Notes under the pieces: model-generated | What the model was told of the DNA's origin: nothing | Databases searched by the model: none | Seen by the model: the letters and a program-made list of their open reading frames with translations, nothing else | Assembly (NCBI GenBank): GCA_050011875.1 | Contig: JBEKIG010000002.1 | Location: 1 to 64,000, forward strand | Direction of reading: 5' to 3' | DNA: 64,000 nucleotides | From: Nitrososphaeria archaeon | GTDB lineage: Archaea; Thermoproteota; Nitrososphaeria; JACIWG01 | In this document: positions 1 to 64,000 of the stretch, piece by piece | Layout: each line of letters starts with the position of its first letter | Numbering within the stretch: the first letter of the stretch is position 1 | Translations under genes and position numbers: made by a program

Positions 1-466
1 AATTGTAAATCGTCACGTTAAGCTCGCCGAAGTTTGTTATGGAAAGGTGTGAGGTGTTATTAATGTTTGTCATCGTGATAAAGTAGTTGAATGTGTCGCC
101 TGCCTTGAAGAAGGGTGTGTAGGTCACGTTAAGCATGATACCGTTTTCTATAACCCATGTAGAAACCAGAACATCGCCTGCTTTTGCTACAAAGGGGAAC
201 CAGTATGGGAAGCTTGTCGTGAACGCTGTCGTGAGTGAGGTGGTTCGATAGAACTGGTTCGTAATGTAGCGTGTGACAGATTCGGTTTCCGTAATGGTCG
301 TAGTCACGTTCGATATAGTGGTTGCCGTAGTTGTGAAAGTTGTTGAACTTGTTATAGTAGTTGAAGTTGGACCTTTTACCAGTTCAAAGGTAGATATGGA
401 ACCGAAGATGACTATAATAACAGCAAAAGCAGCCAGCAGCAGATTCTGTTTCTTCACAGTTGGCAT
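1..466 (-). CDS. Thr-rich membrane-anchored/secreted protein (runs off the window start)
   Basis: Not in the ORF track. Manual translation from ATG at 466 gives MPTVKKQNLLLAAFAVIIVIFGSISTFELVKGPTSTTITSSTTFTTT..., open to position 1: N-terminal hydrophobic helix then a Thr/Ser linker. Confidence 0.75.
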   Translation of the reverse strand, partial: MPTVKKQNLLLAAFAVIIVIFGSISTFELVKGPTSTTITSSTTFTTTATTISNVTTTITETESVTRYITNQFYRTTSLTTAFTTSFPYWFPFVAKAGDVLVSTWVIENGIMLNVTYTPFFKAGDTFNYFITMTNINNTSHLSITNFGELNVTIYN

Positions 467-474
467 TGTTAGCC

Positions 475-1080
475 TCACTCGCTGACCAGAAGGTAGAATC
501 CTGCAGCGACAGGCTGGTCTATCACCTGATCACCCAACCCATATTCCGCTGGAGCGTACATTACTCCTGCCGTCGGGTTGCTGTGGTTCGTGAAGGCTAT
601 GGATGTTATAACCATTGTAGCACAGTATCCTGCACCTGTTACCTCCGAGGTCCCATCTGGGAAGGTGACTTTGACGTAGTATACCACACAGCCTGTAAGA
701 GATTCGTTGAGTGGTTCACTGTAGAATGTGACGCCCTTAAAGGTGACCGACGTCCCCGCTGGGAAGCCCGCCATCCTCTTGTAATCAAAAAAGTATGCAT
801 TCGTTCTATTGGGGAAACCAATTTTAATCACGCCTTCGTTTGGCACGTTTGGTACGGTCGCGGTGACGGTTATTATGGAGGTTGTAATCCCCGTTTCTGT
901 AGATGTCGCAACAGTAAAAGTTGTAGACGGTGGCAATGTCACCGTGGTAGTGGAGGTGGTCTGGCTTAAGCTTTTCACCTGCTGAACTTGAACAAACTCG
1001 TAAGCGGACAGGGAACCGAATATTAACGTTAACACTACAAAAGTGACCAACAACACGTTTCTTACCTTTATAGACGACAT
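475..1080 (-). CDS. Secreted/membrane-anchored protein with Thr-rich linker and 2-Cys C-terminal domain
   Basis: N-terminal TM, TTSTTT linker; C-terminal domain similar to 2401..2913 (VTFPDG, H.NP.AG, final Y/F.LVS). Confidence 0.75.
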   Translation of the reverse strand: MSSIKVRNVLLVTFVVLTLIFGSLSAYEFVQVQQVKSLSQTTSTTTVTLPPSTTFTVATSTETGITTSIITVTATVPNVPNEGVIKIGFPNRTNAYFFDYKRMAGFPAGTSVTFKGVTFYSEPLNESLTGCVVYYVKVTFPDGTSEVTGAGYCATMVITSIAFTNHSNPTAGVMYAPAEYGLGDQVIDQPVAAGFYLLVSE

Positions 1081-1084
1081 TATC

Positions 1085-1507
1085 TTACACCTTCTTCAAA
1101 GCTCTAACCACTTCATACAGTGATGTTGCAACCCCTACCAAGCACACCACTAAAGCGAAACCATATGTGGACGTTATCTGAGGCGGCCTCAGATAGGTCA
1201 GAAAGATCAGGAATGCTACAGCGAAGAACGCCATGTACGCCATCTGGAAAGGTATAAGCGTCCTCCTCACTCTGACCATGTTCTCAAAAACAACCTTGTC
1301 CACCACGTAGCCTTTGTCCTGCTCTCTGATGAGCCCAGCTTGGAGAAGCTTGTTGACGTGATATGATGCAACGGATGAGGAGCTGAACCCAAGGCCCTCC
1401 TGCACGTCGCTGACCCCTACAGGCTTTCCCTCCTTGAATATGAAACGGTAAACTCTGAGAGTTGTACCCCTCAAAAGTTTTGCTTCATCCTCTCCCCTCA
1501 CACTCAA
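1085..1507 (-). CDS. Membrane-anchored winged-helix transcriptional regulator
   Basis: wHTH motif (VGVSDVQEGLGFSSSSVASYHVNKLLQAGLI) followed by two C-terminal hydrophobic helices. Confidence 0.8.
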   Translation of the reverse strand: MSVRGEDEAKLLRGTTLRVYRFIFKEGKPVGVSDVQEGLGFSSSSVASYHVNKLLQAGLIREQDKGYVVDKVVFENMVRVRRTLIPFQMAYMAFFAVAFLIFLTYLRPPQITSTYGFALVVCLVGVATSLYEVVRALKKV

Positions 1508-1554
1508 CGGTTTTCAACCTTATGGTAAACGATAACGTATTAAGTCTTACCAAA

Positions 1555-1591
1555 TTCTAAAATTAGAAAAACGCTTTCTAAAATTAGAAAA
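1555..1591. promoter_or_regulatory. Tandem palindromic operator (2 x TTCTAAAATTAGAAAA)
   Basis: Identical 16-mers at 1555-1570 and 1576-1591, each containing TTCTAA-AA-TTAGAA, in the divergent intergenic region. Confidence 0.7.
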
Positions 1592-1648
1592 CAGCTCTTT
1601 CCCGTCTTTCTATTAATAGCGCTATATCCAAGTCAAAGTATACCGCTG

Positions 1649-2383
1649 ATGAACATAATGTCAGAATATAAAAGGCAGATAGTTGTAGGAGTTTTCGTAG
1701 CTGCCGTATTAGCGTTGGCTCTGGCAGGTGGAGCAATTTACCTTCTTCCACCGCAGCCCACGCAGACAACCTCCACAACATCTACCAGTTCTACAACTAC
1801 AATTACACATTTGGTTCCTACCACTACAGCTACAAGCACAGCTACAACAACTTACAGTGGTCCAAGTACTACTACACAGTTAACTTCGTTTAGTACGACA
1901 TCGTCGACTTCGTTTGGCACGACGTCTACAACATCTATTACAGCTCTTAATGTTACAACTATTACATCTACTGCAACTATTGGTTCTACGACTACGACTG
2001 GACCTATTGTAACTGTTACTGTGACAGAACAAGTTGGTACAGCGACTGCGACCGTGACAACAACTGAGACACAAGGCCAAACAACAACTGTAACCGCAAC
2101 CACAACAGTTACGAGCATAGAAAGGCTTGAGATAACAAATGTGACCTCCGTCAGCCCGACTCAGGTGGTTGTTAGTGCCATGAACACCGGGAGCACAGAC
2201 CAGACCATTACAGGCATACTCGTAAACGGAAACCCCCTTTCAAGCGTGAACGGCGGCGCTTCAAACCCAAGCCTACCTATCAAAGTAGCAGTGAATACAT
2301 CGCTAACCATCAACCTAACCTTCAGCTCTCCACTATCATCAAACACAATATATTTTGTAACAATTCAAACCAGCTCAAGCTGA
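1649..2383 (+). CDS. Thr-rich membrane-anchored surface protein with C-terminal beta-rich domain
   Basis: N-terminal TM, long Thr/Ser low-complexity stalk, beta-rich C-terminal domain; start may be Met at 1658. Confidence 0.75.
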   Translation: MNIMSEYKRQIVVGVFVAAVLALALAGGAIYLLPPQPTQTTSTTSTSSTTTITHLVPTTTATSTATTTYSGPSTTTQLTSFSTTSSTSFGTTSTTSITALNVTTITSTATIGSTTTTGPIVTVTVTEQVGTATATVTTTETQGQTTTVTATTTVTSIERLEITNVTSVSPTQVVVSAMNTGSTDQTITGILVNGNPLSSVNGGASNPSLPIKVAVNTSLTINLTFSSPLSSNTIYFVTIQTSSS

Positions 2384-2400
2384 TCTAAAGGTGTAGTGAT

Positions 2401-2913
2401 ATGGTCAAACAGTCGGTCGATAAAAGCTCCTATAAGATAGCTTTTGTCGCCCTTATAGTTACAGCTGTAGTTATTGGAAGTATAATCTACTTTAACCCAA
2501 CATTATTCAGAAGTTCAGCGAGCACTTCAACTGTTTCCACGAGCTCGTCAAACACTATATTGCAGACTGTAACGGTTCGGTTGCTTTTGCATAAGGGCCT
2601 GATAACGATAGGGGACACAACTTACTCATATATGGAGTGGAACGATTCAACCCCCAACACGTTCACCTTCAATAATGTAACATTCACACTTCAGGCTAAT
2701 ACAAACGTGACCTATTCTGGGGGAAACTGTTACCCTACTTATGGAAAATATATTGTTACCTTTCCAGACGGTTCCTCTCAAAGTCTGTCAACCTGCCTAT
2801 CCGCCGGCCCAAACCCACCCTCAGCTATCTACTTTATATCGCACAAGAACCCGCAAGCTGGCCTATTAATATCTGCCGTGAATGGTGCAGTCTACTTTTT
2901 GGTCAGCATCTAA
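2401..2913 (+). CDS. Secreted/membrane-anchored protein, paralog of 475..1080
   Basis: TFNNVTF...C...YIVTFPDGSSQSL.TC...FISHKNPQAGL...YFLVS aligns by eye with 475..1080. Confidence 0.75.
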   Translation: MVKQSVDKSSYKIAFVALIVTAVVIGSIIYFNPTLFRSSASTSTVSTSSSNTILQTVTVRLLLHKGLITIGDTTYSYMEWNDSTPNTFTFNNVTFTLQANTNVTYSGGNCYPTYGKYIVTFPDGSSQSLSTCLSAGPNPPSAIYFISHKNPQAGLLISAVNGAVYFLVSI

Positions 2914-3311
2914 AAGGGAAACTAACAAATCGTTATGAAAAGGACTCGAACCCATTTAGGTATGAATCCCACCCGGTCCACTCAATATGCATTCTAGTTA
3001 CTGCTACATTATGCTATTATTAATAGTCTGGAGTTTGAGCCTAATTATTTGTGTTAATACCCGGCCCTCGGCACTATTTTTAGACAAGTTTACCTTGAGT
3101 TTTGATGGTTTTCTGGGCATGAGCACAAACCCTCAAAAACTTGATGTTAACTTTGTTCCCAAAAAATACAATTGAAGTTGTGGACACATACTAAACGAGA
3201 AGGTACGAAGACTAACTACCTTAACTATCTTCCTATAACATTTAATTCATATTGCTTTATCCACTCCTTACTGCAATAAAAAAAGGAGGAAGTTGTGCTT
3301 TTAATTAACAT

Positions 3312-3461
3312 TTACTTCTTTTTTGTCATCCTTTTTCCGCAGCACGTCAGCGGTTCACAGACTGGGCACGATTCTTCGGTGCACCCTTTGGTCACAGTTA
3401 CTTCGATGTTGCATTTAGGATCACTACAGACATAAACGTCGCCTTTCTTATAAGCTACCAT
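3312..3461 (-). CDS. 49-aa Cys-rich desulforedoxin-like metal-binding microprotein
   Basis: Manual translation MVAYKKGDVYVCSDPKCNIEVTVTKGCTEESCPVCEPLTCCGKRMTKKK; desulforedoxin-type Y.C...C..EV.V...L.CCG..M pattern; below the ORF-track size cutoff. Confidence 0.75.
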   Translation of the reverse strand: MVAYKKGDVYVCSDPKCNIEVTVTKGCTEESCPVCEPLTCCGKRMTKKK

Positions 3462-3579
3462 AGCATACAATTTTTATCTGGTTAATTATAAAGCTTTCCT
3501 TTCACAAACAATTGATTATAATAAGATATTATAAAGTTATGCTTAAATAGGCTTTATCCCTATAATTTATTGTGATTCT

Positions 3580-4110
3580 ATGATAGAAATAGATGAGCTG
3601 GCTCCAGATTTCACCGCAGACACAACAAAGGGAAGGCTGTCCATATCTGATTTCAGACACAGATGGGTCGTTCTCTTTGCCTATCCAGCTGATTTCACCC
3701 CCATTTGCGAAGCGGATATCTTAGGTTTCGCGAAGCAGAAGCGGAAATTTGACAGACTGGAAGTCCAATTCATAGGATGGAGTGTCGACTCAATTGAAAC
3801 GCACAACAGATGGCTCAAGGATATAAAGGAAAAGACCGGGGTGGACGTTGAGTACCCATTGATCGCTGATTTAGGGGGGAAAATAGCAAAGACCTACGGC
3901 ATACTCCATAAGACAAGGGGGATTCTCTATAGAGGACTTTTTGTAATCGACCCCGACGGTGTCTTAAAGTTTGCTGCAACTTATCCTTTGGAGGTCGGAA
4001 GAAGCACTAAGGAAGTTGAAAGAATAATTAAGGTTTTACAGAGGGCAAGGGAACTCGGCAATCTAACTGAGTTGGAAAGAGCAAAAGAATTAAGTAAATA
4101 TAACGAATAA
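3580..4110 (+). CDS. Peroxiredoxin (AhpC/TSA, single Cys)
   Basis: YPADFTPICE peroxidatic motif, SVDS..TH..W, FVIDPDG, GR..E. Confidence 0.9.
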   Translation: MIEIDELAPDFTADTTKGRLSISDFRHRWVVLFAYPADFTPICEADILGFAKQKRKFDRLEVQFIGWSVDSIETHNRWLKDIKEKTGVDVEYPLIADLGGKIAKTYGILHKTRGILYRGLFVIDPDGVLKFAATYPLEVGRSTKEVERIIKVLQRARELGNLTELERAKELSKYNE

Positions 4111-4367
4111 AAACAGATGTATTGTTTAATTAAATTTACATCAACGATGTAGCTATATCGGTCCGATCAGGTTCTCCTAAAAAACCATATGAAATATCAG
4201 TTGAAAATACTGTGAAATGAAAACAGCTAAGACTTGACCTAACTCTAGGTTGGAAAGAAACAGGCAGAGAAAAAGTTTAGCGTTGGGCTGTTGTTGCAGA
4301 GATCAAACGAGTTTGGACTGAAGGAGCTAAAAGCGCGCGTGAAGTCACTCATCTGCCTTAATCGCGT

Positions 4368-5258
4368 TTATTCCCTGAAAATCAGACGGGAAAGCTTCTG
4401 GGGTCTGATCCTTTGATAGACGAACCTAACAAACAAGTAAATGATGAATACGATGCTTGTTATGAAGAAGCTCACCGGGTATGGCTCATAAAAAGAAACA
4501 AAGAGCCCCAACCACGTTGCTATCAGAGCAATGGCTACAGAAATAATTATGACCTGCTGCGGTCGTTTTGCCAATTGATGAGCGGTCGCAGCTGGCGTCA
4601 CCATCAGTGAGAAGATGAGAAGGACGCCAACAACTTGGACCGCAATCGACGTCGCGACTGCGACCAGGAGCATGAAAATTATGTCGAGCAAAAGTATGGG
4701 CATTCCTTTTGCTTCTGCCACGTCTTCATCGAGCGATGCGAACAGGAGCGGTCGATATACGGCCGCGACGAGAGCCAGAATTATCAAACTGGCAACGATG
4801 GTCAGAAGGACGTCGTTGAAGCTGATGCCAAGTATTTCTCCGAACAAGATGGAGTACGCCTCGGTTGCATAGCCGGTGTATAGGCTGATGAACAACACGC
4901 CTATGCCGAGCATGAATGCTAGAACTGTTCCGATCTGGACGTCACGATGGGCTGAGTGCGGGCCAAGCACGGCTATCCCAAGTCCGCCGACGCTTGTGAA
5001 CAGGAGAAGACCGAAAACTGGGCTGATTCCGAATAATACGGCCCCCGCTGCCCCAGAGAAACCGATGTGAGAGAGGGCGTGCGCTGCGAATGACGAACGA
5101 CGCAACACAACGAAAAAGCCTACAATGCCTGCGATGATTGCGACTACTGTTCCTGCCTCGAAGGCATGCTGCATGAACTGGTAATGGAATATCTGCTGCA
5201 GGTCGGCCAAAAGATTGATGTTGAAGGACATTCTATTGATCACCGTGGACATCTTCAA
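4368..5258 (-). CDS. znuB: Zn/Mn ABC transporter permease (start may be a few codons downstream)
   Basis: AHALSH..F.GAA, LFGEILG, VGVLL...L..PAATA motifs of ABC-3 permeases. Confidence 0.85.
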   Translation of the reverse strand: MKMSTVINRMSFNINLLADLQQIFHYQFMQHAFEAGTVVAIIAGIVGFFVVLRRSSFAAHALSHIGFSGAAGAVLFGISPVFGLLLFTSVGGLGIAVLGPHSAHRDVQIGTVLAFMLGIGVLFISLYTGYATEAYSILFGEILGISFNDVLLTIVASLIILALVAAVYRPLLFASLDEDVAEAKGMPILLLDIIFMLLVAVATSIAVQVVGVLLIFSLMVTPAATAHQLAKRPQQVIIISVAIALIATWLGLFVSFYEPYPVSFFITSIVFIIYLFVRFVYQRIRPQKLSRLIFRE

Positions 5259-6024
5259 TACCTATGACTGCAATGTTGCCCTTAGAGTCTCGAAGGACCT
5301 CAACGTGAACTCCGAATAATGCCGTGAGACACTCTGACGTCAGGACCTCTTGCGGTGTCCCGGTCGCAACCTTGCCGTTGGCTATGTATACAACCTTATC
5401 GAGAAACGGCAGAAGAGGGTTGATGTTATGGGCTATCAGCAGTGCAGTCACGTTACGCGATCGAACCACACCACTTATAAGTTGCACCAATTCTTTCTCG
5501 CGCCTCATGTCAAGATTCGACAACGGCTCATCGAGCAACAGTACGGCAGGGTTGCTTACTAGCGCCTCGGCCAGAAATATCCTCTGCAGTTCTCCGCCTG
5601 ATAACACGCCGAGGGAGCGATGGGCCAAATCTGTCGCACCAACGGCTTCCAGTACGTCGAGAGCGGCTTTGCGGTCATTTTGGGAGTATAGGCCCAGACC
5701 CCATTGTTTGCCAGAAATTCCCAGTCGCACAAGTTCAAGGGACTCTACATTTGTTTCACGGTCGATTATGTGACGCTGAGGCACGTAACCAATCTGCGGA
5801 TTGCCACGCTTGGGCGCTGCATTGAATATCTTGATCGTGCCGCTGACGGGTTGCTGCAACCCAAGGAGCAAACGAAACAGAGTTGTCTTGCCCGCTCCGT
5901 TAGGGCCGATAACCGCTACAAACTCGCCGCGATCGATGGTGAAACTGGCGTCTCGCCAAACTATGTTGTCCGGGTAGCCGGCAACCAGATTCTTGGAAGT
6001 GATGATCTCGGACTGTGTGCTCAT
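5233..6024 (-). CDS. znuC: Zn/Mn ABC transporter ATPase
   Basis: Walker A GPNGAGKTT, IGYVPQ, LSGGELQR, LLLDEP. Confidence 0.9.
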   Translation of the reverse strand: MSTQSEIITSKNLVAGYPDNIVWRDASFTIDRGEFVAVIGPNGAGKTTLFRLLLGLQQPVSGTIKIFNAAPKRGNPQIGYVPQRHIIDRETNVESLELVRLGISGKQWGLGLYSQNDRKAALDVLEAVGATDLAHRSLGVLSGGELQRIFLAEALVSNPAVLLLDEPLSNLDMRREKELVQLISGVVRSRNVTALLIAHNINPLLPFLDKVVYIANGKVATGTPQEVLTSECLTALFGVHVEVLRDSKGNIAVIGIEDVHGDQ

Positions 6025-6027
6025 TCG

Positions 6028-6969
6028 TTATTTCCCCAGGGCAAGTGCGTTTTGAAGAGCGAGTAACTGCGAATTCATCCAGTCTTGGAACGTGGCATCC
6101 GGCGGCTGTATGGTCTCCGTCACTCCAACGATCTGAATGCCTTGTTGAGAGGCTTGTGCCCTGATGTTCTGCGTAAGCGGCGTCACCGTTTGTTCATTGT
6201 ATACCAGCACCGTAATAGTTTCATTCTGAATAAGCTGCTGGAACTGCACGATGCTCTGTGCCGGGGGGTCGTTTCCTTCGGAGACGGCTTCCATGAATGC
6301 AGGAGGGGAGACGAGGTCGAGACCGGTGGCGTTCGCCAGATACACGAAGATGCTCTCTGTAGATGCTACTTTCGCGCCTCCGAACTGTTGCTTTATCTCG
6401 TCGATTCGCGCGTTGTATACCCCAAGCGATGCGTTCAATGCAACATACTGCTGTTTATAGTATGCAGCGTTGGTCGGATCTACGGAAACAAGGTCTTGGT
6501 ACATCGCCTTCACTGTATCATTCACATAATAAGGACTGTACCAAAAGTGAGGGTTGACACCAACTGACTGGTTGATGAGTTCTTGCACGTTCAATACTAT
6601 TTGATGTGGAGTACTGCTTGCTGCAATAAGCTTTAGAGCCCATTCATCATACCCGGCTCCGTTGACGATTACTAAGCTGGCATTTGCAATTGCTTTGGCG
6701 TCAGTACTATTGCTTTCGTATTCGTGAGGATCAGCATTTGGGTCTGAAACGATGCTCAGCACATTGATATGTGTTCCACCGAGCTGGGATATCAGACTGC
6801 CCCAGAAATTTTCAGCGGCGACTACTTGTATCTTTGAATTAGAATTTGAACTGGAACTTGTAGTAGTACCAGAAGTTGTATGTTTTGAGAGATACAAGCT
6901 TGCGAAGGCTCCTGCCACAATTAACACAAACAAAACTGTTGCAGTAATTACATAGGTAGTTTTCAGCAT
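6028..6969 (-). CDS. znuA: Zn/Mn ABC transporter substrate-binding protein
   Basis: DPHEYE and NPHFW metal-binding motifs, N-terminal anchor. Confidence 0.85.
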   Translation of the reverse strand: MLKTTYVITATVLFVLIVAGAFASLYLSKHTTSGTTTSSSSNSNSKIQVVAAENFWGSLISQLGGTHINVLSIVSDPNADPHEYESNSTDAKAIANASLVIVNGAGYDEWALKLIAASSTPHQIVLNVQELINQSVGVNPHFWYSPYYVNDTVKAMYQDLVSVDPTNAAYYKQQYVALNASLGVYNARIDEIKQQFGGAKVASTESIFVYLANATGLDLVSPPAFMEAVSEGNDPPAQSIVQFQQLIQNETITVLVYNEQTVTPLTQNIRAQASQQGIQIVGVTETIQPPDATFQDWMNSQLLALQNALALGK

Positions 6970-6990
6970 ACACTTAACCTTTCTAGTTAA

Positions 6991-7022
6991 AGTTATTAAG
7001 TTTTACTAATTTTTTAATAACT
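6991..7022. promoter_or_regulatory. Inverted repeat AGTTATTAA-N14-TTAATAACT, candidate NikR-family operator
   Basis: Perfect 9-bp arms with a 14-nt spacer immediately upstream of znuA; NikR-family gene is divergent. Confidence 0.5.
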
Positions 7023-7313
7023 ATCTTTTCCACCTCACACCACCAACACCTACAAAGAGCAGCAGACTGCTCTGTTGGATAAATGGAATTTCGAGTTTGC
7101 GAAAAGTAACGATCAACTCCATAAAGGAGAATAAACCTTGGAGACATTACGATTATCCCGTTTTCCAGCGAAACTTGTCAGCAATGTAGAAAATATGCTC
7201 ATATCGACATCACATATTTATTAGGATGAAAGCTGGAAAATAAATACTATAAAAAGTGTTTGAATAGATATTAATAATATATAATATATATTAATGAATA
7301 TTGAGGTTATGAT

Positions 7314-7715
7314 ATGAGCATAATAAGCATTTCATTACCTAAAGAACTGCTTAAAGAACTAGACTCCGTACTTGGTGAAGAACGGAATTCGACAAGGTCC
7401 AAGGTGCTTAGACAGGCTCTTCGAATGTATATCTCTGAATATAAAGAACTCGACAAGATTAAAGGCGATACGGTTGCAACGATAACCGTTCTATATGAGA
7501 AGATAGAAAAAAATGCAGAATTATTCCGACTGCAACATGAATTTAGTGACATGATCACAGCATACCTGCATTCGCATTTAACAGAGATGAGCTGCCTTGA
7601 GGTTATGGTTATAAAAGGCTCCTCTACGCGTTTAAAGAGTCTTGTAGACGGTCTCAAAGCGAATAAGCGCGTGAAAAAGATAAAAATTTCTATAATGACA
7701 ACAGGCGAATGTTAG
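7314..7715 (+). CDS. nikR: NikR-family ribbon-helix-helix metalloregulator
   Basis: IISISLP..LL.ELD RHH; metal ligands QH...LHSH....CLEV. Confidence 0.85.
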   Translation: MSIISISLPKELLKELDSVLGEERNSTRSKVLRQALRMYISEYKELDKIKGDTVATITVLYEKIEKNAELFRLQHEFSDMITAYLHSHLTEMSCLEVMVIKGSSTRLKSLVDGLKANKRVKKIKISIMTTGEC

Positions 7716-7758
7716 GTATGCTTAATTAAATTCAAGTTCACAACCATTAAGGGAGAAA

Positions 7759-8046
7759 GTGGAAGATGAGCTTCACCTGCCTTCCGATTCAAACATCTGC
7801 CTGAACTGTATCTTTTTTAAGAAGGATTCAATGTTCTGCACAAAGGGAGAGCTTGAGTCTTACCGAGCTTTTACAAAGATGGGTTGTCAATTCCACTTCC
7901 AAGGATCGTATATGATCCGCATAAGTCGACGATTCTACGATAAAACCGTTAAAGCAAGGAGAGAGCAATATCTTATAACGAAAACAGTTTCAATGTTTAA
8001 AGCTCAAAAGATAGTTAAAATTTTGCAAGACGGTAAAGAAGGGTAA
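7759..8046 (+). CDS. Hypothetical protein with Cys cluster
   Basis: Open 95-aa frame with CxxC...C...C; no recognised family. Confidence 0.35.
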   Translation: MEDELHLPSDSNICLNCIFFKKDSMFCTKGELESYRAFTKMGCQFHFQGSYMIRISRRFYDKTVKARREQYLITKTVSMFKAQKIVKILQDGKEG

Positions 8047-8388
8047 TTTCTTATACAGATAGCCAGGGGTAAATGTTCAAAAGATGGAAGGAAATGGGGT
8101 TAACCTCAAAATGCGTTAAGCAAAATGCTATCACAGTCAACATTCTTTCTAGCTATTAACCTACACCAAATCTTATGAAGATTAAATTTTCAGATCTTGA
8201 GACTTAATATCCTCTAGTTATTATTTCTTATAGCTTTTTTCATTTTATTTAGGTCGGCCAGCGTACGATTTATAAAAAATGCTGAAAAATCCGAAAAGTT
8301 TAAACTATCTCGAGTTAAATTTAACTTTGTGATAAATGAAGGCGCTGGAAGGACTTTAGTTAGCACGGCAAAAAAGGATTGATCCAAG

Positions 8389-8559
8389 ATGAAGAGAATG
8401 GTCGAGCCAAGAAAAAACTACCTGCAAAGATTTAACCGTCTGCTTGCAGTGCCGACGTTGGTTTTGTTCATAATCTTAACTATATCAGGATATGGCATAA
8501 CTAACTTGAATACGGTAACTAATTGTGCTGATGCAGTACATGGTGGTGTGAGAAGTTGA
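8389..8559 (+). CDS. Small membrane protein, possibly a truncated remnant
   Basis: MKRMVEPRKNYLQRFNRLLAVPTLVLFIILTISGYGIT...; stop overlaps the start of the next gene. Confidence 0.4.
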   Translation: MKRMVEPRKNYLQRFNRLLAVPTLVLFIILTISGYGITNLNTVTNCADAVHGGVRS

Positions 8560-9724
8560 AGAATTATAAAGCGATTGTCTTAGCAGGTTTTATAGTGATA
8601 TCTGCCCTGCTTACCTTCATGCCAGCAATGAAGCAGGCTGATGCTCAAACAGACATTGTATTACGAATTTACGGTGCCGTAAACAACCCTTTGAACCTCA
8701 CGTACGATCAGCTGCTTTCTTTTCCCATGGTTTCAGAGGTGGCAAGGCTAAAGTGTGTCGCAGGATACCCTGACGTCACCTACAACTGGACTGGAATACC
8801 GCTTTTTTATCTGTTGACCCTAGCTCAGATTAAGCCTGACGCTGACAAGGTCGTTACGATAAGTGGTTTAGACGGCTTTTCTTCGGACCTCCCTGTCGAA
8901 TACGCTTTGGAACCTACTACCCAGACAGCCAAACCGGGCTCAATAGACTAGTCGTCCCAGGAATGTATGGCTACAAATGGGTCAGTGGGGTCGACGAGAT
9001 AAATGTAACGACGAATAATGCTCTAGGGCTCTATGAGAGCGATGGATACCCCGATGAAGCCCTTGTGCCTGACTATGGGCCCATATATGCGTTGGCTCCT
9101 CCGCTGCAAACGTTCAATGTAACTTACGCAAACAGAACGTTCGGAGTTGATTCATTCACAAATGCTTCAATGACAAACGTCGTTTTTGATCCTTCCCAGA
9201 AAAAAATGGATGTGAGCATGACCGTTTTGAATGGAACATCGAGTTTTGTGGACTTCATATTTGAGCAAGGCTTTTTAAAAGGGCCATACAACGTAACGAT
9301 AGACGAAAAACCAGCAAGCGCGATTGAAGCTGACACAAACACGACTTCATACCTCTACATAACTCTTGCCGAAGGCTTTCACACTGTAAGCATATCAGGC
9401 ACAGTGTTATTGTATCCTGAAATAATACTGTACTACCAAGCATCAACATATGTTGGAAAGAGCGTAACATTTGATGCAAGCAAATCTGTAGACATAGGAA
9501 AAATAGTCTCTTACGGTTGGAGCTTCGGCGACGGGTCAATCACAAACGGAACCACAGCGGCAGTGGTGTCGCATTCTTATGAAAAACAAGGAACGTACCA
9601 AGTGGAACTCGAAGTAACAAACAATGAAGGCTTAAGCAGTTTCAAGACGGTTACGATAACCGTTACAATCCCGCCTGGGAACATTTTCTTCATCCTCATA
9701 GTCATTTTAGCAACAATTAACTAA
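8556..9724 (+). pseudogene. Secreted molybdopterin-binding oxidoreductase (sulfite oxidase/MsrP-like) + PKD domain, split by deletion/frameshift
   Basis: First part has G.V..PL.LTY..L and the Mo-ligand Cys (LKCV). RLVVPGMYGYKWV begins in another frame at about 8945, and the usual intervening segment appears missing. PKD motif (FDASKS.D...Y.W.FGDG...H.Y...G.Y.V.L.VT) near the C-terminus. Confidence 0.7.
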
Positions 9725-9763
9725 CTTTTTGCTATTTAACCTATTTAGTAGTCAATATAGTGG

Positions 9764-9826
9764 TAATAGTAATAATAGTAATAATTTGTACAATTTATGA
9801 TAATAATAATTAATAATAATAATAAT
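9764..9826. repeat. Imperfect (AAT)n microsatellite
   Basis: taatagtaataatagtaataat...taataataattaataataataataat. Confidence 0.7.
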
Positions 9827-10463
9827 TTAAACTTTTTATCATTTACCACTTTTCATATGCTAAAATGGATGTTTTTCGGGCTATTTTGCTGGTTTAAACC
9901 CTTATTTGGTCTAGACCAAATATCGTAAGTAGAACACACATTTATAATTTAGAGAGCAAAATTAAGGAAATCAATGGATGATCCATTGTTACAAGTTATT
10001 TTTTATACCAAATATTTTCTCCTAAATCTATTTTATACAAATAAAGAAGATATGTTCGGAATTGAAGACTAAAACCATATTTTTTAACCTTTAGACGGCT
10101 GCTTGCACGCCAAGAACTTTTTAAATTTTGGAGAGGAAGCTTTTAATGTTTTTTAGTAAAAGGTATTCCTAAATGTAACATGCTTTAAGAGATAGAATAA
10201 TTGAATTGCTTTTCTCCAGAATTATCTATCCATTATTATTCTTGATCAGACAGAAAAAGATATAGATCAAACATAAGTATATGTAGACAAAGATATAATG
10301 TTGGTAGCACGATAAATAGGAAGCTTTGCCCTTAAGTTTTTACTACCTGAGCAGCAATATATCTTTGAAGTAAGATGAGGAAGGTAGACATACACCCGCA
10401 ATAGATAGAATAGTTTATTTGCTCTGCAATTTTTGTTAAGATACTTTATATAGATTTCTGAAG

Positions 10464-10727
10464 TTAAGTTCTCATCCACTCTAACCCCAGGCTTCTTTCA
10501 TCAATGATCATCATTGTTAATGTCGACTTGACATTTTCTATCTTTCTTATTTTTCCTGTTATAATTTCATCAAGCTTCTCAATTGTGTCTGCTTGAACCC
10601 TTGCAGCGATATCGTAGGCACCATAAACTGCGAAAGCTTCAACAACACTTTCAATCTTCCTTATCGCCTTTAGTACATCCACTTCAGAACTCATTTCCAC
10701 ATTTATTAAAACAAGGGCCCCTGCCAT
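10464..10727 (-). CDS. Stand-alone Lrp/AsnC ligand-binding (RAM) domain protein
   Basis: ALVLINVE...V.EAFAVYGAYDI.ARV...IRKI..V.STLTM. Confidence 0.85.
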   Translation of the reverse strand: MAGALVLINVEMSSEVDVLKAIRKIESVVEAFAVYGAYDIAARVQADTIEKLDEIITGKIRKIENVKSTLTMMIIDERSLGLEWMRT

Positions 10728-10870
10728 TTCTATTTCACAGTCATAATACGATATGCGCTTCAGTATTTATCTTTTTGGTAATCCATGTTTTTCAACACAA
10801 AGGAAAAGGTCAAGAATCGCAGAAATTATCGGAAAGTTCAAAAATGAAGAAACCGATAAAATCAATCTTG

Positions 10871-11374
10871 TTATTTCTTAATGTATAGAAATAAATTGTT
10901 TACGTATTTCTCGTATTGCCATCCTTCAATCTCCCACCAATATGAAACCACCCTTGCTCCTGTCTTGAGTTCACCTTCTAACTTCTTCCTAATGTTATTA
11001 TTGATTCTACCCTTATATTGAAATACGAATACTACGGTGGCGTCGCTTAAATTGGCTTTAAAGAAGTTTCCAAGTATTATTTTGGCTTTTCTTGCATTCA
11101 GTTTACTTACATAATATTTGATTGGCTCTATTTCTATCCCCGTCACGTTATCGCATATTTTGGATGCTTCAGCTAATGTATGTCCAAACCCAGAACCAAG
11201 ATCGTAAAAGACATCATCCTCCTTTAATTCACATAGTTCTAAGGCTTGTTTTACTGTCTTAGAAGGTGTAGGGGTCCATAATGACCCACCATGAACCCAG
11301 GGCCACACGAACCATAGAAAAAGGAAGATAATTAGCACGATAGCGTATATAATGATAACAATTTCAGATATCAA
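10871..11374 (-). CDS. Class I SAM-dependent methyltransferase with N-terminal TM
   Basis: W.PTP, FYDLGSGFG, GIEI, DATVVF, L..G.RVVS. Confidence 0.85.
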   Translation of the reverse strand: MISEIVIIIYAIVLIIFLFLWFVWPWVHGGSLWTPTPSKTVKQALELCELKEDDVFYDLGSGFGHTLAEASKICDNVTGIEIEPIKYYVSKLNARKAKIILGNFFKANLSDATVVFVFQYKGRINNNIRKKLEGELKTGARVVSYWWEIEGWQYEKYVNNLFLYIKK

Positions 11375-11756
11375 TCTCTTTCACCTTATCCATTTCTAAT
11401 ACCTATATAGGATTAAGAATTAGTCTAAGAAATAGTTTTGAAGCGTTGGAAAAGGAGATTTCTAAGGTTTCAGAGATAGAGAAGATAGTTAAAGAACTCA
11501 AAGAAAAGGCTATGGATAAACTAGCCACACTATATTTTTTATTCTGTCGCTAGTTCTGGCGGTGTGGTCTAATGGTATTTACCTATCACTATCAGCTTTT
11601 TAGAAGGCTCTAAAAATCGTTTCATGTGTTTTAGAGAATTAAATAATTAAAGTATAAATGTTATGTCAAGACTTAACGTAATTTAAGTTCACGTAAATAT
11701 AGGATTTTAGACTCAACAAAATTTTGAACGTACGTTAATCAAACATCTGATCAGCA

Positions 11757-12392
11757 CTAAATGCTATAATTTAGTTCGTTATAGAGTTCTTCTAGGAAAA
11801 CTAACATAAAGTTATGCCTTTTTTCCCCTATTTCTTTCGCGGCCTTTGTATTAAGGTTGTCCTTAACTTTTAGAAGTTTCTCTTTAAAGTGCGTGGTAGT
11901 GGATTTGACCTTAAATGGGTTATAATCTTCAACCTTTTCAAACGGGTTATAAATTGGTGCTCCTCTTGCACCACCGTAGGCAAATGCTCTCGCCACCCCT
12001 ATCGCACCGAGTGAATCCAATCTATCGGCGTCCTGAAGTATTTTTGCTTCTAGACTCCCTGGTTGAAGCTTTTTACTGTATCTGTGATATCTTATGGACT
12101 CTACAACTTTATCGATTTTATCAGAATAAAATCCTATGCCTTTTAGGAATATGCTAGCCATATTTGCGCCTGTTTCAGCATGGTCAACCCCCTCATTTAT
12201 CTCATGTGAAATTCCAATATCGTGGAGAAATGCCGCGGCTTCTATTACATCCATGTCTGCCCCTTCAATTTTTCCTATGTATGCAGCTATTTTGAACACC
12301 CTCTCAACATGATACCAATCGTGTCCGGTTGAATCTGTTATGCATAAAGATTTTGCATATTCAATGATTTTTTCTTCAAGAGTTTTATCCAT
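11757..12392 (-). CDS. HD-domain phosphohydrolase (YedJ-like)
   Basis: GHDWYHVERV, LHDIG, QDADRLD.LGAIG.AR.F, HF.EKLL. Confidence 0.9.
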   Translation of the reverse strand: MDKTLEEKIIEYAKSLCITDSTGHDWYHVERVFKIAAYIGKIEGADMDVIEAAAFLHDIGISHEINEGVDHAETGANMASIFLKGIGFYSDKIDKVVESIRYHRYSKKLQPGSLEAKILQDADRLDSLGAIGVARAFAYGGARGAPIYNPFEKVEDYNPFKVKSTTTHFKEKLLKVKDNLNTKAAKEIGEKRHNFMLVFLEELYNELNYSI

Positions 12393-12529
12393 CGCGATTG
12401 TTGTAACATATCAAATATTATAATTTATTGATGATCGTGTAAAGTTATCGATTTTTATTGTGATGCTATAATTCTGTTTTGCAGCATTATCTTTTTATAT
12501 CATTACCTGACGCCTATTCTTGAGGGCTA

Positions 12530-12811
12530 ATGGTTTCAGTGAAAGTATTGTTTTTCGCAGTCTTTAGAGAGAAATATGGCTTAAAAGAGACAAATCTCGA
12601 GTTTGATGGTACATTGGAAGGTTTTTTAACGGCATTAGCTCTTAAGGTTAACAAAGCAATTGTCGAAGACATCTTTGACTCTGGGACTAAACAAATCAGA
12701 AGCAACTTGATTATAATGATAAATGGAAGAAATGTGAGGGATATAAAAGGAGAAATAAAGTTTAATGACAACGATGTTGTAGCAATTTTTCCTCCGATCG
12801 GTGGAGGCTAG
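12530..12811 (+). CDS. MoaD/SAMP ubiquitin-like sulfur carrier
   Basis: V.V.FFA.FRE...INGR...D.VAIFPPIGGG with C-terminal GG. Confidence 0.9.
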   Translation: MVSVKVLFFAVFREKYGLKETNLEFDGTLEGFLTALALKVNKAIVEDIFDSGTKQIRSNLIIMINGRNVRDIKGEIKFNDNDVVAIFPPIGGG

Positions 12812-12975
12812 CTCAAAGTTGTATTTTATACTTCTATTTTTTTCTTATCTTAACGTTTTTTTACACGTTGTTAGTTTTACAAGGTTAATTTAAAGCCTTA
12901 ATATATCTATAATTAAGGTTTATTCGAGGGGAATGATGCAGGAACTTCTTTTATTATTGTGGAGGTAGATTCAGA

Positions 12976-14622
12976 TTGTGGAAGATACTGTCCACGTTTT
13001 CCACTATCCTATCTAACTTATCCAAAAAGAAGGTCTTGCGCTCTTCTTTCGGTTTCTTCTCCGTTGCCTTCTTTCTTTTTTTTGTGATCATTCCGTCAAT
13101 TTATGTAGTGACCTACGTCCCATTAAATTGGCATGCTATAAGCCTAACGATATTCTCTAATCCTGAAAATACAAAGGAGGTTATTGACAGTTTGGAGGTT
13201 AGCATTGTTCTTGCCTTACTTGTTGCCTCAATTGACATCATAATAGGTATTCCTCTTGCTTTTTACCTTGTAAGAGGGAAGGGACGGGTTCCACAAATAA
13301 TGAATACAATAATAGAGATTCCAATTATAACGCCGACATCAGCTTTGGGTCTCTCCGTTGCTCTATTCTGGCCCGCTATAGCTGAAGGTCCCATCTCCCC
13401 TTTTATAATACTGATGTTGTTACACATTGCGTTTACTATTCCATATATGGTAAGAAGTGTCTCCGCAGCGTTAACTGACTTTGATATCTCATATGAGATG
13501 GCTTCAAAAACATTGGGTGCCCGTTCATTTACAGCGATAAGAACCATTACTCTACCTCTTGTAAAAGCTGGGATTTTGACTGGAACTATCCTTTCAATAG
13601 CTAGAAGTCTTAGTGAGACTGGCGCTACAACTATAGCGTTGACTATAATCAATGCCTTAGGAAAGGTAAACACAGCACCTACATTGATATATATTTGGCG
13701 ATCGCTTTCAGTCAATGATCCTGCATATCTCTATGCAGGCGCTTTTGTCAGTCTTTTATTAATTCTATTGTCATTTGTGCTGTTTTTTAGCGTTAAATTC
13801 TTCATTAGAAGATTCAAGCTTCCGTTGACTAAAGTGTACCTTCCTTTAGAGACAGAATTAAGTAAGAAGAAATGGGGTAACTCGAAAAATATCATTACAT
13901 GCATATTTTTTGTACTAATAGCATTCATTCCGGCTATCTATTCAATGTTCTATGGATTAGGAAACATTGGAATACTGGCTGAAAAGTTTACATTAATAGG
14001 TGACAGCATATTGTACTCTTTAATAGTTGCTTCAATAGTAACGATCATCGACTTACTATTAAGCATTCCTCTCGCTCTCTTTTTAGCTAGAGGTAATAGT
14101 AGGTTAAAAAATATAGTGGACTATCTAGTCGAGATCCCCATAGTATTCCCGACGATTGCTGTTGGAATATCTCTGAATCTATTCTGGGTAGGCCTTGTCT
14201 CAAAGTCAACAGGTTTTAATTTTAGTGCCCTTGTGCTAATAATTTTTGCCCATGTTGCAATAACATTTTCCTTTACAGTAAGAACTGTCGCCGATGCGAT
14301 GAATACATTAGATCAAAGCGTTGAAGAGGCGGCTAAGACATTGGGGGCGACACCTTTTAGCACTTTCTTTAAAGTCGTTTTCCCCCAGATAAAATCTTCC
14401 ATATTCGCTGGTGCGATATTTGCTTTTACAAGAAGTCTTGACGAAACCGGTGCTACACTGGCTGTTGCCCCTGGAGCGATAACCGCTTCTGTATTAATAG
14501 TGAACCTTGTTAACCAGAATATGTTAGCTGAGGCAGGTGCAGCGGCTTTAATGCTAACTACTATATCTTACATTATTCTTTTAATTATTAGGAAAGCAGG
14601 TGGAAAACATGGTCAAAGTTGA
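12976..14622 (+). CDS. ABC transporter fused double permease (oxyanion/Fe3+-type)
   Basis: Two EAA-type motifs (YEMASKTLGA, VEEAAKTLGA) and two R.L.ETGAT motifs. Confidence 0.85.
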   Translation: MWKILSTFSTILSNLSKKKVLRSSFGFFSVAFFLFFVIIPSIYVVTYVPLNWHAISLTIFSNPENTKEVIDSLEVSIVLALLVASIDIIIGIPLAFYLVRGKGRVPQIMNTIIEIPIITPTSALGLSVALFWPAIAEGPISPFIILMLLHIAFTIPYMVRSVSAALTDFDISYEMASKTLGARSFTAIRTITLPLVKAGILTGTILSIARSLSETGATTIALTIINALGKVNTAPTLIYIWRSLSVNDPAYLYAGAFVSLLLILLSFVLFFSVKFFIRRFKLPLTKVYLPLETELSKKKWGNSKNIITCIFFVLIAFIPAIYSMFYGLGNIGILAEKFTLIGDSILYSLIVASIVTIIDLLLSIPLALFLARGNSRLKNIVDYLVEIPIVFPTIAVGISLNLFWVGLVSKSTGFNFSALVLIIFAHVAITFSFTVRTVADAMNTLDQSVEEAAKTLGATPFSTFFKVVFPQIKSSIFAGAIFAFTRSLDETGATLAVAPGAITASVLIVNLVNQNMLAEAGAAALMLTTISYIILLIIRKAGGKHGQS

Positions 14623-15709
14623 ACTGTCTAAGATATCAAAGGCATTCAACGATAACCAGGTGCTTGACAATATTAGGTTGACAATAGAAGATGGGGAATA
14701 CTTCTGTCTAATAGGTCCATCTAGTGCAGGAAAAACCACAACCTTGAAGATTATAGCAGGATTACATGTTCCTGATAGTGGCAAGGTTCTCTTTGATGGT
14801 AGGGATGTAACAAACATCGAAGCATGGGAACGTGGAGCCGTAATGATGTTCCAGAATCCAACACTCTTCACCAACATGAAGGTGCTTGAAAATATTCTCT
14901 TTCCTATGAGAGAGAAGGGAATGAACTATGTTAATTCCCTAAAGACAGCAGAGGAGCTGCTAAGAAAGATACACATGGAAGACCGTGCCGATGCTTTTCC
15001 AAACGAGTTAAGTGGTGGAATGCAACAAAGAGTGGCTTTGGCAAGAGCCATGGCTTCTGGAACGAAGCTGCTATTACTTGATGAACCCTTGGGAGCTTTA
15101 GATGCAAGGCTGAGACTCGAACTAAGAGACGAACTTAGACAGTTTGCAAAGGAGAACGGTTTAACAGTCATACATGTGACTCAGGACCAAGATGAAGCTA
15201 TGGCTGTAGCGGATAGAATTGCCCTGATAAAAGATGGAAAAATAACTCAAGTTGCTAAACCGTCTGAAATATATCTTCACCCATCTTCACCGTTTGTGAT
15301 GAATTTTATAGAGGGAACGAATTTTCTTGACGCTTATGTTGAAGATAAGAAGGACAACATCATGGATTTGGTTATTGAGAATACTTACCATAGGGTGAAG
15401 GCATATGGAAATTTTATGGTCGGAGAACGTGTTCTTGTCAGCCTTAGACCATCCGCGATTAAAATAATAAAGAGAAAAGGTGGTCAGCTTTTTACTCAAG
15501 TCCTACACAAAACTGTTATGGGTTCCTATGTAGTTGTGGATACAGCTCTCTTTGGCCCAAATAAGCCATTAACTGTAGAAACATCATTTAAGGAGGCAAT
15601 GAAGTACGAAGAAAACGATGTCGTTTCTTTAAATATTGACATAGCGGACCTAAAAGTCTTCCGTTATCCTTTACTCGGTTTCATGAAGGAGGTTGAAGTA
15701 TCGATTTGA
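14600..15709 (+). CDS. ABC transporter ATPase with C-terminal regulatory (TOBE-like) domain
   Basis: GPSSAGKTT, LSGGMQQRVALARA, LLLDEP, HVTQDQ.EA. Confidence 0.9.
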   Translation: MENMVKVELSKISKAFNDNQVLDNIRLTIEDGEYFCLIGPSSAGKTTTLKIIAGLHVPDSGKVLFDGRDVTNIEAWERGAVMMFQNPTLFTNMKVLENILFPMREKGMNYVNSLKTAEELLRKIHMEDRADAFPNELSGGMQQRVALARAMASGTKLLLLDEPLGALDARLRLELRDELRQFAKENGLTVIHVTQDQDEAMAVADRIALIKDGKITQVAKPSEIYLHPSSPFVMNFIEGTNFLDAYVEDKKDNIMDLVIENTYHRVKAYGNFMVGERVLVSLRPSAIKIIKRKGGQLFTQVLHKTVMGSYVVVDTALFGPNKPLTVETSFKEAMKYEENDVVSLNIDIADLKVFRYPLLGFMKEVEVSI

Positions 15710-16791
15710 AGTTAAAAGTTGATGGCGTTACGAAAACGTTCGGAAAAATTGTTGCAGTAAATGATGTAAACCTTGATGTAAATGATGGAGAATACGTTGC
15801 AATTGTTGGACCATCTGGTTGTGGAAAGAGCACCCTTTTGAAAATAGTAATGGGGATAACACATCAGGACAGAGGTAAAATAATAGTTGATGACAGAGAC
15901 GTCAGCGATTTACCTCCGGAGAATCGAAATTTAGGTTTTGTTTTCCAAAACATACTTCTTTTCCCCAATATGACGGCATATCAGAACATCGCCTACAGCC
16001 CCATTGTTAAAGATTTTAATCCTCTGCTGAGGAAACAGTTTGTAGAAGAAATGTTTGTATTTGGAAAAATTGATGCTTGGCGAGACTATCTTCCCGCTCA
16101 AATAAGCAGTAGAGGGATTCAGCAAAAAATCTCACTTGTCAGAGCTCTCGCAACAGGTGCGAAGCTGTTGTTGCTTGATGAACCTTTATCTTCTCTGGAC
16201 GCAAGAGTAAGAATTTCACTCAGGTTAGAGGTCAGGAAAATTGTCAAACAACTGGGAATCACGGCAATTCATGTTACCCATGATCAGGAAGAAGCTATGG
16301 CAATAGCGGATAGAATAGTTGTAATGAAAAAGGGGTCCGTAGTTGAGGTAGGAACACCAGAAGAGGTATATATGCGGCCTAAAAACATTTTTACTGCCTT
16401 TTTTTTGGGGAAAGGTAACTTTATCCCGGCTAAGATCATCAGCCGAAAATATAAGTCAAGTATCGCAGCATCAGAGAAAATGGCTTTTGAAAGTGAATCC
16501 CATCTCAATCTAGGCGAGAATGTTGTCGTATTCTTTAGACCAGAGAACGTTATATTTGAAAGGAGAGGTTATAATGATTACACTGGAAAGATAGTTGAAA
16601 AGAGGTTTATTGGACGCCATGTTGACTATATTATAGAGTCTAATGGTGTTAAAGTAAATTCACGATTACTTAGGATAGATGACCCATCGATGGAAGTTAA
16701 CGATGTGATAGATTTCCACATAGAAAAAGAGGATATTATAGTCTACAAGTTTCCTGAGGAGGGACTAGATGCAGCTTTTAAGCTGGAATAG
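15706..16791 (+). CDS. ABC transporter ATPase with degenerate signature motif
   Basis: GPSGCGKST, LLLDEP, HVTHDQEEA; signature reads ISSRGIQQ. Confidence 0.88.
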   Translation: MKLKVDGVTKTFGKIVAVNDVNLDVNDGEYVAIVGPSGCGKSTLLKIVMGITHQDRGKIIVDDRDVSDLPPENRNLGFVFQNILLFPNMTAYQNIAYSPIVKDFNPLLRKQFVEEMFVFGKIDAWRDYLPAQISSRGIQQKISLVRALATGAKLLLLDEPLSSLDARVRISLRLEVRKIVKQLGITAIHVTHDQEEAMAIADRIVVMKKGSVVEVGTPEEVYMRPKNIFTAFFLGKGNFIPAKIISRKYKSSIAASEKMAFESESHLNLGENVVVFFRPENVIFERRGYNDYTGKIVEKRFIGRHVDYIIESNGVKVNSRLLRIDDPSMEVNDVIDFHIEKEDIIVYKFPEEGLDAAFKLE

Positions 16792-17004
16792 GAAGTTTGA
16801 TAACAAATTTCATTATTTAAAAAATTTAATAAAAATGATATTTCAGCACAGTTAAGTGTTGTTTAAATCTTCAGTTTTAAGAAACAATTAGTCTTAAATT
16901 TAGTCGACTTAATACTAACAAAACTTTTATCTATATAATTTTAAACATTTTTTTGACAATCATATAAGTTTATATAATAAATATGAAATATCAGTTAACA
17001 TTGT

Positions 17005-17676
17005 ATGAGCGAAAGACTGCTTGATTGGCTTGCAAAGCGAAGGGAAATAAATGTTGTAAAGATGATTCAGGATCATCTTAGTCTCTGTACGGAATGTGCC
17101 GAAGAAATTGCAAATGCAACTAAAAAGATGATTTTAGGGGACAGGGAAGGAGCAATGCTCAACATTCTTAGGTTAAATTCTAAAGAAAAAGAAGCAGACG
17201 TGTTAAGGGGTACGATAATGAATGAACTTTCAAAGGGTGAATTTTCTCCAAATCAGAGAGACGATCTGATGCACCTTATTAAAAGAGTTGACATGGTCGC
17301 AGATTATGCACGCAGTGCTGGACGCAGCCTCACTCTACTGTCTATGGACAGGTATCCTGATAAGGTGAAAGAAATTTCTATAATATTTGTGGAAAAAACA
17401 TTGGAAAATGTAGCTACGCTACGGAAGAGCGTGCAAAGCCTAACTGTTAATGTCACAGACGCAATGAAATTTGGTGATCAAGTTGAAAGAATAGAAGAGG
17501 AAGTTGATGAACTGCATGCCACCGCAAGAGGAATAATCAAAGATCTTCCCTCATCAGTCATTACGACAGGAGAATTTATTGTTCTCTCTGAATTCTTTAA
17601 CGCATTAGAGATGGTTAACGATTCATGCGAAGATTCGGTAGATTATTTGAGACTAATTGTTGTGAAGTTGAAATAA
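17005..17676 (+). CDS. DUF47/PhoU-like phosphate transport regulator
   Basis: Repeated E.EAD/EEEVD and D..AD/D.CED helical motifs. Confidence 0.85.
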   Translation: MSERLLDWLAKRREINVVKMIQDHLSLCTECAEEIANATKKMILGDREGAMLNILRLNSKEKEADVLRGTIMNELSKGEFSPNQRDDLMHLIKRVDMVADYARSAGRSLTLLSMDRYPDKVKEISIIFVEKTLENVATLRKSVQSLTVNVTDAMKFGDQVERIEEEVDELHATARGIIKDLPSSVITTGEFIVLSEFFNALEMVNDSCEDSVDYLRLIVVKLK

Positions 17677-17770
17677 ATCATTAACAAATTAGCAAAATAT
17701 GATTCTGCTCAGAGATTAATGGTAATACCTGCCGAAGAGTCTCTTGTATGGTCACCTTCATTATAAACAT

Positions 17771-17930
17771 CCAAAATCAGTCAAACTCATGCTCACAGCA
17801 GTCAAAAGCCTTCTCATAGAAAATAATGTTGAACTTTCAGATAGATTCTTGAAAAAACTAGGTAAGAGAGTGAAGGGATCAAGGACTCTAACTGAATGTG
17901 GATAAGCGGAATTCAAATTAGGGATATTGC
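17771..17930 (+). pseudogene. Possible tyrosine-integrase remnant
   Basis: PKSVKLMLTAVKSLLIENNVELSDRFLKKLGKRVKGSRTLT resembles, from recollection, the core-binding segment of archaeal tyrosine integrases; no start, followed by a stop. Confidence 0.4.
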
Positions 17931-18106
17931 AGTTTGAGGGTGTTGAATCATAATGTCTATATTTTATTTGCAGTTGTGGTGACAGTTCATGGAGATATTA
18001 TGTTAACGTCAAACTGTTGACCCAGTTACAGACAAGACGCAAACTTGATAGTAAAAAGAGTTTTAAACTGCCAAGATTTAGTGACTAGAAATGATTAAGG
18101 TACGCA

Positions 18107-19276
18107 ATGTTTGGAAGAGTTTTCAAGATAAAAGTGTGCTTAAAGACGTATCATTTAAATTCGCTCGAGGTGAAATCATACTTGAATGAAGTAATTGATA
18201 GTTTTAAATCTTTGGACGATCTGCGTATTGTTGATAAGTTATATCTGTTCGGTAAAACATCACGCTTGGGCATGGATGAAGAAAGCGCTGGGCTTCTTAG
18301 TGCAATAAAAAAATTCGGTTCTATATCTTTAGCTTCAAGATATGTCGGAAAAGATTATCGCACAGCGTGGACCAAGATAGACGAATTAGAAAAAAGCTTC
18401 GGTTTTAAAGTAATAGATAGAACCTTTGGTGGCTTGGGAGGTGGCAGCGCTAAACTAACCTTGAAAGGAGAGATATTACTTCAGAAGTATTTGCTGGCGA
18501 TGAAAAAAATGGGAAATTTTATAGATTCGATTAGCAAAATCAGACCTGATTTGAGTTTGATGGGAAGTCACTGTAACGCTTTGGAAATTCTAGTTGGTAT
18601 GATGGAGTCTGAAATTAAAAATTTTTTTGTCGAATACATCAATGTTGGTTCAGAAAATGGCGTCAAATTAGTCATTGCAGGTATTGCGGATATTTCTGGA
18701 GTACACTTATTTGATAAGATCAGTGGTGAATATAATAAATTTCTTCTAAAAGACCCCAAATTTGGAAGGAAGATTGCTTTAATAAGAGGTTATTCAAGAA
18801 TACAGGGCATTATTTTGGGTGAAGGCAATCCAAAAAACATTAACTCTCTAGAGGATGTCCTTAGGAGAGATGTTGTCTTTATTAATAGGAACGCTGGATC
18901 CGGTACAAGGATACTATTTGATACTTTAATGAATAAAATAGTTTTAGGAAGAGGTACAAGTTATAGGAAAATCTCTGAAGGAATTCGAGGATACGATAAC
19001 GAAGTCAGATCCCACTTTGAGGTGGGTACGGCAGTTAAGTATGGTAAGGCAGACATGGGCATAGGCATCAAATCGGTCGCGAAACTTCTAAAACTTGACT
19101 TTATACCAATTCAGAGTGAAAGATTCGATTTTGTGCTTTTAAAGGATAAGGTTGACGGAGATAACATAAAAAAATTCTTACAGATGCTTTCCTCGAAAGC
19201 TTTTAGAGAGGAAATATATGAGATGGACCTAGGAATCGAATTTGACGACATGGTAGGGAAAATTATTTCAAGTTAG
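18107..19276 (+). CDS. ModE-like HTH fused to PBP-type oxyanion-binding domain
   Basis: GSIS.A...G.DYR.AW..I..LE...GG.GGG.A.LT HTH; GSH, GS..G, FINRN.GSGTR, E.FDF in the PBP domain. Confidence 0.85.
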   Translation: MFGRVFKIKVCLKTYHLNSLEVKSYLNEVIDSFKSLDDLRIVDKLYLFGKTSRLGMDEESAGLLSAIKKFGSISLASRYVGKDYRTAWTKIDELEKSFGFKVIDRTFGGLGGGSAKLTLKGEILLQKYLLAMKKMGNFIDSISKIRPDLSLMGSHCNALEILVGMMESEIKNFFVEYINVGSENGVKLVIAGIADISGVHLFDKISGEYNKFLLKDPKFGRKIALIRGYSRIQGIILGEGNPKNINSLEDVLRRDVVFINRNAGSGTRILFDTLMNKIVLGRGTSYRKISEGIRGYDNEVRSHFEVGTAVKYGKADMGIGIKSVAKLLKLDFIPIQSERFDFVLLKDKVDGDNIKKFLQMLSSKAFREEIYEMDLGIEFDDMVGKIISS

Positions 19277-19685
19277 AATCTTGGGATTTTTGACCTGTAT
19301 CATCTTCCTTTTTAGCTTCCTCAGTAAATCTCTTAATGACTATTTCCTGCAATTTTTGGAAATACAATCTGGTAGCAAATGGCATCTCAGCGAGATGGGT
19401 GTCTATCGCCTGCATAAAATAAGTAACAGCACGCTTCGATATATCGACCTTGAATTTCATAGGAAAAACAGGGTCCTGCTCAATTATTATTGTATCCCTC
19501 AATTCCTGCGTTGGGCACAACGCCTTTGTTTCATCTTCTACAACATTGTACCACGATGCCAGAATTTCGGGATTTAACCCTTCCTTCGATTCTTCTATTT
19601 CCTCTAGTATTTTCGTCAAGTCTCCTAAACTAAAGGGATCAAACGACATTCTTCCATCCAAACTTAAAATGCATTTCCAGTACAT
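19263..19685 (-). CDS. Hypothetical protein (start possibly Met at MSFDPF)
   Basis: Open 140-aa frame with plausible composition. Confidence 0.55.
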   Translation of the reverse strand: MYWKCILSLDGRMSFDPFSLGDLTKILEEIEESKEGLNPEILASWYNVVEDETKALCPTQELRDTIIIEQDPVFPMKFKVDISKRAVTYFMQAIDTHLAEMPFATRLYFQKLQEIVIKRFTEEAKKEDDTGQKSQDSNLK

Positions 19686-19841
19686 AACTATTTCTTGAAG
19701 TCTTAATATAATTTTATTATAAAGAAGTATCTGCGAGATTAATTAAATGTAAAATAGGATTCAGCCACATAAACACTCAATCTAGATTATGCATGGTGTT
19801 ATTGGATTATTTTTATGTGAAACTGCTTTTTCTAAAAGAAA

Positions 19842-21065
19842 CTAGAGAATATACGGTGCAACTAACATGAAACCAATAAGAAATACCAGCAGTATGCTGA
19901 CCGAATAGACGATAATGTTCACCTTCTTTTCACCTATTCTTTTTCCCAGAACCTTTTTTAAGCCGAATTTAAAGACGAACCCCCCATCTAATGGGTAGAG
20001 TGGGAGGGCGTTGAATATACCTAAACTAAAGTTTATGAGCCAAATCCAGTATAGAAGGTCAGCTAAAACAAAGTAGTTTTTCCCTAGAAAGGTGTTTGAG
20101 ACGTAGTAGGAATGAAGTTGATCTGAGAACGGTATCGATGTAGCTACATTTGGTAGAGTTGGTATTACCAAATATAGTGCTAGGTCTCTATAGGAAAAGT
20201 GCGTTATTGCTGAAAGGTAGTTGGCGGTAACCTGTTTAAGAGAAAGATCAGTTATTCCAATAAATCCTTCACTGCTGTTTGAAGGGTTCGTTGCAAGAGT
20301 AACTGTGTAATTGAGCTGCGTGCTGTTTCTTAATACTGTTAAAGTAAGGTTATTACCTGGTATATAGATGGGGTTTAGCACTTTTTGGAGGTCATCTTGA
20401 GTAACTACCTTTACACTGTTAACTGCCAAGAGGATGTCTCCAGGCATTACTCCCACTTTATATGCTGGTCCATTTGCAGGTAACTGCGTTATTAGAAGGC
20501 CATTAGTGACAGGTGTCAAAGATGAGATGATCAAAAGCAAGAAAAAAAGCGCGATCACAGATGTGATTATATTTGTTCCGGTTCCCGCTGAAATCGTCTT
20601 TGCAAATTTCTTGAAACTTGTTTTTCCAAGCTTTTCTTGCTCTTCTTCGTCCAGTTCGACGAAGGCGGCGAGGGGCAAGACTATTAAGAACGCTAGTCCA
20701 ACAAATTTTACTGGGACACCTGAAACCCTTGCCTGAATTCCATGAGCAAATTCGTGGACGATCAATGCTACGAAAAGTGCTATCCAGCCATAAACAATCG
20801 GAAAATAAGGGTTTAATCCAGGCCAGGGAAGGTTGATTGCTGGACCAATTTGTCTGATTACAACGCTAACGTTTGGATTTGTTAAAGTAAGATATATGCT
20901 AGTCAAAACAAAATAGACCGTAACAGCTGCTAATATCGGCAGCAAGAATACGAACACCCAGCCGCTTTTCTTTGCTATAGCTGTTTTAGCGGCTTTATCG
21001 AAGAAAGCCAACCCCTTATCAGTTTTTATTGTCAGAATCGGAAAGCTGAAATCTTTTTTAATCAA
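19842..21065 (-). CDS. Site-2 protease (M50) with PDZ domain
   Basis: HEFAH, PDZ (PAYKVGVMPGDILLAVN), FNALPLYPLDGG. Confidence 0.92.
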   Translation of the reverse strand: MIKKDFSFPILTIKTDKGLAFFDKAAKTAIAKKSGWVFVFLLPILAAVTVYFVLTSIYLTLTNPNVSVVIRQIGPAINLPWPGLNPYFPIVYGWIALFVALIVHEFAHGIQARVSGVPVKFVGLAFLIVLPLAAFVELDEEEQEKLGKTSFKKFAKTISAGTGTNIITSVIALFFLLLIISSLTPVTNGLLITQLPANGPAYKVGVMPGDILLAVNSVKVVTQDDLQKVLNPIYIPGNNLTLTVLRNSTQLNYTVTLATNPSNSSEGFIGITDLSLKQVTANYLSAITHFSYRDLALYLVIPTLPNVATSIPFSDQLHSYYVSNTFLGKNYFVLADLLYWIWLINFSLGIFNALPLYPLDGGFVFKFGLKKVLGKRIGEKKVNIIVYSVSILLVFLIGFMLVAPYIL

Positions 21066-21204
21066 CCTTTTTTCAACATCAAGGGTTATGATTGTTCGGT
21101 ATATGTCTTTTTAAAAGACACATAATGTTCGTATCGCCCTGTTTCTTCTCTTTTTTTATGACAAACTATAAATATGCTGTCTTAATCTTAAAAAAGAGAT
21201 TTCT

Positions 21205-22179
21205 TTGTCTATCCTAATAACAGGAGGCTCTGGTTTTATTGGTTCGTACACTATTTTGGAGCTAATAAATGAAAGGAAAGCAGAAAAAATTGTTATTTAT
21301 GATCTTGCCGCTCCTAGCTTCAGATCTATTCTCGATCGCGTAGGTAAAGAGGTGATCTACGTCGATGGTAACATTCTCGACTTTGGAAAGCTGCTTGAAA
21401 CAATTAAAAAATATGATATAAAGGGAATAATTCATACATCTCTTTTAGGCAATTTCAAGTCCATGAAAGAAAATCCCATGAACTGTATAGCAACTAATTT
21501 CAATGGCACCCTAAATGTTTTAGAATTAGCTCGAATAAACAATTTGAAGGTAGTCTATACAAGTTCAGGGGCAGTATATGGAGAAACGATGAAGCCCGCT
21601 AAGGAAATTTTTCCCATAAGACCTGGCGATATGTACGGAATGATAAAAGCTACATGTGAACTCCTAGGCGAACAATACGCTAAAACATATGATTTAGATT
21701 ATGTAGCCGTAAGACTTTATTTTGTCTACGGTCAGGATCGATTGTACATTTCTAGGCCTTTCAAAGAATTACTTGATCCTCCAATTACGCCCACGGATGT
21801 ACTTACGGCGTTCGTCCAACAAAGTGTAAGAGGTGAAGCATTAAAATTTAAAAAAGGTGGCGACCTAGACCTAGATTTTACTTACGTTAAAGATGCAGCT
21901 CATGGAGTTTTGTTGGCTTACTTCACTAAAAAACCGCCTCATAGGGTTTACAATATCTCATCCGGTGAAGCTCACAGTCTTAAGGAAATAGCACAAATCA
22001 TTAACAGATATTCTGGCAGCAAATATGTGGAGATAGGGTCAGGAACTGTAGAAGGTTGGCCTCCTAGGCCAAAGTTTTTGGATAACACTTTGGCGAGAAA
22101 TGAATTGGGCTATATTCCGCAGTTTGATATTGATAAGGGTCTAATTGAATTTTATCGGATGGTTAAAGGTCATCCATAA
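21205..22179 (+). CDS. NAD-dependent epimerase/dehydratase (extended SDR)
   Basis: TGGSGFIG, TSSGAVYG, YGMIK. Confidence 0.9.
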   Translation: MSILITGGSGFIGSYTILELINERKAEKIVIYDLAAPSFRSILDRVGKEVIYVDGNILDFGKLLETIKKYDIKGIIHTSLLGNFKSMKENPMNCIATNFNGTLNVLELARINNLKVVYTSSGAVYGETMKPAKEIFPIRPGDMYGMIKATCELLGEQYAKTYDLDYVAVRLYFVYGQDRLYISRPFKELLDPPITPTDVLTAFVQQSVRGEALKFKKGGDLDLDFTYVKDAAHGVLLAYFTKKPPHRVYNISSGEAHSLKEIAQIINRYSGSKYVEIGSGTVEGWPPRPKFLDNTLARNELGYIPQFDIDKGLIEFYRMVKGHP

Positions 22180-22223
22180 ATAACTATAAATAGGATAATT
22201 AATCAAGAGGTAAAGAAGACATT

Positions 22224-23201
22224 TTGGCAGTTCTTATAACGGGAGGTTCGGGTCTCGTAGGTTCCCATATTATTATGGAATTGTTAGAAGAAAAAAAAGC
22301 AGAAAAGGTAATTATATACGACGTCGCTACTCCAAGGAACAGTTTTGTAATCAAACATCTTGGTAAAGAGGTTATATATGTTGATGGAAACGTTCTAGAT
22401 CCAGGTAGACTATTTGAGACAGTAAAGAAATATAATGTAGATGGCATTATCCATACGACTGCTTTTATTAACTACAAATACATCGTCTCTAACCCGATGA
22501 TCAGCATACAAACAAATGTTACGGGCACACTGAATGTTTTAGAGCTAGCTCGTATAAACGATCTAAAAATAGTTTTCACGAGCTCAGGCGCCGTATATGG
22601 TAAAGTTAAAAACTATGCAACTGAAAAAATGCCTGTTAAACCAACCGACATATATGGAGTCACAAAATCAGCTGGGGAAATGTTAGGGGAACAGTATTCT
22701 AGAACATATGGAATAGACTTCATCACAGTCAGGCTCTATTTTATATATGGTTATGGGCAATCACTTAATGTCGAATCTCTGGAGCAAGCGTTAAGTCCCC
22801 CAGTACACCCTCTAAACATACTGTACCTCTTTATGCTAAAGAGCGTGAAGGAAGAATCATTGAGAATAGAAAACGGTGGCGATTCAAAGTTAGATTTAAC
22901 ATATGTAAAGGACGCCGCCCACGGTGTGCTCTTAGCTTATTACGCTAAAAAGCCTCGACATAAAATATACAACATCTCATCCGGGCAATCGCATTCTCTT
23001 AAAGAGATCGCTGAAATTATTAATCAGCACACTGGCAGAAAGTTTATTCAGATAGGTTCAGGGATGATTGAAGGTTGGCCCCAAAGGGCGCAATATCTAG
23101 ATAATACATTGGCAAAAAGAGAGTTAGGTTACAGTCCAAGGTATGGCGTTAAAGGGGGGTTAACCGAATTCTACGACCTGATTAAAAAAGATCGAATGTA
23201 A
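22224..23201 (+). CDS. NAD-dependent epimerase/dehydratase, tandem paralog
   Basis: TGGSGLVG, TSSGAVYG, YGVTK; long shared blocks with the upstream gene. Confidence 0.9.
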   Translation: MAVLITGGSGLVGSHIIMELLEEKKAEKVIIYDVATPRNSFVIKHLGKEVIYVDGNVLDPGRLFETVKKYNVDGIIHTTAFINYKYIVSNPMISIQTNVTGTLNVLELARINDLKIVFTSSGAVYGKVKNYATEKMPVKPTDIYGVTKSAGEMLGEQYSRTYGIDFITVRLYFIYGYGQSLNVESLEQALSPPVHPLNILYLFMLKSVKEESLRIENGGDSKLDLTYVKDAAHGVLLAYYAKKPRHKIYNISSGQSHSLKEIAEIINQHTGRKFIQIGSGMIEGWPQRAQYLDNTLAKRELGYSPRYGVKGGLTEFYDLIKKDRM

Positions 23202-23292
23202 AGGCTCTATTAAATTACTTTAAGATAATTGGTCAGCAAAACTTTAATAAATAATAACAGCTTCTCTTTTTTTATTAAATTAAATTTTAAAG

Positions 23293-25017
23293 ATGGATGG
23301 TATGAAAAATTTTGATGTCGCAAAGATCTTGAGAGAAATTGCTTTTTTCCTAGAGATGAATGATGTTCAATTTAAACCTAGGGCGTACGAAAAAGCTGCG
23401 AGGTCGGTAGAAGCGCTAGAAGATGATGTAGACGAAATATATCAAAAGGGCGGGATTAAAGCGCTACTGGAAATTCCTGGCGTAGGTCAAAATATAGCTA
23501 AGAAAATTGAGGAACTCGTTAAAACAGGCAAGCTCGAATACTATGAAGAATTAAAGAAAGAGGCTCCAGTCGACCTAGAAAGCTTCACGGGTATTGAAGG
23601 GCTCGGACCAAAAACAATCAAGGTACTCTGGCAAAAGTTGAAAGTTAAAAATATAGATGATTTAGAGAAGGCCGCGCTTGCTCACAGAATACGCTCACTT
23701 CCAGGATTCCAAGAAAAATCCGAGCAGAAAATTCTAAAAGGTATTGAATTCGCAAAAAAAAACAAAGGAAGGCATATGCTTGGATACGTTCTTCCTATAA
23801 TACATAAAATAGAAAACCGATTAAGTTCACTTCCAGAAATTAAAATAGCATTAGTTGCAGGCTCTATAAGAAGGATGAAAGAAACCGTTGGTGACGCTGA
23901 TTTCCTAGTCATATCTGATAATTCAAAAAAAGTAATGGACTTCTTCGTTTCTATGCCTGAGGTTGAAGACATCTTAGTCAAAGGTGAAACAAAGACTTCC
24001 GTTAGACTGAAAATTGGCATGGATGCAGACATTAGAGTTCTGCAGGAACAAAGCTTTGGTGCAGCTCTACAATATTTTACTGGAAACAAGGATCATAATA
24101 TAGCTCTAAGAAGAAGAGCGCAGGACATGGGATGGAAGCTCAGCGAATATGGTTTATTTCAAAGCGACAGACAAATAGCTGGTAAAACGGAGGAAGATGT
24201 TTATAATAAATTGGGTCTACAATGGATTCCTCCAGAATTGAGAGAAAACAATGGAGAGATAGAAGCTGCAGAGGTAAACAGTCTGCCAAAATTGATCGAT
24301 TACGGAGATCTTAGGGGAGATCTCCAAGTTCACTCGAACTGGACCGACGGAACCAATTCAATAAAAGAAATGGCTTTGTATGCAAAGAAAATTGGTTTAG
24401 AATATATTGTAATATCTGATCACTCTAAATCTCTAGCCATGACTGGGGGTTTAGATGAGAATATGATATTAAAGCAGGCAAGCGAAATAGATGAATTGAA
24501 CGAGCAACTTTCTGGAATAAGAATTTTAAAGGGTGTCGAATTGAATATCCTAAAGGACGGTCGTTTGGATATATCAGACAAAATTCTCGAAACTTTAGAT
24601 GTAGTAGGCGCATCTATTCATTCGCATTTTAACTTAAGTAAAGAAGAGATGACAGAAAGGGCTTTAAAGGCTATAGCAAATAATAACGTGGATATATTTT
24701 ATCATCCGACTGGAAGACTAATTCAAAGGAGAGAGCCAATCCAGTTGGACATAGAAAAAATAATTGAAGCTTCAAAGGATAATGGAACAATTTTAGACAT
24801 AGATTCTTTTCCGGATAGGTTGGATTTAAAGGACGAACATATAAGGAAGGCCGTTAAGGCTGGAGCAAAACTTGGAATAAGCTCTGATTCGCATAATGTA
24901 CTTCATCTACATTTTCTAGAACTAGGCGTTGCTCAGGGGAGAAGAGGATGGGCAACCGCCAAAGACGTAGTTAATACTAGGAAATTGAAAGAATTTTTAA
25001 GAATGGTGAAATCTTAA
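23293..25017 (+). CDS. polX: DNA polymerase X with PHP domain
   Basis: HhH motifs, GS.RR.KETVGDAD, YFTG.K.HN, SEYGLF; PHP H.SNWTDG, SDHS, SDSH. Confidence 0.95.
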   Translation: MDGMKNFDVAKILREIAFFLEMNDVQFKPRAYEKAARSVEALEDDVDEIYQKGGIKALLEIPGVGQNIAKKIEELVKTGKLEYYEELKKEAPVDLESFTGIEGLGPKTIKVLWQKLKVKNIDDLEKAALAHRIRSLPGFQEKSEQKILKGIEFAKKNKGRHMLGYVLPIIHKIENRLSSLPEIKIALVAGSIRRMKETVGDADFLVISDNSKKVMDFFVSMPEVEDILVKGETKTSVRLKIGMDADIRVLQEQSFGAALQYFTGNKDHNIALRRRAQDMGWKLSEYGLFQSDRQIAGKTEEDVYNKLGLQWIPPELRENNGEIEAAEVNSLPKLIDYGDLRGDLQVHSNWTDGTNSIKEMALYAKKIGLEYIVISDHSKSLAMTGGLDENMILKQASEIDELNEQLSGIRILKGVELNILKDGRLDISDKILETLDVVGASIHSHFNLSKEEMTERALKAIANNNVDIFYHPTGRLIQRREPIQLDIEKIIEASKDNGTILDIDSFPDRLDLKDEHIRKAVKAGAKLGISSDSHNVLHLHFLELGVAQGRRGWATAKDVVNTRKLKEFLRMVKS

Positions 25018-25190
25018 AGATGACCTCTCTTATTTGTCACGCTTAATGAAAAAAAAGACAATAGAAGGTCGTCAAAGAGCTTTTTAAATATAAACAAATA
25101 TGTTATATAATTTAGGTTGCAAGCGTTCACCCAAATTAGATGGTGTGATTTCTTAAAAGATTAAAATAGACATTTGATGCCTACTTTGCT

Positions 25191-26228
25191 ATGTCTATTC
25201 GTGTTGCTGTATACGGCCTTGGTCCTATAGGTATCTTAATAGCTAAAGAAACCCTAAAGAAAAAGGATTTAAATCTTGTTGCAGCGTTTGACATCGACCC
25301 ATTGAAAATTGGCAAAGATTTAGGAGACATCCTTGGAATAGAAGAGAAAATAGGAATATACGTTGATGATGATGCTAACGCGTTGCAGACTCTAAAGAAC
25401 AGCGGCGTAAAGGTAGTTTTACATTCAACGTCAACCTACCTAGATAAAAATTATGCCCAAATCGTCAAATGTGTTGAAGCAGGTGCAAATGTTATTTCAA
25501 CATCTGAAACACTTTCAAACCCGTGGTTTCGCTACCCAGAGCTTGCAACACTTCTTGATGAGCTAGCTAAAAAATATTGTACTTCTATAATCGGAACTGG
25601 AATCAACCCTGGGTTCATCTTTGACACTCTTCCCATAGTCATGACTTCTGTATGCACTGAAGTCAACAGCATTCACGTCACAAGGTCTCTTGACGCTTCA
25701 AAGAGAAGATATTCATTCCAAAAGAAATATGGTTTAGGTTTAAAAGTTGATGACTTTAAAGATAAAATAGAAAAAGGAGAATTAACCGCTCACACAGGTT
25801 ATAGTGAATCGATCAATTTGATAGCTAACGCGTTAGGTGTCAACCTAGATAAAATCATTGAAGGACAAGAGCCCCTGATCGCTAAGAAGGATATGAAAAC
25901 ACAATTTTTCAATATTAGAGAAGGTCAAGTTTCCGGTATACACGGTTTTGGAGTTGGCTTACTTAATGGTGAAGAATTTATCAAAATCGAACTTTCTGCT
26001 GAAGTAGACGGGATTGAGTTTGAAGAAGTTACAATTGAAGGTACTCCACCTATAAAATGGAGGAGCTCGGGAATCTCCGGTGATATCGCCACGGCAGCTA
26101 TGGTAATAAACATGATTCCGAAGATACTCACCTCAAAACCTGGCTTACGCCGTATGTGCGATATTCCGTACCCATCTGCCTTTTTGAGTTTGGAAAATTC
26201 AATTAAGGAAGAGGATCGACCTGCTTGA
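25191..26228 (+). CDS. 2,4-diaminopentanoate dehydrogenase/DapB-like NAD(P) oxidoreductase
   Basis: YGLGPIG Rossmann, GTGINPGF.FD.LP, GD.ATAA...N.IP. Confidence 0.75.
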   Translation: MSIRVAVYGLGPIGILIAKETLKKKDLNLVAAFDIDPLKIGKDLGDILGIEEKIGIYVDDDANALQTLKNSGVKVVLHSTSTYLDKNYAQIVKCVEAGANVISTSETLSNPWFRYPELATLLDELAKKYCTSIIGTGINPGFIFDTLPIVMTSVCTEVNSIHVTRSLDASKRRYSFQKKYGLGLKVDDFKDKIEKGELTAHTGYSESINLIANALGVNLDKIIEGQEPLIAKKDMKTQFFNIREGQVSGIHGFGVGLLNGEEFIKIELSAEVDGIEFEEVTIEGTPPIKWRSSGISGDIATAAMVINMIPKILTSKPGLRRMCDIPYPSAFLSLENSIKEEDRPA

Positions 26229-27526
26229 ACTACATTAGGAAAACAGCCTTATCAAGGAATTTATTCGAAAAGGCAAGAAAATATATTCCTGGTGGATCAG
26301 CTTATGCAATTAGATATTTCGAACCCTATCCTTTCTACGTTAAAAGGGCATTGGGGAGTAGAATTTGGGATGTCGACGATAACGAGTACATAGACTTTTG
26401 GACTGTTCATTTCGCAGCGATTTTTGGACACGGTTATGCACCGGTAATGTCGGCTGTTAAGGAACAACTTGATTTAGGTGCTCACTTTGGATGGTGCAAT
26501 GAATGGGAAGTGAAATGGGCTGAAAAAGTATGTGGCTGGTTCAGAGCTGACAAAGTAAAACCGGCTAACAGCGGTACAGAATCCAACATGTACGCTATTA
26601 GCCTAGCAAGAGCTTACACAGGAAAGAAGAAGGTTGGTAAGATGGAAGGAGGATGGCATGGGGGATTCGATGGATTAAATAGAGCTGTCAATTATCCTTA
26701 CAACCAACCTTCCAATATGAATCCAACTTCAACAGAAGACATAATACCTCTACCTTTTAACGATCTCGACGGTTTAATCAAGAAGGTTTCGCAAGAGGAA
26801 TTGGCTTGCATAACAGTTGAACCGATGTTGGGTTCAGCTGGAGCTATTCCAGCTAAAAAAGAGTTTCTCAAGGGTTTAAGGGAATTCTGTGATAAAAAGA
26901 GTGTCGTACTCATTTTTGACGAAGTTATTACAGGATTCCGTCATCCAGGTGGGCTCCAACAGCACTTTGGCGTAAAACCCGATTTGACAACAATGGGTAA
27001 GACAGTGGGTGGACAGTATTTTGCTGGAGCCGGAGGCATCTGTGGACGATCAGAAATAATGGATTTGCTTGACCAAACTCGAAGGAAGGATTTTTGGGAG
27101 CGTCCAGCTCATGGAGGAACATACGTTGGTAACGCGGTAACAATGAGAGCAGGATATGTCACGATATCGGAGCTCGAAAGACAAAGAGACAAAGTATACA
27201 AACATATAGATTCACTAGGCGAATATGGTAGAAAAAGATTCACTGAGATCATGGAAGAAAACAGATTTGAAGCCTACATCACTGGTATATGCTCGATGTT
27301 TGGGCTTCATTTTACGAAAGAAATTCCAATAAACGGTGAAACAGCAGAAAGGACAAAGGATAAAAAATTATGTAGCGATCTATTTGCTTATTTGATACAA
27401 AATGGTATCGCATATCTGACGCCGAAATCACCACATTTTGCTGTTTCAAACGCTCATAAAAAAGAAGATTTAGATTATTTATCGACTAAAGTTAAAGAAT
27501 TCATAAAAAGCAAGAAGGAGCGGTAA
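26225..27526 (+). CDS. Class III PLP aminotransferase (GSA aminomutase-like)
   Basis: G.RIWDVD.NEYID, NSGTE, LIFDEVITGFR, PDLTTMGK. Confidence 0.85.
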   Translation: MNYIRKTALSRNLFEKARKYIPGGSAYAIRYFEPYPFYVKRALGSRIWDVDDNEYIDFWTVHFAAIFGHGYAPVMSAVKEQLDLGAHFGWCNEWEVKWAEKVCGWFRADKVKPANSGTESNMYAISLARAYTGKKKVGKMEGGWHGGFDGLNRAVNYPYNQPSNMNPTSTEDIIPLPFNDLDGLIKKVSQEELACITVEPMLGSAGAIPAKKEFLKGLREFCDKKSVVLIFDEVITGFRHPGGLQQHFGVKPDLTTMGKTVGGQYFAGAGGICGRSEIMDLLDQTRRKDFWERPAHGGTYVGNAVTMRAGYVTISELERQRDKVYKHIDSLGEYGRKRFTEIMEENRFEAYITGICSMFGLHFTKEIPINGETAERTKDKKLCSDLFAYLIQNGIAYLTPKSPHFAVSNAHKKEDLDYLSTKVKEFIKSKKER

Positions 27527-27626
27527 AGTATATGGCAAGATTTCTGCTACACTTTTAAATGATTCACTATACTTTCAAGTATGCAATAGGAAATATTATA
27601 TACCAAGATGAGATTTTGAGATATAT

Positions 27627-28265
27627 TTGTCAGAAGTTGGAGAACAGATTATAAAAGCTATAAAAGAACTTGTGGAACAAAAAATATTATTCGCTAAGGG
27701 TGGGAACTTGAGTGCGAGATATGGTAAGGAACAACTAATTGTAACCTCGTCTGGAAAGGACTACTCTACAGTCAAAGCAGATGACCTGGTCATAACAGAT
27801 TATGAGGGTAAGATAATTAAAGGCGAAAAGAAACCTTCTTCAGAGCTGCCGCTGCACTTAGCAATATACAAACGTAGGTCAGATGTTCAATCAATTATAC
27901 ATACACATGCAATATGGCCTTATATTCTTTCGGTATGTCATCGCAGTCTACCTGCCGTCTCAGATGAATTCACGATCCTATTAGGTGGCGAAATAAAAGT
28001 CTCAGAATATAAATTCCTTGGAACAAAAGACTTGGGAGATAGTGTGGCAGAGGCCTTAGGTATGAATAACGCCGCCTTGATAGCAAACCACGGCTGCGTA
28101 ACAGTCGGTAGAAGTGTAGAAGAAGCATTAGAGAACATGGTGGTCTTGACAAATTTCTCAAAGATCTATGTGCTCGGAAGCATCTTCGGCAAAGTCTACC
28201 CACTACCTGATTGGGCGATTGAAAAGGAAAAAGAACTCTATAACAAAATGTTCGGTCAGAAATAG
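27627..28265 (+). CDS. Class II aldolase/adducin family (FucA/AraD-like)
   Basis: GGNLSAR, PSSE..LH..IY, IIHTH, NHG. Confidence 0.9.
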   Translation: MSEVGEQIIKAIKELVEQKILFAKGGNLSARYGKEQLIVTSSGKDYSTVKADDLVITDYEGKIIKGEKKPSSELPLHLAIYKRRSDVQSIIHTHAIWPYILSVCHRSLPAVSDEFTILLGGEIKVSEYKFLGTKDLGDSVAEALGMNNAALIANHGCVTVGRSVEEALENMVVLTNFSKIYVLGSIFGKVYPLPDWAIEKEKELYNKMFGQK

Positions 28266-28550
28266 ACCTTTTTCATTCCTTTTTATATATCTACTTTTAT
28301 TGTTTCTTTCATTTGTTAATATAATCTTCTAACATCAGAGTAAACTGATTGCCGCATACAAAATCCCAAAAAAGAATTCAAAGATGTGTAAATGTCTGAT
28401 AAGTATAAACTTTGGAAGTTTCGCAATATTAGATGTTTTATCAGATTGTTCGCTAAATAAGATCTTATCGTCTAAAGTACTGAGCAAGATTTTTTTATTA
28501 AGAAAAGGTTAACAACAAGAATTTTTTAAAAGTTCTTCTTTAGCTGATCT

Positions 28551-29999
28551 TCAAAGAATTTCAGCTAAAGACTTGATGATGGCTTTGTATTCTTCAGCAA
28601 GCTTATCGTAGACTCCTTTTTTCTCAGGGTTTGGCTTAAATTTTGCCTTGAACTTCACCGATTCGCTCACTAATTCGTTTAAGTCACATCCTTTAGTTCC
28701 CCATACTGCTAAAATAGCGGATCCAAGAGCGGAATCCGGTTCTTCTACGGCTTTTGTCTCTTTTCCTGTAGCGTCGGCTATTATCTGCATTAAAAGTGTA
28801 TTCTTAGAAGCGCCACCACAAATTCTTAAATCATAAAAGTTTGTTCCAGTTACTTCTTCAACTGCCGAAAGCATTGTTCTCAAGGTTATAGTACTGCCCT
28901 CTAAGAGGCTTCTAAATATGTGTCCAGCAGTCATGTTTTTTTCGTTCATACCTATCAAGAAACCTTTAACGTTAGGATAAGTCTTCGGTACTCTTACGCC
29001 AAACCATTCTGTGCAGGCCATCAGACTATCCGACCCTGCAGGAACATTTTTTGCTAATTCCGTTAACTCATCCAGATTTGTTTTCAGAAGCCTACTCATC
29101 GAATCAAATGCTACTGAGCCTGCGTTAGTGAATCCACCTGCGAGATACGTGTTGTTAACATAAGTTTTATAATAAAATCTTCCATTTACGTCAGGTATAA
29201 TTTTATCAACGATCGCATGAAGTGTTAAAGACGTTCCAATAGTAACATTAACCTGGCCAGCATTTAAGGAACCTGAGGTTACATCACCTGCACTCGCGTC
29301 TGTAATGCCATTGACGATAGGTATGTCTTTAGGTAAACCCAACTTGGATGCCTCTTCACTTGTATAGCCGACTATTGAGCCAATCTGTTTAACTTCCGGC
29401 ATAATTTCTATCGGTATTTCCACATCTTTGTAAATATCCTCCAAATATCCTTCCCCCTGCAGTAAGGCATGTGCTTTACCTGCAGTATTAGAAGACGTTA
29501 CAGCTATTCCACAAAGTTTATAGACTATATAGTCGCTCTCATGTAGTACTTTGTATGTTTTGCTAAACCCCTCAAAATTATCCTTTAGCCAAATAAGCTT
29601 AGGTATAACAAGCTGAGGAAGTAGAGGCAAGAACTTTTCAAAATCTACGGCCGCCTGGCTTCTTAGTCTCAGCTGTTCTACCCCATTTTTTCCTCTACTA
29701 TCATTGTACATTATTAGATTATATAATTCATTTCCGTCTTTGTTGATTAAACCTATTGTTCCACTTGTCGCGTCAACACAAAGGCCAGAAACTTGATTCA
29801 ATAACTTTAACTGAGTTAGAGCTTCCTTAGTTCTTTCCCATATCGCTTTTGCACTTCTTTCCGAAAACCCTTCTCTAGGTTGAATCAATAGATCATACAC
29901 GGGTACACTAGACTTCTCAAACACTTCTCCTTTGCTCGATATTATCGTAGCTTTTATATTCTTGGTACCAATGTCCAATCCAAGATAGAGTTCGGACAT
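28551..29999 (-). CDS. FGGY-family carbohydrate kinase
   Basis: LGLDIGT..IK, MYND.R, GTS, GGAS.N....Q..AD, ALGSA. Confidence 0.9.
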   Translation of the reverse strand: MSELYLGLDIGTKNIKATIISSKGEVFEKSSVPVYDLLIQPREGFSERSAKAIWERTKEALTQLKLLNQVSGLCVDATSGTIGLINKDGNELYNLIMYNDSRGKNGVEQLRLRSQAAVDFEKFLPLLPQLVIPKLIWLKDNFEGFSKTYKVLHESDYIVYKLCGIAVTSSNTAGKAHALLQGEGYLEDIYKDVEIPIEIMPEVKQIGSIVGYTSEEASKLGLPKDIPIVNGITDASAGDVTSGSLNAGQVNVTIGTSLTLHAIVDKIIPDVNGRFYYKTYVNNTYLAGGFTNAGSVAFDSMSRLLKTNLDELTELAKNVPAGSDSLMACTEWFGVRVPKTYPNVKGFLIGMNEKNMTAGHIFRSLLEGSTITLRTMLSAVEEVTGTNFYDLRICGGASKNTLLMQIIADATGKETKAVEEPDSALGSAILAVWGTKGCDLNELVSESVKFKAKFKPNPEKKGVYDKLAEEYKAIIKSLAEIL

Positions 30000-30116
30000 T
30001 AAAGAAGCACTTTAAAAAAAGAGGTTACGACCATATTTAAGCTTTATAGGCGCCCCTGTGTAAATCAAAAAAGTAAATATATATAAGGATGGAACAAGTT
30101 TTCTTGGTGTATTTCG

Positions 30117-31412
30117 ATGTCTGAAGAGAATTTGAATGTTTTTACAGCGGTTACCGAGGAAGTCGATCCTGAAAAGAATGTTGTCGCTACCTATTACGTT
30201 GAAGGAAGAGACATTTCAATCGATGAGGCTGGCGTGAAGATTGCTGCTGAAGAATCTATTGGTACATGGACTCAAGTTTCAACTGCAACAGAATGGATCG
30301 TTAAGAATCTTCCAGCAAAAGTATTCGAACACAAGTTAGAGAATAAAAACACAGGAATAATAAAGATAGCTTACCCAAATATCTTGTTTGATTTTGAGAC
30401 AGGAGGTATTCCTAATATATTGAGCATCGTTGCAGGCAACCTTTTTGGTTCAGGTTCACTTCAAAACGTTAGACTCGTAGATATTCAATTTCCCAAGGAG
30501 GCCGTGCTATCTTTTAAAGGTCCAAAATTCGGAATCGAAAACATTAGGAAGATCGTAGGCACCGTCGAAAGCAGAAGACCACATCTTGGAACGATTATCA
30601 AACCTAAGGTAGGCCTTAGTCCAAAAGAAACGGCTAAGGTGGCATACGAAGCCGCAATAGGAGGAGTGGACTTTATCAAGGACGATGAAACGTTAACGAA
30701 TCAAAAGTTCTGCCCACTGGATGATAGAGTAAGTAATGTTATGGAAGCGCTTGATAAAGTTAAGTCTGAAACAGGTAGAACTGTTCTCTACTCTCCTGAT
30801 ATAACCGCTGAGACTTATAGAATGCGGGACCTGGCTCAGGTTGCGCTGGACCATGGAGCTAATGCCCTTATGGTAGACTTTCTACCTTCCGGTTTCTCAG
30901 CTGTAAGACTGCTTGCTGAGGACCATTCTATAAAAGTGCCTATACATGTGCACAGGTGCATGCATGCTGCGATGACTAGAAATCCTAAACATGGCATCGC
31001 CATGATGGTGCTGGCGAAGCTTGTGCGTTTAGCTGGAGGTGATCAACTACACACCGGAACTGTTGCCGGAAAGATGGGTGGAAAAGAGAAAAAGGTCGAG
31101 GAACTAATTGCAATGAACAACTTCTTGAAAGGGGAATTCTATGGTTTGAAGACGACGTTCCCTGTCGCTTCAGGGGGGGTTCATCCATCCGTTGTTCCGA
31201 TAAACGTTCTCACACTTGGTAAAGATATTGTGATTCAAGCAGGAGGTGGAATTCATGGCCATCCAAATGGCACTAGGGCAGGCGCAGTTGCAATGAGGGA
31301 TGCTATAGATGCGGTGACAAAGGGTATTCCTCTAGAAGAATACGCGAGAGATCACAAGGAACTCTACGTGGCTATACAGCATTGGGGAATGAAATTCGTT
31401 ACAGAAGAATAG
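30117..31412 (+). CDS. rbcL: Rubisco large subunit, form III-like (or closely related Rubisco-fold enzyme)
   Basis: AAEESIGTW, AGNLFG, IKPKVG, DFIKDDE, HVHR, DQLHTGT.AGK, ASGG, QAGGGIHGHP. Confidence 0.75.
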   Translation: MSEENLNVFTAVTEEVDPEKNVVATYYVEGRDISIDEAGVKIAAEESIGTWTQVSTATEWIVKNLPAKVFEHKLENKNTGIIKIAYPNILFDFETGGIPNILSIVAGNLFGSGSLQNVRLVDIQFPKEAVLSFKGPKFGIENIRKIVGTVESRRPHLGTIIKPKVGLSPKETAKVAYEAAIGGVDFIKDDETLTNQKFCPLDDRVSNVMEALDKVKSETGRTVLYSPDITAETYRMRDLAQVALDHGANALMVDFLPSGFSAVRLLAEDHSIKVPIHVHRCMHAAMTRNPKHGIAMMVLAKLVRLAGGDQLHTGTVAGKMGGKEKKVEELIAMNNFLKGEFYGLKTTFPVASGGVHPSVVPINVLTLGKDIVIQAGGGIHGHPNGTRAGAVAMRDAIDAVTKGIPLEEYARDHKELYVAIQHWGMKFVTEE

Positions 31413-31462
31413 AATATCCTCTCATTTTCAAAACCTTATAAACAATCAAACTTACTAATTGA

Positions 31463-32527
31463 GTGATACTAATGGTAGACTATTTCGGTAAGGTCGATTC
31501 AAATGAACTTTACAATTTCTGTGTTGACATCTTTTCGAAGGCTGGTGTTCCAAAAGAAACCGCAGAAATTGTTTCTGAACACTTGGTCACAGCTAATCTA
31601 AGAGGTGTTGATTCGCATGGCGCCTTTGTAAGGGTTCCCTACTACATAACAGCTCTACGTGAGGGGATAATTAATCCCAGACCTTCAATCAGATCTGTTA
31701 AAGACACACCAAGTGTTACGTTAATAGATGGGGATAAAGGTTTTGGACCTGTAGTAGCCATGAAGGCGACGGAAATGGCTATTAGCAAAGCTAAGAGCTC
31801 AGGCATCTGTTTTGTTGGTGCGAAGAACATAAGCCACGTAGGGATGTTGGCACGATATTCTCTTAAAATTGTCGAAAAAATGATGATTGGAATGGCTGCT
31901 ACAACTTCGCCCCCCGTAGTAGTTCCATGGGGTGGAACTAAACCTGTCTTTGGAACAAATCCTTTTACCATCGGTTTTCCAATAGACGATAAATCTTCGA
32001 TAATTGTTGATATGGCTACAAGTACTGTTGCTGCAGGAAAGATAGCTGTATTCGCCTCTAAAGGAGAAAAACTTCCTGAGGGATGGGCTCTTGATAAATA
32101 CGGTAACCCTACGACAGATCCGAAGGTTTTTTTGGATAAAGGTATTCTCCTTCCATTCGGAGGATACAAAGGTTATGGGCTGTCTTTAAGTGTAGAAATT
32201 TTTGCTGGACTGCTAACAGGATCACCTTTTAGTTCACATATACAAAGGGGCTGGGCGACACAAGGAGGTTTCGTTGTTCAAGTGATAAACATAGATTCTT
32301 TCAGAGAGTATGCTGACTATAAAAAAGATATTTTGGAGCTGGTTCAGATGATTAAGTCAACCCCACCTGCAGAAGGATTCAAAGAAGTCCTATTACCTGG
32401 GGAACCTGAACAAAGAGAATATGTAAGAAGGAAAATGGAAGGTGTGCCTGTCTACAAAGATTCCTGGGAAAACCTTGAGAAAGTTTCGAAGGAGATGCAG
32501 ATCAACCTTCCAAACCTCATAAAATAG
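31463..32527 (+). CDS. Ldh_2 family oxidoreductase (ComC/AllD/YiaK-like)
   Basis: A.LRGVDSHG, GTNP, DMATS, GGYKGYGL, LPGEPE. Confidence 0.9.
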   Translation: MILMVDYFGKVDSNELYNFCVDIFSKAGVPKETAEIVSEHLVTANLRGVDSHGAFVRVPYYITALREGIINPRPSIRSVKDTPSVTLIDGDKGFGPVVAMKATEMAISKAKSSGICFVGAKNISHVGMLARYSLKIVEKMMIGMAATTSPPVVVPWGGTKPVFGTNPFTIGFPIDDKSSIIVDMATSTVAAGKIAVFASKGEKLPEGWALDKYGNPTTDPKVFLDKGILLPFGGYKGYGLSLSVEIFAGLLTGSPFSSHIQRGWATQGGFVVQVINIDSFREYADYKKDILELVQMIKSTPPAEGFKEVLLPGEPEQREYVRRKMEGVPVYKDSWENLEKVSKEMQINLPNLIK

Positions 32528-32600
32528 GCATCCTGTCTAGTTTCTTTCAATATCAAATCTAAACTTTAAATAAATATCGCATATTAGAAAAGCGATAGGT

Positions 32601-33407
32601 TTGAGGAAGAATAAACTAAGGGAGCTAATAAGAGAAGATAAGCCTACAATCGGCACCAGAATACTCAGCTCTTGGCCCGGAATAGTTGAAATAATAGGTC
32701 AAACGGGAGTAATAGACTACTTCGAATTCATAGCCGAATATGCGCCTTGGACTCTGAACGACTTAGAAAACCTTGCTAGGGCAAGCGAATTATACGATAT
32801 AAGTTCTATGATAAAACTTGACGCAATACCAAGAAGTTATATAGCTGCAAAAGCTTTACAATCAGGCATCCAGAATTTTCTCTTTTCAGATATTAGGACA
32901 GTCAACGATGCAGAAGAGGCTGTAAAGTCTATAAGATTAGAACCTAAGGGAATCATGGGGATAGGCAACTTTAGGGTAGGTGGATATCTGTTCACAAACT
33001 GTACTGTCGCAGATTACAGAAAAGCGGCTGATGATTCAATAATCGCATTTATGGTAGAGAAAAAAAGTGCTGGAGACCGCTTAGAAGAAATCTTATCAGT
33101 TAAAGGATTAGATATGGTCCAATTTGGTCCGTGGGATTATGGCTTAAGCATGGGACTATCCGGCGCACCTGGCACACCGTGGGCTTTAAATGAACCAAAA
33201 GTCAAAGAAGCTGAACTAAGAACAATACGGACTGCATTAAAACTGGGCCTGCGTCCGAGAGTAGAAATAGGTGATGTGAAAGATATAGAAAAGTACCTAG
33301 AGCTTGGCGTAAAAGATTTTAGCCTGGGGACGGACATAAGAATATTGTTCGGTTTCTGGAAAGAGAATGGAGCTGAATTAAAGAAGATTTTAAACAAAAT
33401 GAAGTAA
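32601..33407 (+). CDS. HpcH/HpaI-family aldolase
   Basis: N.L....EY.PW...MVEK...I.SVKGLDMVQFGP.DYGLS. Confidence 0.8.
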   Translation: MRKNKLRELIREDKPTIGTRILSSWPGIVEIIGQTGVIDYFEFIAEYAPWTLNDLENLARASELYDISSMIKLDAIPRSYIAAKALQSGIQNFLFSDIRTVNDAEEAVKSIRLEPKGIMGIGNFRVGGYLFTNCTVADYRKAADDSIIAFMVEKKSAGDRLEEILSVKGLDMVQFGPWDYGLSMGLSGAPGTPWALNEPKVKEAELRTIRTALKLGLRPRVEIGDVKDIEKYLELGVKDFSLGTDIRILFGFWKENGAELKKILNKMK

Positions 33408-33593
33408 TTAACTAAACTTTATTTCCATCTGATAGTTCTGCGTGACCCAGAGAAAGTTAAGGGCTTAGCAGGTTACTTAACAAAAGTCTGTAAACTGACG
33501 GCATAAATTGTTTTAAAGTGAACTACGGTTAGCTATATGATAGCTTTGTCAATTTATATGCTACTGGTGCTGATCGGTAAAACGTTTTTGAGA

Positions 33594-36005
33594 TTAACTC
33601 TCGCTTTTCTTCCCTCCTTCTAGGAGGAATTGTGGGAATTTCGATAGTTTCTTAGCCATCTCACTGAGGCGTTTATCCACTTTGTAGTTTACAGTTTCTT
33701 CCTCAAATGTTCCATCCTTTTCCCTTACGCCAGCTCTGACACCTGCAAGGATTTCTATTCCCTCGTCGATTGTTTTAACTGAATAGATGTGGAATTTTCC
33801 ATCTTTGACAGCGTCAACTATCTCCTCTTTCAGCATTAAGTTTTGAACGTTACTTTCAGGTATCATCACACCCTGTTTTCCTGTGAAACCTTTAGCTTTG
33901 CAGACTTCAAAGAATCCCTCGATTTTTTCGTTTACTCCTCCTATAGCCTGAACTTGACCTTTCTGGTTAACTGATCCGGTAACAGCAATGTCCTGCCTAA
34001 TTGGCAACTCGGAGAGGGCGGATAGTATTGCATATAGTTCAGTACTTGAAGCGCTGTCACCTTCTACTCCTTCATAATTCTGTTCAAAGACGAGTCGTGT
34101 AGACAAACTAAGCGGATTATCTATAGCATATTTTCCGTTTAGGTAACCAGCTAAAATAAGGACTCCTTTTGTATGGATTGGGCCTCCCATGTTGGCTTCC
34201 CTTTCAATGTCAACAACCCCTTCCCGACCTAAACCTACAGAAGCCGTTACTCTTGATGGAATGCCGAAGTCGAAATCGCCGAGACTTATCACGGAAAGAC
34301 CATTAACCTGTCCAACACTCTCTGCTTCTGTATCGATAAGTAGTATGTTCCTTTTGATCATTTCCTGTATCTTCTCCTGGACAAGTTTTGAACGGTAGAC
34401 CCTCTCTTCAATTGCCTTTCTAACGTGAATTCCGGTTATAAAATCCGAATTTTCCTGTGCCGCGTAAAAGTTTGATTCACGTATAACATCAGCAACTTCA
34501 GCAAACCTTGTGGAAAGTTTTTGCTGATCTTCAGCAAGTCTTGAACTATATTCAATCAATTTGGCTAGACCTGTGCCGTTAAGATGTTTTAAATTTTCTT
34601 TCTGACAGAGTGCGCAGACAAAAGCTGCATATTTTTGCACGTTTTCTTCTGTCCTATCCATGGTTGAGTCGAAATCAGCTTTAACTTTAAAGAGCTCATT
34701 AAAGTCCATATCCAAGATATATAATTGTTGATAGATGTATGGGTCACCGATTAGAATAACTTTAACACTTAGAGGGATCGGTTGAGGTTTTAGACTCTTG
34801 GTTGTGAAGAAACCATAACTCTCCTCCACCTCCTCTATAACGACCTGTCCGTTTTTGAGGGCTCTTTTCAACCCATCGTATGAGAATGGGTTTACGAGCA
34901 GCTCTTCAACTGGAATAATCAGATATCCACCATTAGCCTTATGCAGTGATCCAGATCGAACCATAGTGAAATCTGTAGTTAAATAACCGAATTGGGCTTC
35001 TCTCTCTATTCTTCCGAAAATGTGTGGGTGAGTCGGGTTGCTCTCAAGAATCACCGGTGCACCCTTAAGCCCACTGTTATCTACCATCACATTTACTTCG
35101 TACTTTGTTGAGGCTGGTTCTCTCATCCATGGAAATTGTTGTTGAGCAGTCGCGCTTGGCTCCTTAATAAAATCTTCTAGCTTCTCTAAGATGTCATTCT
35201 GAAGTTCTTCAAGATATGCCACGATATCACTATATTCTTTGTATTTTTCCTTAAGATCGGCAATCAGGTGGCCTATAGCGTAGAGTGCTACTTCCTTATT
35301 CAGCTTTTTTATCTCCTCTAAGACTTTACCTTCAAGGTCTCTAAGCTGTATGAAAGCATTCCTTAGATCCGAATTTAGTTTCTCTCTTTTTTTATTAATT
35401 TCATCTCTAACTTGTTGGCTTAGAGAAAGAAACTCTTTATCGGTTAAAGCTCGCCCTTTAATAGTAGGTATTATTAACAGACCTACAGAGCTGCTTTCGA
35501 GGACGAAGCCTTCTTCCTGGGCTTTTTTGTTGAGTTCAGAAAAAAGATCGTCTCTTTCCTTTTCGATCGCCTGTATTGTGTTATCTCTTTTTGTGATATA
35601 GTCTTCGCTTTTAAAAGCTTTAGGGAGAACTCTTTTAGTCTGACTAATAAAATCCAAAACATCTTTTTGGAAAAGTTTTCCTTTTCCTGGTTGAAGCTTT
35701 ATTGCTTTTGGTTCATATTGATTGGAAAAGTTGTTCACATAGCACCAATCGAAGGGAATCGGTTCAGTTTTAGCCATGTCATCAAGGAAATTCTTGACAG
35801 CTGTCGTCCTGCCCGTTCCATGAAGGCCAGAAACATAGACGTTAAACCCACGATCTTTAATTCCAAGCCCAAATTTGAGAGCTCTGACAGCCCTTTCTTG
35901 GCCAATAATTTCTCTGAGTGGCGTTAACCCCTCTGTACTCTCACAACTCATTATACTAGGGTCACAAATCCTTCTTAATTTTTCTGCTGATAACTCATTA
36001 TTCAT
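33594..36005 (-). CDS. LonC-type Lon-family protease
   Basis: IIGQERA, G.LHKANGG, GQVNGLSV, EGDSASS.E...GGVNEKIEGF Ser-Lys dyad; Walker A degenerate (GTGRTT). Confidence 0.9.
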   Translation of the reverse strand: MNNELSAEKLRRICDPSIMSCESTEGLTPLREIIGQERAVRALKFGLGIKDRGFNVYVSGLHGTGRTTAVKNFLDDMAKTEPIPFDWCYVNNFSNQYEPKAIKLQPGKGKLFQKDVLDFISQTKRVLPKAFKSEDYITKRDNTIQAIEKERDDLFSELNKKAQEEGFVLESSSVGLLIIPTIKGRALTDKEFLSLSQQVRDEINKKREKLNSDLRNAFIQLRDLEGKVLEEIKKLNKEVALYAIGHLIADLKEKYKEYSDIVAYLEELQNDILEKLEDFIKEPSATAQQQFPWMREPASTKYEVNVMVDNSGLKGAPVILESNPTHPHIFGRIEREAQFGYLTTDFTMVRSGSLHKANGGYLIIPVEELLVNPFSYDGLKRALKNGQVVIEEVEESYGFFTTKSLKPQPIPLSVKVILIGDPYIYQQLYILDMDFNELFKVKADFDSTMDRTEENVQKYAAFVCALCQKENLKHLNGTGLAKLIEYSSRLAEDQQKLSTRFAEVADVIRESNFYAAQENSDFITGIHVRKAIEERVYRSKLVQEKIQEMIKRNILLIDTEAESVGQVNGLSVISLGDFDFGIPSRVTASVGLGREGVVDIEREANMGGPIHTKGVLILAGYLNGKYAIDNPLSLSTRLVFEQNYEGVEGDSASSTELYAILSALSELPIRQDIAVTGSVNQKGQVQAIGGVNEKIEGFFEVCKAKGFTGKQGVMIPESNVQNLMLKEEIVDAVKDGKFHIYSVKTIDEGIEILAGVRAGVREKDGTFEEETVNYKVDKRLSEMAKKLSKFPQFLLEGGKKSES

Positions 36006-36711
36006 TTAATAATTCACCTGTTTGCATGTGACATAGATTTTGTCGGAAATATATATCTTTAACTGAATGAATTTTTTTATTTACAGGCTAGCTGTTTTAT
36101 TATTTTTTATTTGTTTAAAGGTGATAAATAGAAAGAAATCATTTTTTTATCTTTTTCATAGTTTTAGCAAGTAAAATGACGTCTCAAATCGAACTTAACT
36201 TTCCTCTCATTTACTATTTTGTTTGCTTCATTAAGGGAGAATTTTTCAAGTGATAAACGTTACTTTTCTGTAGCAACTTTGATTTTAGCATTTCATATAT
36301 TTCCAGTCGATTGGCGAACCCCAGAATCGAAATCTGGTATAGGCAATAAGGAAAGTCGACGCACTTAACTAGAAAAGATAAGTGCCTGACGTTCTTATCA
36401 TTTTCAACCACTTTAATAAAATTATTACATTTCCAAGAAAAGAAATTAAGAAAATGTTCTGGTGTATAAAATGATGGATCCAAAATTTAATAATAGAACA
36501 ATAAATTCTAAAAAATCGGAAGTTTAAGAAGACACTTCGTTAAAAGATGAAGAAAAGAAAAAGAAAGCTAGGTTGAGAAGACGTGGACTTTATAGGAAAG
36601 CGCTTGCCGACTAGTATAGAAGTCAATAAAGCAGTCACTTTGAGAAAAAGTAAAAAAATTTAGAAAAATTCTTTCTCATATGAAATAAATGGGAAGAATA
36701 GTGTGTGAGAG

Positions 36712-36733
36712 GGTTCTGTTAACTTATTTGCAC
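36712..36733 (+). repeat. Left terminal inverted repeat GGTTCTGTTAACTTATTTGCAC
   Basis: Exact reverse complement of 41461-41482; GGTTCTGTT start is typical of IS6-family IRs; preceded by target duplication copy 36703-36711. Confidence 0.93.
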
Positions 36734-36817
36734 AGTGGCATTAAACTTCTTTAAAAGCCTTTCCGAAAAAATGCTTTCACATGGCATTCGGATAAACGTT
36801 ATATAAACGACAAGTGT

Positions 36818-37051
36818 GTGAGGATTCGAGGTGTATCTTTGGCTATAAAGATCACCTTCGCATTCCTATTGATTGGGAGTGTGGCAATAGCCACGTTCGG
36901 ATCAGTAGTAATGGCAGGGATAGCAAGTCTGTCGAAGCCAGTCAGCGAAGAAGTTTCAGCGACGGCTGGAGCTTACTCGTTTGATTTCATGGGGCTTGCT
37001 ATAATACTTGCCATAGCTATTGTGGCGGTTGCCTATCTTACCCACCGATAG
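36818..37051 (+). CDS. Small two-TM protein (transposon cargo); likely start TTG at 36839
   Basis: Two hydrophobic segments; TTATATAA at 36799 and GAGGTG at 36828 favour the start at 36839. Confidence 0.6.
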   Translation: MRIRGVSLAIKITFAFLLIGSVAIATFGSVVMAGIASLSKPVSEEVSATAGAYSFDFMGLAIILAIAIVAVAYLTHR

Positions 37052-37101
37052 CGATGTGAGGTGTAATAGACATGGCTCATACTGAGTGTGGGCAAATTGC
37101 A

Positions 37102-37129
37102 GGTAAGGGTGAGGCTATTCACCCTTACC
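37102..37129 (+). terminator. 11-bp stem-loop, followed by a T-tract
   Basis: GGTAAGGGTGA-ggctat-TCACCCTTACC, then a T-run at 37139-37145. Confidence 0.5.
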
Positions 37130-37264
37130 CCCTCCCACTTTTTTTCAAGTGGGGATAATACGTACGTATTTACGTAATTTGTAATGTTTAATAAACTTTT
37201 TTTAAAACTTGAGACGTTTTTGCCATAGGGTATACCCCTATATTTTATTTGCGGGGGCTTTGAA

Positions 37265-37319
37265 CATATCCTAAGAATATCTTTAAAGATATATATAGTG
37301 GTATATCCTTATGGATATG
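37265..37319 (+). promoter_or_regulatory. Transposase promoter with an array of ATATC(C)/(G)GATAT half-sites
   Basis: Perfect palindrome ATATCTTTAAAGATAT (37277-37292) over a TTTAAA box; ATATCC at 37266 and 37303, GGATAT at 37313. Confidence 0.6.
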
Positions 37320-37320
37320 C

Positions 37321-38226
37321 GTGGGAAATATGATATGCAAATACTGTCTATCTGAATCGGTCAAACCAGCTGGTTCAATGGATGGAAGGAAACTTGTAAG
37401 ATGCAATGTATGTAATCGCAGATTCTTTGAAAATGATAAACTTCCAAAGATGAGAAGTAAAAAATATGTTATAGTATCAGCTATTTCCATGTATTTTGAT
37501 GGTCTTTCAGTTAGGAAGACCTCGAGACAATTAGAAAGCATCTTTGGAGAGAAGGTAAGCCAAGTAACTATCTGGAAGTGGGTTCAAAAATACTCGAAGA
37601 TTGTAAGCGAATATGTTAGGACGTTAACCCCTAACCTTTCAGGTAAATGGCATCATGACGAAACAGTAATTAGTTGCGATGGAAGAAACCAGTGGTTCTG
37701 GGAGATGATAGACGAAGACACAAAGTTTTTAGTGGCGTCCCACATATCACAAGACAGAACAATCGAAGATACAGTTGAAGTATTCTCGAAAGCTATGGAG
37801 ATGGCAAAGCAGAGACCTAACGTCCTATTCGTTGACGGTTCACACGCCTACGATAGAGCCTTCAATAAAGTCTTCTACACAAGATACAAGGCAAACAAGG
37901 TTGAATTAGTTAAGAAAGTTGGGATAAGAGCAAGGGAGACAAATAACATAGTTGAAAGACTACATGAGACACTGAAGGAAAGAACAAAGATAATGCGTGG
38001 ATTCAAAAACCAAGATTCAGCAAAGCTAATACTGGAAGGATATGTAGTAAACTATAATTTCGCAAGACCACACCTAACCCTTAAAGGGAAAACACCAGCC
38101 GAAGCAAGCGGAATAGAAGTTAAAGGATGGAAACAGCTAATCGAAAACGCAATTCAATCCGAGAATATAGGGGCGCAACCTCAAACACAGAGAAAAGCAG
38201 TCGAAGTTATGCAGGTGGTTCGATGA
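37321..38226 (+). CDS. IS6-family DDE transposase with N-terminal zinc ribbon and HTH (start probably ATG 37330)
   Basis: CxxC...CxxC, GLSVRK...VS..TIWKWV, WHHDET, FVDG..AY, NN.VER.H..LK.R, GFK. Confidence 0.93.
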   Translation: MGNMICKYCLSESVKPAGSMDGRKLVRCNVCNRRFFENDKLPKMRSKKYVIVSAISMYFDGLSVRKTSRQLESIFGEKVSQVTIWKWVQKYSKIVSEYVRTLTPNLSGKWHHDETVISCDGRNQWFWEMIDEDTKFLVASHISQDRTIEDTVEVFSKAMEMAKQRPNVLFVDGSHAYDRAFNKVFYTRYKANKVELVKKVGIRARETNNIVERLHETLKERTKIMRGFKNQDSAKLILEGYVVNYNFARPHLTLKGKTPAEASGIEVKGWKQLIENAIQSENIGAQPQTQRKAVEVMQVVR

Positions 38227-38399
38227 AAAAAGCCCTTGTTGCGCTACCAGATCAAGTGTGGGACATTATAGACTCAAAGCTAAAAGGCAAACTTGGGGAG
38301 GGACACTCGGACATAATAAGAACAATCGTGATAGCCTACCTTTCAGAGCAAGGATATTTAAGCGAAGGTGGAAAAAATGCCGAAGAAAGAAAAGACTAA
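38223..38399 (+). CDS. CopG/ribbon-helix-helix protein
   Basis: True start is probably ATG 38223, overlapping the transposase stop (ATGA): MKKALVALPDQVWDIIDSKLKGKLGEGHSDIIRTIVIAYL, beta-alpha-alpha pattern. Confidence 0.75.
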   Translation: MKKALVALPDQVWDIIDSKLKGKLGEGHSDIIRTIVIAYLSEQGYLSEGGKNAEERKD

Positions 38400-38532
38400 A
38401 ACAAAGACCAAAGACGATGAAGTTGACATACTGGACACCATGATAACGTCATTAGCAGAGCTACTGGAAGAGAAAGGTGTCATAACTCAAGAAGAATGGG
38501 AAAAGAAAATCAAAAAGAATCTTAGAGGTTAG
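38377..38532 (+). CDS. 51-aa protein with SHOCT-like motif
   Basis: Manual translation MPKKEKTKTKTKDDEVDILDTMITSLAELLEEKGVITQEEWEKKIKKNLRG; AGGTG SD-like site upstream; overlaps the RHH gene end. Confidence 0.65.
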   Translation: MPKKEKTKTKTKDDEVDILDTMITSLAELLEEKGVITQEEWEKKIKKNLRG

Positions 38533-38567
38533 AAAAGAATAAAAAGAGTCTCTATCCTAAAATATAT

Positions 38568-38683
38568 GGTTTGAGGGGTTAGCGGAACGAGCATGATTAC
38601 AGGTTTATACCCTCATGAGTGCTTGCACACTCATGTCGCCACGTTTCATGCAAGCCTAACCCGTTAACCTTTCCTCCCAAATC
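38568..38683 (+). ncRNA. Candidate structured RNA (nested multi-stem) inside the transposon
   Basis: Four nested helices; G.U wobbles favour the + strand. Confidence 0.45.
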
Positions 38684-40029
38684 TATTTTTTCTCCTCTTT
38701 GCTAGATTGCTGTTCTATAACAGGTTTCTCCCACGCCTCAAATCCTACTCCTTGCTTGGGTTTAGTCTCCTCTAAATTTAATACGTTATCCGTTTTCTTA
38801 GTGTTCCCGTTCCCTTCTTCTATTATGGTGGTTTCGTTATCAGTTCCTTGATTATAGATTCTTATAGGAATGTCCAGTAGCTGCAATTTCTCTCTGAACT
38901 CTGCAACCTTGACCTTAGGAAGTATGGTTTCTAGCTGTACACCGTTTGCCATAAGTAGGACTATAAACTGTTCTTCCTGCGTAAGACTTGAGACTTTGCT
39001 CTGTAACGTATACCATGTTTTCTTTAATAGAGATAAGAGTGGTTCGTAAAGCCATACTGCCATACCAAGTTTCCTATTCCGTGAAGACTTGAATAAGATC
39101 GTGTGTAACATTGAGTAAAGACGCCAGAGGAATAATTGGTTCTCATCCGCTGTTGCAACCCATAGAAATCGATCCTGTTGGAGAAAACTATTTCTCAGAG
39201 CTTCATTGCCAAGATGCTTCCGAATTTTAGCTAAGAAATCATCTCTTGCTTTCTGTTCATCTACTCCTAATTTCTCATAAAACCCTAGATAGCCAAATGC
39301 TCTTTGTGCTATTTCATCATCTGAAAGAGACTCACCAGCGTGCTCCACCAAAAAAGGAATATGGAAGAAAAAGTTGTCTTCAGGACTTACCGAATAAAGC
39401 TCTTGGAGTGGAAGTGTATCCTTTGCTTCTTCAACACCAACAAGAGTTGGAATCCATGTTTTGTTTGAATTTTTCTTAACTAAATTAAATGATTGGAGAA
39501 CTCTTAGCAAGTGCAAAGTTGTAGATGCTTTAAGCTTAATACCATTAGATATGTCGGTTAAACGTACAGGTTTTCCAATTTTCATTAAAAAGTTAAGTAC
39601 CAACTTCTGATTTGGTTTGAGATCAAAGGTCTTTTCAATTTTTAAATTTTCTTTTTCAAGGTCTTTTTCAATTTTTAAATTTTGACCCTTGTCTGGAATA
39701 TAGATGGTGATTCCTTCTTTGCTTTTCTTTATCTTCTCTTTCTGCTCGAATTTTTCATGCTCTTTCTTTTCCTCTCTGAGAGGTAGGGCTATACCATTGG
39801 CGATTGCCAATTTTGAGTTTATAATTTGGTTCCCTATATTACTTCTCTCAATATTCGTCTCAATGATTTGACCTCGGTCTTTAAGGTAACGCAAGATATT
39901 TGCTATTTTATGGGTGATGTCCTTTCTTCCTTTTCCTTCCATACCACCTGCGAAATGTTCATATAAGTTTGGTCGATTACAATCTGAGTGTTCTTTCAAA
40001 TATTGATAGACCTCAGCTTTATCAACCAA
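38683..40029 (-). CDS. Unknown 448-aa protein with two predicted winged-helix domains (transposon cargo)
   Basis: KIANILRYLKDRGQI and PVRLTDISNGIKLKASTTLHLLRVLQSFNLV..W..T..G wHTH patterns; unknown helical C-terminal domain. Confidence 0.75.
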   Translation of the reverse strand: MVDKAEVYQYLKEHSDCNRPNLYEHFAGGMEGKGRKDITHKIANILRYLKDRGQIIETNIERSNIGNQIINSKLAIANGIALPLREEKKEHEKFEQKEKIKKSKEGITIYIPDKGQNLKIEKDLEKENLKIEKTFDLKPNQKLVLNFLMKIGKPVRLTDISNGIKLKASTTLHLLRVLQSFNLVKKNSNKTWIPTLVGVEEAKDTLPLQELYSVSPEDNFFFHIPFLVEHAGESLSDDEIAQRAFGYLGFYEKLGVDEQKARDDFLAKIRKHLGNEALRNSFLQQDRFLWVATADENQLFLWRLYSMLHTILFKSSRNRKLGMAVWLYEPLLSLLKKTWYTLQSKVSSLTQEEQFIVLLMANGVQLETILPKVKVAEFREKLQLLDIPIRIYNQGTDNETTIIEEGNGNTKKTDNVLNLEETKPKQGVGFEAWEKPVIEQQSSKEEKK

Positions 40030-40031
40030 TG

Positions 40032-41300
40032 CTATTCAACCTCCCTAGTGACCATTCGTGAAACAACATGCCCTACTGGATTAACTACATCACATAGTCC
40101 TGCAACTCTATTGAGTATTGTACGGGTTCGGCTATCGGTAGGTTGATAGATGCCATCTTGACTTCGTGACACAAGACCAACTCTCATCCAAAGCGGTCCC
40201 ATCATTCTTTTACCAAATTCGTCTAGGTCAACATCCTTTACTCCATTCTTTAAGATTAAATCAATCAGTTGCGAGACCTTCGTACCATCGCCAAAGTCCT
40301 TACCAAGCTTTGACTGGAGTTCACCAAGCGTTGCAAGTGCACTTTCATTCTTTGGCAGGTACTTGCTTAACTTTGTACCCAAAAGTTTCTCGAGGTCTTC
40401 TATATACTTAGCTTGCCTATTGAAATAAAAAATATTATCGCCATGTCGCATTGTGATCAGAGAGGGATTCAGTCCACTAACCAAGTCCTCTAAAGTTCCA
40501 TATTCGACCAATTCATATGCAAGTTCTTTACTAACTAATGCAGGTACACTAGCGAGAGAACTCGGATTGCCCGTGGCTGGAAAAGTTGGTAAGATAAACA
40601 ATTTGTCGTCATATTCGCTGTAAAACGGCACTTTATTGTGTTGATGAAATGGTTCAATATTCATAACGCTAAAGATATTGACAGGTTTGATAACTTCTAG
40701 TAGATGATGGCTATTGAGATTATCCTGTACGGTAGAGGCTAAATCACGTCTAGACATCTTACGAGGGTTTGCATCGACTAACGCCATCGAGCCTATGGTC
40801 TGAGCCATAGCCTTCACATATGGACTTCTAAGCATCGATTCAGGGTTCATAAGCATAGCAAAGGTAGTTGAACTCACTTCAGGAAAAATTTTCACAAATT
40901 TTTGATTCTCTTCTGTATATATATAAATCTGCCCAAGTTCAATGGAACGTTGGAGTTTCAAAGTGACGAGTCCTTTAACTTCGGATCGTCTATCTTGGCG
41001 TTCTAAAATTGGAATACCTGTAATTCTCATATATGCCGTGGTGGTTTTTTCCAAGAAGTCATCCAAAGGAAGTACTCCGCCAAAACTTTCAAAGACTTCA
41101 GCAACAGCAATACCTAATTTTAAATTCAGGGCTCTGCGATAATTCACTTTAGTTTTCTCCAAGGCGTCTTTAGTCCCGATGTATGAAGTTGAAAGAACAG
41201 TTGTTCGCATGGCTCTTTGGCTGAAGTCTTCCTTATCCATGTCAAGTGCATTAGCTATCTTTTCAACTTCTTTCATGATCATTTGAAGTTTGTTATCCAT
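40032..41300 (-). CDS. Unknown 422-aa protein (transposon cargo)
   Basis: Long ORF with AAAGGT upstream; stop lies 2 nt before the next start; no recognisable catalytic motif. Confidence 0.75.
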   Translation of the reverse strand: MDNKLQMIMKEVEKIANALDMDKEDFSQRAMRTTVLSTSYIGTKDALEKTKVNYRRALNLKLGIAVAEVFESFGGVLPLDDFLEKTTTAYMRITGIPILERQDRRSEVKGLVTLKLQRSIELGQIYIYTEENQKFVKIFPEVSSTTFAMLMNPESMLRSPYVKAMAQTIGSMALVDANPRKMSRRDLASTVQDNLNSHHLLEVIKPVNIFSVMNIEPFHQHNKVPFYSEYDDKLFILPTFPATGNPSSLASVPALVSKELAYELVEYGTLEDLVSGLNPSLITMRHGDNIFYFNRQAKYIEDLEKLLGTKLSKYLPKNESALATLGELQSKLGKDFGDGTKVSQLIDLILKNGVKDVDLDEFGKRMMGPLWMRVGLVSRSQDGIYQPTDSRTRTILNRVAGLCDVVNPVGHVVSRMVTREVE

Positions 41301-41338
41301 CGTTATCTTTACCTTTAACCAACTATGGTTAGACTTGG

Positions 41339-41358
41339 CTAAATATAAACATATTTAG
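41339..41358 (-). promoter_or_regulatory. Palindrome CTAAATAT-aaac-ATATTTAG over the cargo-operon TATA box
   Basis: Perfect 8-bp arms; minus strand contains TTTATA about 40 nt upstream of ATG 41300. Confidence 0.55.
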
Positions 41359-41460
41359 TATTGTTTAGCCTTGTTCAACATCTAACCTCAAAATTGTGTA
41401 TACTCTAATTTTGAACCACCATATAATACTAAACCGTTAAAACCTTATAACACTCAAGTC

Positions 41461-41482
41461 GTGCAAATAAGTTAACAGAACC
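41461..41482 (-). repeat. Right terminal inverted repeat
   Basis: GTGCAAATAAGTTAACAGAACC, followed by target duplication copy GTGTGAGAG 41483-41491. Confidence 0.93.
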
Positions 41483-41526
41483 GTGTGAGAGTAAAACTTA
41501 TCAATAAGTCACTATAAGATAATATT

Positions 41527-41787
41527 ATGTCAGAGGTTAAGAAGACAGTAGTGGGCGAAATCGAACACTTCTATCCCAAGATAAATGTAGTTATTGTGAC
41601 TGTCAAAACCCCTTTGAAGGTTGGAGACAAAATAATAATAGAAGGTAAAACTACACATTTTGAGCAGATTGTAGATTCAATGCAGATCGAACATTCTAAC
41701 ATTAAGGAAGCGGAGCTGGGACAATCCATAGGCCTTAAAGTTGTTAATAAAGTAAAAGAAGGCGACACTGTCTTCAAATTAGATTAA
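41527..41787 (+). CDS. Translation elongation factor-like beta-barrel protein (U32 C-terminal-like)
   Basis: VG.I.HFY.KI.V......LKVGD.I.I.G.TT.F.Q.V.SMQI. Confidence 0.8.
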   Translation: MSEVKKTVVGEIEHFYPKINVVIVTVKTPLKVGDKIIIEGKTTHFEQIVDSMQIEHSNIKEAELGQSIGLKVVNKVKEGDTVFKLD

Positions 41788-41929
41788 TAAAAAGATCTAG
41801 GTTCACAAAGGTTCATTGCTATATATTTTAGATAATAAAAAATAGTTCAAAAATAAATACTCTTTTAAAGTGATAACAATTATTTAATAAATAATGGAAT
41901 ATCGTATATCGGAAATGGTGCTTTAATAC

Positions 41930-42550
41930 ATGTTTGACTTATCTGTGCTCCTGAAAATTATAATCGTTAGCGCTTCAGGAGCACTTGTACCAGGTCCTTT
42001 AACGGCATCGGCTACTACACTTGGCGTAAAAAATGGGTGGAAGGCTGGTTTAAGAATTGCATTTGGTCATACACTTGTTGAATTTCCTCTAGTTATTTCG
42101 ATAGCCTATGGACTTGAAACTATCTTTCAGATTCCATCAATCAAATTTTTCTTAGGATTAGTTGGTGGGTCATTTCTGTTATTTTTTGGTTGTCTAACAG
42201 TAAAAGATGCACTTTACGTTAGAAGCAGTGATTTTCAGAACACAAAATCCAAGCATAATTCTTCCCTATTCGTGGGCGTTATCTTAACATTATTTAATCC
42301 ATATTTTATCGCTTGGTGGCTAGGTGTAGGATCAACTCTTATGATGCAAGTGTTAACTTCAATAAGTCTATTTGTGGTCATTGTTTTTTATTTGGCTCAC
42401 GTGTGGTTGGATTACGTCTGGCTTATGTTTATTTCCACGGTTGGTTCAGCATCAAAAATAAATCTCAAACTCTATAAGATAATTTTGATAGTATTATCAA
42501 TTATAATATTCTATTTCGGAATAAATCTGATTACATCAACAATATTTTAA
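41930..42550 (+). CDS. LysE-family translocator
   Basis: SGAL.PGPL, G..AG...A.GH, NPYF..WW. Confidence 0.88.
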   Translation: MFDLSVLLKIIIVSASGALVPGPLTASATTLGVKNGWKAGLRIAFGHTLVEFPLVISIAYGLETIFQIPSIKFFLGLVGGSFLLFFGCLTVKDALYVRSSDFQNTKSKHNSSLFVGVILTLFNPYFIAWWLGVGSTLMMQVLTSISLFVVIVFYLAHVWLDYVWLMFISTVGSASKINLKLYKIILIVLSIIIFYFGINLITSTIF

Positions 42551-42743
42551 ACAAAATTTGTATAACTGTTCTGTTTTATTGTTGTAATCCTTTTAATAAG
42601 CTCATTTTTAAAATTTATTAACGCTAGTAATATCTTCTAGCTTTTTACATTGACCACACGTCAATATAAAAATATGTCTTAAACTTGACACATGCCTTCT
42701 TGGAAGAATAAGCATATTAGGTTAAAAAGTCTGATGCTAGCTT

Positions 42744-43448
42744 ATGAAGGTAGCTGCACTTGGAGACATACATGCTCCAAAGTACTTTGACCTTTTTAAG
42801 AAAAGCTTAGAAGAATTCCTCAAAAGAAAAGAAGGTGTATCGGCTTTTTTGCTTGCAGGAGACTTAATAGATGGTGGACGTTATGACCAACTTGATATAA
42901 TAAGAGAATTGATAAGAAAAGTGGATTTACCGACTTACAGTTGTTTCGGCAATAATGAATATCAAGAGTATTCAGATATTGTTATGAAAAAACTTCCAGA
43001 AGTAGTTTTTTTAGACGACAATTGTATGAAACTTAAAAGAATAGAAGATGACGTCGCTATAGTCGGATCAAGAGGTGTTCTCGACAAACCAACTTACTGG
43101 CAGAAGAAAAACTGGAATGATGCTGACGAAATCTATGAAAAAAGGAGAAACAAGCTCAATGAATTAGCTGATATGTGCCAAGCCGACATGAAGATTTTAC
43201 TAATCCATTATCCACCAACATTGAAGATTGTTAAGGGGGAAAATCCTAGATTTACAGAACAAATGGGGTCCAATAAGCTCGACCCGGTCATCAAGAAGTT
43301 TAACCTCGTCATAACTGCTCATGCTCATAAGGGAAAAAAGTTAGTGGAAATAGACGGTATTCCAGTTTATAATGTTTCCTTACCACTAAATGGTGGAATA
43401 CGTATTTTGGAAGTAAAGCAAAAGCATGGTCTAGAAAAGTATATGTGA
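42744..43448 (+). CDS. Calcineurin-like metallophosphoesterase
   Basis: GDIH, AGDL, FGNNE, HY.P, AHAH. Confidence 0.88.
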   Translation: MKVAALGDIHAPKYFDLFKKSLEEFLKRKEGVSAFLLAGDLIDGGRYDQLDIIRELIRKVDLPTYSCFGNNEYQEYSDIVMKKLPEVVFLDDNCMKLKRIEDDVAIVGSRGVLDKPTYWQKKNWNDADEIYEKRRNKLNELADMCQADMKILLIHYPPTLKIVKGENPRFTEQMGSNKLDPVIKKFNLVITAHAHKGKKLVEIDGIPVYNVSLPLNGGIRILEVKQKHGLEKYM

Positions 43449-43611
43449 CTATATTTCAATTAAATCATAAAAGGAGGCCTAACCTATTTTCACATCTTTT
43501 ATTTATCTTAAAAATTCTAGTAGCCAAGTTAATAATCATATAAGTACACAGTTAAAAGATAAGGCTTTACGATAAACATTTATAATATAAAAATGACAAT
43601 ATTAGAATCAG

Positions 43612-45288
43612 GTGTTTCAATTGAGGATAGCATTAGCCCAGATAAATTCTACTGTTGGTGACATTGAAGGAAATATTAAGAAAATTAGTGGTTTCATTTC
43701 AGAAGCAAAAAAAGCTGAGGTTGATTTAATAGTTTTTCCCGAGCTCTGCGTTACCGGATATCCCCCACAAGATCTCCTTTATGAAAAAGAGTTTGTTAGA
43801 AAGAACAAGGAAATGTTGCTCGATCTTATAAGTAAAAATTTAGAAATAGTTGCCGTTGTTGGTTTTGTAGACTATAAAGATGAAGGGTTATACAACTCTG
43901 CTGCTGTCTTTAAGAGCACTTTACTTTTAGGTACCGTGTATAAGACACTTTTACCTACTTACGATGTCTTTGATGAGGCTAGATATTTTATTCCTCAGGC
44001 TAGGCGACAGATTAAACCTGTGGCTGTAAAAATAAAAAATACTATTATCAAATTGGGTGTTGAAATCTGCGAAGATTTATGGGATGAGCGTTATGAAACA
44101 AAGGTAACAGATTTGTTGACACAAAAAGGTGCAGATTTGATAATTAACATTTCTGCATCTCCATTTTACATTGGTAAGAGATTTGAACGAGAGATTCTTT
44201 TGACTGAAAAAGCTCAAAAAAACAGGGTTCCTATATTCTACGTCAACTTAGTCGGTGGACAAGATGAACTTGTCTTCGATGGACAAAGTCTTGCAGTGGA
44301 TGCCTTTGGAAAATTTATATGTTTTGGTAAACAGTTTGAAGAAGACCTAATCGTTATCGAAATTGAAACAAAACAGAAGGTTGCAGAGAATGTCATCCCT
44401 CCCAACTATGATAGGGAGGAGGAAATGTTTAATGCATTGGTTCTTGGTGTCCGAGACTACTTCAAAAAGACTGGATTTAAAAGAGCAATTGTAGGGATGA
44501 GCGGCGGTATCGATTCTTCGGTAACTACCTGCATTGCAGCTAGCGCCCTTGGCAAGGATAGCGTTATAGGCGTGTCAATGCCATCTAAATTCTCGAGCAT
44601 GCACAGTAGAACTGATGCCGAAACATTAGCAAATAATCTGGGCATCTACTTTATCCAATTCTCCATTCAAGATATTGTTGGGAGCTTCCATAATACTTTG
44701 GAAGAACCATTGTGTCTGGTAAGAAATCATTTTGGTATAGATAAAAGTCAAGATGACAGTGTTGCTGATGAAAACATCCAACCACGAGTAAGGGGGAATT
44801 CTTTAATGGACATCTCGAATCGTCTCAGGGATTTAAGAATATTAGTCTTGAACACAGGAAATAAAACAGAGGTTGCTCTTGGTTACAATACCCTTTACGG
44901 TGATATGACCGGTGGACTAGGTGTTTTAGGGGATGTTAGTAAACTCGATGTTTACAAGCTGGCTGATTTTATTAATCGGAAATCTGGAAGGGAAATTATT
45001 CCCAAAGACGTGTTGGAAAAGAAACCGTCTCCAGAACTTAAAGAGAATCAGTTTGACCCTTTTGACTTTAACATTGTGAGCCCTCTGGTTGACGAGATAA
45101 TCGGCAACAGGAGAAGCAAAAAAGAGCTAATTAGTATGGGATATCCCCCAGGTATCGTCAATGATGTATACAAGAGAATCAGAAATGCTGAGTACAAAAG
45201 ATGGCAGGCACCTCCCGCCATCAAAATCACGAAGAAAGCTTTTGGAATAGGATGGAAGATGCCTATAGTAAACAAATATGAAGGTTAA
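43612..45288 (+). CDS. nadE: Glutamine-dependent NAD+ synthetase
   Basis: Nitrilase domain (FPEL..TGYPP.DL, EICEDLW) plus SGGIDS, ENIQ.R.R, TGNKTE...GY.TLYGD. Confidence 0.95.
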   Translation: MFQLRIALAQINSTVGDIEGNIKKISGFISEAKKAEVDLIVFPELCVTGYPPQDLLYEKEFVRKNKEMLLDLISKNLEIVAVVGFVDYKDEGLYNSAAVFKSTLLLGTVYKTLLPTYDVFDEARYFIPQARRQIKPVAVKIKNTIIKLGVEICEDLWDERYETKVTDLLTQKGADLIINISASPFYIGKRFEREILLTEKAQKNRVPIFYVNLVGGQDELVFDGQSLAVDAFGKFICFGKQFEEDLIVIEIETKQKVAENVIPPNYDREEEMFNALVLGVRDYFKKTGFKRAIVGMSGGIDSSVTTCIAASALGKDSVIGVSMPSKFSSMHSRTDAETLANNLGIYFIQFSIQDIVGSFHNTLEEPLCLVRNHFGIDKSQDDSVADENIQPRVRGNSLMDISNRLRDLRILVLNTGNKTEVALGYNTLYGDMTGGLGVLGDVSKLDVYKLADFINRKSGREIIPKDVLEKKPSPELKENQFDPFDFNIVSPLVDEIIGNRRSKKELISMGYPPGIVNDVYKRIRNAEYKRWQAPPAIKITKKAFGIGWKMPIVNKYEG

Positions 45289-45677
45289 ACGAACATCAAC
45301 CTCGAATTAGGTGTCGTATCAACTTTAATTTAAGAAAATAACATTCTTCCGGCTGTAATTCTCAAATATTATTACTCCTTCTATTAAAAAATATCATTGC
45401 AAGAACAATATCAAAACAAATTGGGCTTCCATTTTAAGATTAATAGTATAGAGATTTCATAATCTGTGTCCGAGGACAGACAGGCTAATATTGAACAAAT
45501 AAGTTCTGACCTAAATCACTGGGAAAACGGGCAATTAGTTTATATCTACTCAACAGTTGTTGAAATTCATATTCTGGTTCCAATTAATTAAAAATCTTCC
45601 TTATATCAAAATTATTTTTTGGATAGACTATTAGAAAAGAATAAATTAAGCAGGTTATTTACATCATTGACTATTAC

Positions 45678-46268
45678 ATGAGAACATTTTGTGTTGTAGG
45701 CGAGTCAAACTCTGGAAAAACTGTGCTCGTAGAAAAATTGGTTAAAACGTTAACGTCTAAGGGGTATACAGTGTGCACTTTAAAACATACGAATCTCAAT
45801 TCATTCGATACGGAAGGTAAGGATACATCAAAACATCTTCATGCGGGAGCAAGAATAGCATTCGGTCTCTCAAGGAAGGAATCTATAGCATTCCTCGAAA
45901 GGAAAACTATCGAAGATCTATCGCAATTGCTTCCACCATCCGATTTTTTTATAATTGAAGGTGGAAAGAAAACAGTTTGTCCCAAGATACTTGTAGGAAA
46001 AAAGAAAGTTAATGGAAAATATATAGCTAACTGGCAAATGGGACAGCCGATTGAAAATGTTATTCAATCTATAATTGCTCTACCTTCCGATTCAACACAA
46101 CTATATGTAGACAGTAAAAGGATTAACCTGAATCCTTTTATCCAAAAAGCTATAATATCTATGCTCTTAGGTTTTATCGTAAATCTTAAGGGTGTTGAAA
46201 GCGCAGAACGTGAACTAACGATAAAAGTAAACCTTAAGGAATTTAAGAATAAGTTAAAGGAGACATGA
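45678..46268 (+). CDS. mobB: Molybdopterin-guanine dinucleotide biosynthesis protein B
   Basis: G.SNSGKT..EKL, KH...FD.EGKDT..H..AGA, IEG.K. Confidence 0.88.
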   Translation: MRTFCVVGESNSGKTVLVEKLVKTLTSKGYTVCTLKHTNLNSFDTEGKDTSKHLHAGARIAFGLSRKESIAFLERKTIEDLSQLLPPSDFFIIEGGKKTVCPKILVGKKKVNGKYIANWQMGQPIENVIQSIIALPSDSTQLYVDSKRINLNPFIQKAIISMLLGFIVNLKGVESAERELTIKVNLKEFKNKLKET

Positions 46269-46399
46269 TTATCTTAGACATTTTTTAAGATATTTCCATG
46301 TCGCAATCAATACAAAAGGAAATCTAAAATGAAAAGAATAAACAAAGAGCATGTAAAGTTTCTTCCAAATAATACTGTAAATTAAGTCATAAAAACTGT

Positions 46400-46963
46400 T
46401 TATTTTTTTATCTCAGGAGAAGGCTTGAGGAAGAAAGAGGCTCCTGCAATCATAAGCCATGCCACTAATAATATTATAAAGCCGATCAAAAATATGATGA
46501 GCACCGAACCTATAAGGAGAAGAAGGCCCCCCGTACGGAACGACTTCACTCCCGTCCTTGATGCCAACGCATTAAATGTTCTTTTAAAGAATATGTTTTC
46601 GAAAAAGAAGAGTAAGAACATTATCAAAATTATACCTATCAGAACAAAAAAAATTGATGACGCAAATTCCTTTGTCAATTCGGTTGGATTACTTAAAAGT
46701 TCACTGATTATTGAAAAAAGTAATGCAGGAATGTGCGCCAAGGTTATAAGTGTAAAAAAAAATGAGGAAAGAATACCAAAAATAAAGCCGTAAAACGTAT
46801 TTCTAAGCATATCGATGTCCTGATAATAATATGACAATTCTCTTAGACCGATGAGAAGGACCACTATTCCAATGATGCCTACTACGGGAATCAATAATCC
46901 CATTGCAATCAAAATTGCTCCTACTCCCGAGTAAATTTTATTCCTATTAAAATTAATAGGCAT
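46400..46963 (-). CDS. DUF996-like membrane protein
   Basis: G.GAIL...G.V.LLIG...LS.YY...F..LA..TGV..F.TGG.L..IG..L. Confidence 0.75.
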   Translation of the reverse strand: MPINFNRNKIYSGVGAILIAMGLLIPVVGIIGIVVLLIGLRELSYYYQDIDMLRNTFYGFIFGILSSFFFTLITLAHIPALLFSIISELLSNPTELTKEFASSIFFVLIGIILIMFLLFFFENIFFKRTFNALASRTGVKSFRTGGLLLLIGSVLIIFLIGFIILLVAWLMIAGASFFLKPSPEIKK

Positions 46964-47066
46964 AATAAGAAAACTTTTATTCTGTTTTTAAACTTTTTAA
47001 TTAAAATTTAGCGTCGTAGGATAACTTAAAAATATTACCGTAAAATATAGTAACTGGCGGATTCGA

Positions 47067-48212
47067 TTGAAATATAGACAATTTGGGAAACTTGATTGGA
47101 AAGTTTCTGCACTCGGTTTTGGAGCGATGAGGCTGCCAATTATAGGCTCAGATAAAAGTAAGATAGACGAGGGGGAAGCAATCAAAATGATACGTTATGC
47201 TATAGATCATGGTGTGAACTATTTAGATTCTGCGTATACCTACCATGAAGGTAATAGCGAGACACTTGTTGGGAAGGCTCTGAAAGATGGATACAGGCAA
47301 AAAGTTAGGGTAGCTACAAAGATGCCTACCTGGTTGATCAATTCTCAATCTGATATGACAAAATTCTTGAACGAGCAGTTAACGAGATTACAATTAGATC
47401 ATGTTGACTTCTATTTGCTCCATGGTCTCAAAAAGGATCGTTGGTTGAAGATGAAAGAATTAAATGTTTTTGATTGGGCTAAAAAAGCGATCGAAGAAGG
47501 TAAGATAATGCATATAGGTTTCAGCTTCCATGACGATTACGAGACATTTAAGGAAATTATAGATGGCTATGATAAATGGGATCTTTGCCAGATACAATAC
47601 AATTACTTAGATCAAGACGTTCAAGCCGGTACTCGTGGCTTGAGGTATGCTGCATCAAAAAAGTTAGCTGTTGTTGTTATGGAGCCTATCGCCGGTGGAA
47701 TTCTCGCTTTCAAACCGTCAAAAGAAATCCAGGATATTTGGAATAGAAGGAAGACTAAAAGAACCCCTGCTGGATGGGCTCTACAATGGGTTTGGGATCA
47801 CCCTGAAGTGTCCTTGGCCTTAAGTGGGATGAGCACTATGAAACAGGTTATAGAAAACATAAAAAGTGCAGGTAGGTCTAAATCGAATAAATTAACAGAA
47901 AAAGAGTTAGATACGATAACTGATGTAAAGAAGAGATATATTCAATACGGACTCATAGGCTGTAAAGATTGTGGGTACTGTATGCCATGCCCTCAAGGTG
48001 TGGAAATACCCAAGATTCTAGTATTCTATAACGAACATGGTAAAAGACGTGGAAACGGTGAAGCAATAAAAGAACTAGCTGAAAGATATAATGAGACAAT
48101 ACCTGCTGAAAATCGTGCTACGAAATGTGTTAAATGTGGACAATGTGAGGAAAGATGCCCCCAGCAGCTGCCTATCCGTGACTTACTTGCAAAAGCTGTT
48201 ACAACATTCTAG
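47067..48212 (+). CDS. Aldo/keto reductase with C-terminal 4Fe-4S domain
   Basis: LGFGAMRLP, GVNYLDSAY.YH.G.SE, C..C.YC.PCP, C..CG.CE..CPQ. Confidence 0.92.
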   Translation: MKYRQFGKLDWKVSALGFGAMRLPIIGSDKSKIDEGEAIKMIRYAIDHGVNYLDSAYTYHEGNSETLVGKALKDGYRQKVRVATKMPTWLINSQSDMTKFLNEQLTRLQLDHVDFYLLHGLKKDRWLKMKELNVFDWAKKAIEEGKIMHIGFSFHDDYETFKEIIDGYDKWDLCQIQYNYLDQDVQAGTRGLRYAASKKLAVVVMEPIAGGILAFKPSKEIQDIWNRRKTKRTPAGWALQWVWDHPEVSLALSGMSTMKQVIENIKSAGRSKSNKLTEKELDTITDVKKRYIQYGLIGCKDCGYCMPCPQGVEIPKILVFYNEHGKRRGNGEAIKELAERYNETIPAENRATKCVKCGQCEERCPQQLPIRDLLAKAVTTF

Positions 48213-48284
48213 GCGACATTAAATATTCATAGAAAACCTTCGAATATATTATCTGGCGCAAGATTCATACACGATCGATCAATA

Positions 48285-49253
48285 TCATTCTTTAAAGGGC
48301 AACATTGCCATAATAAGTGGAAATATGATTGTTGCGTCACCGCTTACAAAACATTGTTCTGCATTCGGTTTTATCTTTCCCCATGTTATTGCTTCCTTGG
48401 GTTTTGCACCACTTAGACTTCCATCAAATTCCTGTGCAGTAGATATGTAGACGACGTAGTCTAGACCGTCTTTGAATTGGTTCCACCAAATTGTGTGATG
48501 TTTGCTTATCCCCCCGCCTATCACGATTGCTCCACTGCTTTTGGCTTTAAATACAATGTCAGCAAGTTCGTTCTGATCTTTAAAGGGATTCAACGTAAAC
48601 TTATGTAGCCCAGAATAGCTGAACATTGCTGTGCCAAATGCGCCATCCAAAAAACCCGGTACAAAGATGGGGACGTTCTTTTTATAAGCGCTATACATAA
48701 AGGAATCATCATTTCCGATGTCCCTTGCGATTGATTCAATTACTTCTCTAACGCCGTAGGTGTTGCTTGAATCTAGCCTTGATAATGTATTGTAAACTAT
48801 GCGCTCGACAACTGGACCGTAATTTTCCATCGGGATGAAAACATTTCCAAGTCTATGGATATTCATTTGTTCAAGATATTTATCATCTATTTCAAAAGTC
48901 CCCCTAAAATAGCCATCTCCACATGTTCTAGCGATATCATGGTCTATAGCGCCGCAGGTTGTAATAATAACATCGACGAATCCATTATTTATCGCATCCT
49001 TTATCAAACCACGGAAGCCTGTTGAGACAAGATTGCCTGTAAAGGACAGAAACTTGATACATTTTCTATCTTTAATCATCCTACTAGCTATCTTCGTTGC
49101 GTTAGCGATATCCGCTGCAGAAAAACCCCAGATATTTTCATATAGTTCAACCAGAGATTTGATATCCTTCAGATCTTTAATTGAAGGATCTTTAATTAAC
49201 GGACCCAAAACCTTTTTTCTCTCCTTCAACATCATACTTCTCGACATTATCAT
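48285..49253 (-). CDS. dys: Deoxyhypusine synthase
   Basis: FTGNLVSTG.R, GGGISKHH, DGSLSGA.P.EA..WGK, DATI. Confidence 0.95.
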   Translation of the reverse strand: MIMSRSMMLKERKKVLGPLIKDPSIKDLKDIKSLVELYENIWGFSAADIANATKIASRMIKDRKCIKFLSFTGNLVSTGFRGLIKDAINNGFVDVIITTCGAIDHDIARTCGDGYFRGTFEIDDKYLEQMNIHRLGNVFIPMENYGPVVERIVYNTLSRLDSSNTYGVREVIESIARDIGNDDSFMYSAYKKNVPIFVPGFLDGAFGTAMFSYSGLHKFTLNPFKDQNELADIVFKAKSSGAIVIGGGISKHHTIWWNQFKDGLDYVVYISTAQEFDGSLSGAKPKEAITWGKIKPNAEQCFVSGDATIIFPLIMAMLPFKE

Positions 49254-49304
49254 TATCTTAATATTTTATAAACAATTATTTTTTCGTTAAGAAAAATCTT
49301 TTTG

Positions 49305-50357
49305 TCAAAAAACTACTGACAGGTATCTTTTTGCATTGCTAGCTATCTTTGACATCAAAAAATTCTTCGGCCAAGAATATCCTTTTGATTCCGAGAACAT
49401 GTCCTCAACAGAATTTAAATCTCTATTTCTTACATGTTTAAGTGAAGTTGACAGCAATTTTATTGTATCGTTGCTTGAATATTTGGAAGAACCGACTTTC
49501 AAGAACTCGTTAAGAGCCTGCCATTTAGAAACAAGTTTTGCTTTAGTTATCGCATCTTCCCCACTTTCTGATAAAGTAAGCAAATCGACATGCTTTTTTA
49601 GGTTTATACTACATACCTGTAAATATTTATTTACATTACTCGAGGCAATGTTTTCAGAGACTGTTTTAACAAGTTGGTCAAAAAAGGTTTCAGGTTTTTC
49701 AGTAGAAATTGTTGTAAAACTTTTTTCCTTCATGACAATTTTTTCTGGCCCAGAATTTATTGATGCCACTGTATCCATGCAATTACATAGTCCTTGCAAA
49801 CCATCCATTACTGTATATCCAAATTCACATGAGGTTTTAGACAGCCACGTTAAATTGATAACGTTCTGCAAGATGGTTTTCCCGCTCACTTCTGTAAGCG
49901 CTTGCTTAGTAATGAACTTCCCGCGTGCAAAAGCCATAATATACTCTCCTTTTTCGTTTTCAATTCTGTAGAACCCAAGCTCAGGCGATGATTTAGATGC
50001 AAAGATAGATTGTTCATCTAGTAGGTTCCTCATCAATTTTTCATCAAATAAATTTATGATTAAATTCTCAACTCTCGGAGGATAATATATGAACATCAAC
50101 TTTGCTGGATCAGATATACATGGTGTGATACTTTCGAAGCCAGTCTTGTATTCGACTAAATCATTATTTATTCCTTCATCCACAAGTTTATATATATCAT
50201 CTAAATTTTCTTTATTTTCATTGACAAGGAAGTGACATTCACTTGGATCCATTCTTCCCTTAAAAATGGCCATTGTTGCTAACCTGCATGTCATGTTGCC
50301 GCATAAACCGCAATTTTCTGCCGGCATCTTAACATTCAAGTCATGTATAAAATGCAT
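49305..50357 (-). CDS. Protein with N-terminal Fe-S domain
   Basis: P..NCG.CG..TC...A.......C motif. Confidence 0.7.
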   Translation of the reverse strand: MHFIHDLNVKMPAENCGLCGNMTCRLATMAIFKGRMDPSECHFLVNENKENLDDIYKLVDEGINNDLVEYKTGFESITPCISDPAKLMFIYYPPRVENLIINLFDEKLMRNLLDEQSIFASKSSPELGFYRIENEKGEYIMAFARGKFITKQALTEVSGKTILQNVINLTWLSKTSCEFGYTVMDGLQGLCNCMDTVASINSGPEKIVMKEKSFTTISTEKPETFFDQLVKTVSENIASSNVNKYLQVCSINLKKHVDLLTLSESGEDAITKAKLVSKWQALNEFLKVGSSKYSSNDTIKLLSTSLKHVRNRDLNSVEDMFSESKGYSWPKNFLMSKIASNAKRYLSVVF

Positions 50358-50777
50358 TTAAGACACCATGGTATCTACTATATCTTTTACCACCTTTGCG
50401 AATATCGTTATGTCTCTTTCCGTATTATAAAAATAGGTTGATACTTTAACAACCCCTTTTGCCTCTCCTAGAACTTTGTTCGTATTAACTTGAGCACACC
50501 GATGACCGCTCCTAACTTTAATATTGTTTGTAGAATCCAAGATCATAACTATTTCAGCAGAATCCATATTTTCGATATTAAAGGCAAAGATATTTGTATG
50601 ACACTCAATAGAAGGACCATAGATCTTTATTACATTAACATTCCCTAAAAGTTGATTAACTAACCTCATTAGGTTTCGATCATGTTGAAGAATATCGTTT
50701 AAACCGACTTTCTTAACGTATTCGAAAGCATCAGCCATCGCCATCACTTCGCAATGAGCAACAGTTCCAGCCTCAAA
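50358..50777 (-). pseudogene. C-terminal fragment of SufS-type cysteine desulfurase
   Basis: FEAGT and VRSGHRCA motifs, S.Y.YNT..DI; in-frame TAA just before FEAGT; the N-terminal ~260 aa including the PLP Lys are absent. Confidence 0.75.
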
Positions 50778-50842
50778 TTATTAAATTTTGTGTTTATCAT
50801 AGTTAAAATACTTATATCTGGGTTTTTGATAATGCATGCGAA

Positions 50843-51271
50843 GTGATAAATTTGGTATCAGAAGAATTAAAGAATATGCTCAACAATGCCATTGCCAGAG
50901 AACTTCAAGTTGCTATTCAGTACATGTGGCAACACGTTACATGGCGAGGTGTCAAGGCATATACATATAACGATAAATTGCAAAAGATAGCAATAGAAGA
51001 GATGAAGCATGCTGAGAAGATCGCTGAAAGGCTCTTTTATTTGGGCGGCACGCCGACTACAAAACCGGAGCCAATTAACGTTGGAGTGGTGATCAAGGAA
51101 CAAATAAAGCAAGATATTAAAGACGAAGAGAATGCCATATCAATGTACAAGGGCATAATTGAAAAAGCCAATTCAGAGAAAGATGTGACGACGGCTTTCA
51201 TATTTAAGGAAATATTAGAACAAGAAGAAGAACACCACGATTTCTTTACGACAGCTATTGAGGACCTCTAG
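50843..51271 (+). CDS. Ferritin-like/bacterioferritin-family protein
   Basis: E..A..QY...H, EEMKHAE.IAER...LGG.P, EE.H. Confidence 0.9.
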   Translation: MINLVSEELKNMLNNAIARELQVAIQYMWQHVTWRGVKAYTYNDKLQKIAIEEMKHAEKIAERLFYLGGTPTTKPEPINVGVVIKEQIKQDIKDEENAISMYKGIIEKANSEKDVTTAFIFKEILEQEEEHHDFFTTAIEDL

Positions 51272-51357
51272 CCTCCTCCCCTTTTTTATTGCCATCACAA
51301 TTTTTAAAATGTTTAGGTTAACTAACGTTTTTATGCATAGAAGGTATAACAATTAAT

Positions 51358-52878
51358 ATGCCTTTAAAGGTAAAAATACTTGATATTCTTTCTGGGAAAA
51401 GGGCTATCATTCTAAACAAGTCGGACGCTGATCATATTGGAGTAGAGCTGCTTGATCGAGTTAAAGTAGTTCATGAAAATAAAACCATTACTGCAATCGC
51501 GGAGATAAGCGAGGACCTAAAGCTTGTCCCTCGAGGGCAAATAGGGTTCTATAAAGAGATTGCCTCAGAGATAGGCGCATTAAATGGTGAACAAGCCGAT
51601 GTTTCTTTAGCGAAGACGCCTATGTCTGTAACTTACATTAGGAAGAAGGTTAAGGGAAAGACTCTTCTCCCCGAAGAAATAGAAAGTATCTTACAGGACA
51701 CAGTTGCATTGAACCTGAGTGAATTAGAGATAGCCGCCTTCCTGCTTGCCCAAGAATTTTATGGAATGAATATGGATGAGGTAGAAGCTTTGACTAAGGG
51801 TATGATAAAAACTGGCAACGTTCTTGAACTGCCAGGTAAGGTCGTCGACAAACATTCTATTGGAGGAGTACCTGGAAACAAGGTGTCTTTACTTATCGTA
51901 CCTATAATAGCTTCGACAGGATTATATATACCTAAAACGTCTTCAAGAGCAATAACAAGCCCTTCGGGAACAACTGATACAATGAGTGTTTTAGCTAACG
52001 TTGAATTTTCAATTGAAGAACTAAGAAAGATTGTCATGAAAGTTGGAGGATCAATTGTTTGGGGTGGTGCGTTAAATTTAGCGCCGACAGACGATATTTT
52101 CATTAGAGTTGAGCATCCGCTTAGCATAGATCCCAAATCACAAATGCTGGCGAGTATCATTTCAAAAAAGGCTGCGGAAGGTATTTCCTGCCTCGTTCTA
52201 GACCTGCCGACTGGAAAGGGAGCTAAAGTTGAAACAGCCGCACAGGCTAACTCTCTAGCGGCTGATTTTGTAGAGTTAGGTAAACGACTAGGCATAACGG
52301 TCAGGTGTGGAATAACATATGGCGGTCAACCTATAGGACGGGCTATAGGACCCGCGCTGGAAGCAAGTGAAGCACTTAACGCGCTGATAAACCCAGAAGA
52401 AGCATCAAAAAGTCTTGTAGGTAAATCAACAGCATTAGCTGGAATACTGCTAGAGCTTACGGGATTAGCTGAAAAGGGTCAGGGTGAAGGGATGGCAATG
52501 GAGATACTTAGAAACGGTAAAGCGTACAATAAATTTAAAGAAATAATTGAAGCACAGGGAGGAAATCCGAACATAAAGCCTGATATGATACCTATAGGAA
52601 AAAACTCATATCAGATAATTTCAGAAACCGATGGTTACGTTACTTATGTCGATAACCAAGTAATAAACGATGTCGCGCGTGCCGTCGGCGCTCCTATGGA
52701 AAAAGGTTCGGGAATTATACTTCACGCAAAACAAGGATACAAAGTTGAGAAAGGACAGGTTTTAATGGAAATCTTTGCCGAGAGAGCGACAAAGTTACAG
52801 GAGGCTCTTTCTATATGCAACTATGAAAAACCCATTTTAGTCGAAAGTATGTTGCTGTCAACTTATCCTGTTTACTAG
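51358..52878 (+). CDS. deoA: AMP phosphorylase (archaeal thymidine phosphorylase family)
   Basis: N-terminal extension, DKHSIGGVPGNK, PKTSSRAITSP.GT.D, QPIG..IGP.LEA. Confidence 0.92.
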   Translation: MPLKVKILDILSGKRAIILNKSDADHIGVELLDRVKVVHENKTITAIAEISEDLKLVPRGQIGFYKEIASEIGALNGEQADVSLAKTPMSVTYIRKKVKGKTLLPEEIESILQDTVALNLSELEIAAFLLAQEFYGMNMDEVEALTKGMIKTGNVLELPGKVVDKHSIGGVPGNKVSLLIVPIIASTGLYIPKTSSRAITSPSGTTDTMSVLANVEFSIEELRKIVMKVGGSIVWGGALNLAPTDDIFIRVEHPLSIDPKSQMLASIISKKAAEGISCLVLDLPTGKGAKVETAAQANSLAADFVELGKRLGITVRCGITYGGQPIGRAIGPALEASEALNALINPEEASKSLVGKSTALAGILLELTGLAEKGQGEGMAMEILRNGKAYNKFKEIIEAQGGNPNIKPDMIPIGKNSYQIISETDGYVTYVDNQVINDVARAVGAPMEKGSGIILHAKQGYKVEKGQVLMEIFAERATKLQEALSICNYEKPILVESMLLSTYPVY

Positions 52879-52938
52879 GAATTAACTAATACTTTAAAAG
52901 TTATAAGGTTGACAGAGAGAGCGTCGAGGTTGATCTAA

Positions 52939-53445
52939 ATGTCATCGATGGAAAGCTTTCTCGAAGCTATATACAACAAGTATAACAAGAATCCTCAAGG
53001 TTGGAATGTCATAGTCAGCAAAGACGAGAAAGGTTACCCCACAGTTCTATTTTTCTCAGAAGACGAAGTTTGGGAGCTAAAGATGGATAGCATGTACAAA
53101 CCTAATCCAATATGGGTGGGAAAAAGTTTTAAAAATGAAGAAAAAAACAGAAAGCTAGAAAACCCAAGCTATGGATTCAGGGGCTTAGAGAACGATCAAG
53201 CCAGTCGCTTGCTTAAAGCTATGGCTAGAGAGGATGCAGCAAAGGAAATAATAAGGAGCGTCCTAGAAAATGAACCAAAACCTTTAGAAGAAATAAAAGA
53301 TAGAAAAATGGTATTGCATGGGCCAATTATCAATTCACCAAAAATACCCGTCATTTCGCAACAGCAAGTAGATCTTGATATAAAGTTGAGAATTGAACTG
53401 CAAAAGCTTCTGTTAAATAGAGGAATTGGTTCCATGTACGGCTAA
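52939..53445 (+). CDS. Hypothetical archaeal protein
   Basis: Open 168-aa frame, GAGGT SD-like site upstream. Confidence 0.65.
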   Translation: MSSMESFLEAIYNKYNKNPQGWNVIVSKDEKGYPTVLFFSEDEVWELKMDSMYKPNPIWVGKSFKNEEKNRKLENPSYGFRGLENDQASRLLKAMAREDAAKEIIRSVLENEPKPLEEIKDRKMVLHGPIINSPKIPVISQQQVDLDIKLRIELQKLLLNRGIGSMYG

Positions 53446-53450
53446 TTATT

Positions 53451-54071
53451 GTGTTCTACATGGAAACTACTCACAGGAAGCCAATTTGGACATATATCAT
53501 TATTGCTACATGCGTTGCCATATTCATTATCCAACAAATAACACCTTACAGCTCATGGGCAACATTAGAATTTTGGCCTGCTTATGCATATGTTTTCCCC
53601 TGGTCTTTTATTACAGCCATTTTTCTTCACGCGAGCATAGAACAGTTAGTTTTTAACATGATAGCAGTATTGTTTTTTGGTTACACACTAGAAAATATGC
53701 TTGGAGGGAAAATATTTTTAATAATATTCTTTCTTTCAGGAATAATTGGAAATGTCGGGTACCTACTTACTTCTATTACAGGATTAACTAATTTGTACAC
53801 ACCAGCTATCGGAGCATCAGGGGCAATATATGGCATAATTGGCACTCTTGTCGTCCTTATTCCTTTAAGAAGCGTTTACTTATACGGCCTTTTTACGATA
53901 CCGTTTGTATTCGTTGTAGCATTTTGGTTGCTGTTGGACATAATCGGACTCTTTGCACCTTCAGGAATAGCTGAAGGGGCGCACTTAGGTGGAATTGTTT
54001 TTGGAGCCATCTGTGGCTTCTATATAAGAAAAAGAATGCCCACTACTAGATATTCATACACTATAGTGTAG
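53451..54071 (+). CDS. Rhomboid intramembrane serine protease
   Basis: FLH....L.FNM, GASGAIYG, AHLGG. Confidence 0.92.
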   Translation: MFYMETTHRKPIWTYIIIATCVAIFIIQQITPYSSWATLEFWPAYAYVFPWSFITAIFLHASIEQLVFNMIAVLFFGYTLENMLGGKIFLIIFFLSGIIGNVGYLLTSITGLTNLYTPAIGASGAIYGIIGTLVVLIPLRSVYLYGLFTIPFVFVVAFWLLLDIIGLFAPSGIAEGAHLGGIVFGAICGFYIRKRMPTTRYSYTIV

Positions 54072-54680
54072 AGCTTCCCAACTCGCCTGAAGAGATTTTT
54101 TCAATAAGCCTTCTATCGGTGGAATACCTATTGCAATAACCTTATTTTGCATACTTCCATTTCGAATCATTATCGAACCACTCGCATTGGGAACGACCAC
54201 TCCCCAAGAATTAATTTCATCTTCTAAACCCAGTTGCTTTGAAAGTATGACCCTTATAGGGTCGTAGTGTGAAACCATAACGATGATTTCTCTACACCTC
54301 TCTTGTAGAAAATCGTTAGTACGCCTGCTAATTTCATCCCATGATTCAACTCCTTCATACACGCCTTCCACGAGTAATGTTTTCCAATTAATTGAGTCAA
54401 CCTTTTTGTTGTTTAAGCGACCAAATGATCTCTCTCTGATTCTGTCATCAATCACTACATTGCATTCTAGTTTTGAAGCTATGATGTCAGCCGTTTCCCT
54501 AGCTCTAAGGATAGGGCTCGAATAAATCTCCCCTAATCTTAGACCCACCAGTTCTTCACCTATCACTGAGGCTTGAGCTCTGCCTTTCTCTGTTAGTGGA
54601 TAAGACCCATGGTCGTGACTTATTATACGCTGGACATTGGATGTACTTTCACCATGTCTTATCATTACCAAAACAGACAT
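54054..54680 (-). CDS. Histidine phosphatase (phosphoglycerate mutase family)
   Basis: RHGES, LT..G..QA, SSP..RA.ETA, VSH. Confidence 0.9.
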   Translation of the reverse strand: MSVLVMIRHGESTSNVQRIISHDHGSYPLTEKGRAQASVIGEELVGLRLGEIYSSPILRARETADIIASKLECNVVIDDRIRERSFGRLNNKKVDSINWKTLLVEGVYEGVESWDEISRRTNDFLQERCREIIVMVSHYDPIRVILSKQLGLEDEINSWGVVVPNASGSIMIRNGSMQNKVIAIGIPPIEGLLKKSLQASWEALHYSV

Positions 54681-54701
54681 TAAGCTATCACTTCTTTTAA
54701 C

Positions 54702-55277
54702 TCACACTAAGAAGAATCCGACCAGAACCGTAGCAAATGGGACGGAAATGTTATCGTCCAACCAGGGCTGGTACTCGGCTAAAGTCGCAACTGTTGCAAG
54801 TAGTATTCCCTTTAAACCTAAAAATAGGTATCCTATTAGGGTACATGTTAAAACCATCGCCAGTGTTCCAGTCCAATGCTTACCCCTTTTCTTAAGAAAC
54901 CTTGATCGTACTATGCCGGTTATGGAGTCGCCTACTGCCATAAAAAGCATTGCTGTACCAGCCAAAATTCTGGTGGTTGGTGGCCAAAGGAGTAAGCCTA
55001 ACACCGCGAAGCTAAAACAAAAAAAGACCTCGCCGAAATTGTTCTTCTCTTGGAACCATTTAAGCTCCATTGATCTAAAGTGTGGAACCGTCAAGAAAAG
55101 GGCAAAAAGTGTGCCAAACAAAGAAAAGACGTATGGTTCCTTAAATAGATACATGTAAGACAATACAGCAGGTGTTACTGAAAGGTGTATTAACTTTCTG
55201 TTCACCCAAATGTTTTTGAACCTTCTCGTCAAAATGACGGTTGATAGAATCAGGATAAAAAGTAGAACAGCCATCAA
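54702..55277 (-). CDS. Phytol/dolichol kinase-like membrane protein
   Basis: RKLIH, MA.GD..TG, K...GT, DDN..VP. Confidence 0.8.
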   Translation of the reverse strand: MMAVLLFILILSTVILTRRFKNIWVNRKLIHLSVTPAVLSYMYLFKEPYVFSLFGTLFALFLTVPHFRSMELKWFQEKNNFGEVFFCFSFAVLGLLLWPPTTRILAGTAMLFMAVGDSITGIVRSRFLKKRGKHWTGTLAMVLTCTLIGYLFLGLKGILLATVATLAEYQPWLDDNISVPFATVLVGFFLV

Positions 55278-55447
55278 GGAGTCTGTAAAGAACTACATAA
55301 AAATTTCATTCATACTTGGTAATCTAAAAATTTTCTTTATAATGTTTGCTAAAAAAAGTCATAGGGAAAGATTTACATATAATGCGTAGATAAAAGGTGC
55401 TCTTTATAAGAAGACTTAATAACCCTTAAATCCAAGTTGCGAATTAT

Positions 55448-56023
55448 ATGAATAGTGATTCGATAGAAAAAATTGTTTATTTTGAGAGTGCTGGGGAATG
55501 GACAGGAAAAGTTTTTGAGGTTTCAAAGGAGTATGCCGAAAAATCGGGCATAAAGGATGTTGTTGTCGCTTCAACCAAAGGAGAAACGGGAGCAAAGGCA
55601 TCTGCTTTTTTCAAGGGGTACAACCTAGTAGTGGTAACTCATGCAAACGGTCATAAAGAGCTCGGTAAAAATGAACTCACCGAAAAAAATAGGAAAATTA
55701 TTGAAAGAAATGGCGGTAAGATCCTGACAGCAACTCATGCATTAAGTGGTACGGAAAAGGCTTTTAAAAAGAAACTTGGCACAGTTGGCACTCTAGAGAT
55801 TATGGCGAGTACTCTTAGGACCTTTGGACAAGGTGTCAAGGTTTGTCTAGAAATAGCAGTGATGGCAGCAGACGCAGGACTTATCCCTGTTGACAGAGAC
55901 GTAATATGTATTGGCGGCACAGGGAAAGCGGCTGACACAGCTTTATTGATTAAGGCCGCGAATTCAGGTGATTTCTTTGATCTAAAGGTAAGGAAGGTTC
56001 TTTGCAAGCCTTCGGACTTTTAA
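55448..56023 (+). CDS. Pyruvate kinase C-terminal-like domain protein
   Basis: VVAST.GETG, VVTH..G, THALSG.E, GQG.KVC.EI..MAADAG. Confidence 0.85.
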   Translation: MNSDSIEKIVYFESAGEWTGKVFEVSKEYAEKSGIKDVVVASTKGETGAKASAFFKGYNLVVVTHANGHKELGKNELTEKNRKIIERNGGKILTATHALSGTEKAFKKKLGTVGTLEIMASTLRTFGQGVKVCLEIAVMAADAGLIPVDRDVICIGGTGKAADTALLIKAANSGDFFDLKVRKVLCKPSDF

Positions 56024-56070
56024 AAAAGACTTATTTTTGATAGATATTTACCTACGACGATGAATAGAAG

Positions 56071-56868
56071 ATGTTTAAAGGGGTCCATGGCGTATTTTTG
56101 GATCTAGATGGATGCATGTATAGAGGTAAAACGCTTGTTCCGAACGCTGACAAGACGGTTGCATTATTAAAAGAACGAGGGTATAAGATACTTTATGTGA
56201 CAAATAACGCTTCTAGGACGCAAAGGGAATATGTAGATCACTTCAGGAGAATGGGTTTACCTACGGAAGAAAAAGAGTTTTACACATCAGCTATGGCTAC
56301 ATCTTCCTATCTGACAAAGATGTACGGATCAGGACGGCGTGTATTTGTTGTAGGCACAGAGTCTTTGAAGAGTGAATTAAGAGAGAAAAATTTTGTTATA
56401 GTGAACGAAGATGATGCTAAAAAAGCCGAATTTGTTGTTCTTTGCCTAGACTTGGATACAACTTACAAACGATTAACAGCAGCCTGTTATGCGTTACAGA
56501 ATGGAGCGAAGTTCATTGCGACAAATCTAGATATGGTTCTGCCGGTTGAAGACGGATATTGGCCAGGTGCTGGAGCGATTTCAGCAGCAATCACTGCGGC
56601 TACAAAAGTTAAACCTTTCTTGATAGGAAAACCTTCAAAAATACTAATCCAAATGGCACTAAAATACTGTGGATTAAACAAAAACGAAGTCCTTATCGTT
56701 GGTGACAAGTTTGAGACAGATATCAGGGTCGCGAACAGGCTCAAAATGAAGTCAGTACTTGTTCTAACAGGTGTGACTAAAATGGAGCAGCTTGAAAGGA
56801 TACCGAAGAGGCTTCACCCAAGTGTAATCTTAGATAGTGTTAACGATCTTCCTAAGGTTCTTCCTTGA
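56071..56868 (+). CDS. HAD-IIA hydrolase (NagD-like)
   Basis: DLDG, TNNA, GKPS, VGD..ETDI, LVLTGV. Confidence 0.92.
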   Translation: MFKGVHGVFLDLDGCMYRGKTLVPNADKTVALLKERGYKILYVTNNASRTQREYVDHFRRMGLPTEEKEFYTSAMATSSYLTKMYGSGRRVFVVGTESLKSELREKNFVIVNEDDAKKAEFVVLCLDLDTTYKRLTAACYALQNGAKFIATNLDMVLPVEDGYWPGAGAISAAITAATKVKPFLIGKPSKILIQMALKYCGLNKNEVLIVGDKFETDIRVANRLKMKSVLVLTGVTKMEQLERIPKRLHPSVILDSVNDLPKVLP

Positions 56869-56954
56869 CTAAAGATTTATCGATTGGGCGAGACATATGT
56901 CTCCTACGGTAACTCCTGATAAAATAAATAAATTAGAAAAGCGCTAGACCCGAT

Positions 56955-57449
56955 TTACAAGCTTATTCTAACCTTATTTTCTAGGTCACTGTTGAATATA
57001 TCTTTTTTTGCAGTATTTTTTCTAGAAATAATCAAGAAAGTAGCTTGTTCTGTTAATGGAATAGGAGGCACATGCCATGTTCCTTTATGCATCATTATAG
57101 CTTTTGTTCCGTCAAATATGAATGCCTCCAACTTGTTCATTTCTGGTTTTGCTTTTGGATCTCCTAACCTATTTGGTGGCGCAAAAGGAAAGATGCTATA
57201 CCCTTCAAGTGGAATAAATATTTCTGACGTCTTTACATGCCGCTCCATGCTGGTGAACTCAAAAGGCTTCCTCTTACATAGAAGAAAACTTGCCGCTCTT
57301 TCTTCAATTGGAAGATGAACGACTTCATCCCAGTAATCTAGTGCAGGTGTTGATGCACTCGGTTTTATTTTTGGTAAGCTGATAATTGTCCCAAATGGGC
57401 TGAATCCTTTATCTGTTAATAATTTTGCTTTAACTTCCACGTATTCCAT
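56955..57449 (-). CDS. allA: Ureidoglycolate lyase-like cupin
   Basis: LT...F.PFG, MERH..TSE.FIPL, G.WH. Confidence 0.75.
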   Translation of the reverse strand: MEYVEVKAKLLTDKGFSPFGTIISLPKIKPSASTPALDYWDEVVHLPIEERAASFLLCKRKPFEFTSMERHVKTSEIFIPLEGYSIFPFAPPNRLGDPKAKPEMNKLEAFIFDGTKAIMMHKGTWHVPPIPLTEQATFLIISRKNTAKKDIFNSDLENKVRISL

Positions 57450-57565
57450 ACCATCGTTATAATATTCACTACAATGATTAATAATGATTTTTCTTAAACG
57501 AGGACTTTTTTTTCATAATGTCTTCTAATATTTTTAATATCTATTTTCATTGAATATTGTTTTAA

Positions 57566-58273
57566 CTAATAGCCTTGAAAGCTTTCTTTTTTAATTTTCG
57601 TGGAATCTACGTTCAATTTTAAAAGCAGATCTTCCATTGCATTCACCATTATAGATGGGCCACATATGTAAAATACCCTATTTAGGTAATCTGGGACTTC
57701 TTTATTAACCATTTCACCAGTTATTACACCTTTATAACCGACCCATTTTTCTTTAGGTTCATCTAGAGTTAAGATAACCTTCAAATTCGGGTTCTTCTGT
57801 TGCATTTCTCCTAGTTCTTCTCTGAAAGCTATATCAGCTTCTGTATGGTTACCGTAGATAAGCGTGATTTTGGTTGCAAGTTTAAGATCTGAGCAGTATC
57901 TACATATGCTTCTCAGAGGTGTAATTCCAATCCCCCCTGACAGTAAAACTATGCCATCATACTGACCTTCGAAAATGAAATTTCCGTATGGCGCATCTAT
58001 TTTAACCCTGTCGCCAACCTCAAGAGATTCTAAAGCGTTCGAGAATTCGTGCCCCGTTAATTTCTTCGTGAACTCTATAAATTCCTTTTCAGTTGGACTA
58101 CTTGAGATCGAAAAAGGCTTTTTAGCTTCTTCCCCTTTAATGTTTAATGTTAAAAACATAAACTGACCAGCCTTATAATTAAAAGACTGAGACCTGTTAA
58201 ACCTAAAACTTTTAACATTATATGTTCTTTTAATGATTTGTTTAACTTCTGTTTCAAACATCATTATATTCAT
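57566..58273 (-). CDS. FAD/NAD(P)-binding ferredoxin-reductase-type oxidoreductase
   Basis: Y.AGQF, PFSISSSP, P.G.F, GGIGITP, YICGP..MV, E.F. Confidence 0.9.
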   Translation of the reverse strand: MNIMMFETEVKQIIKRTYNVKSFRFNRSQSFNYKAGQFMFLTLNIKGEEAKKPFSISSSPTEKEFIEFTKKLTGHEFSNALESLEVGDRVKIDAPYGNFIFEGQYDGIVLLSGGIGITPLRSICRYCSDLKLATKITLIYGNHTEADIAFREELGEMQQKNPNLKVILTLDEPKEKWVGYKGVITGEMVNKEVPDYLNRVFYICGPSIMVNAMEDLLLKLNVDSTKIKKESFQGY

Positions 58274-58371
58274 GCCCCTTATTTTACTATTTTAATATAG
58301 TTTCTGGTAGTCTGTAAACAATTTTTTGAATTATGAAGAATTTATAAGTCTCTATCTAGTAGTATTATAAC

Positions 58372-58737
58372 ATGGTTGTTTTGCAACCTAAACGTTTAAG
58401 GTACGGCGAATACGCTTTCTTTTTGATTATAGCAGTTCTAGGCCTGTCTGGAGTCCTTTATTTCGGAGGCGTAACAAAGTATGGTATCAAACTCTATGTG
58501 AGCTTATTACTAGCATCTTTAGGCGTCTATACCCTCGCCTTTGTTTTCTATTATTTGAAATTTATTCGTAGTTACGTAAGAAACTATATGTTCCTTTGGG
58601 GTTATATATTAGCTTCAATAGGGTTCGCGCTGTTCTTAGATTTACTGAATCATAATCTATTTCTAAACATTAGCATAACTGTATTAATAGGCGCCCTACT
58701 TGGATTTGCCAGTGTAAGATATGCTGGAAGGCAATGA
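58372..58737 (+). CDS. Four-TM hypothetical membrane protein
   Basis: Four hydrophobic segments. Confidence 0.6.
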   Translation: MVVLQPKRLRYGEYAFFLIIAVLGLSGVLYFGGVTKYGIKLYVSLLLASLGVYTLAFVFYYLKFIRSYVRNYMFLWGYILASIGFALFLDLLNHNLFLNISITVLIGALLGFASVRYAGRQ

Positions 58738-58863
58738 CTAATCAAATAATAATTAGATAATAGGCAATGTTGGTCGAACTACTGCTACGTTATTGGAATA
58801 TTTTCTATTTTATTAATATTTTCTTTATAAGTATGCTATTTATATTTCTAAGTTAGGATAAAA

Positions 58864-59376
58864 ATGTCAGACGCCTATGAAAGAATCAAAGGGGAACAGG
58901 GATTTCTGGAAAAGATAATGTCATACATACCTGGGTACCATGGGTACAAGGAGAAAGAGCTCAGGAGAGAAACAGATAAATTAGTCAGAGAATTTTCTGT
59001 TCAGAAGTTAAAAGAAGCAAAGATCGCTCTCAATGAAGCAATCAGAGAAGTTTCAGATTCAGGAAATGCCGGTGCGTTCCAATATTCCAACCGCGCAATG
59101 GCTGTACTAGATAGAGTGACAAACAAAATCGAGCACGCTGATTACGGTTATTCCGGCTTCTTCGACGCTATTAAGGTAAGAGAGAATAAGTTGGATAAAC
59201 TGATCGAATTCGACTATACTCTAATTGACCTTTGCAAGTCAATGCAGGAAACAGCAGCTACTGTAGCAGGTCAACCTGACGTGGGCAAAGCGTTCAACGA
59301 TTTTAGAAAAAAGCTGCTTGACGTAGAATCTAAACTTAATAATAGGGAAAGCGTTATTTTCGATATGGGTAAGTAA
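58864..59376 (+). CDS. Conserved hypothetical helical protein upstream of an SPFH gene
   Basis: IPG..GY..KE.RRE.DK..R and A..GYSGFFD..KV.E..L..L..FD pattern. Confidence 0.75.
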   Translation: MSDAYERIKGEQGFLEKIMSYIPGYHGYKEKELRRETDKLVREFSVQKLKEAKIALNEAIREVSDSGNAGAFQYSNRAMAVLDRVTNKIEHADYGYSGFFDAIKVRENKLDKLIEFDYTLIDLCKSMQETAATVAGQPDVGKAFNDFRKKLLDVESKLNNRESVIFDMGK

Positions 59377-59738
59377 TGCAGGAAGTTATTGAATGGCCAA
59401 CACAAGGTGAAAACGATATTTCTGTATAGATATCCAAAAAATATAATTACTTGGGGAAGCTAATTGGTAGTTAGAGAGTAGAAGGAAGCCATATTCTTTA
59501 GAGATGGTAAAGCGTACGATGTATCCTAAGCTGGAAGGCACACGATAACTACGCTCAACCTGCCTTTGCTAACGGGAATACTTAGCAGAATAGTGTGTTT
59601 ATTATAGACCACCTTTTACTACCCGTTGCTGCTAAAACCTCTACAAATTCCAAACTTAATTTCTACACAAATTGTGGACTCCATCTAAAAAGCCTCACTT
59701 CGACACCAAAATTCTGTCCTAACCGTGGAACAAAGTAA
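59376..59738 (+). pseudogene. Degraded SPFH-domain/zinc-ribbon protein
   Basis: MQEVIEW..., then after a frameshift YRYPKNIITWGS*LVVRE*KEAIFFRDGKAYDVS*AGRHTITTLNLPLL; a zinc-ribbon remnant (KFCPNRGTK*) follows after a large deletion. Confidence 0.75.
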
Positions 59739-60258
59739 TTATAAAGCCACATCGCTTATTCACGTTCATATATATGAACAATTATGCAATGTTTCTATTA
59801 AAAGGGATTAATGTGCAGCACGAATTTATTATTAACAGCTTTGTTATCAAACTTGATATCAATATTGATATAGAACCTAGACCATGCATTTTATTAATTA
59901 AAGTGGTTTTATATGTCTGACATTAAGAAAATTGGTGTTGTTTAGAAATAAGGATTTTTTTGTAGGCAGAGACTTTAAAGGCCTTAAAGTTAGTTTCGAT
60001 ATGTAAAAAGAAAAGCGAACAAGAGCCACAATTATACACAAGTATTGATTGATACTATATTCCCAAGTGAAAATCTGTGAACAGGTTTGCCGTAGAGCAG
60101 GCTATAAAATTGTTTGAAGATGGGAGTATTGTTCAGTCAAAGGTAAATTAGATAAGGAAATAATCATATGAACTAAGTGAATAACCGTATAGATCGAGAC
60201 ACATTCACTTCCTCCCAAGTTAAAAGATATATATGTGACGATTTTAAACATTCAGTAA

Positions 60259-61434
60259 GTGTCATATTTGAAAATATCAGAGGTTAAAGCTCTAATTTCA
60301 AAACCTCCACGTTCTTTTGTTTTTGCTAGAGTAATGACAAGCGATGGAATCGTAGGTTACGGTGAAGCAGCATCGGATGGTGCGCCAGAAGTACATGCGG
60401 AGAGCATAAACACTCTAGGAAAAACTATAATTGGCATGGATCCTTTCAACACCGAACTAGCCTATTATACAATGGACAATGCCTTCTTTGGCTGGAATCC
60501 GGAAGCAACCATGCGCGCAACAGGCGCAATAGACGAAGCCTTATTTGATATTAAAGGTAAAGCGTTGAAGACACCAGTCTATAACCTGCTCGGTGGAAAA
60601 TTTCGGGATAAAGTGAAGTTATACTGCCATATCGTGCTAAGGCCAGGAGAGAAAGCTACTCCTGAAACTGTTGCAGAAGGCGCTGTACGCCAAGTTAAAC
60701 TTGGTTTTAGAGCAGTCAAGTTCGACCCTTTCACAACAGTCATGCGAAGTGATATGAATGAGAAGGAGATAGGTTTCGTCTCAATACCTCAGGGAATGAA
60801 TTTTTCCCATGAGCTGACGTTTAAAGCTCTTGAAATGGTGAAGTCGGTAAGAGAAGCCATCGGACCTAAAGTCGATCTGATGCTAGATATTCATGGTAGA
60901 TTCGATGTCGAATCAGCGATAAGAATAGGGAAAAAACTTGAACCATTCGACCTTCTCTTCTACGAAGAGCCTATTCCACCCACTAATGATGAACTTCTCG
61001 CCTACGTACGTAAAAAAGTAGATGTACCGATCTGTGTAGGTGAAAGAAGATATACGTTGGAAAGTTTTAGAAGATTATTTGCACTTAATGCAGCGGATAT
61101 AATTATGCCAGACCACTCTAGGAATGGTGGCATAACGTGGGTGAAGAAGATAGCGGACATGGCTCAAACTTATTTTGTTCCGGTCGCACCTCATGTTGTC
61201 TTCTCCAGCCCTCTAAACGCTGTAATCAGTGCTCAGAACATGGTTTCTATCCCAAACTTCCTAATTCACGAATCCATGGGTCCTCAAAGACTTAAACTCT
61301 ACAAAGATGTTTTAAAGCCAAACGTATTACCTGAAGATGGTTACATTAAAATTTCAGACAGACCCGGTCTAGGCGTTGAACTGAATGAAGAGAGCCTTGA
61401 AATTGAATATGATGAGAGCCTGATTGGATTATAA
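60259..61434 (+). CDS. Mandelate racemase/galactonate dehydratase-like enolase-superfamily enzyme
   Basis: G..GYGEA, ID.AL.DIKGKAL..PVY.LLGG, K.D, D.HG, EEP, GER, APH, PGLG. Confidence 0.9.
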   Translation: MSYLKISEVKALISKPPRSFVFARVMTSDGIVGYGEAASDGAPEVHAESINTLGKTIIGMDPFNTELAYYTMDNAFFGWNPEATMRATGAIDEALFDIKGKALKTPVYNLLGGKFRDKVKLYCHIVLRPGEKATPETVAEGAVRQVKLGFRAVKFDPFTTVMRSDMNEKEIGFVSIPQGMNFSHELTFKALEMVKSVREAIGPKVDLMLDIHGRFDVESAIRIGKKLEPFDLLFYEEPIPPTNDELLAYVRKKVDVPICVGERRYTLESFRRLFALNAADIIMPDHSRNGGITWVKKIADMAQTYFVPVAPHVVFSSPLNAVISAQNMVSIPNFLIHESMGPQRLKLYKDVLKPNVLPEDGYIKISDRPGLGVELNEESLEIEYDESLIGL

Positions 61435-61956
61435 TCTCATCCTCTGATTTTGTCCCCCTTTAGAAGCCCTATTGTAACGTTTCAATCCACTTATTCTGAG
61501 AACTGAATATAATTTTTTAAGATCGACATTAGTTTTTGCAGTAATATCTTTTATTAACGCGCCTTCCTTATACAACTCGATTGCCTTGTTTAACGCTTTA
61601 ATACTGTCTTCTCTGCTCCTTTTAACAAATTTTAACTTCCAATTAAGAAAACAATTTTTAAATTTTTCAAAGTCCTTAGACTTTGCCAGTGGAGGATTAA
61701 TGGAGAAGAAATCGATAATCGGCTTTAACTCATCATATTTTGTCACAGAATAGACGTAAATTGCATTATGTGTGACTCTTTTTGGTTTAAGGACGGAAAT
61801 CTTTCCAACCCCGAAAAAAGCCTGAATCCTTCTGATTATAATATTGTTCTTGCTTGTCACAAAAAATTTAGGATAGTAATGATTATGCGACAATATTATA
61901 GAAAAACTTCCTTGACCATCGACAAATCCGACAACATAGTCTGGAGAGATGTCCAT
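61429..61956 (-). CDS. Single-motif LAGLIDADG-domain protein with C-terminal HTH
   Basis: YVVGFVDGQGSF, I..FFGVG.I, II.FF...P....K..DF..F; C-terminal AIELYKEG..IKDI.......LYS.L. Confidence 0.8.
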   Translation of the reverse strand: MDISPDYVVGFVDGQGSFSIILSHNHYYPKFFVTSKNNIIIRRIQAFFGVGKISVLKPKRVTHNAIYVYSVTKYDELKPIIDFFSINPPLAKSKDFEKFKNCFLNWKLKFVKRSREDSIKALNKAIELYKEGALIKDITAKTNVDLKKLYSVLRISGLKRYNRASKGGQNQRMRL

Positions 61957-62030
61957 TATACGGTTCTCAACAATTCCTAAATAATTAAATCTTTCTAGGA
62001 TATAAAAGAAGACTCTGTGTATTAAAATTT

Positions 62031-62348
62031 CTATTGACCTTGCCTTCTTTTTATTTCAGATATCGCTTTTGTAAGTGTTAGCTTGGCAATAGAACGTGGA
62101 GATATGTTAAACTGGTTATAGAGCCGATTTATCATCGACGGCAATATGAATGATACACCGTAGCCGAAGATGTTAGCGAGAAAAACCTCGAAGTCCTCTA
62201 TATGATCCGCCAACTCTTCTTCTTCTCTTAAGTTGTTGCTGCTCATGAACTTGTATATGATCGCATTCTTTGCATTTTCCCCTAAGAATGATAAGCTATA
62301 GTTTATTACCTATACAACCTTAACTTTAGTTTGGGAGTCAAGTATCAT
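62031..62348 (-). pseudogene. DUF3227/NitrOD5-like small helical protein with in-frame TAG
   Basis: MILDSQTKVKVV*VINYSLSFLGENAKNAIIY...F...L..IFG.G...I...LY; single TAG at 62310-62312 joins two ORF-track frames. Confidence 0.55.
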
Positions 62349-63112
62349 CCTTATTGCACACCAAATCAATTTGTTATCATAAAGACAAATTTTATATAAC
62401 AAAGCAAAATTTTGATAACCAGCAGTAAAGAAAAAATTAATCAAGAAATTGTCCAGCAGATAATATAAGTTATTCCTCCAAAATTCCCTGAATGGGCCAT
62501 TTGATGATGTAGACACCATGGTATAAACATAAAAAACTAGGCAATCATAGAAATTGGCAAATCCTACTTAAATCCGCCAAGCAAAAATGAACAGGTGCAT
62601 TTCAGCAGCAAATTATTATAAAAACCTTCTACCTCTAAAATAGTTGGATTTTTATTGACAAATAATAATGATGTTTTCCTGTCACCAAAACTAAAAAATC
62701 AATTAGACCCATATGACATGAACCTATCACTAAGTGCCAATAGCGTCAAAGCACCCCCATGTCATGACAGGAGCCTTATCGTGGACGATAAATCGATAGA
62801 AACTTATCATAAATTATAAAATTAAGCTCTGATAATAATGTGCTCTATTAATTTGTTTAATTTGTACCTTAAAACTCACTTTTTCATAACCAATAATTTG
62901 TTATCAAGTTTGATATCAAGCTTGAATAATTAAGACAATTGCCAGAATAAAAAATAAGATAATTTTGCACTAATGTCTTCTTCCTTTTCGACTCTTAAGC
63001 CATTTGTCCAATACTTGATATCATCTTATTTGCAAATTCCCACATCTTTTGGCACTGCATCAAATGATTGTTCGTCGTTTATTTGAACTACATTTTTTCT
63101 ATAAAATAGAGG

Positions 63113-64000
63113 TTAGGTTCTAAAGACGATGTGTACTTTGTTTCCTGTTGGGTCGGTTTTCTTTAGGTATGCTAACTTGAAGCCTGGCGCGATTATTGGC
63201 TGTTTAAGTTCGATGTCTTTTTCTTTTAGGTAGTTGTATGCGGCTTCAAAATTTGACACGTTTATTGCTATGTGTGTTCGTGTTTCCTTTTCATACACTT
63301 TCATGACTTCTATTTTTCCAATACTTGTCCCTGTTAGCATTATCGACGATGGCCCTTCTTCTTTTGCGAAGCCAAAGGTTTTAGTGTACCAGTCAGCTAT
63401 TTGCGTAGCATTTGCGGTTTCTGTTGGATATATTGCTATATGTTCAACGCCTAAAAATATGGATGTGCCTTTTGCTTCTCGTATCCATTGCAAGCATTCT
63501 TTAGTCTTCTCTTTTATTGTTTGGAAGTCTACTGGTTTAACTAAGTTTTTGACTATCAGGTTTGAGCCCAAGTTTATTGCTGCCGCGCCCGCTCTTATCC
63601 AACTTGAAATGCCTTCCTTTGTGGCTTCTACGCCTCCTGAGGGCATAAGTTTTAGCCATGGAAATGGGCCGAGCAAGTCTTTTATAAATTGCGGGCCTAG
63701 TACGTCTGCTGGAAATATTTTGATTATGTCAGCGCCCATCTCTTCTGCCATGGATATTTCTGATGGAGTACTGCATCCTGGAATATATAATGTATTGTAT
63801 CTATTACATGTCTTTGCCACATCTGCGTTGAATATAGGTCCCACGATAAAGTTTGCTCCACAATTGATGTAGAGTGAGGCTGCTGATGGCTCGACTATTG
63901 TGCCAGCTCCTAGGATGAAGTCTGGAAACTCTCTATCCTTCCATTTTACTAGTTCGCTAAAGACTTGATATGCTAATGCGCCGCGGTTTGTGAACTCAAC
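63113..64000 (-). CDS. eda: KDPG/KHG aldolase fused to C-terminal VOC (glyoxalase-like) domain; 5' end outside the window
   Basis: EFTNRG, GAGT, GANFIVGP, PGC.TPSEI..A...G...IKIFP, MPSGGV; VOC motifs EHIAI...WY...FG, HIAI.V, DP.GN. Confidence 0.88.
   Translation of the reverse strand, partial: VEFTNRGALAYQVFSELVKWKDREFPDFILGAGTIVEPSAASLYINCGANFIVGPIFNADVAKTCNRYNTLYIPGCSTPSEISMAEEMGADIIKIFPADVLGPQFIKDLLGPFPWLKLMPSGGVEATKEGISSWIRAGAAAINLGSNLIVKNLVKPVDFQTIKEKTKECLQWIREAKGTSIFLGVEHIAIYPTETANATQIADWYTKTFGFAKEEGPSSIMLTGTSIGKIEVMKVYEKETRTHIAINVSNFEAAYNYLKEKDIELKQPIIAPGFKLAYLKKTDPTGNKVHIVFRT

Follow-up and report, generated by a model that had tools for sequence, protein, structure and literature searches.

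Introduction

The bacterial fucK-fucA and rhaB-rhaD gene pairs each combine an FGGY-family ketose 1-kinase with a class II aldolase. Among archaeal Rubiscos of known structure, PDB entries 1geh and 2cwx are, we assume, the form III enzymes of Thermococcus kodakarensis and Pyrococcus horikoshii. One published account describes a methanogen reductive hexulose-phosphate pathway in which an archaeal phosphoribulokinase works with a form III Rubisco, an example from outside the Calvin cycle of a kinase providing an archaeal Rubisco with RuBP (PMC5241800). Another describes a haloarchaeal non-carboxylating pentose-bisphosphate pathway comprising a RuBP phosphatase, a FucA-type Ru1P aldolase and a glycolaldehyde reductase (PMC9700705).

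Here we analyse a 64,000-nucleotide stretch of DNA from a Nitrososphaeria archaeon (contig JBEKIG010000002.1), hereafter the window, in which an earlier note had seen a Rubisco embedded in a cluster for sugar-acid catabolism. The five genes that the note had located there, for a class II aldolase, an FGGY kinase, the Rubisco, an Ldh_2 dehydrogenase and an HpcH aldolase, are all present according to open reading frames, Pfam and NCBIfam.

Results

The Rubisco gene (30117..31412, + strand) encodes a form III large subunit of 431 aa with a complete active site, matching Pfam RuBisCO_large with 266 bits and RuBisCO_large_N with 97 bits. Of the 19 positions examined in a 97-row alignment, all of them involved in catalysis or substrate binding, every one has the canonical residue (E60, T65, W66, N123, K175, K177, K201, D203, E204, H294, R295, H298, H327, K334, S379, G380, G381, G403 and G404), bearing out the earlier reading that equivalents of the main active-site residues are present. 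Residue numbers and roles are those we take to hold for the spinach enzyme, with K201 presumably the carbamylated lysine, K334 in loop 6 and both phosphate sites among the positions covered. None of the residues that bind RuBP or serve its carboxylation has been lost, and both phosphate sites are intact. The motifs EESIGTW, KDDET and GKMGG, all found in the translation, had been read as deviations; they are usual for the clade to which the protein belongs, occurring in 28, 42 and 14 of its 61 rows, respectively.

That clade is a form III group with an SH-aLRT support of 98, within which the window Rubisco falls into a 30-row subclade (support 84) together with sequences from Thermofilum, Bathyarchaeia and Methanomethylicia. 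The 61 rows include Methanomethylicia Rubiscos encoded in operons with R15P isomerase and AMP phosphorylase, and nesting in ordinary form III is the placement that the earlier note had named as telling against its own proposal. Named sequences of forms I and II are absent from the tree, so a PDB ranking stands in for them; we base the label 'form III' on this ranking together with NCBIfam scores and the operons in which relatives are encoded. The best PDB matches are 2cwx (340 bits) and 6hun (339 bits); the top four, titled 'Ribulose bisphosphate carboxylase' and presumably all archaeal form III enzymes, score 311–340 bits, against at most 257 bits for the remaining Rubisco entries and at most 210 bits for Rubisco-like proteins. 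The NCBIfam model TIGR03326, 'type III ribulose-bisphosphate carboxylase', scores the window protein at 448.2 bits, below its cut-off of 497.45, and a second NCBIfam Rubisco model gives 427.2 bits, below a cut-off of 438. As the Thermofilum Rubisco (443.9 bits) and the operon-encoded Methanosuratincola Rubisco (434.4 bits) fail TIGR03326 too, the low score is characteristic of the subclade and reflects where the model's cut-off is set. A second Rubisco-family gene, for which the earlier note had suggested a search, does exist on contig C1 of the genome, but it encodes a divergent Rubisco-like paralogue (K177N, G380A, G381A), leaving the window gene as the sole complete Rubisco.

Downstream of the Rubisco gene lie genes for an Ldh_2-family 2-hydroxyacid dehydrogenase (31463..32527, + strand; Ldh_2 393 bits) and a divergent HpcH/HpaI-family pyruvate aldolase (32601..33407, + strand; HpcH_HpaI 49 bits), each preceded by a spacer in which a TATA-like box can be seen by eye. 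The best matches of the dehydrogenase are archaeal sulfolactate/malate dehydrogenases (PDB 2x06, 250 bits; 1v9n, 247 bits), its likeness to YiaK structures being weak (100 bits), so that 'sugar-acid catabolic cluster' overstates what the neighbourhood contains. The HpcH protein reaches 84 bits with the HpaI model (cut-off 369) and 65 bits with PDB 7et8.

The earlier suggestion of a repurposed Rubisco would have the Ldh_2 dehydrogenase and the FGGY kinase produce a phosphorylated keto-sugar acid, which the Rubisco, recruited in the manner of a Rubisco-like protein, would then decarboxylate or hydrolyse; the position of the two downstream genes speaks for it. The dehydrogenase lies near Rubisco only in loci of the type found in the organism's own family (f1), namely G005, G037 and L132, and wherever HpcH occurs in such loci it accompanies the Ldh_2 gene; both follow Rubisco directly in the window and in G005, and lie ~4–5 kb away in G037 and L132. 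However, neither was found near Rubisco in any of the 80 loci of our Rubisco-neighbourhood survey, and the separate boxes read in front of the downstream genes also count against recruitment. The protein itself points away from it too: K177, H298, H327, K334 or other positions are missing from Rubisco-like rows of the alignment but all intact in the window Rubisco, which scores 198.6 bits with the OiaX Rubisco-like-protein model (cut-off 700) and 296 and 250 bits with the MtnW models (cut-offs 409 and 514). FGGY kinases that do stand beside Rubisco-like proteins (L100, L061 and L065) group apart from the window kinase. With all carboxylation residues in place and the protein nested in form III, we regard such a repurposing as highly improbable.

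The enzymes that would feed an ordinary carboxylase are encoded in the same genome, neither of them adjoining Rubisco. The AMP phosphorylase gene (51358..52878, + strand; TIGR03327 649 bits, cut-off 535) lies 20 kb downstream in the window, and the R15P isomerase gene is on contig C9 (TIGR00511 401 bits, cut-off 314). In relatives these genes come together: in 4 of 14 neighbour-annotated loci (L012, L017, L019 and L026), a Rubisco 56–62 % identical to that of the window sits between R15P isomerase (392–419 bits) and AMP phosphorylase (670–706 bits), both over the same cut-offs, and in L015 the isomerase adjoins Rubisco without the phosphorylase. In five other genomes that carry an FGGY-Rubisco pair, AMP phosphorylase exceeds its cut-off in all five and an intact R15P isomerase does so in four. 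A match to the phosphoribulokinase (PRK) family PF00485 was found in none of six pair genomes searched, the window's included.

Because the active-site residues are kept, the protein nests within form III, its relatives sit in such operons, the partner genes are present and no PRK-family match was found, a RuBP carboxylase of the ordinary kind is the most likely identity of the window Rubisco, rather than a repurposed decarboxylase. We infer from these sequence features that it is quite probably a bona fide form III enzyme catalysing the final reaction of the archaeal AMP / pentose-bisphosphate pathway. In that pathway, AMP phosphorylase would yield ribose-1,5-bisphosphate, which R15P isomerase would convert to RuBP, and Rubisco would then turn RuBP and CO2 into two molecules of 3-phosphoglycerate. 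The three pathway genes are dispersed in this lineage, with Rubisco residing in what appears to be a variable sugar-utilisation island; this lack of adjacency, like the scores below both NCBIfam cut-offs, counts against the AMP-pathway reading.

The gene divergently oriented to Rubisco encodes an FGGY-family sugar kinase of 482 aa (28551..29999, − strand; FGGY_N 102.7 bits, FGGY_C 71.9 bits). The two are separated by a 117-nt, A+T-rich intergenic region (30000..30116) with TATA-like boxes on both sides which, read by eye, may be promoters; in related loci this spacer measures 82–787 nt. The kinase had rightly been called divergent, being the weakest of ten FGGY_N matches in the genome (104.9 bits, against 146–239 bits for the others). 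Its best NCBIfam model is XylB (TIGR01312), at 229.1 bits against a cut-off of 380.25, and a separate gene elsewhere in the genome is of XylB grade at 556.7 bits. The DxGT, D234 (catalytic Asp), GT and GG motifs, whose roles we take from the FGGY family at large, are kept in at least 18 of 19 orthologue rows, as expected of a family member. In the kinase tree the protein falls into a clade of its own (SH-aLRT 99), a small one of 53 protein clusters at E <= 1e-40, whose source names, where given, are all archaeal.

A form III Rubisco lies within 2.8 kb of an orthologue of this kinase in 15 of 19 informative loci, 13 of them with the two genes as divergent direct neighbours, one with two ORFs between them and one convergent with a 12-nt gap. 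The remaining four show no Rubisco within the available flank, although their genomes encode one elsewhere. A distant member of the same clade, in locus L009, is again divergent from a Rubisco, and all 11 kinase-bearing genomes in a 401-genome sample of the phylum possess Rubisco, against a background of 148 of 401. The pair is kept at 54–67 % kinase and 56–81 % Rubisco identity across two classes, and was retained despite an orientation change in L139 and a two-gene insertion in L028, in loci that derive from few lineages, essentially two or three, and include near-duplicates. The FGGY kinase is therefore a real conserved partner of Rubisco and the sole neighbour kept beyond the organism's own family, so the conservation that the earlier note looked for holds for the kinase and fails for the Ldh_2, HpcH and aldolase genes. 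That this clade stands beside Rubisco in two or three lineages, in L139 in another orientation, is left unexplained by the AMP-pathway reading alone.

One explanation is that the adjacency has no direct metabolic meaning: the gene order would have been inherited or co-transferred, or the two genes would share regulation within a sugar island of an organism rich in FGGY kinases, the kinase itself being an ordinary pentulose or hexulose kinase. Homologues named 'xylulokinase' or 'sugar (pentulose or hexulose) kinase', the presence of ten FGGY genes in one genome, a remaining neighbourhood that varies even within the family and the small number of lineages all fit this explanation. It sits less well with a pair that withstands sequence divergence across two classes, inversion and insertion, and with a kinase clade seen only in genomes with Rubisco, and we consider it possible but on balance doubtful.

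Another proposal is that RuBP, or the compound just before it, is the kinase's own product, the enzyme acting either as a non-homologous analogue of phosphoribulokinase (a ribulose-5-P 1-kinase) or as a ribulose-1-P 5-kinase, with Rubisco still a carboxylase and the pair forming a second, sugar-fed entry. The tight pairing, the recurrence in L009, the 11 of 11 co-occurrence and the small archaeal clade would all be expected, as would the lack of any PRK-family match in six of six genomes. The Bathyarchaeia loci add to this, the genes after Rubisco there encoding a GH42 glycosidase and an FGGY protein that resembles xylulokinase (386 bits, cut-off 380). However, we know of no FGGY kinase that acts on a sugar phosphate, the pair genomes also carry AMP phosphorylase and R15P isomerase, four of the 19 loci lack a nearby Rubisco and the supporting loci are of narrow origin.

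The aldolase bears on this proposal from both sides. Its gene (27627..28265, + strand) encodes a FucA-type class II, DHAP-dependent enzyme of 212 aa (Aldolase_II 157 bits), whose best PDB matches are the L-fuculose-phosphate aldolases 4c24 and 6btd. The GGN (GGNLS), SSE (PSSE), HTH and NHG motifs align with the FucA structures, providing what we take to be the Zn histidines, the catalytic Glu73 and the phosphate-binding GGN, while the Tyr113 equivalent is lost; all curated FucA, AraD and Ru1P-aldolase models remain below their cut-offs. It bears some resemblance to the Ru1P aldolases of haloarchaea (131 bits with NF053831, whose cut-off is 300), part of the pathway outlined in PMC9700705, and this favours direct RuBP formation. 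Yet the aldolase lies near Rubisco only within family f1 and does not travel with the kinase, no homologue being found at E <= 1e-35 in any of the 10 kinase-bearing genomes outside f1. Overall, direct formation of RuBP by the kinase seems unlikely to us. If it did occur, free pentuloses could reach 3-phosphoglycerate without the AMP pathway, and in family f1 glycolaldehyde and DHAP could enter through the FucA-type aldolase. The earlier idea of a new sugar route to RuBP is helped by the conserved kinase but must contend with the ordinary feed genes in the same genome. Alongside the preferred role of Rubisco as an AMP-pathway carboxylase, the kinase may be of pentulose type and channel free sugar carbon towards the AMP / pentose-bisphosphate pathway, a metabolic link that, like any between the two proteins, we infer from their pairing.

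Upstream, genes for a 2,4-diaminopentanoate-dehydrogenase-like protein (25191–26228, + strand) and a class-III aminotransferase (26225–27526, + strand), both assigned by Pfam and NCBIfam, are syntenic in family f1 (G005, G009/L007, G037, L129 and L133), and an aminotransferase with 45 % identity stands beside Rubisco in L139. Like Ldh_2, HpcH and the FucA-type aldolase, they are neighbours at the level of the family, none of them demonstrably linked to Rubisco.

Discussion

Viewed against the systems described so far, the window Rubisco resembles the T. kodakarensis and P. horikoshii enzymes in its best structural matches and full catalytic set, although, like its whole subclade, it falls just below the cut-off of the form III NCBIfam model. 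It belongs to the same protein superfamily as the form IV proteins, such as the MtnW enolase and the OiaX/OiaC proteins of apionate catabolism, but differs from them in keeping K177, H298, H327 and K334 and in scoring far below the MtnW and OiaX cut-offs; the genome's Rubisco-like protein is instead the paralogue on contig C1.

The yiaK-lyxK-sgbH-sgbE operon, to which the earlier note had likened the locus, proves a poor analogue, as the model for the YiaK-type 2,3-diketo-L-gulonate reductase, NF009750, stays well below its cut-off of 316 at 147 bits and Pfam gave no SgbH-type decarboxylase among its annotated neighbours. The fucK-fucA and rhaB-rhaD pairs have a parallel here in the FGGY kinase and FucA-type aldolase genes, which lie tail to tail, and contig C3 of the genome carries another such aldolase-FGGY pair; unlike in those systems, the kinase scores 68.6 bits with the fuculokinase model (cut-off 471) and its partner outside f1 is Rubisco. 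As in the haloarchaeal pathway (PMC9700705), a FucA-type class II aldolase adjoins pentose-bisphosphate-pathway genes, but those haloarchaea are described there as lacking Rubisco, which the window's organism has, and the window aldolase, sub-cut-off for the haloarchaeal family, neighbours Rubisco within f1 only. The reductive hexulose-phosphate pathway offers a precedent for a kinase serving an archaeal Rubisco, whereas the kinase beside the window Rubisco belongs to the FGGY family, which is unrelated. The closest match remains the archaeal AMP / pentose-bisphosphate pathway, whose phosphorylase and isomerase the genome encodes and in whose operons relatives of this Rubisco are found, and from which the window differs in its dispersed genes and in having an FGGY kinase as the conserved neighbour of Rubisco.

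Gene content of the region

The five genes proposed by the earlier note are all present as intact open reading frames (ORFs) with clear family matches in Pfam and NCBIfam: a FucA-type class II aldolase (27627-28265, plus strand), an FGGY kinase (28551-29999, minus strand), the Rubisco large subunit (30117-31412, plus strand), an Ldh_2-family dehydrogenase (31463-32527, plus strand) and a divergent HpcH/HpaI aldolase (32601-33407, plus strand). Family matches place a 2,4-diaminopentanoate-dehydrogenase-like gene and a class-III aminotransferase upstream of these genes, and a LonB-like protease and an IS6 transposase downstream. Each short spacer 5' of the Ldh_2 and HpcH genes holds a TATA-like box of its own, as read by eye, suggesting that the two genes are under separate promoters.

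The IS6-family transposase (37321-38226), about 4 kb 3' of the cluster, adjoins ORFs of 448 and 422 aa with little or no family assignment. Further along, an enolase-superfamily (MR_MLE) dehydratase-like gene is present within 60259-63844, where the minus strand carries a LAGLIDADG endonuclease ORF (61429-61956) and an ORF matching the KDPG/KHG aldolase model in its C-terminal half only (63113-63844). This aldolase-like gene is possibly interrupted or truncated near the homing endonuclease.

The Rubisco has a canonical active site and groups with form III enzymes

We compiled 101 Rubisco-family sequences from 80 genome loci, 20 same-class regions and the second copy in the organism's own genome; two duplicates, one repeat of the second copy and two fragments were removed before alignment, giving 97 rows including the window's. 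At each of the 19 positions checked in this alignment (spinach-enzyme numbering), the residue of the window Rubisco is the canonical one. The motifs quoted in the earlier note were found in the translation, but the three described there as deviations represent a common state in the 61-row clade to which the protein belongs (EESIGTW in 28, KDDET in 42 and GKMGG in 14 of 61 rows).

A fast IQ-TREE reconstruction from these 97 rows recovered this clade (SH-aLRT 98). The tree held no named form I or II sequences, and its root was placed on four Bacillaceae rows with a Rubisco-like residue pattern, which we read as MtnW-type. All 19 canonical residues are found in 58 of the clade's 61 rows, and the window protein is nested in a 30-row subclade (support 84) together with Thermofilum, Bathyarchaeia, Methanomethylicia and one Freyarchaeota row. 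The closest solved structures are 2cwx, 6hun, 8dht and 1geh (340-311 bits), compared with at most 257 bits for the remaining Rubisco structures and at most 210 bits for Rubisco-like proteins.

On the NCBIfam form III model, the window Rubisco scores 448.2 bits, below the cut-off of 497.45, which is also missed by the Thermofilum enzyme (443.9 bits) and by a Methanosuratincola Rubisco from an AMP-pathway operon (434.4 bits). This cut-off misses an entire subclade of what look like genuine form III enzymes, and because their scores fall below it, relatives are named merely 'RuBisCO large subunit C-terminal-like domain-containing protein'.

Related Rubiscos are found in AMP-pathway operons

Pfam annotation of neighbouring genes covered 72 proteins at 14 related loci. 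At three Methanomethylicia-type loci (L012, L017 and L019), a PRPP-synthase-like gene, an IF-2B-family gene, Rubisco and a Glycos_transf_3 gene follow in this order; at a fourth (L026), an aminotransferase occupies the first place. By NCBIfam, the genes flanking these four Rubiscos, which are 56-62 % identical to the window's, are an R15P isomerase at 392-419 bits (cut-off 314) and an AMP phosphorylase at 670-706 bits (cut-off 535). At one further locus, L015, the Rubisco is accompanied by the isomerase only.

The organism's own genome contains both partner enzymes, with an AMP phosphorylase inside the window (51358-52878, 649 bits) and an R15P isomerase on contig C9 (401 bits), while no PRK-family match was detected in the assembly (completeness 97 %). 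It also holds a full-length transketolase match (459 bits) and a ribulose-phosphate 3-epimerase match (113.5 bits), whereas most relatives show weak matches only.

The most economical explanation is that the window Rubisco is an ordinary form III enzyme fed by the AMP/pentose-bisphosphate pathway, and we consider this probable. The earlier note had raised, as one option, a Rubisco repurposed as a decarboxylase; the active site is intact and relatives lie in AMP-pathway operons, both of which contradict this reading and leave it very improbable. A complete form III Rubisco beside sugar genes is no evidence for a new function.

Within the same subclade, a Thermofilum genome (L011) provides a further sugar-gene neighbour of Rubisco: a sugar-isomerase-like gene with a Fucose_iso_C domain (7970-9379) immediately adjoins its form III enzyme, scoring 186 bits against the sulfoquinovose isomerase model (cut-off 700). 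In the sister genome G005, a TAG divides the R15P isomerase homologue (contig C12:202101-203011; 203 and 190 bits for the two parts). The assembly may be at fault here, or the gene may be broken although the genome retains its Rubisco.

The other Rubisco-family gene of the organism's own genome does not encode a further canonical form III enzyme. In the 97-row alignment this 433-aa protein (contig C1:188493-189728, corresponding to locus L002 1474-2775, minus strand) shows K177N, G380A and G381A; the tree puts it outside the form III clade at the end of a very long branch, and its form III model score is 308 bits. Nearby genes encode a DUF362 protein, an EamA transporter and, for purine synthesis, PurF, PurD and PurK/T-like proteins. 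It is probably an uncharacterised Rubisco-like protein. A partial counterpart is present on contig C10 of G005.

The neighbourhood is a family-level island

In a class sample of 301 genomes, 52 have a Rubisco match, and the window's Rubisco type (at least 79 % identity) is confined to the organism's own family, in genomes G005, G009, G025 and G037. Within the family, parts of the neighbourhood recur in shuffled order. G005 shares the window's gene order; G009 has a dehydrogenase, an aminotransferase and FGGY divergent from Rubisco, without aldolase, Ldh_2 or HpcH. In G025 (locus L132), a second FGGY, a 2-hydroxyacid dehydrogenase and the aldolase lie beside the Rubisco-FGGY pair, with Ldh_2 and HpcH about 3.7 kb past the kinase. 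G037 has a dehydrogenase, an aminotransferase, an ORF without a Pfam family and Rubisco, with Ldh_2 and HpcH about 1.7 kb beyond Rubisco and neither FGGY nor aldolase.

When the window's neighbours were searched by tblastn against the 80 genome loci, Ldh_2 and HpcH were near Rubisco in none, the aldolase was recovered in one (L008, 69 % identity), and four (L007, L008, L028 and L031) held an FGGY orthologue at 54-66 %. The 'cluster' is therefore a family-level island. Conservation of the whole cluster is ruled out, as Ldh_2 and HpcH recur only at loci of the family's type (G005, G037 and L132); what does extend beyond the family is the FGGY kinase.

The FGGY kinase is paired with Rubisco in several lineages

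Kinase orthologues were found in four of the 301 class genomes (E <= 1e-60), all four with an adjacent Rubisco gene. Among 401 genomes of the phylum, 11 have the kinase (E <= 1e-70; families f1, the organism's own, f23, f48, f61 and f30), and every one of them carries Rubisco, against a background of 148/401 in the same sample. A metagenome scan returned 15 kinase loci, one being the window's own DNA. Once identical kinase sequences were removed, 21 loci besides the window's carried an orthologue with 54 % identity or more. At 13 of these the kinase is divergent from and directly beside Rubisco (spacer 81-787 nt); two ORFs intervene in the divergent arrangement at L028, and at L139 the genes are convergent with a 12-nt gap. 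The contig is cut at the relevant end at two loci, and four (L118, L123, L130 and L140) have no Rubisco in the available flank.

The pairing is real. These loci are not independent: most belong to a single Nitrososphaeria-named family or a single Bathyarchaeia genus, and some are near-duplicates. The pairing may be plain inherited gene order. In the divergent spacer we saw no conserved operator, only TATA-like boxes read by eye.

In a tree with the nine other FGGY genes of the organism's own genome, the orthologues group apart from these as a clade (SH-aLRT 99), joined on a long branch by a partial FGGY divergent from Rubisco at L009 (support 97). FGGYs adjoining Rubisco-like proteins at three loci (L100, L061 and L065) fall outside it, and the L100 aminotransferase is only 24 % identical to the window's; these three loci give no support for reading the window as a variant of a module made up of a Rubisco-like protein, an FGGY and an aminotransferase. 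The window's kinase clade has few members (53 protein clusters at E <= 1e-40), and all given organism names are archaeal. A kinase alignment shows that ATP-binding and catalytic motifs are kept and that the kinase differs from its paralogues at positions aligned to the sugar-binding residues of glycerol kinase.

The 2.6-Mb genome carries ten FGGY genes in all: one glycerol kinase, one XylB-grade xylulokinase, one AI-2-kinase-like gene and the rest below all curated cut-offs. A second aldolase-FGGY pair is located on contig C3 (C3:171717-173817). Homologues of Rubisco (P0061, 64 % identity) and of the kinase (P0159, 42 % identity), each assigned to Candidatus Hodarchaeota and each with a longest contig of 34,714 nt, may lie on one contig of an Asgard archaeon. 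A further kinase homologue (P0164) comes from Jordarchaeia.

Possible roles of the kinase

Among five other genomes with the kinase-Rubisco pair, AMP phosphorylase is present in all, R15P isomerase is intact in four, and PRK was detected in none. At the Bathyarchaeia loci, a GH42 glycosidase and an FGGY of xylulokinase grade come after Rubisco, a context that fits pentose. The kinase could be a pentulose kinase of the ordinary sort, with known steps leading from its product to RuBP.

In the boldest of the three readings, the kinase may make RuBP itself. The Rubisco-side FGGY clade would then be a non-homologous phosphoribulokinase replacement or a ribulose-1-phosphate 5-kinase, forming RuBP directly from a pentulose phosphate, and PRK-less Bathyarchaeia- and Nitrososphaeria-type archaea would burn free pentoses via a nucleotide-independent, CO2-adding Rubisco shunt. 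We consider this unlikely. Its entry through the FucA-type aldolase, from glycolaldehyde and DHAP to Ru1P and on to RuBP, would hold at most for the organism's own family, since none of the ten kinase-bearing genomes outside it has an aldolase homologue (E <= 1e-35); a universal three-step route of aldolase, kinase and Rubisco is thereby ruled out.

The importance of the locus could lie in the kinase rather than in Rubisco itself. Full-text literature searches returned no paper linking an FGGY kinase to form III Rubisco, and co-mentions of FGGY and RuBisCO were all in plant papers. If the FGGY partner does feed RuBP, the phosphoribulokinase step would have been solved a second time, by an unrelated enzyme, and the way in which anaerobic archaea of peat and hot springs burn free pentoses via Rubisco would become clear. 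For comparison, a Ru1P aldolase pathway has been described in haloarchaea (PMC9700705) and a PRK pathway in methanogens (PMC5241800).

Follow-up and report, generated by a model that had tools for sequence, protein, structure and literature searches.

The IS6 insertion sequences described by Varani et al. 2021 (PMC7986276) are 700-890 bp long and consist of a single ORF which spans nearly the whole IS, enclosed by short conserved terminal inverted repeats (TIRs) that mostly start with GG and flanked by 8-bp repeats. They transpose via cointegrates, which are resolved by host recombination. According to the available text of that review, ISDsp3 of Dehalococcoides is the sole IS6 member which carries a passenger (a "tIS"). 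Harmer and Hall 2019 (PMC6807381) analysed 37 archaeal ISs which ISfinder places in the IS6 family, and state that they found no experimental transposition data for any archaeal IS6 member. The available portions of their paper make no mention of 9-bp duplications or of accessory genes, and use the word "passenger" once.

We analysed 64,000 nucleotides of DNA from a Nitrososphaeria archaeon of peat soil (the window), in which an earlier note, made from the sequence alone, had described an apparently recent 4.8-kb transposon of the IS6 type with passenger genes. We consider it highly probable that this element belongs to an IS6-related family of archaea, that it is an insertion sequence with passenger genes (a tIS, or unit transposon), and that it entered an intergenic site in a single insertion.

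The element and its empty site

The element measures 4771 bp between its outer TIR bases (36712 to 41482; Table 1). Its arms, GGTTCTGTTAACTTATTTGCAC, are complementary at 22 of 22 nt; they are of the GGTTCTGT type, with GGTTCTG as the first bases, and are the only two matches in a search of the window for the 22-mer with up to 3 mismatches (expected 0.00, 100 shuffles). The same 9-mer, GTGTGAGAG, adjoins both arms on the outer side. The bases beyond it are unlike on both sides, and the direct repeat is thus exactly 9 nt. The perfect 22-nt TIRs and flanking 9-mers reported in the earlier note are therefore borne out both by direct reading and by the 22-mer search.

Table 1 Features of the element, in order of position in the window.
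Feature	Position	Strand	Basis
Target-site duplication, left copy, GTGTGAGAG	36703..36711	.	Direct reading; one homologous 9-mer at the uninterrupted site of G001
IRL, 22 nt, GGTTCTG start	36712..36733	+	22-mer search; same-type ends in relatives
Promoter-like segment upstream of orf77, left variable region	36745..36806	+	blastn to host and G001
orf77, putative small hydrophobic passenger ORF, left variable region	36818..37051	+	ORF list
Putative control region: O1 37266-37280, TATA-like box 37289-37297, O2 37303-37318	37266..37318	+	Alignment A8
Transposase: zinc ribbon (C6, C9, C28, C31), HTH, DDE (D113, D172, E212)	37321..38226	+	PF13610, NF033587, alignment A5
rhh58, 58-aa ribbon-helix-helix-like (RHH) protein	38223..38399	+	After the transposase gene (tnp) in 17/17 relatives; alignment A3
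orf54, 54-aa small charged helical protein, third core gene	38368..38532	+	17/17 relatives; alignment A4
orf448, cargo; two winged-helix domains and a conserved C-terminal domain of unknown fold	38683..40029	-	Alignment A6, AF2
orf422, cargo; probably two winged-helix-like domains	40032..41300	-	Upstream of orf448, co-directional
IRR	41461..41482	-	Perfect complement of IRL
Target-site duplication, right copy	41483..41491	.	Direct reading; G001 homology restarts at 41486

The empty site which the earlier note had proposed to look for exists in G001, a genome of the same genus as the host: the 9-mer occurs there once (TTATGAGAG, identical at 7 of 9 bases), between the same flanks, with window positions 35000-36213 matching at 92% and 41486-42565 at 94%, and the alignment across the site, ATGGGAAGAAT.GT.T.TGAGAGTAA.ACTTATCAATAAGTCA, is unbroken in G001 (A1). 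This single 9-mer shows that transposition brought in the ends of the element and duplicated 9 bp of the target. The empty site means that both ends moved together, and says nothing about the cargo aboard at landing. The insertion postdates the split of the host from G001 and the transposase is found in none of the nine other genomes of the host's family, in agreement with the recent insertion proposed earlier. The element is single-copy in the 2.64-Mb host genome, and no second copy of the 4.8-kb unit was detected there or in any collection searched.

The transposase heads a conserved three-gene operon

One intact transposase had been noted ~600 nt inside the left end, and the ORF is confirmed at that position. 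It encodes 301 aa from a GTG at 37321, although translation probably starts at the ATG at 37330 and yields 298 aa; an identical 298-aa protein is already on record. Judged by its sequence, the transposase is intact and, by the NCBI model, of the IS6 type: it scores 143 bits against NCBIfam NF033587 "IS6 family transposase" (cut-off 125) and matches Pfam PF13610 (DDE_Tnp_IS240) with an E-value of 1.5e-19. All 14 sequences of alignment A5 have the same DDE and zinc-ribbon residues, and the catalytic signature E--x---K-R is present as E212-H215-K219-R221. Searches returned ~910 relatives at E <= 1e-40. Bacterial plasmid IS6 transposases are ~26-30% identical to the window transposase, and the best matches among 72,556 plasmid records, which belong to the long zinc-finger IS6 clade of Clostridia, align at ~30% identity over residues 44-267 (E down to 1e-27).

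The transposase gene is the first of a conserved operon, followed by the genes for the putative RHH protein and the 54-aa protein. This order holds at 7/7 loci with 66-73% transposase identity and at 10/10 loci with 46-77%, and the ATG of rhh58 overlaps the transposase stop codon (ATGA). Only one of 15 members of the rhh58 family matches Pfam PF01402 RHH_1 (E 3.7e-6); the window rhh58 had no match in the Pfam search, and the family profile found nothing below E 0.2 in the PDB. orf54 belongs to no family in Pfam or NCBIfam and has no relative in the PDB. Of the "3.8 kb of other content" of the earlier note, ~0.3 kb consists of these two small conserved-core genes and is not cargo.

The 110-nt stretches that precede 13 transposase genes (A8) have the consensus ATATCCATATGGATAT - AGACTTATATAGTGGC - ATATCCATAnGGATAT, and O2 of the window reads ATATCC-N4-GGATAT. 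O1, the TATA-like box and O2 may together control the core operon: the RHH-like protein probably represses it via two ATATCC-N4-GGATAT palindromes placed around the TATA box.

Related elements share the core and differ in passenger DNA

We compared 17 close-relative loci with 46-77% transposase identity, in six of which, as in the window, the ends of the element could be set. All seven delimited elements (window, L016, L018, L019, L020, L021 and L047), which span 1870-4771 bp (1870-2806 bp for the six relatives), are flanked by a 9-bp duplication. What had been noted as an atypical duplication length is thus a family trait; by our own estimate, the chance of seven 8-bp repeats each gaining one base is ~0.003. 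The relatives have the ends GATTCTGTTAAC...GCAC on both sides, and close relatives begin with GATTCTG or GATACTG. The duplication varies more within a more distant subgroup: it is 9 bp in L051 and 8 or 9 bp in L050 and L053, and there is none in L056.

At the nucleotide level, the window element is homologous to the six relatives only in the TIRs and in the core, a stretch that begins ~60 nt before tnp and runs through orf54. The core flanks are unrelated between elements, which indicates that passenger DNA has been swapped: every family member carries some unrelated DNA where the window element has its cargo. The usual member is 1.9-2.8 kb long with the three-gene core, and the window copy is the largest examined.

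The element apparently belongs to a large archaeal group, undescribed so far, which duplicates 9 bp and swaps its passengers. We found no paper describing such archaeal IS6-type cargo elements, and the word Thaumarchaeota is absent from the available text of both Varani et al. 2021 (PMC7986276) and Harmer and Hall 2019 (PMC6807381), in keeping with the earlier suggestion of a possibly undescribed archaeal IS6-related class.

Passenger genes

The promoter-like segment in the left variable region is 85% identical to DNA that precedes a thioredoxin-like gene on the host chromosome (G000:C4:121556-121617), where a 111-aa ORF with a WCNPC motif begins 34 nt downstream of the matching segment; blastn also matches it to G001 (C19:144266-144327). 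It may therefore be host DNA taken up by the element. The adjacent orf77 has no family in Pfam, NCBIfam, PADLOC or PHROGs and no homologue in the elements of the relatives.

The cargo on the right consists of orf448 and orf422. Two relatives of orf448 (P0014 and P0015) pass the Pfam HTH_IclR model, and in its AF2 model (pLDDT 71.8) residues 132-208 match a MarR-type wHTH (Z 13.7, rmsd 2.6 Å, 74 residues). The AF2 model of orf422 is poor (pLDDT 60.6), with winged-helix-like matches reaching only Z ~8, and the protein has no family in Pfam, NCBIfam, PADLOC or PHROGs; its relatives number 11 among 5.8 billion clusters and 17 among 1.84 billion representatives. Relatives of orf422 and of orf448 lie on contigs of matching sizes (11634, 10598, 3620 and 9835 bp), and at one locus (L043) both cargo genes are paired with a 4-nt overlap. 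The models and this pairing suggest that the two are probably winged-helix proteins encoded by a conserved gene pair of a very rare family. In PADLOC, orf422 has 0 defence-model matches, and orf448 has only weak matches in the HTH region (CasR, E 0.0089; CARF3, E 0.015) which fall short of a defence call. We take them to be a putative DNA-binding pair from another mobile element, or else a regulatory or defence-like module.

None of the 17 relatives' loci contains orf77, orf448 or orf422, and the DNA of these three genes shows no relation to the relatives' elements. Among the family elements compared, the 2.9-kb orf422/orf448 pair is carried by the window copy only.

Transposition and acquisition of the cargo

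The zinc-ribbon/HTH/DDE transposase would bind the 22-nt ends and join them to target DNA after a cut staggered by 9 nt. If the element behaves like IS26, the route may be a replicative cointegrate followed by host recombination; cut-and-paste is the other possible mode. Any DNA between the ends would be carried along, and cargo is probably taken up by truncation, down to its right end, of a second IS copy that lies next to foreign DNA. One relative, L024, points to such a course: ~90 nt of the orf54 3' end together with the IRR occur there twice, in direct order, around 1.8 kb which holds a GH32-like (glycosidase) gene, and this duplicated right end suggests capture via a truncated second copy.

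A different history would be that an ordinary ~1.9-kb member landed and that orf448 and orf422 entered later by recombination or insertion, in which case the 4.8-kb unit never transposed as such. All that the duplication and the empty site establish is the joint arrival of the two ends, the whole unit is known from no second place, and all six delimited relatives are without this cargo. However, the cargo has no repeat, duplication or end-like sequence on its borders, and all family members hold unrelated DNA at the same position. Nor is a local donor visible: the cargo has no other copy or relative in the host genome, in the 9 other genomes of the host family or among 400 genomes of the phylum, and 400 genomes of the class gave only a single weak hit to part of it, interrupted by a stop (20.6 bits, E 1.3e-4). 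The transposase too is absent from those 9 other genomes of the host family, which makes joint arrival from outside the simpler course. We therefore regard later entry of the cargo as unlikely.

The element could also be a decayed pseudo-compound IS6 transposon (IS - cargo - IS) whose far end is what remains of a second copy, and hence no distinct single-transposase class. L024 has such a truncated second right end, and 45 nt of a transposase 3' end survive as an inverted relic in a 9.2-kb IS6-like unit elsewhere in the host genome (G000:C8). However, in the classical type the IS copies are direct, and no single duplication is expected to enclose the entire structure (PMC7986276, in the part available). 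In place of two direct full IS copies, the window element has one transposase and outer ends which are inverted, perfect and enclosed by one 9-bp duplication matching the empty site, so that the ends acted together as a single unit. The passenger region of the window contains no inner right end or truncated copy either (local alignment 19.5, shuffle mean 22.4), as expected of the single-transposase cargo transposon proposed in the earlier note. As an account of what the element is now, a decayed pseudo-compound transposon is very improbable; as an account of how the element originated, it is likely. An assembly artefact or chance pairing of repeats has next to no probability, even though the genome is a metagenome bin of 119 contigs with 4.83% contamination: no chance 22-mer matches are expected, the site is empty in G001, and independently built Logan contigs from two runs of two studies, both of which may be sources of this DNA, cross both junctions with 0 differences (6,799 bp, covering 35500-42282, and 51,780 bp, covering 35500-42700).

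Comparison with known systems

Taking the element as a passenger-carrying unit transposon, we tentatively suggest, as a possibility short of a probability, that it represents a distinct IS6-related archaeal class, separate from IS6 itself and defined by a three-gene operon (genes for the zinc-ribbon DDE transposase, an RHH repressor and a 54-aa partner), two palindromic operators, 9-bp duplications and two core-flanking "cargo bays" which are filled with host and foreign DNA via truncated second copies, that this class is a gene-shuttling vehicle in Nitrososphaerota and Bathyarchaeia, and that orf422/orf448 is a new two-protein DNA-binding module. If so, the module might serve mobile-element maintenance or defence, for example.

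Like IS26, IS257 and IS6100, the element has an HTH and DDE transposase which passes NF033587 and DDE_Tnp_IS240 and short, near-perfect TIRs, but its transposase bears an N-terminal zinc ribbon. Its TIR shares the GG start and the G at position 7 with the bacterial IS6 consensus (PMC6807381). The DDE/HTH transposase and TIRs of IS6 are thus present, whereas the 8-bp repeat and the 700-890 bp single-ORF layout are not. The earlier note had given ~0.8 kb and 8-bp duplications for classical IS6, as do the reviews in the text available; the window element differs in its length, as do its relatives, in its 9-bp duplication, and in having three conserved genes instead of one (PMC7986276), with passenger DNA on both sides of the core.

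An N-terminal zinc-finger extension and a length above 1 kb are shared with ISCpe7 and its kin (clade h of PMC7986276; clades VII-VIII of PMC6807381), which by the descriptions available are bacterial, and for which neither passenger regions nor partner genes for RHH or small proteins are described. With the archaeal IS6 members of ISfinder (PMC6807381) the element has in common the archaeal hosts, TIRs of at least 18 nt, which are longer than the bacterial ones, and the E--x---K-R signature; the 9-bp duplication and the accessory genes set it apart from that set as it is described in the available text.

In its organization the element resembles the tIS. The window element has a single transposase, no inner ends and genes dispensable for transposition inside its ends, and it has been seen as one copy only, not as the same unit at two sites. 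In ISDsp3, likewise, the ends enclose a passenger gene together with one IS6-type transposase (PMC7986276). However, by its description in the part of the review available, ISDsp3 carries one hypothetical passenger and is an isolated case, whereas the window element is part of a family with two variable sides.

Ends, insertion site and assembly support

The element carries perfect 22-nt terminal inverted repeats (TIRs; IRL on the left, IRR on the right) of the sequence GGTTCTGTTAACTTATTTGCAC, and the same 9-mer, GTGTGAGAG, adjoins both arms; the earlier note had recorded both repeats, and they are found exactly as described. The duplicated sequence is 9 nt and no longer, because the neighbouring bases differ. 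Allowing up to three mismatches, the TIR 22-mer has 2 matches in the 64-kb window, versus 0.00 expected from 100 shuffles. The element spans 4771 bp and is present as one copy in its genome (G000; 2.64 Mb, 119 contigs), and its G+C content of 38.7% is no outlier next to the window (38.3%) and the genome (40.8%).

A second genome of the same genus, G001, matches the left neighbour of the element (window 35000-36213, the Lon protease region) at 92% and the right neighbour at 94%, with the latter match beginning at window 41486, which lies within the right 9-mer. At the insertion point G001 reads GATGGGAAGAATTGTTTATGAGAGTAATACTTATCAATAAGTCA without interruption: the left flank of the window, a single copy of the 9-mer (7/9 bases identical) and the right flank, which is the empty site that had been proposed as a check. 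The comparison shows that the element is an insertion at a site left empty in G001. The intergenic DNA to the left of the insertion differs between the two genomes (window 36006-36702; positions 2451-5090 of L014, the G001 locus): it is about 2.4 kb long with ORFs of 159 and 119 aa in G001, and 0.7 kb long with an 89-aa ORF in the window. This intergenic locus seems to be a variable spot.

Both junctions are spanned with 0 differences by Logan contigs (6,799 bp and 51,780 bp) from two peat-metagenome runs belonging to two studies, and low-depth fragments of the cargo and flanks in a third run also show 0 differences. Since the window DNA may come from the first two runs, they exclude a binning or scaffolding artefact without being independent biology. 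The empty-site joint is absent from the contigs of the three runs; contigs lose rare variants. No RNA run is among the sequencing runs listed as holding the element's DNA, and an Rfam scan of 35500-42500 at E ≤ 1 returned 0 matches.

Features of the element, in window coordinates
Feature	Position	Strand	Remarks
Left 9-mer	36703-36711		adjoins IRL
IRL	36712-36733		perfect 22-nt TIR
orf77	36818-37051	+	small, hydrophobic; without family
O1 palindrome	37266-37280		one degenerate half-site
TATA-like box	37289-37297
O2 palindrome	37303-37318		12 nt ahead of ATG
transposase	37321-38226	+	likely start ATG 37330, 298 aa
rhh58	38223-38399	+	its ATG overlaps transposase stop
orf54	38368-38532	+
orf448	40029-38683	-	inward from right end
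orf422	41300-40032	-	inward from right end
IRR	41461-41482		reverse complement of IRL
Right 9-mer	41483-41491		adjoins IRR

Transposase and control region

The transposase passes the NCBIfam model NF033587, "IS6 family transposase" (143 bits, cut-off 125), and also Pfam DDE_Tnp_IS240. In an alignment of 14 relatives, the zinc-ribbon cysteines C6, C9, C28 and C31 and the residues D113, D172 and E212 are invariant or nearly so. Among 5.8 billion protein clusters it has 910 relatives at E ≤ 1e-40; those named by NCBI are called "IS6 family transposase" and come from Thaumarchaeota/Nitrososphaerota and Bathyarchaeota. In plasmid records it is matched best, with about 30% identity, by the long IS6-like elements of Clostridium that have a zinc finger (ISCpe7). 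For orf77, rhh58, orf54, orf422 and orf448, PADLOC, PHROGs and NCBIfam gave nothing useful.

The 60-70 nt upstream of the transposase gene are conserved and contain the palindrome ATATCC-N4-GGATAT twice, with a TTATATA box between the copies; an alignment of 13 loci gives the consensus ATATCCATATGGATAT AGACTTATATAGTGGC ATATCCATAnGGATAT. The rhh58 product has the strand-helix-helix pattern of ribbon-helix-helix (RHH) proteins: 1 of 15 aligned relatives matches Pfam RHH_1 (E 3.7e-6), the other 14 are without a match, and a search with the rhh58 profile found no solved structure. Probably rhh58 represses its own operon via O1 and O2. The orf54 product is conserved among the aligned core loci, and family and structure searches returned no known relative of it.

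A conserved core and 9-bp duplications

Scanning one genome per species returned 27 loci with a transposase relative, 7 of them at 66-73% identity, and 400 genomes of the host's class added 10 further loci in 9 genomes (46-77% identity); the nine other genomes of the host's own family contained none. All 17 loci at 46-77% identity have relatives of rhh58 and orf54 directly after the transposase gene. Both genes are missing beside four distant transposases (31-35% identity), two in a Nitrosopumilus genome and two in G000.

Ten loci other than the window have at least 66% transposase identity, and six of these (L016, L018, L019, L020, L021 and L047) could be delimited by paired ends of the GATTCTGTTAAC...GCAC type. 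The left end of L024 is off its contig, and in L048 the left end alone lies inside the locus. L017 has a degenerate right end and, at about 8200-9150, another transposase-like gene of a different kind occupying the region after orf54; it is an insertion of one IS into another.

The seven delimited elements, the window element included, span 1870-4771 bp, and every one is flanked by a perfect 9-bp duplication (GTGTGAGAG, CAGGCAACC, TGGTTTTTG, TTCACTAAG, TTCACGGGG, CTTTTACCG and CCGGATTTG). Under a true stagger of 8 bp, the probability of one more identical base by chance in 7/7 cases is estimated at about 0.003. In the more distant subgroup (46-57% identity) the ends begin with GATACTGTTCGATT and the duplications are less uniform: their length is 9 bp in L051 and, depending on end placement, 8 or 9 bp in L050 and L053, and L056 has none; L052 extends beyond its locus and three loci have no visible end pair.

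Passenger regions and their possible origin

Apart from the ends, the window element shares nucleotide homology with its six delimited relatives only in a core of about 1.25 kb, which begins about 60 nt upstream of the transposase gene and extends through orf54. On either side of the core, as far as the two ends, the DNA is unrelated; its ORFs differ from element to element, and the majority are without family. The family thus has a passenger region on each side of the core, and the content of both is exchanged. The left region measures 250-1050 nt; the right one measures 16-536 nt in the relatives and 2928 nt in the window element, by far the largest right-hand region.

How such DNA could enter is suggested by L024, a locus in another genome. 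At 520-2540 its orf54 is followed by a first right end with several changes (IRR 1), 1.8 kb of DNA encoding a 186-aa ORF and a 424-aa GH32-like glycosidase, and a second right end (IRR 2); on alignment, the final ~90 nt of orf54 together with IRR occur twice in the same orientation. From its sequence, L024 looks like a preserved intermediate of cargo capture. Capture would begin with an IS - cargo - IS arrangement, the pseudo-compound form of IS6, in which the second IS would lose everything except the right end; a unit with a single transposase would then be delimited by IRR 2 and the left end. The passenger regions of the window element and the six relatives contain no inner right-end relic above the level of shuffles, so for the window element a capture origin is a model only.

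On the left, the 62 nt of window 36745-36806, which immediately precede orf77, have 85% identity to G000:C4:121556-121617, a sequence that lies just upstream of a chromosomal thioredoxin-like gene and is also present in G001. The left passenger region thereby appears to have taken up host DNA, a putative host promoter.

The cargo pair orf422/orf448

The right-hand cargo consists of two genes whose products have few relatives. For orf422 there are 11 among 5.8 billion clusters, each about 420-435 aa long and 40-58% identical to it, and, by profile, 17 among 1.84 billion representatives, and neither it nor its relatives belong to a Pfam family. A tblastn search with orf422 found no match in 72,556 plasmids or 50,697 phage records; its profile gave 82 pattern matches in viral contigs, 0 of them confirmed, and a single locus of 2.8 kb in JGI metagenome contigs. 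It was found in 0 of 400 genomes of the phylum and 0 of the 9 other genomes of the order, and 400 genomes of the class yielded a single weak match, partial and containing a stop (20.6 bits). The orf422 family is very rare.

For orf448 there are 8 relatives, and two pass Pfam HTH_IclR. Its AF2 model (pLDDT 71.8) has an N-terminal winged helix, a disordered linker and a MarR-type winged helix (residues 132-208; Z 13.7, rmsd 2.6 Å over 74 residues), followed by a confidently modelled C-terminal domain (215-405). Foldseek against the PDB returned no match to this model at E ≤ 0.001, and in the ESM Atlas neither orf422 nor the C-terminal part of orf448 matched anything above chance level (TM ≤ 0.39). 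AF2 modelled orf422 poorly (pLDDT 60.6), and the resemblance of the two better parts of the model to winged helices (Z of about 8) is at a level that common arrangements also reach. We rejected a fold claim for orf422 on the quality of the model, and kinship with the winged-helix domains of MukF, JetA and Cdc6 because the scores (Z ≤ 8.1) are those of generic winged helices.

On L043, the only metagenome contig recovered, relatives of orf422 and orf448 overlap by 4 nt, and contigs of four sizes are common to the relatives of the two genes. The two form a gene pair elsewhere too. L043 has no TIR-like sequence near the pair, and PADLOC gave no support for a known defence system in the cargo. As a best guess, the pair is a DNA-binding module of two proteins that came from another mobile element, or else a module that is regulatory or defence-like. 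A rare conserved pair riding on a transposon deserves a functional test.

Other elements and repeats in the genome

G000 contains a second, larger IS6-like unit of 9.2 kb outside the window (G000:C8:76798-85994; L057 1298-10496). Its ends are 70-nt inverted repeats, 86% complementary and beginning GGTTCTGTTAACTTA, flanked on both sides by CAGAAAAG (8 bp). It has one transposase of 371 aa with SWIM and zinc-ribbon parts, 32% identical to the window transposase, and among the products of its cargo are an N6-adenine methylase with an HsdR-N part, a type I specificity subunit, a proteasome-like protein, a DUF365 protein and an ArsR-type regulator. A composite history is suggested by two relics inside the unit: an end-like repeat of 21 nt and, in inverted orientation, 45 nt from a transposase 3' end. 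The flanks of this unit are also present in G001, where they enclose a different element of 5 kb whose transposase is related.

Two short sequences on contig C11 of G000, a solo right-end-like 22-mer GATTCTGTTAACTTTGTTGCAC with 3 mismatches to the window TIR (31369-31390) and a 40-nt stretch that matches the start of the transposase coding sequence, its first codons, at 93% identity (79223-79262), are, as judged from these similarities, fossils of the window element's IS family. Repeats starting with a GATTCTGTTAAC-like motif and then CTGAGGCCGCCTCA occur at G000:C1:154833, C10:24566 and C13:14472 (also C5:42145 and C14:72984); their outer flanks are alike, so the repeat unit is longer, and they may be another repeat or MITE family.

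Discussion

Here an IS6-related transposase appears to serve as a single-copy gene carrier in mesophilic soil archaea. To our knowledge, few plasmids or viruses are known in Nitrososphaerota and Bathyarchaeia, and the family would be a concrete route of gene flow in both. With 22-nt ends, one transposase, one RHH protein and two putative operators, it offers a simple experimental system, suited to the question whether archaeal IS6-like enzymes form cointegrates.

IS6/IS26 elements are the textbook example of gene movement only as two-copy composites, a mode that the putative L024 intermediate connects with the single-copy one. As reviewed, IS6 members are 700-890 bp long with 8-bp repeats and one ORF, transfer genes as pseudo-compound transposons via cointegrates, include ISDsp3 as the single passenger-carrying member, and have zinc-finger transposases mainly in a clostridial clade (Varani et al. 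2021, PMC7986276). In a second study, the 37 archaeal ISs filed under IS6 have no more than a distant relationship to the bacterial ones, their separation is proposed, and experimental data on them are none (Harmer and Hall 2019, PMC6807381). The terms "Thaumarchaeota" and "9 bp" are absent from both texts, PMC7986276 and PMC6807381. A survey of 20 thaumarchaeal genomes lists 244 ISs of 13 families with 1 or 2 genes each (Krupovic et al. 2019, PMC6563490); outside Figure 7 and the supplements, "IS6" as a whole word is absent from that text, and the word-start matches are IS605, IS607 and IS630. A literature search, with ISfinder and TnCentral outside its scope, turned up no publication on cargo-bearing IS6 elements of archaea or on 9-bp duplications.

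The earlier note had read the element as a single-transposase cargo transposon, possibly of an undescribed archaeal class. The finding is real and this interpretation is supported by the ends, the duplication, the empty site, the match of the transposase to the IS6 model and the relatives with 9-bp duplications. The element appears to work like an IS6-type transposon. It resembles IS6 in its transposase and TIRs but departs from the family as reviewed in the 8-bp repeat, the length and the single ORF, and we therefore place it, as a variant, in an IS6-related archaeal group: one that combines a core of three genes with 9-bp duplications and with passenger regions open to exchange, that is apparently undescribed in the literature, and that differs from IS6 in having its own putative regulator genes, another target stagger and free exchange of passenger DNA.
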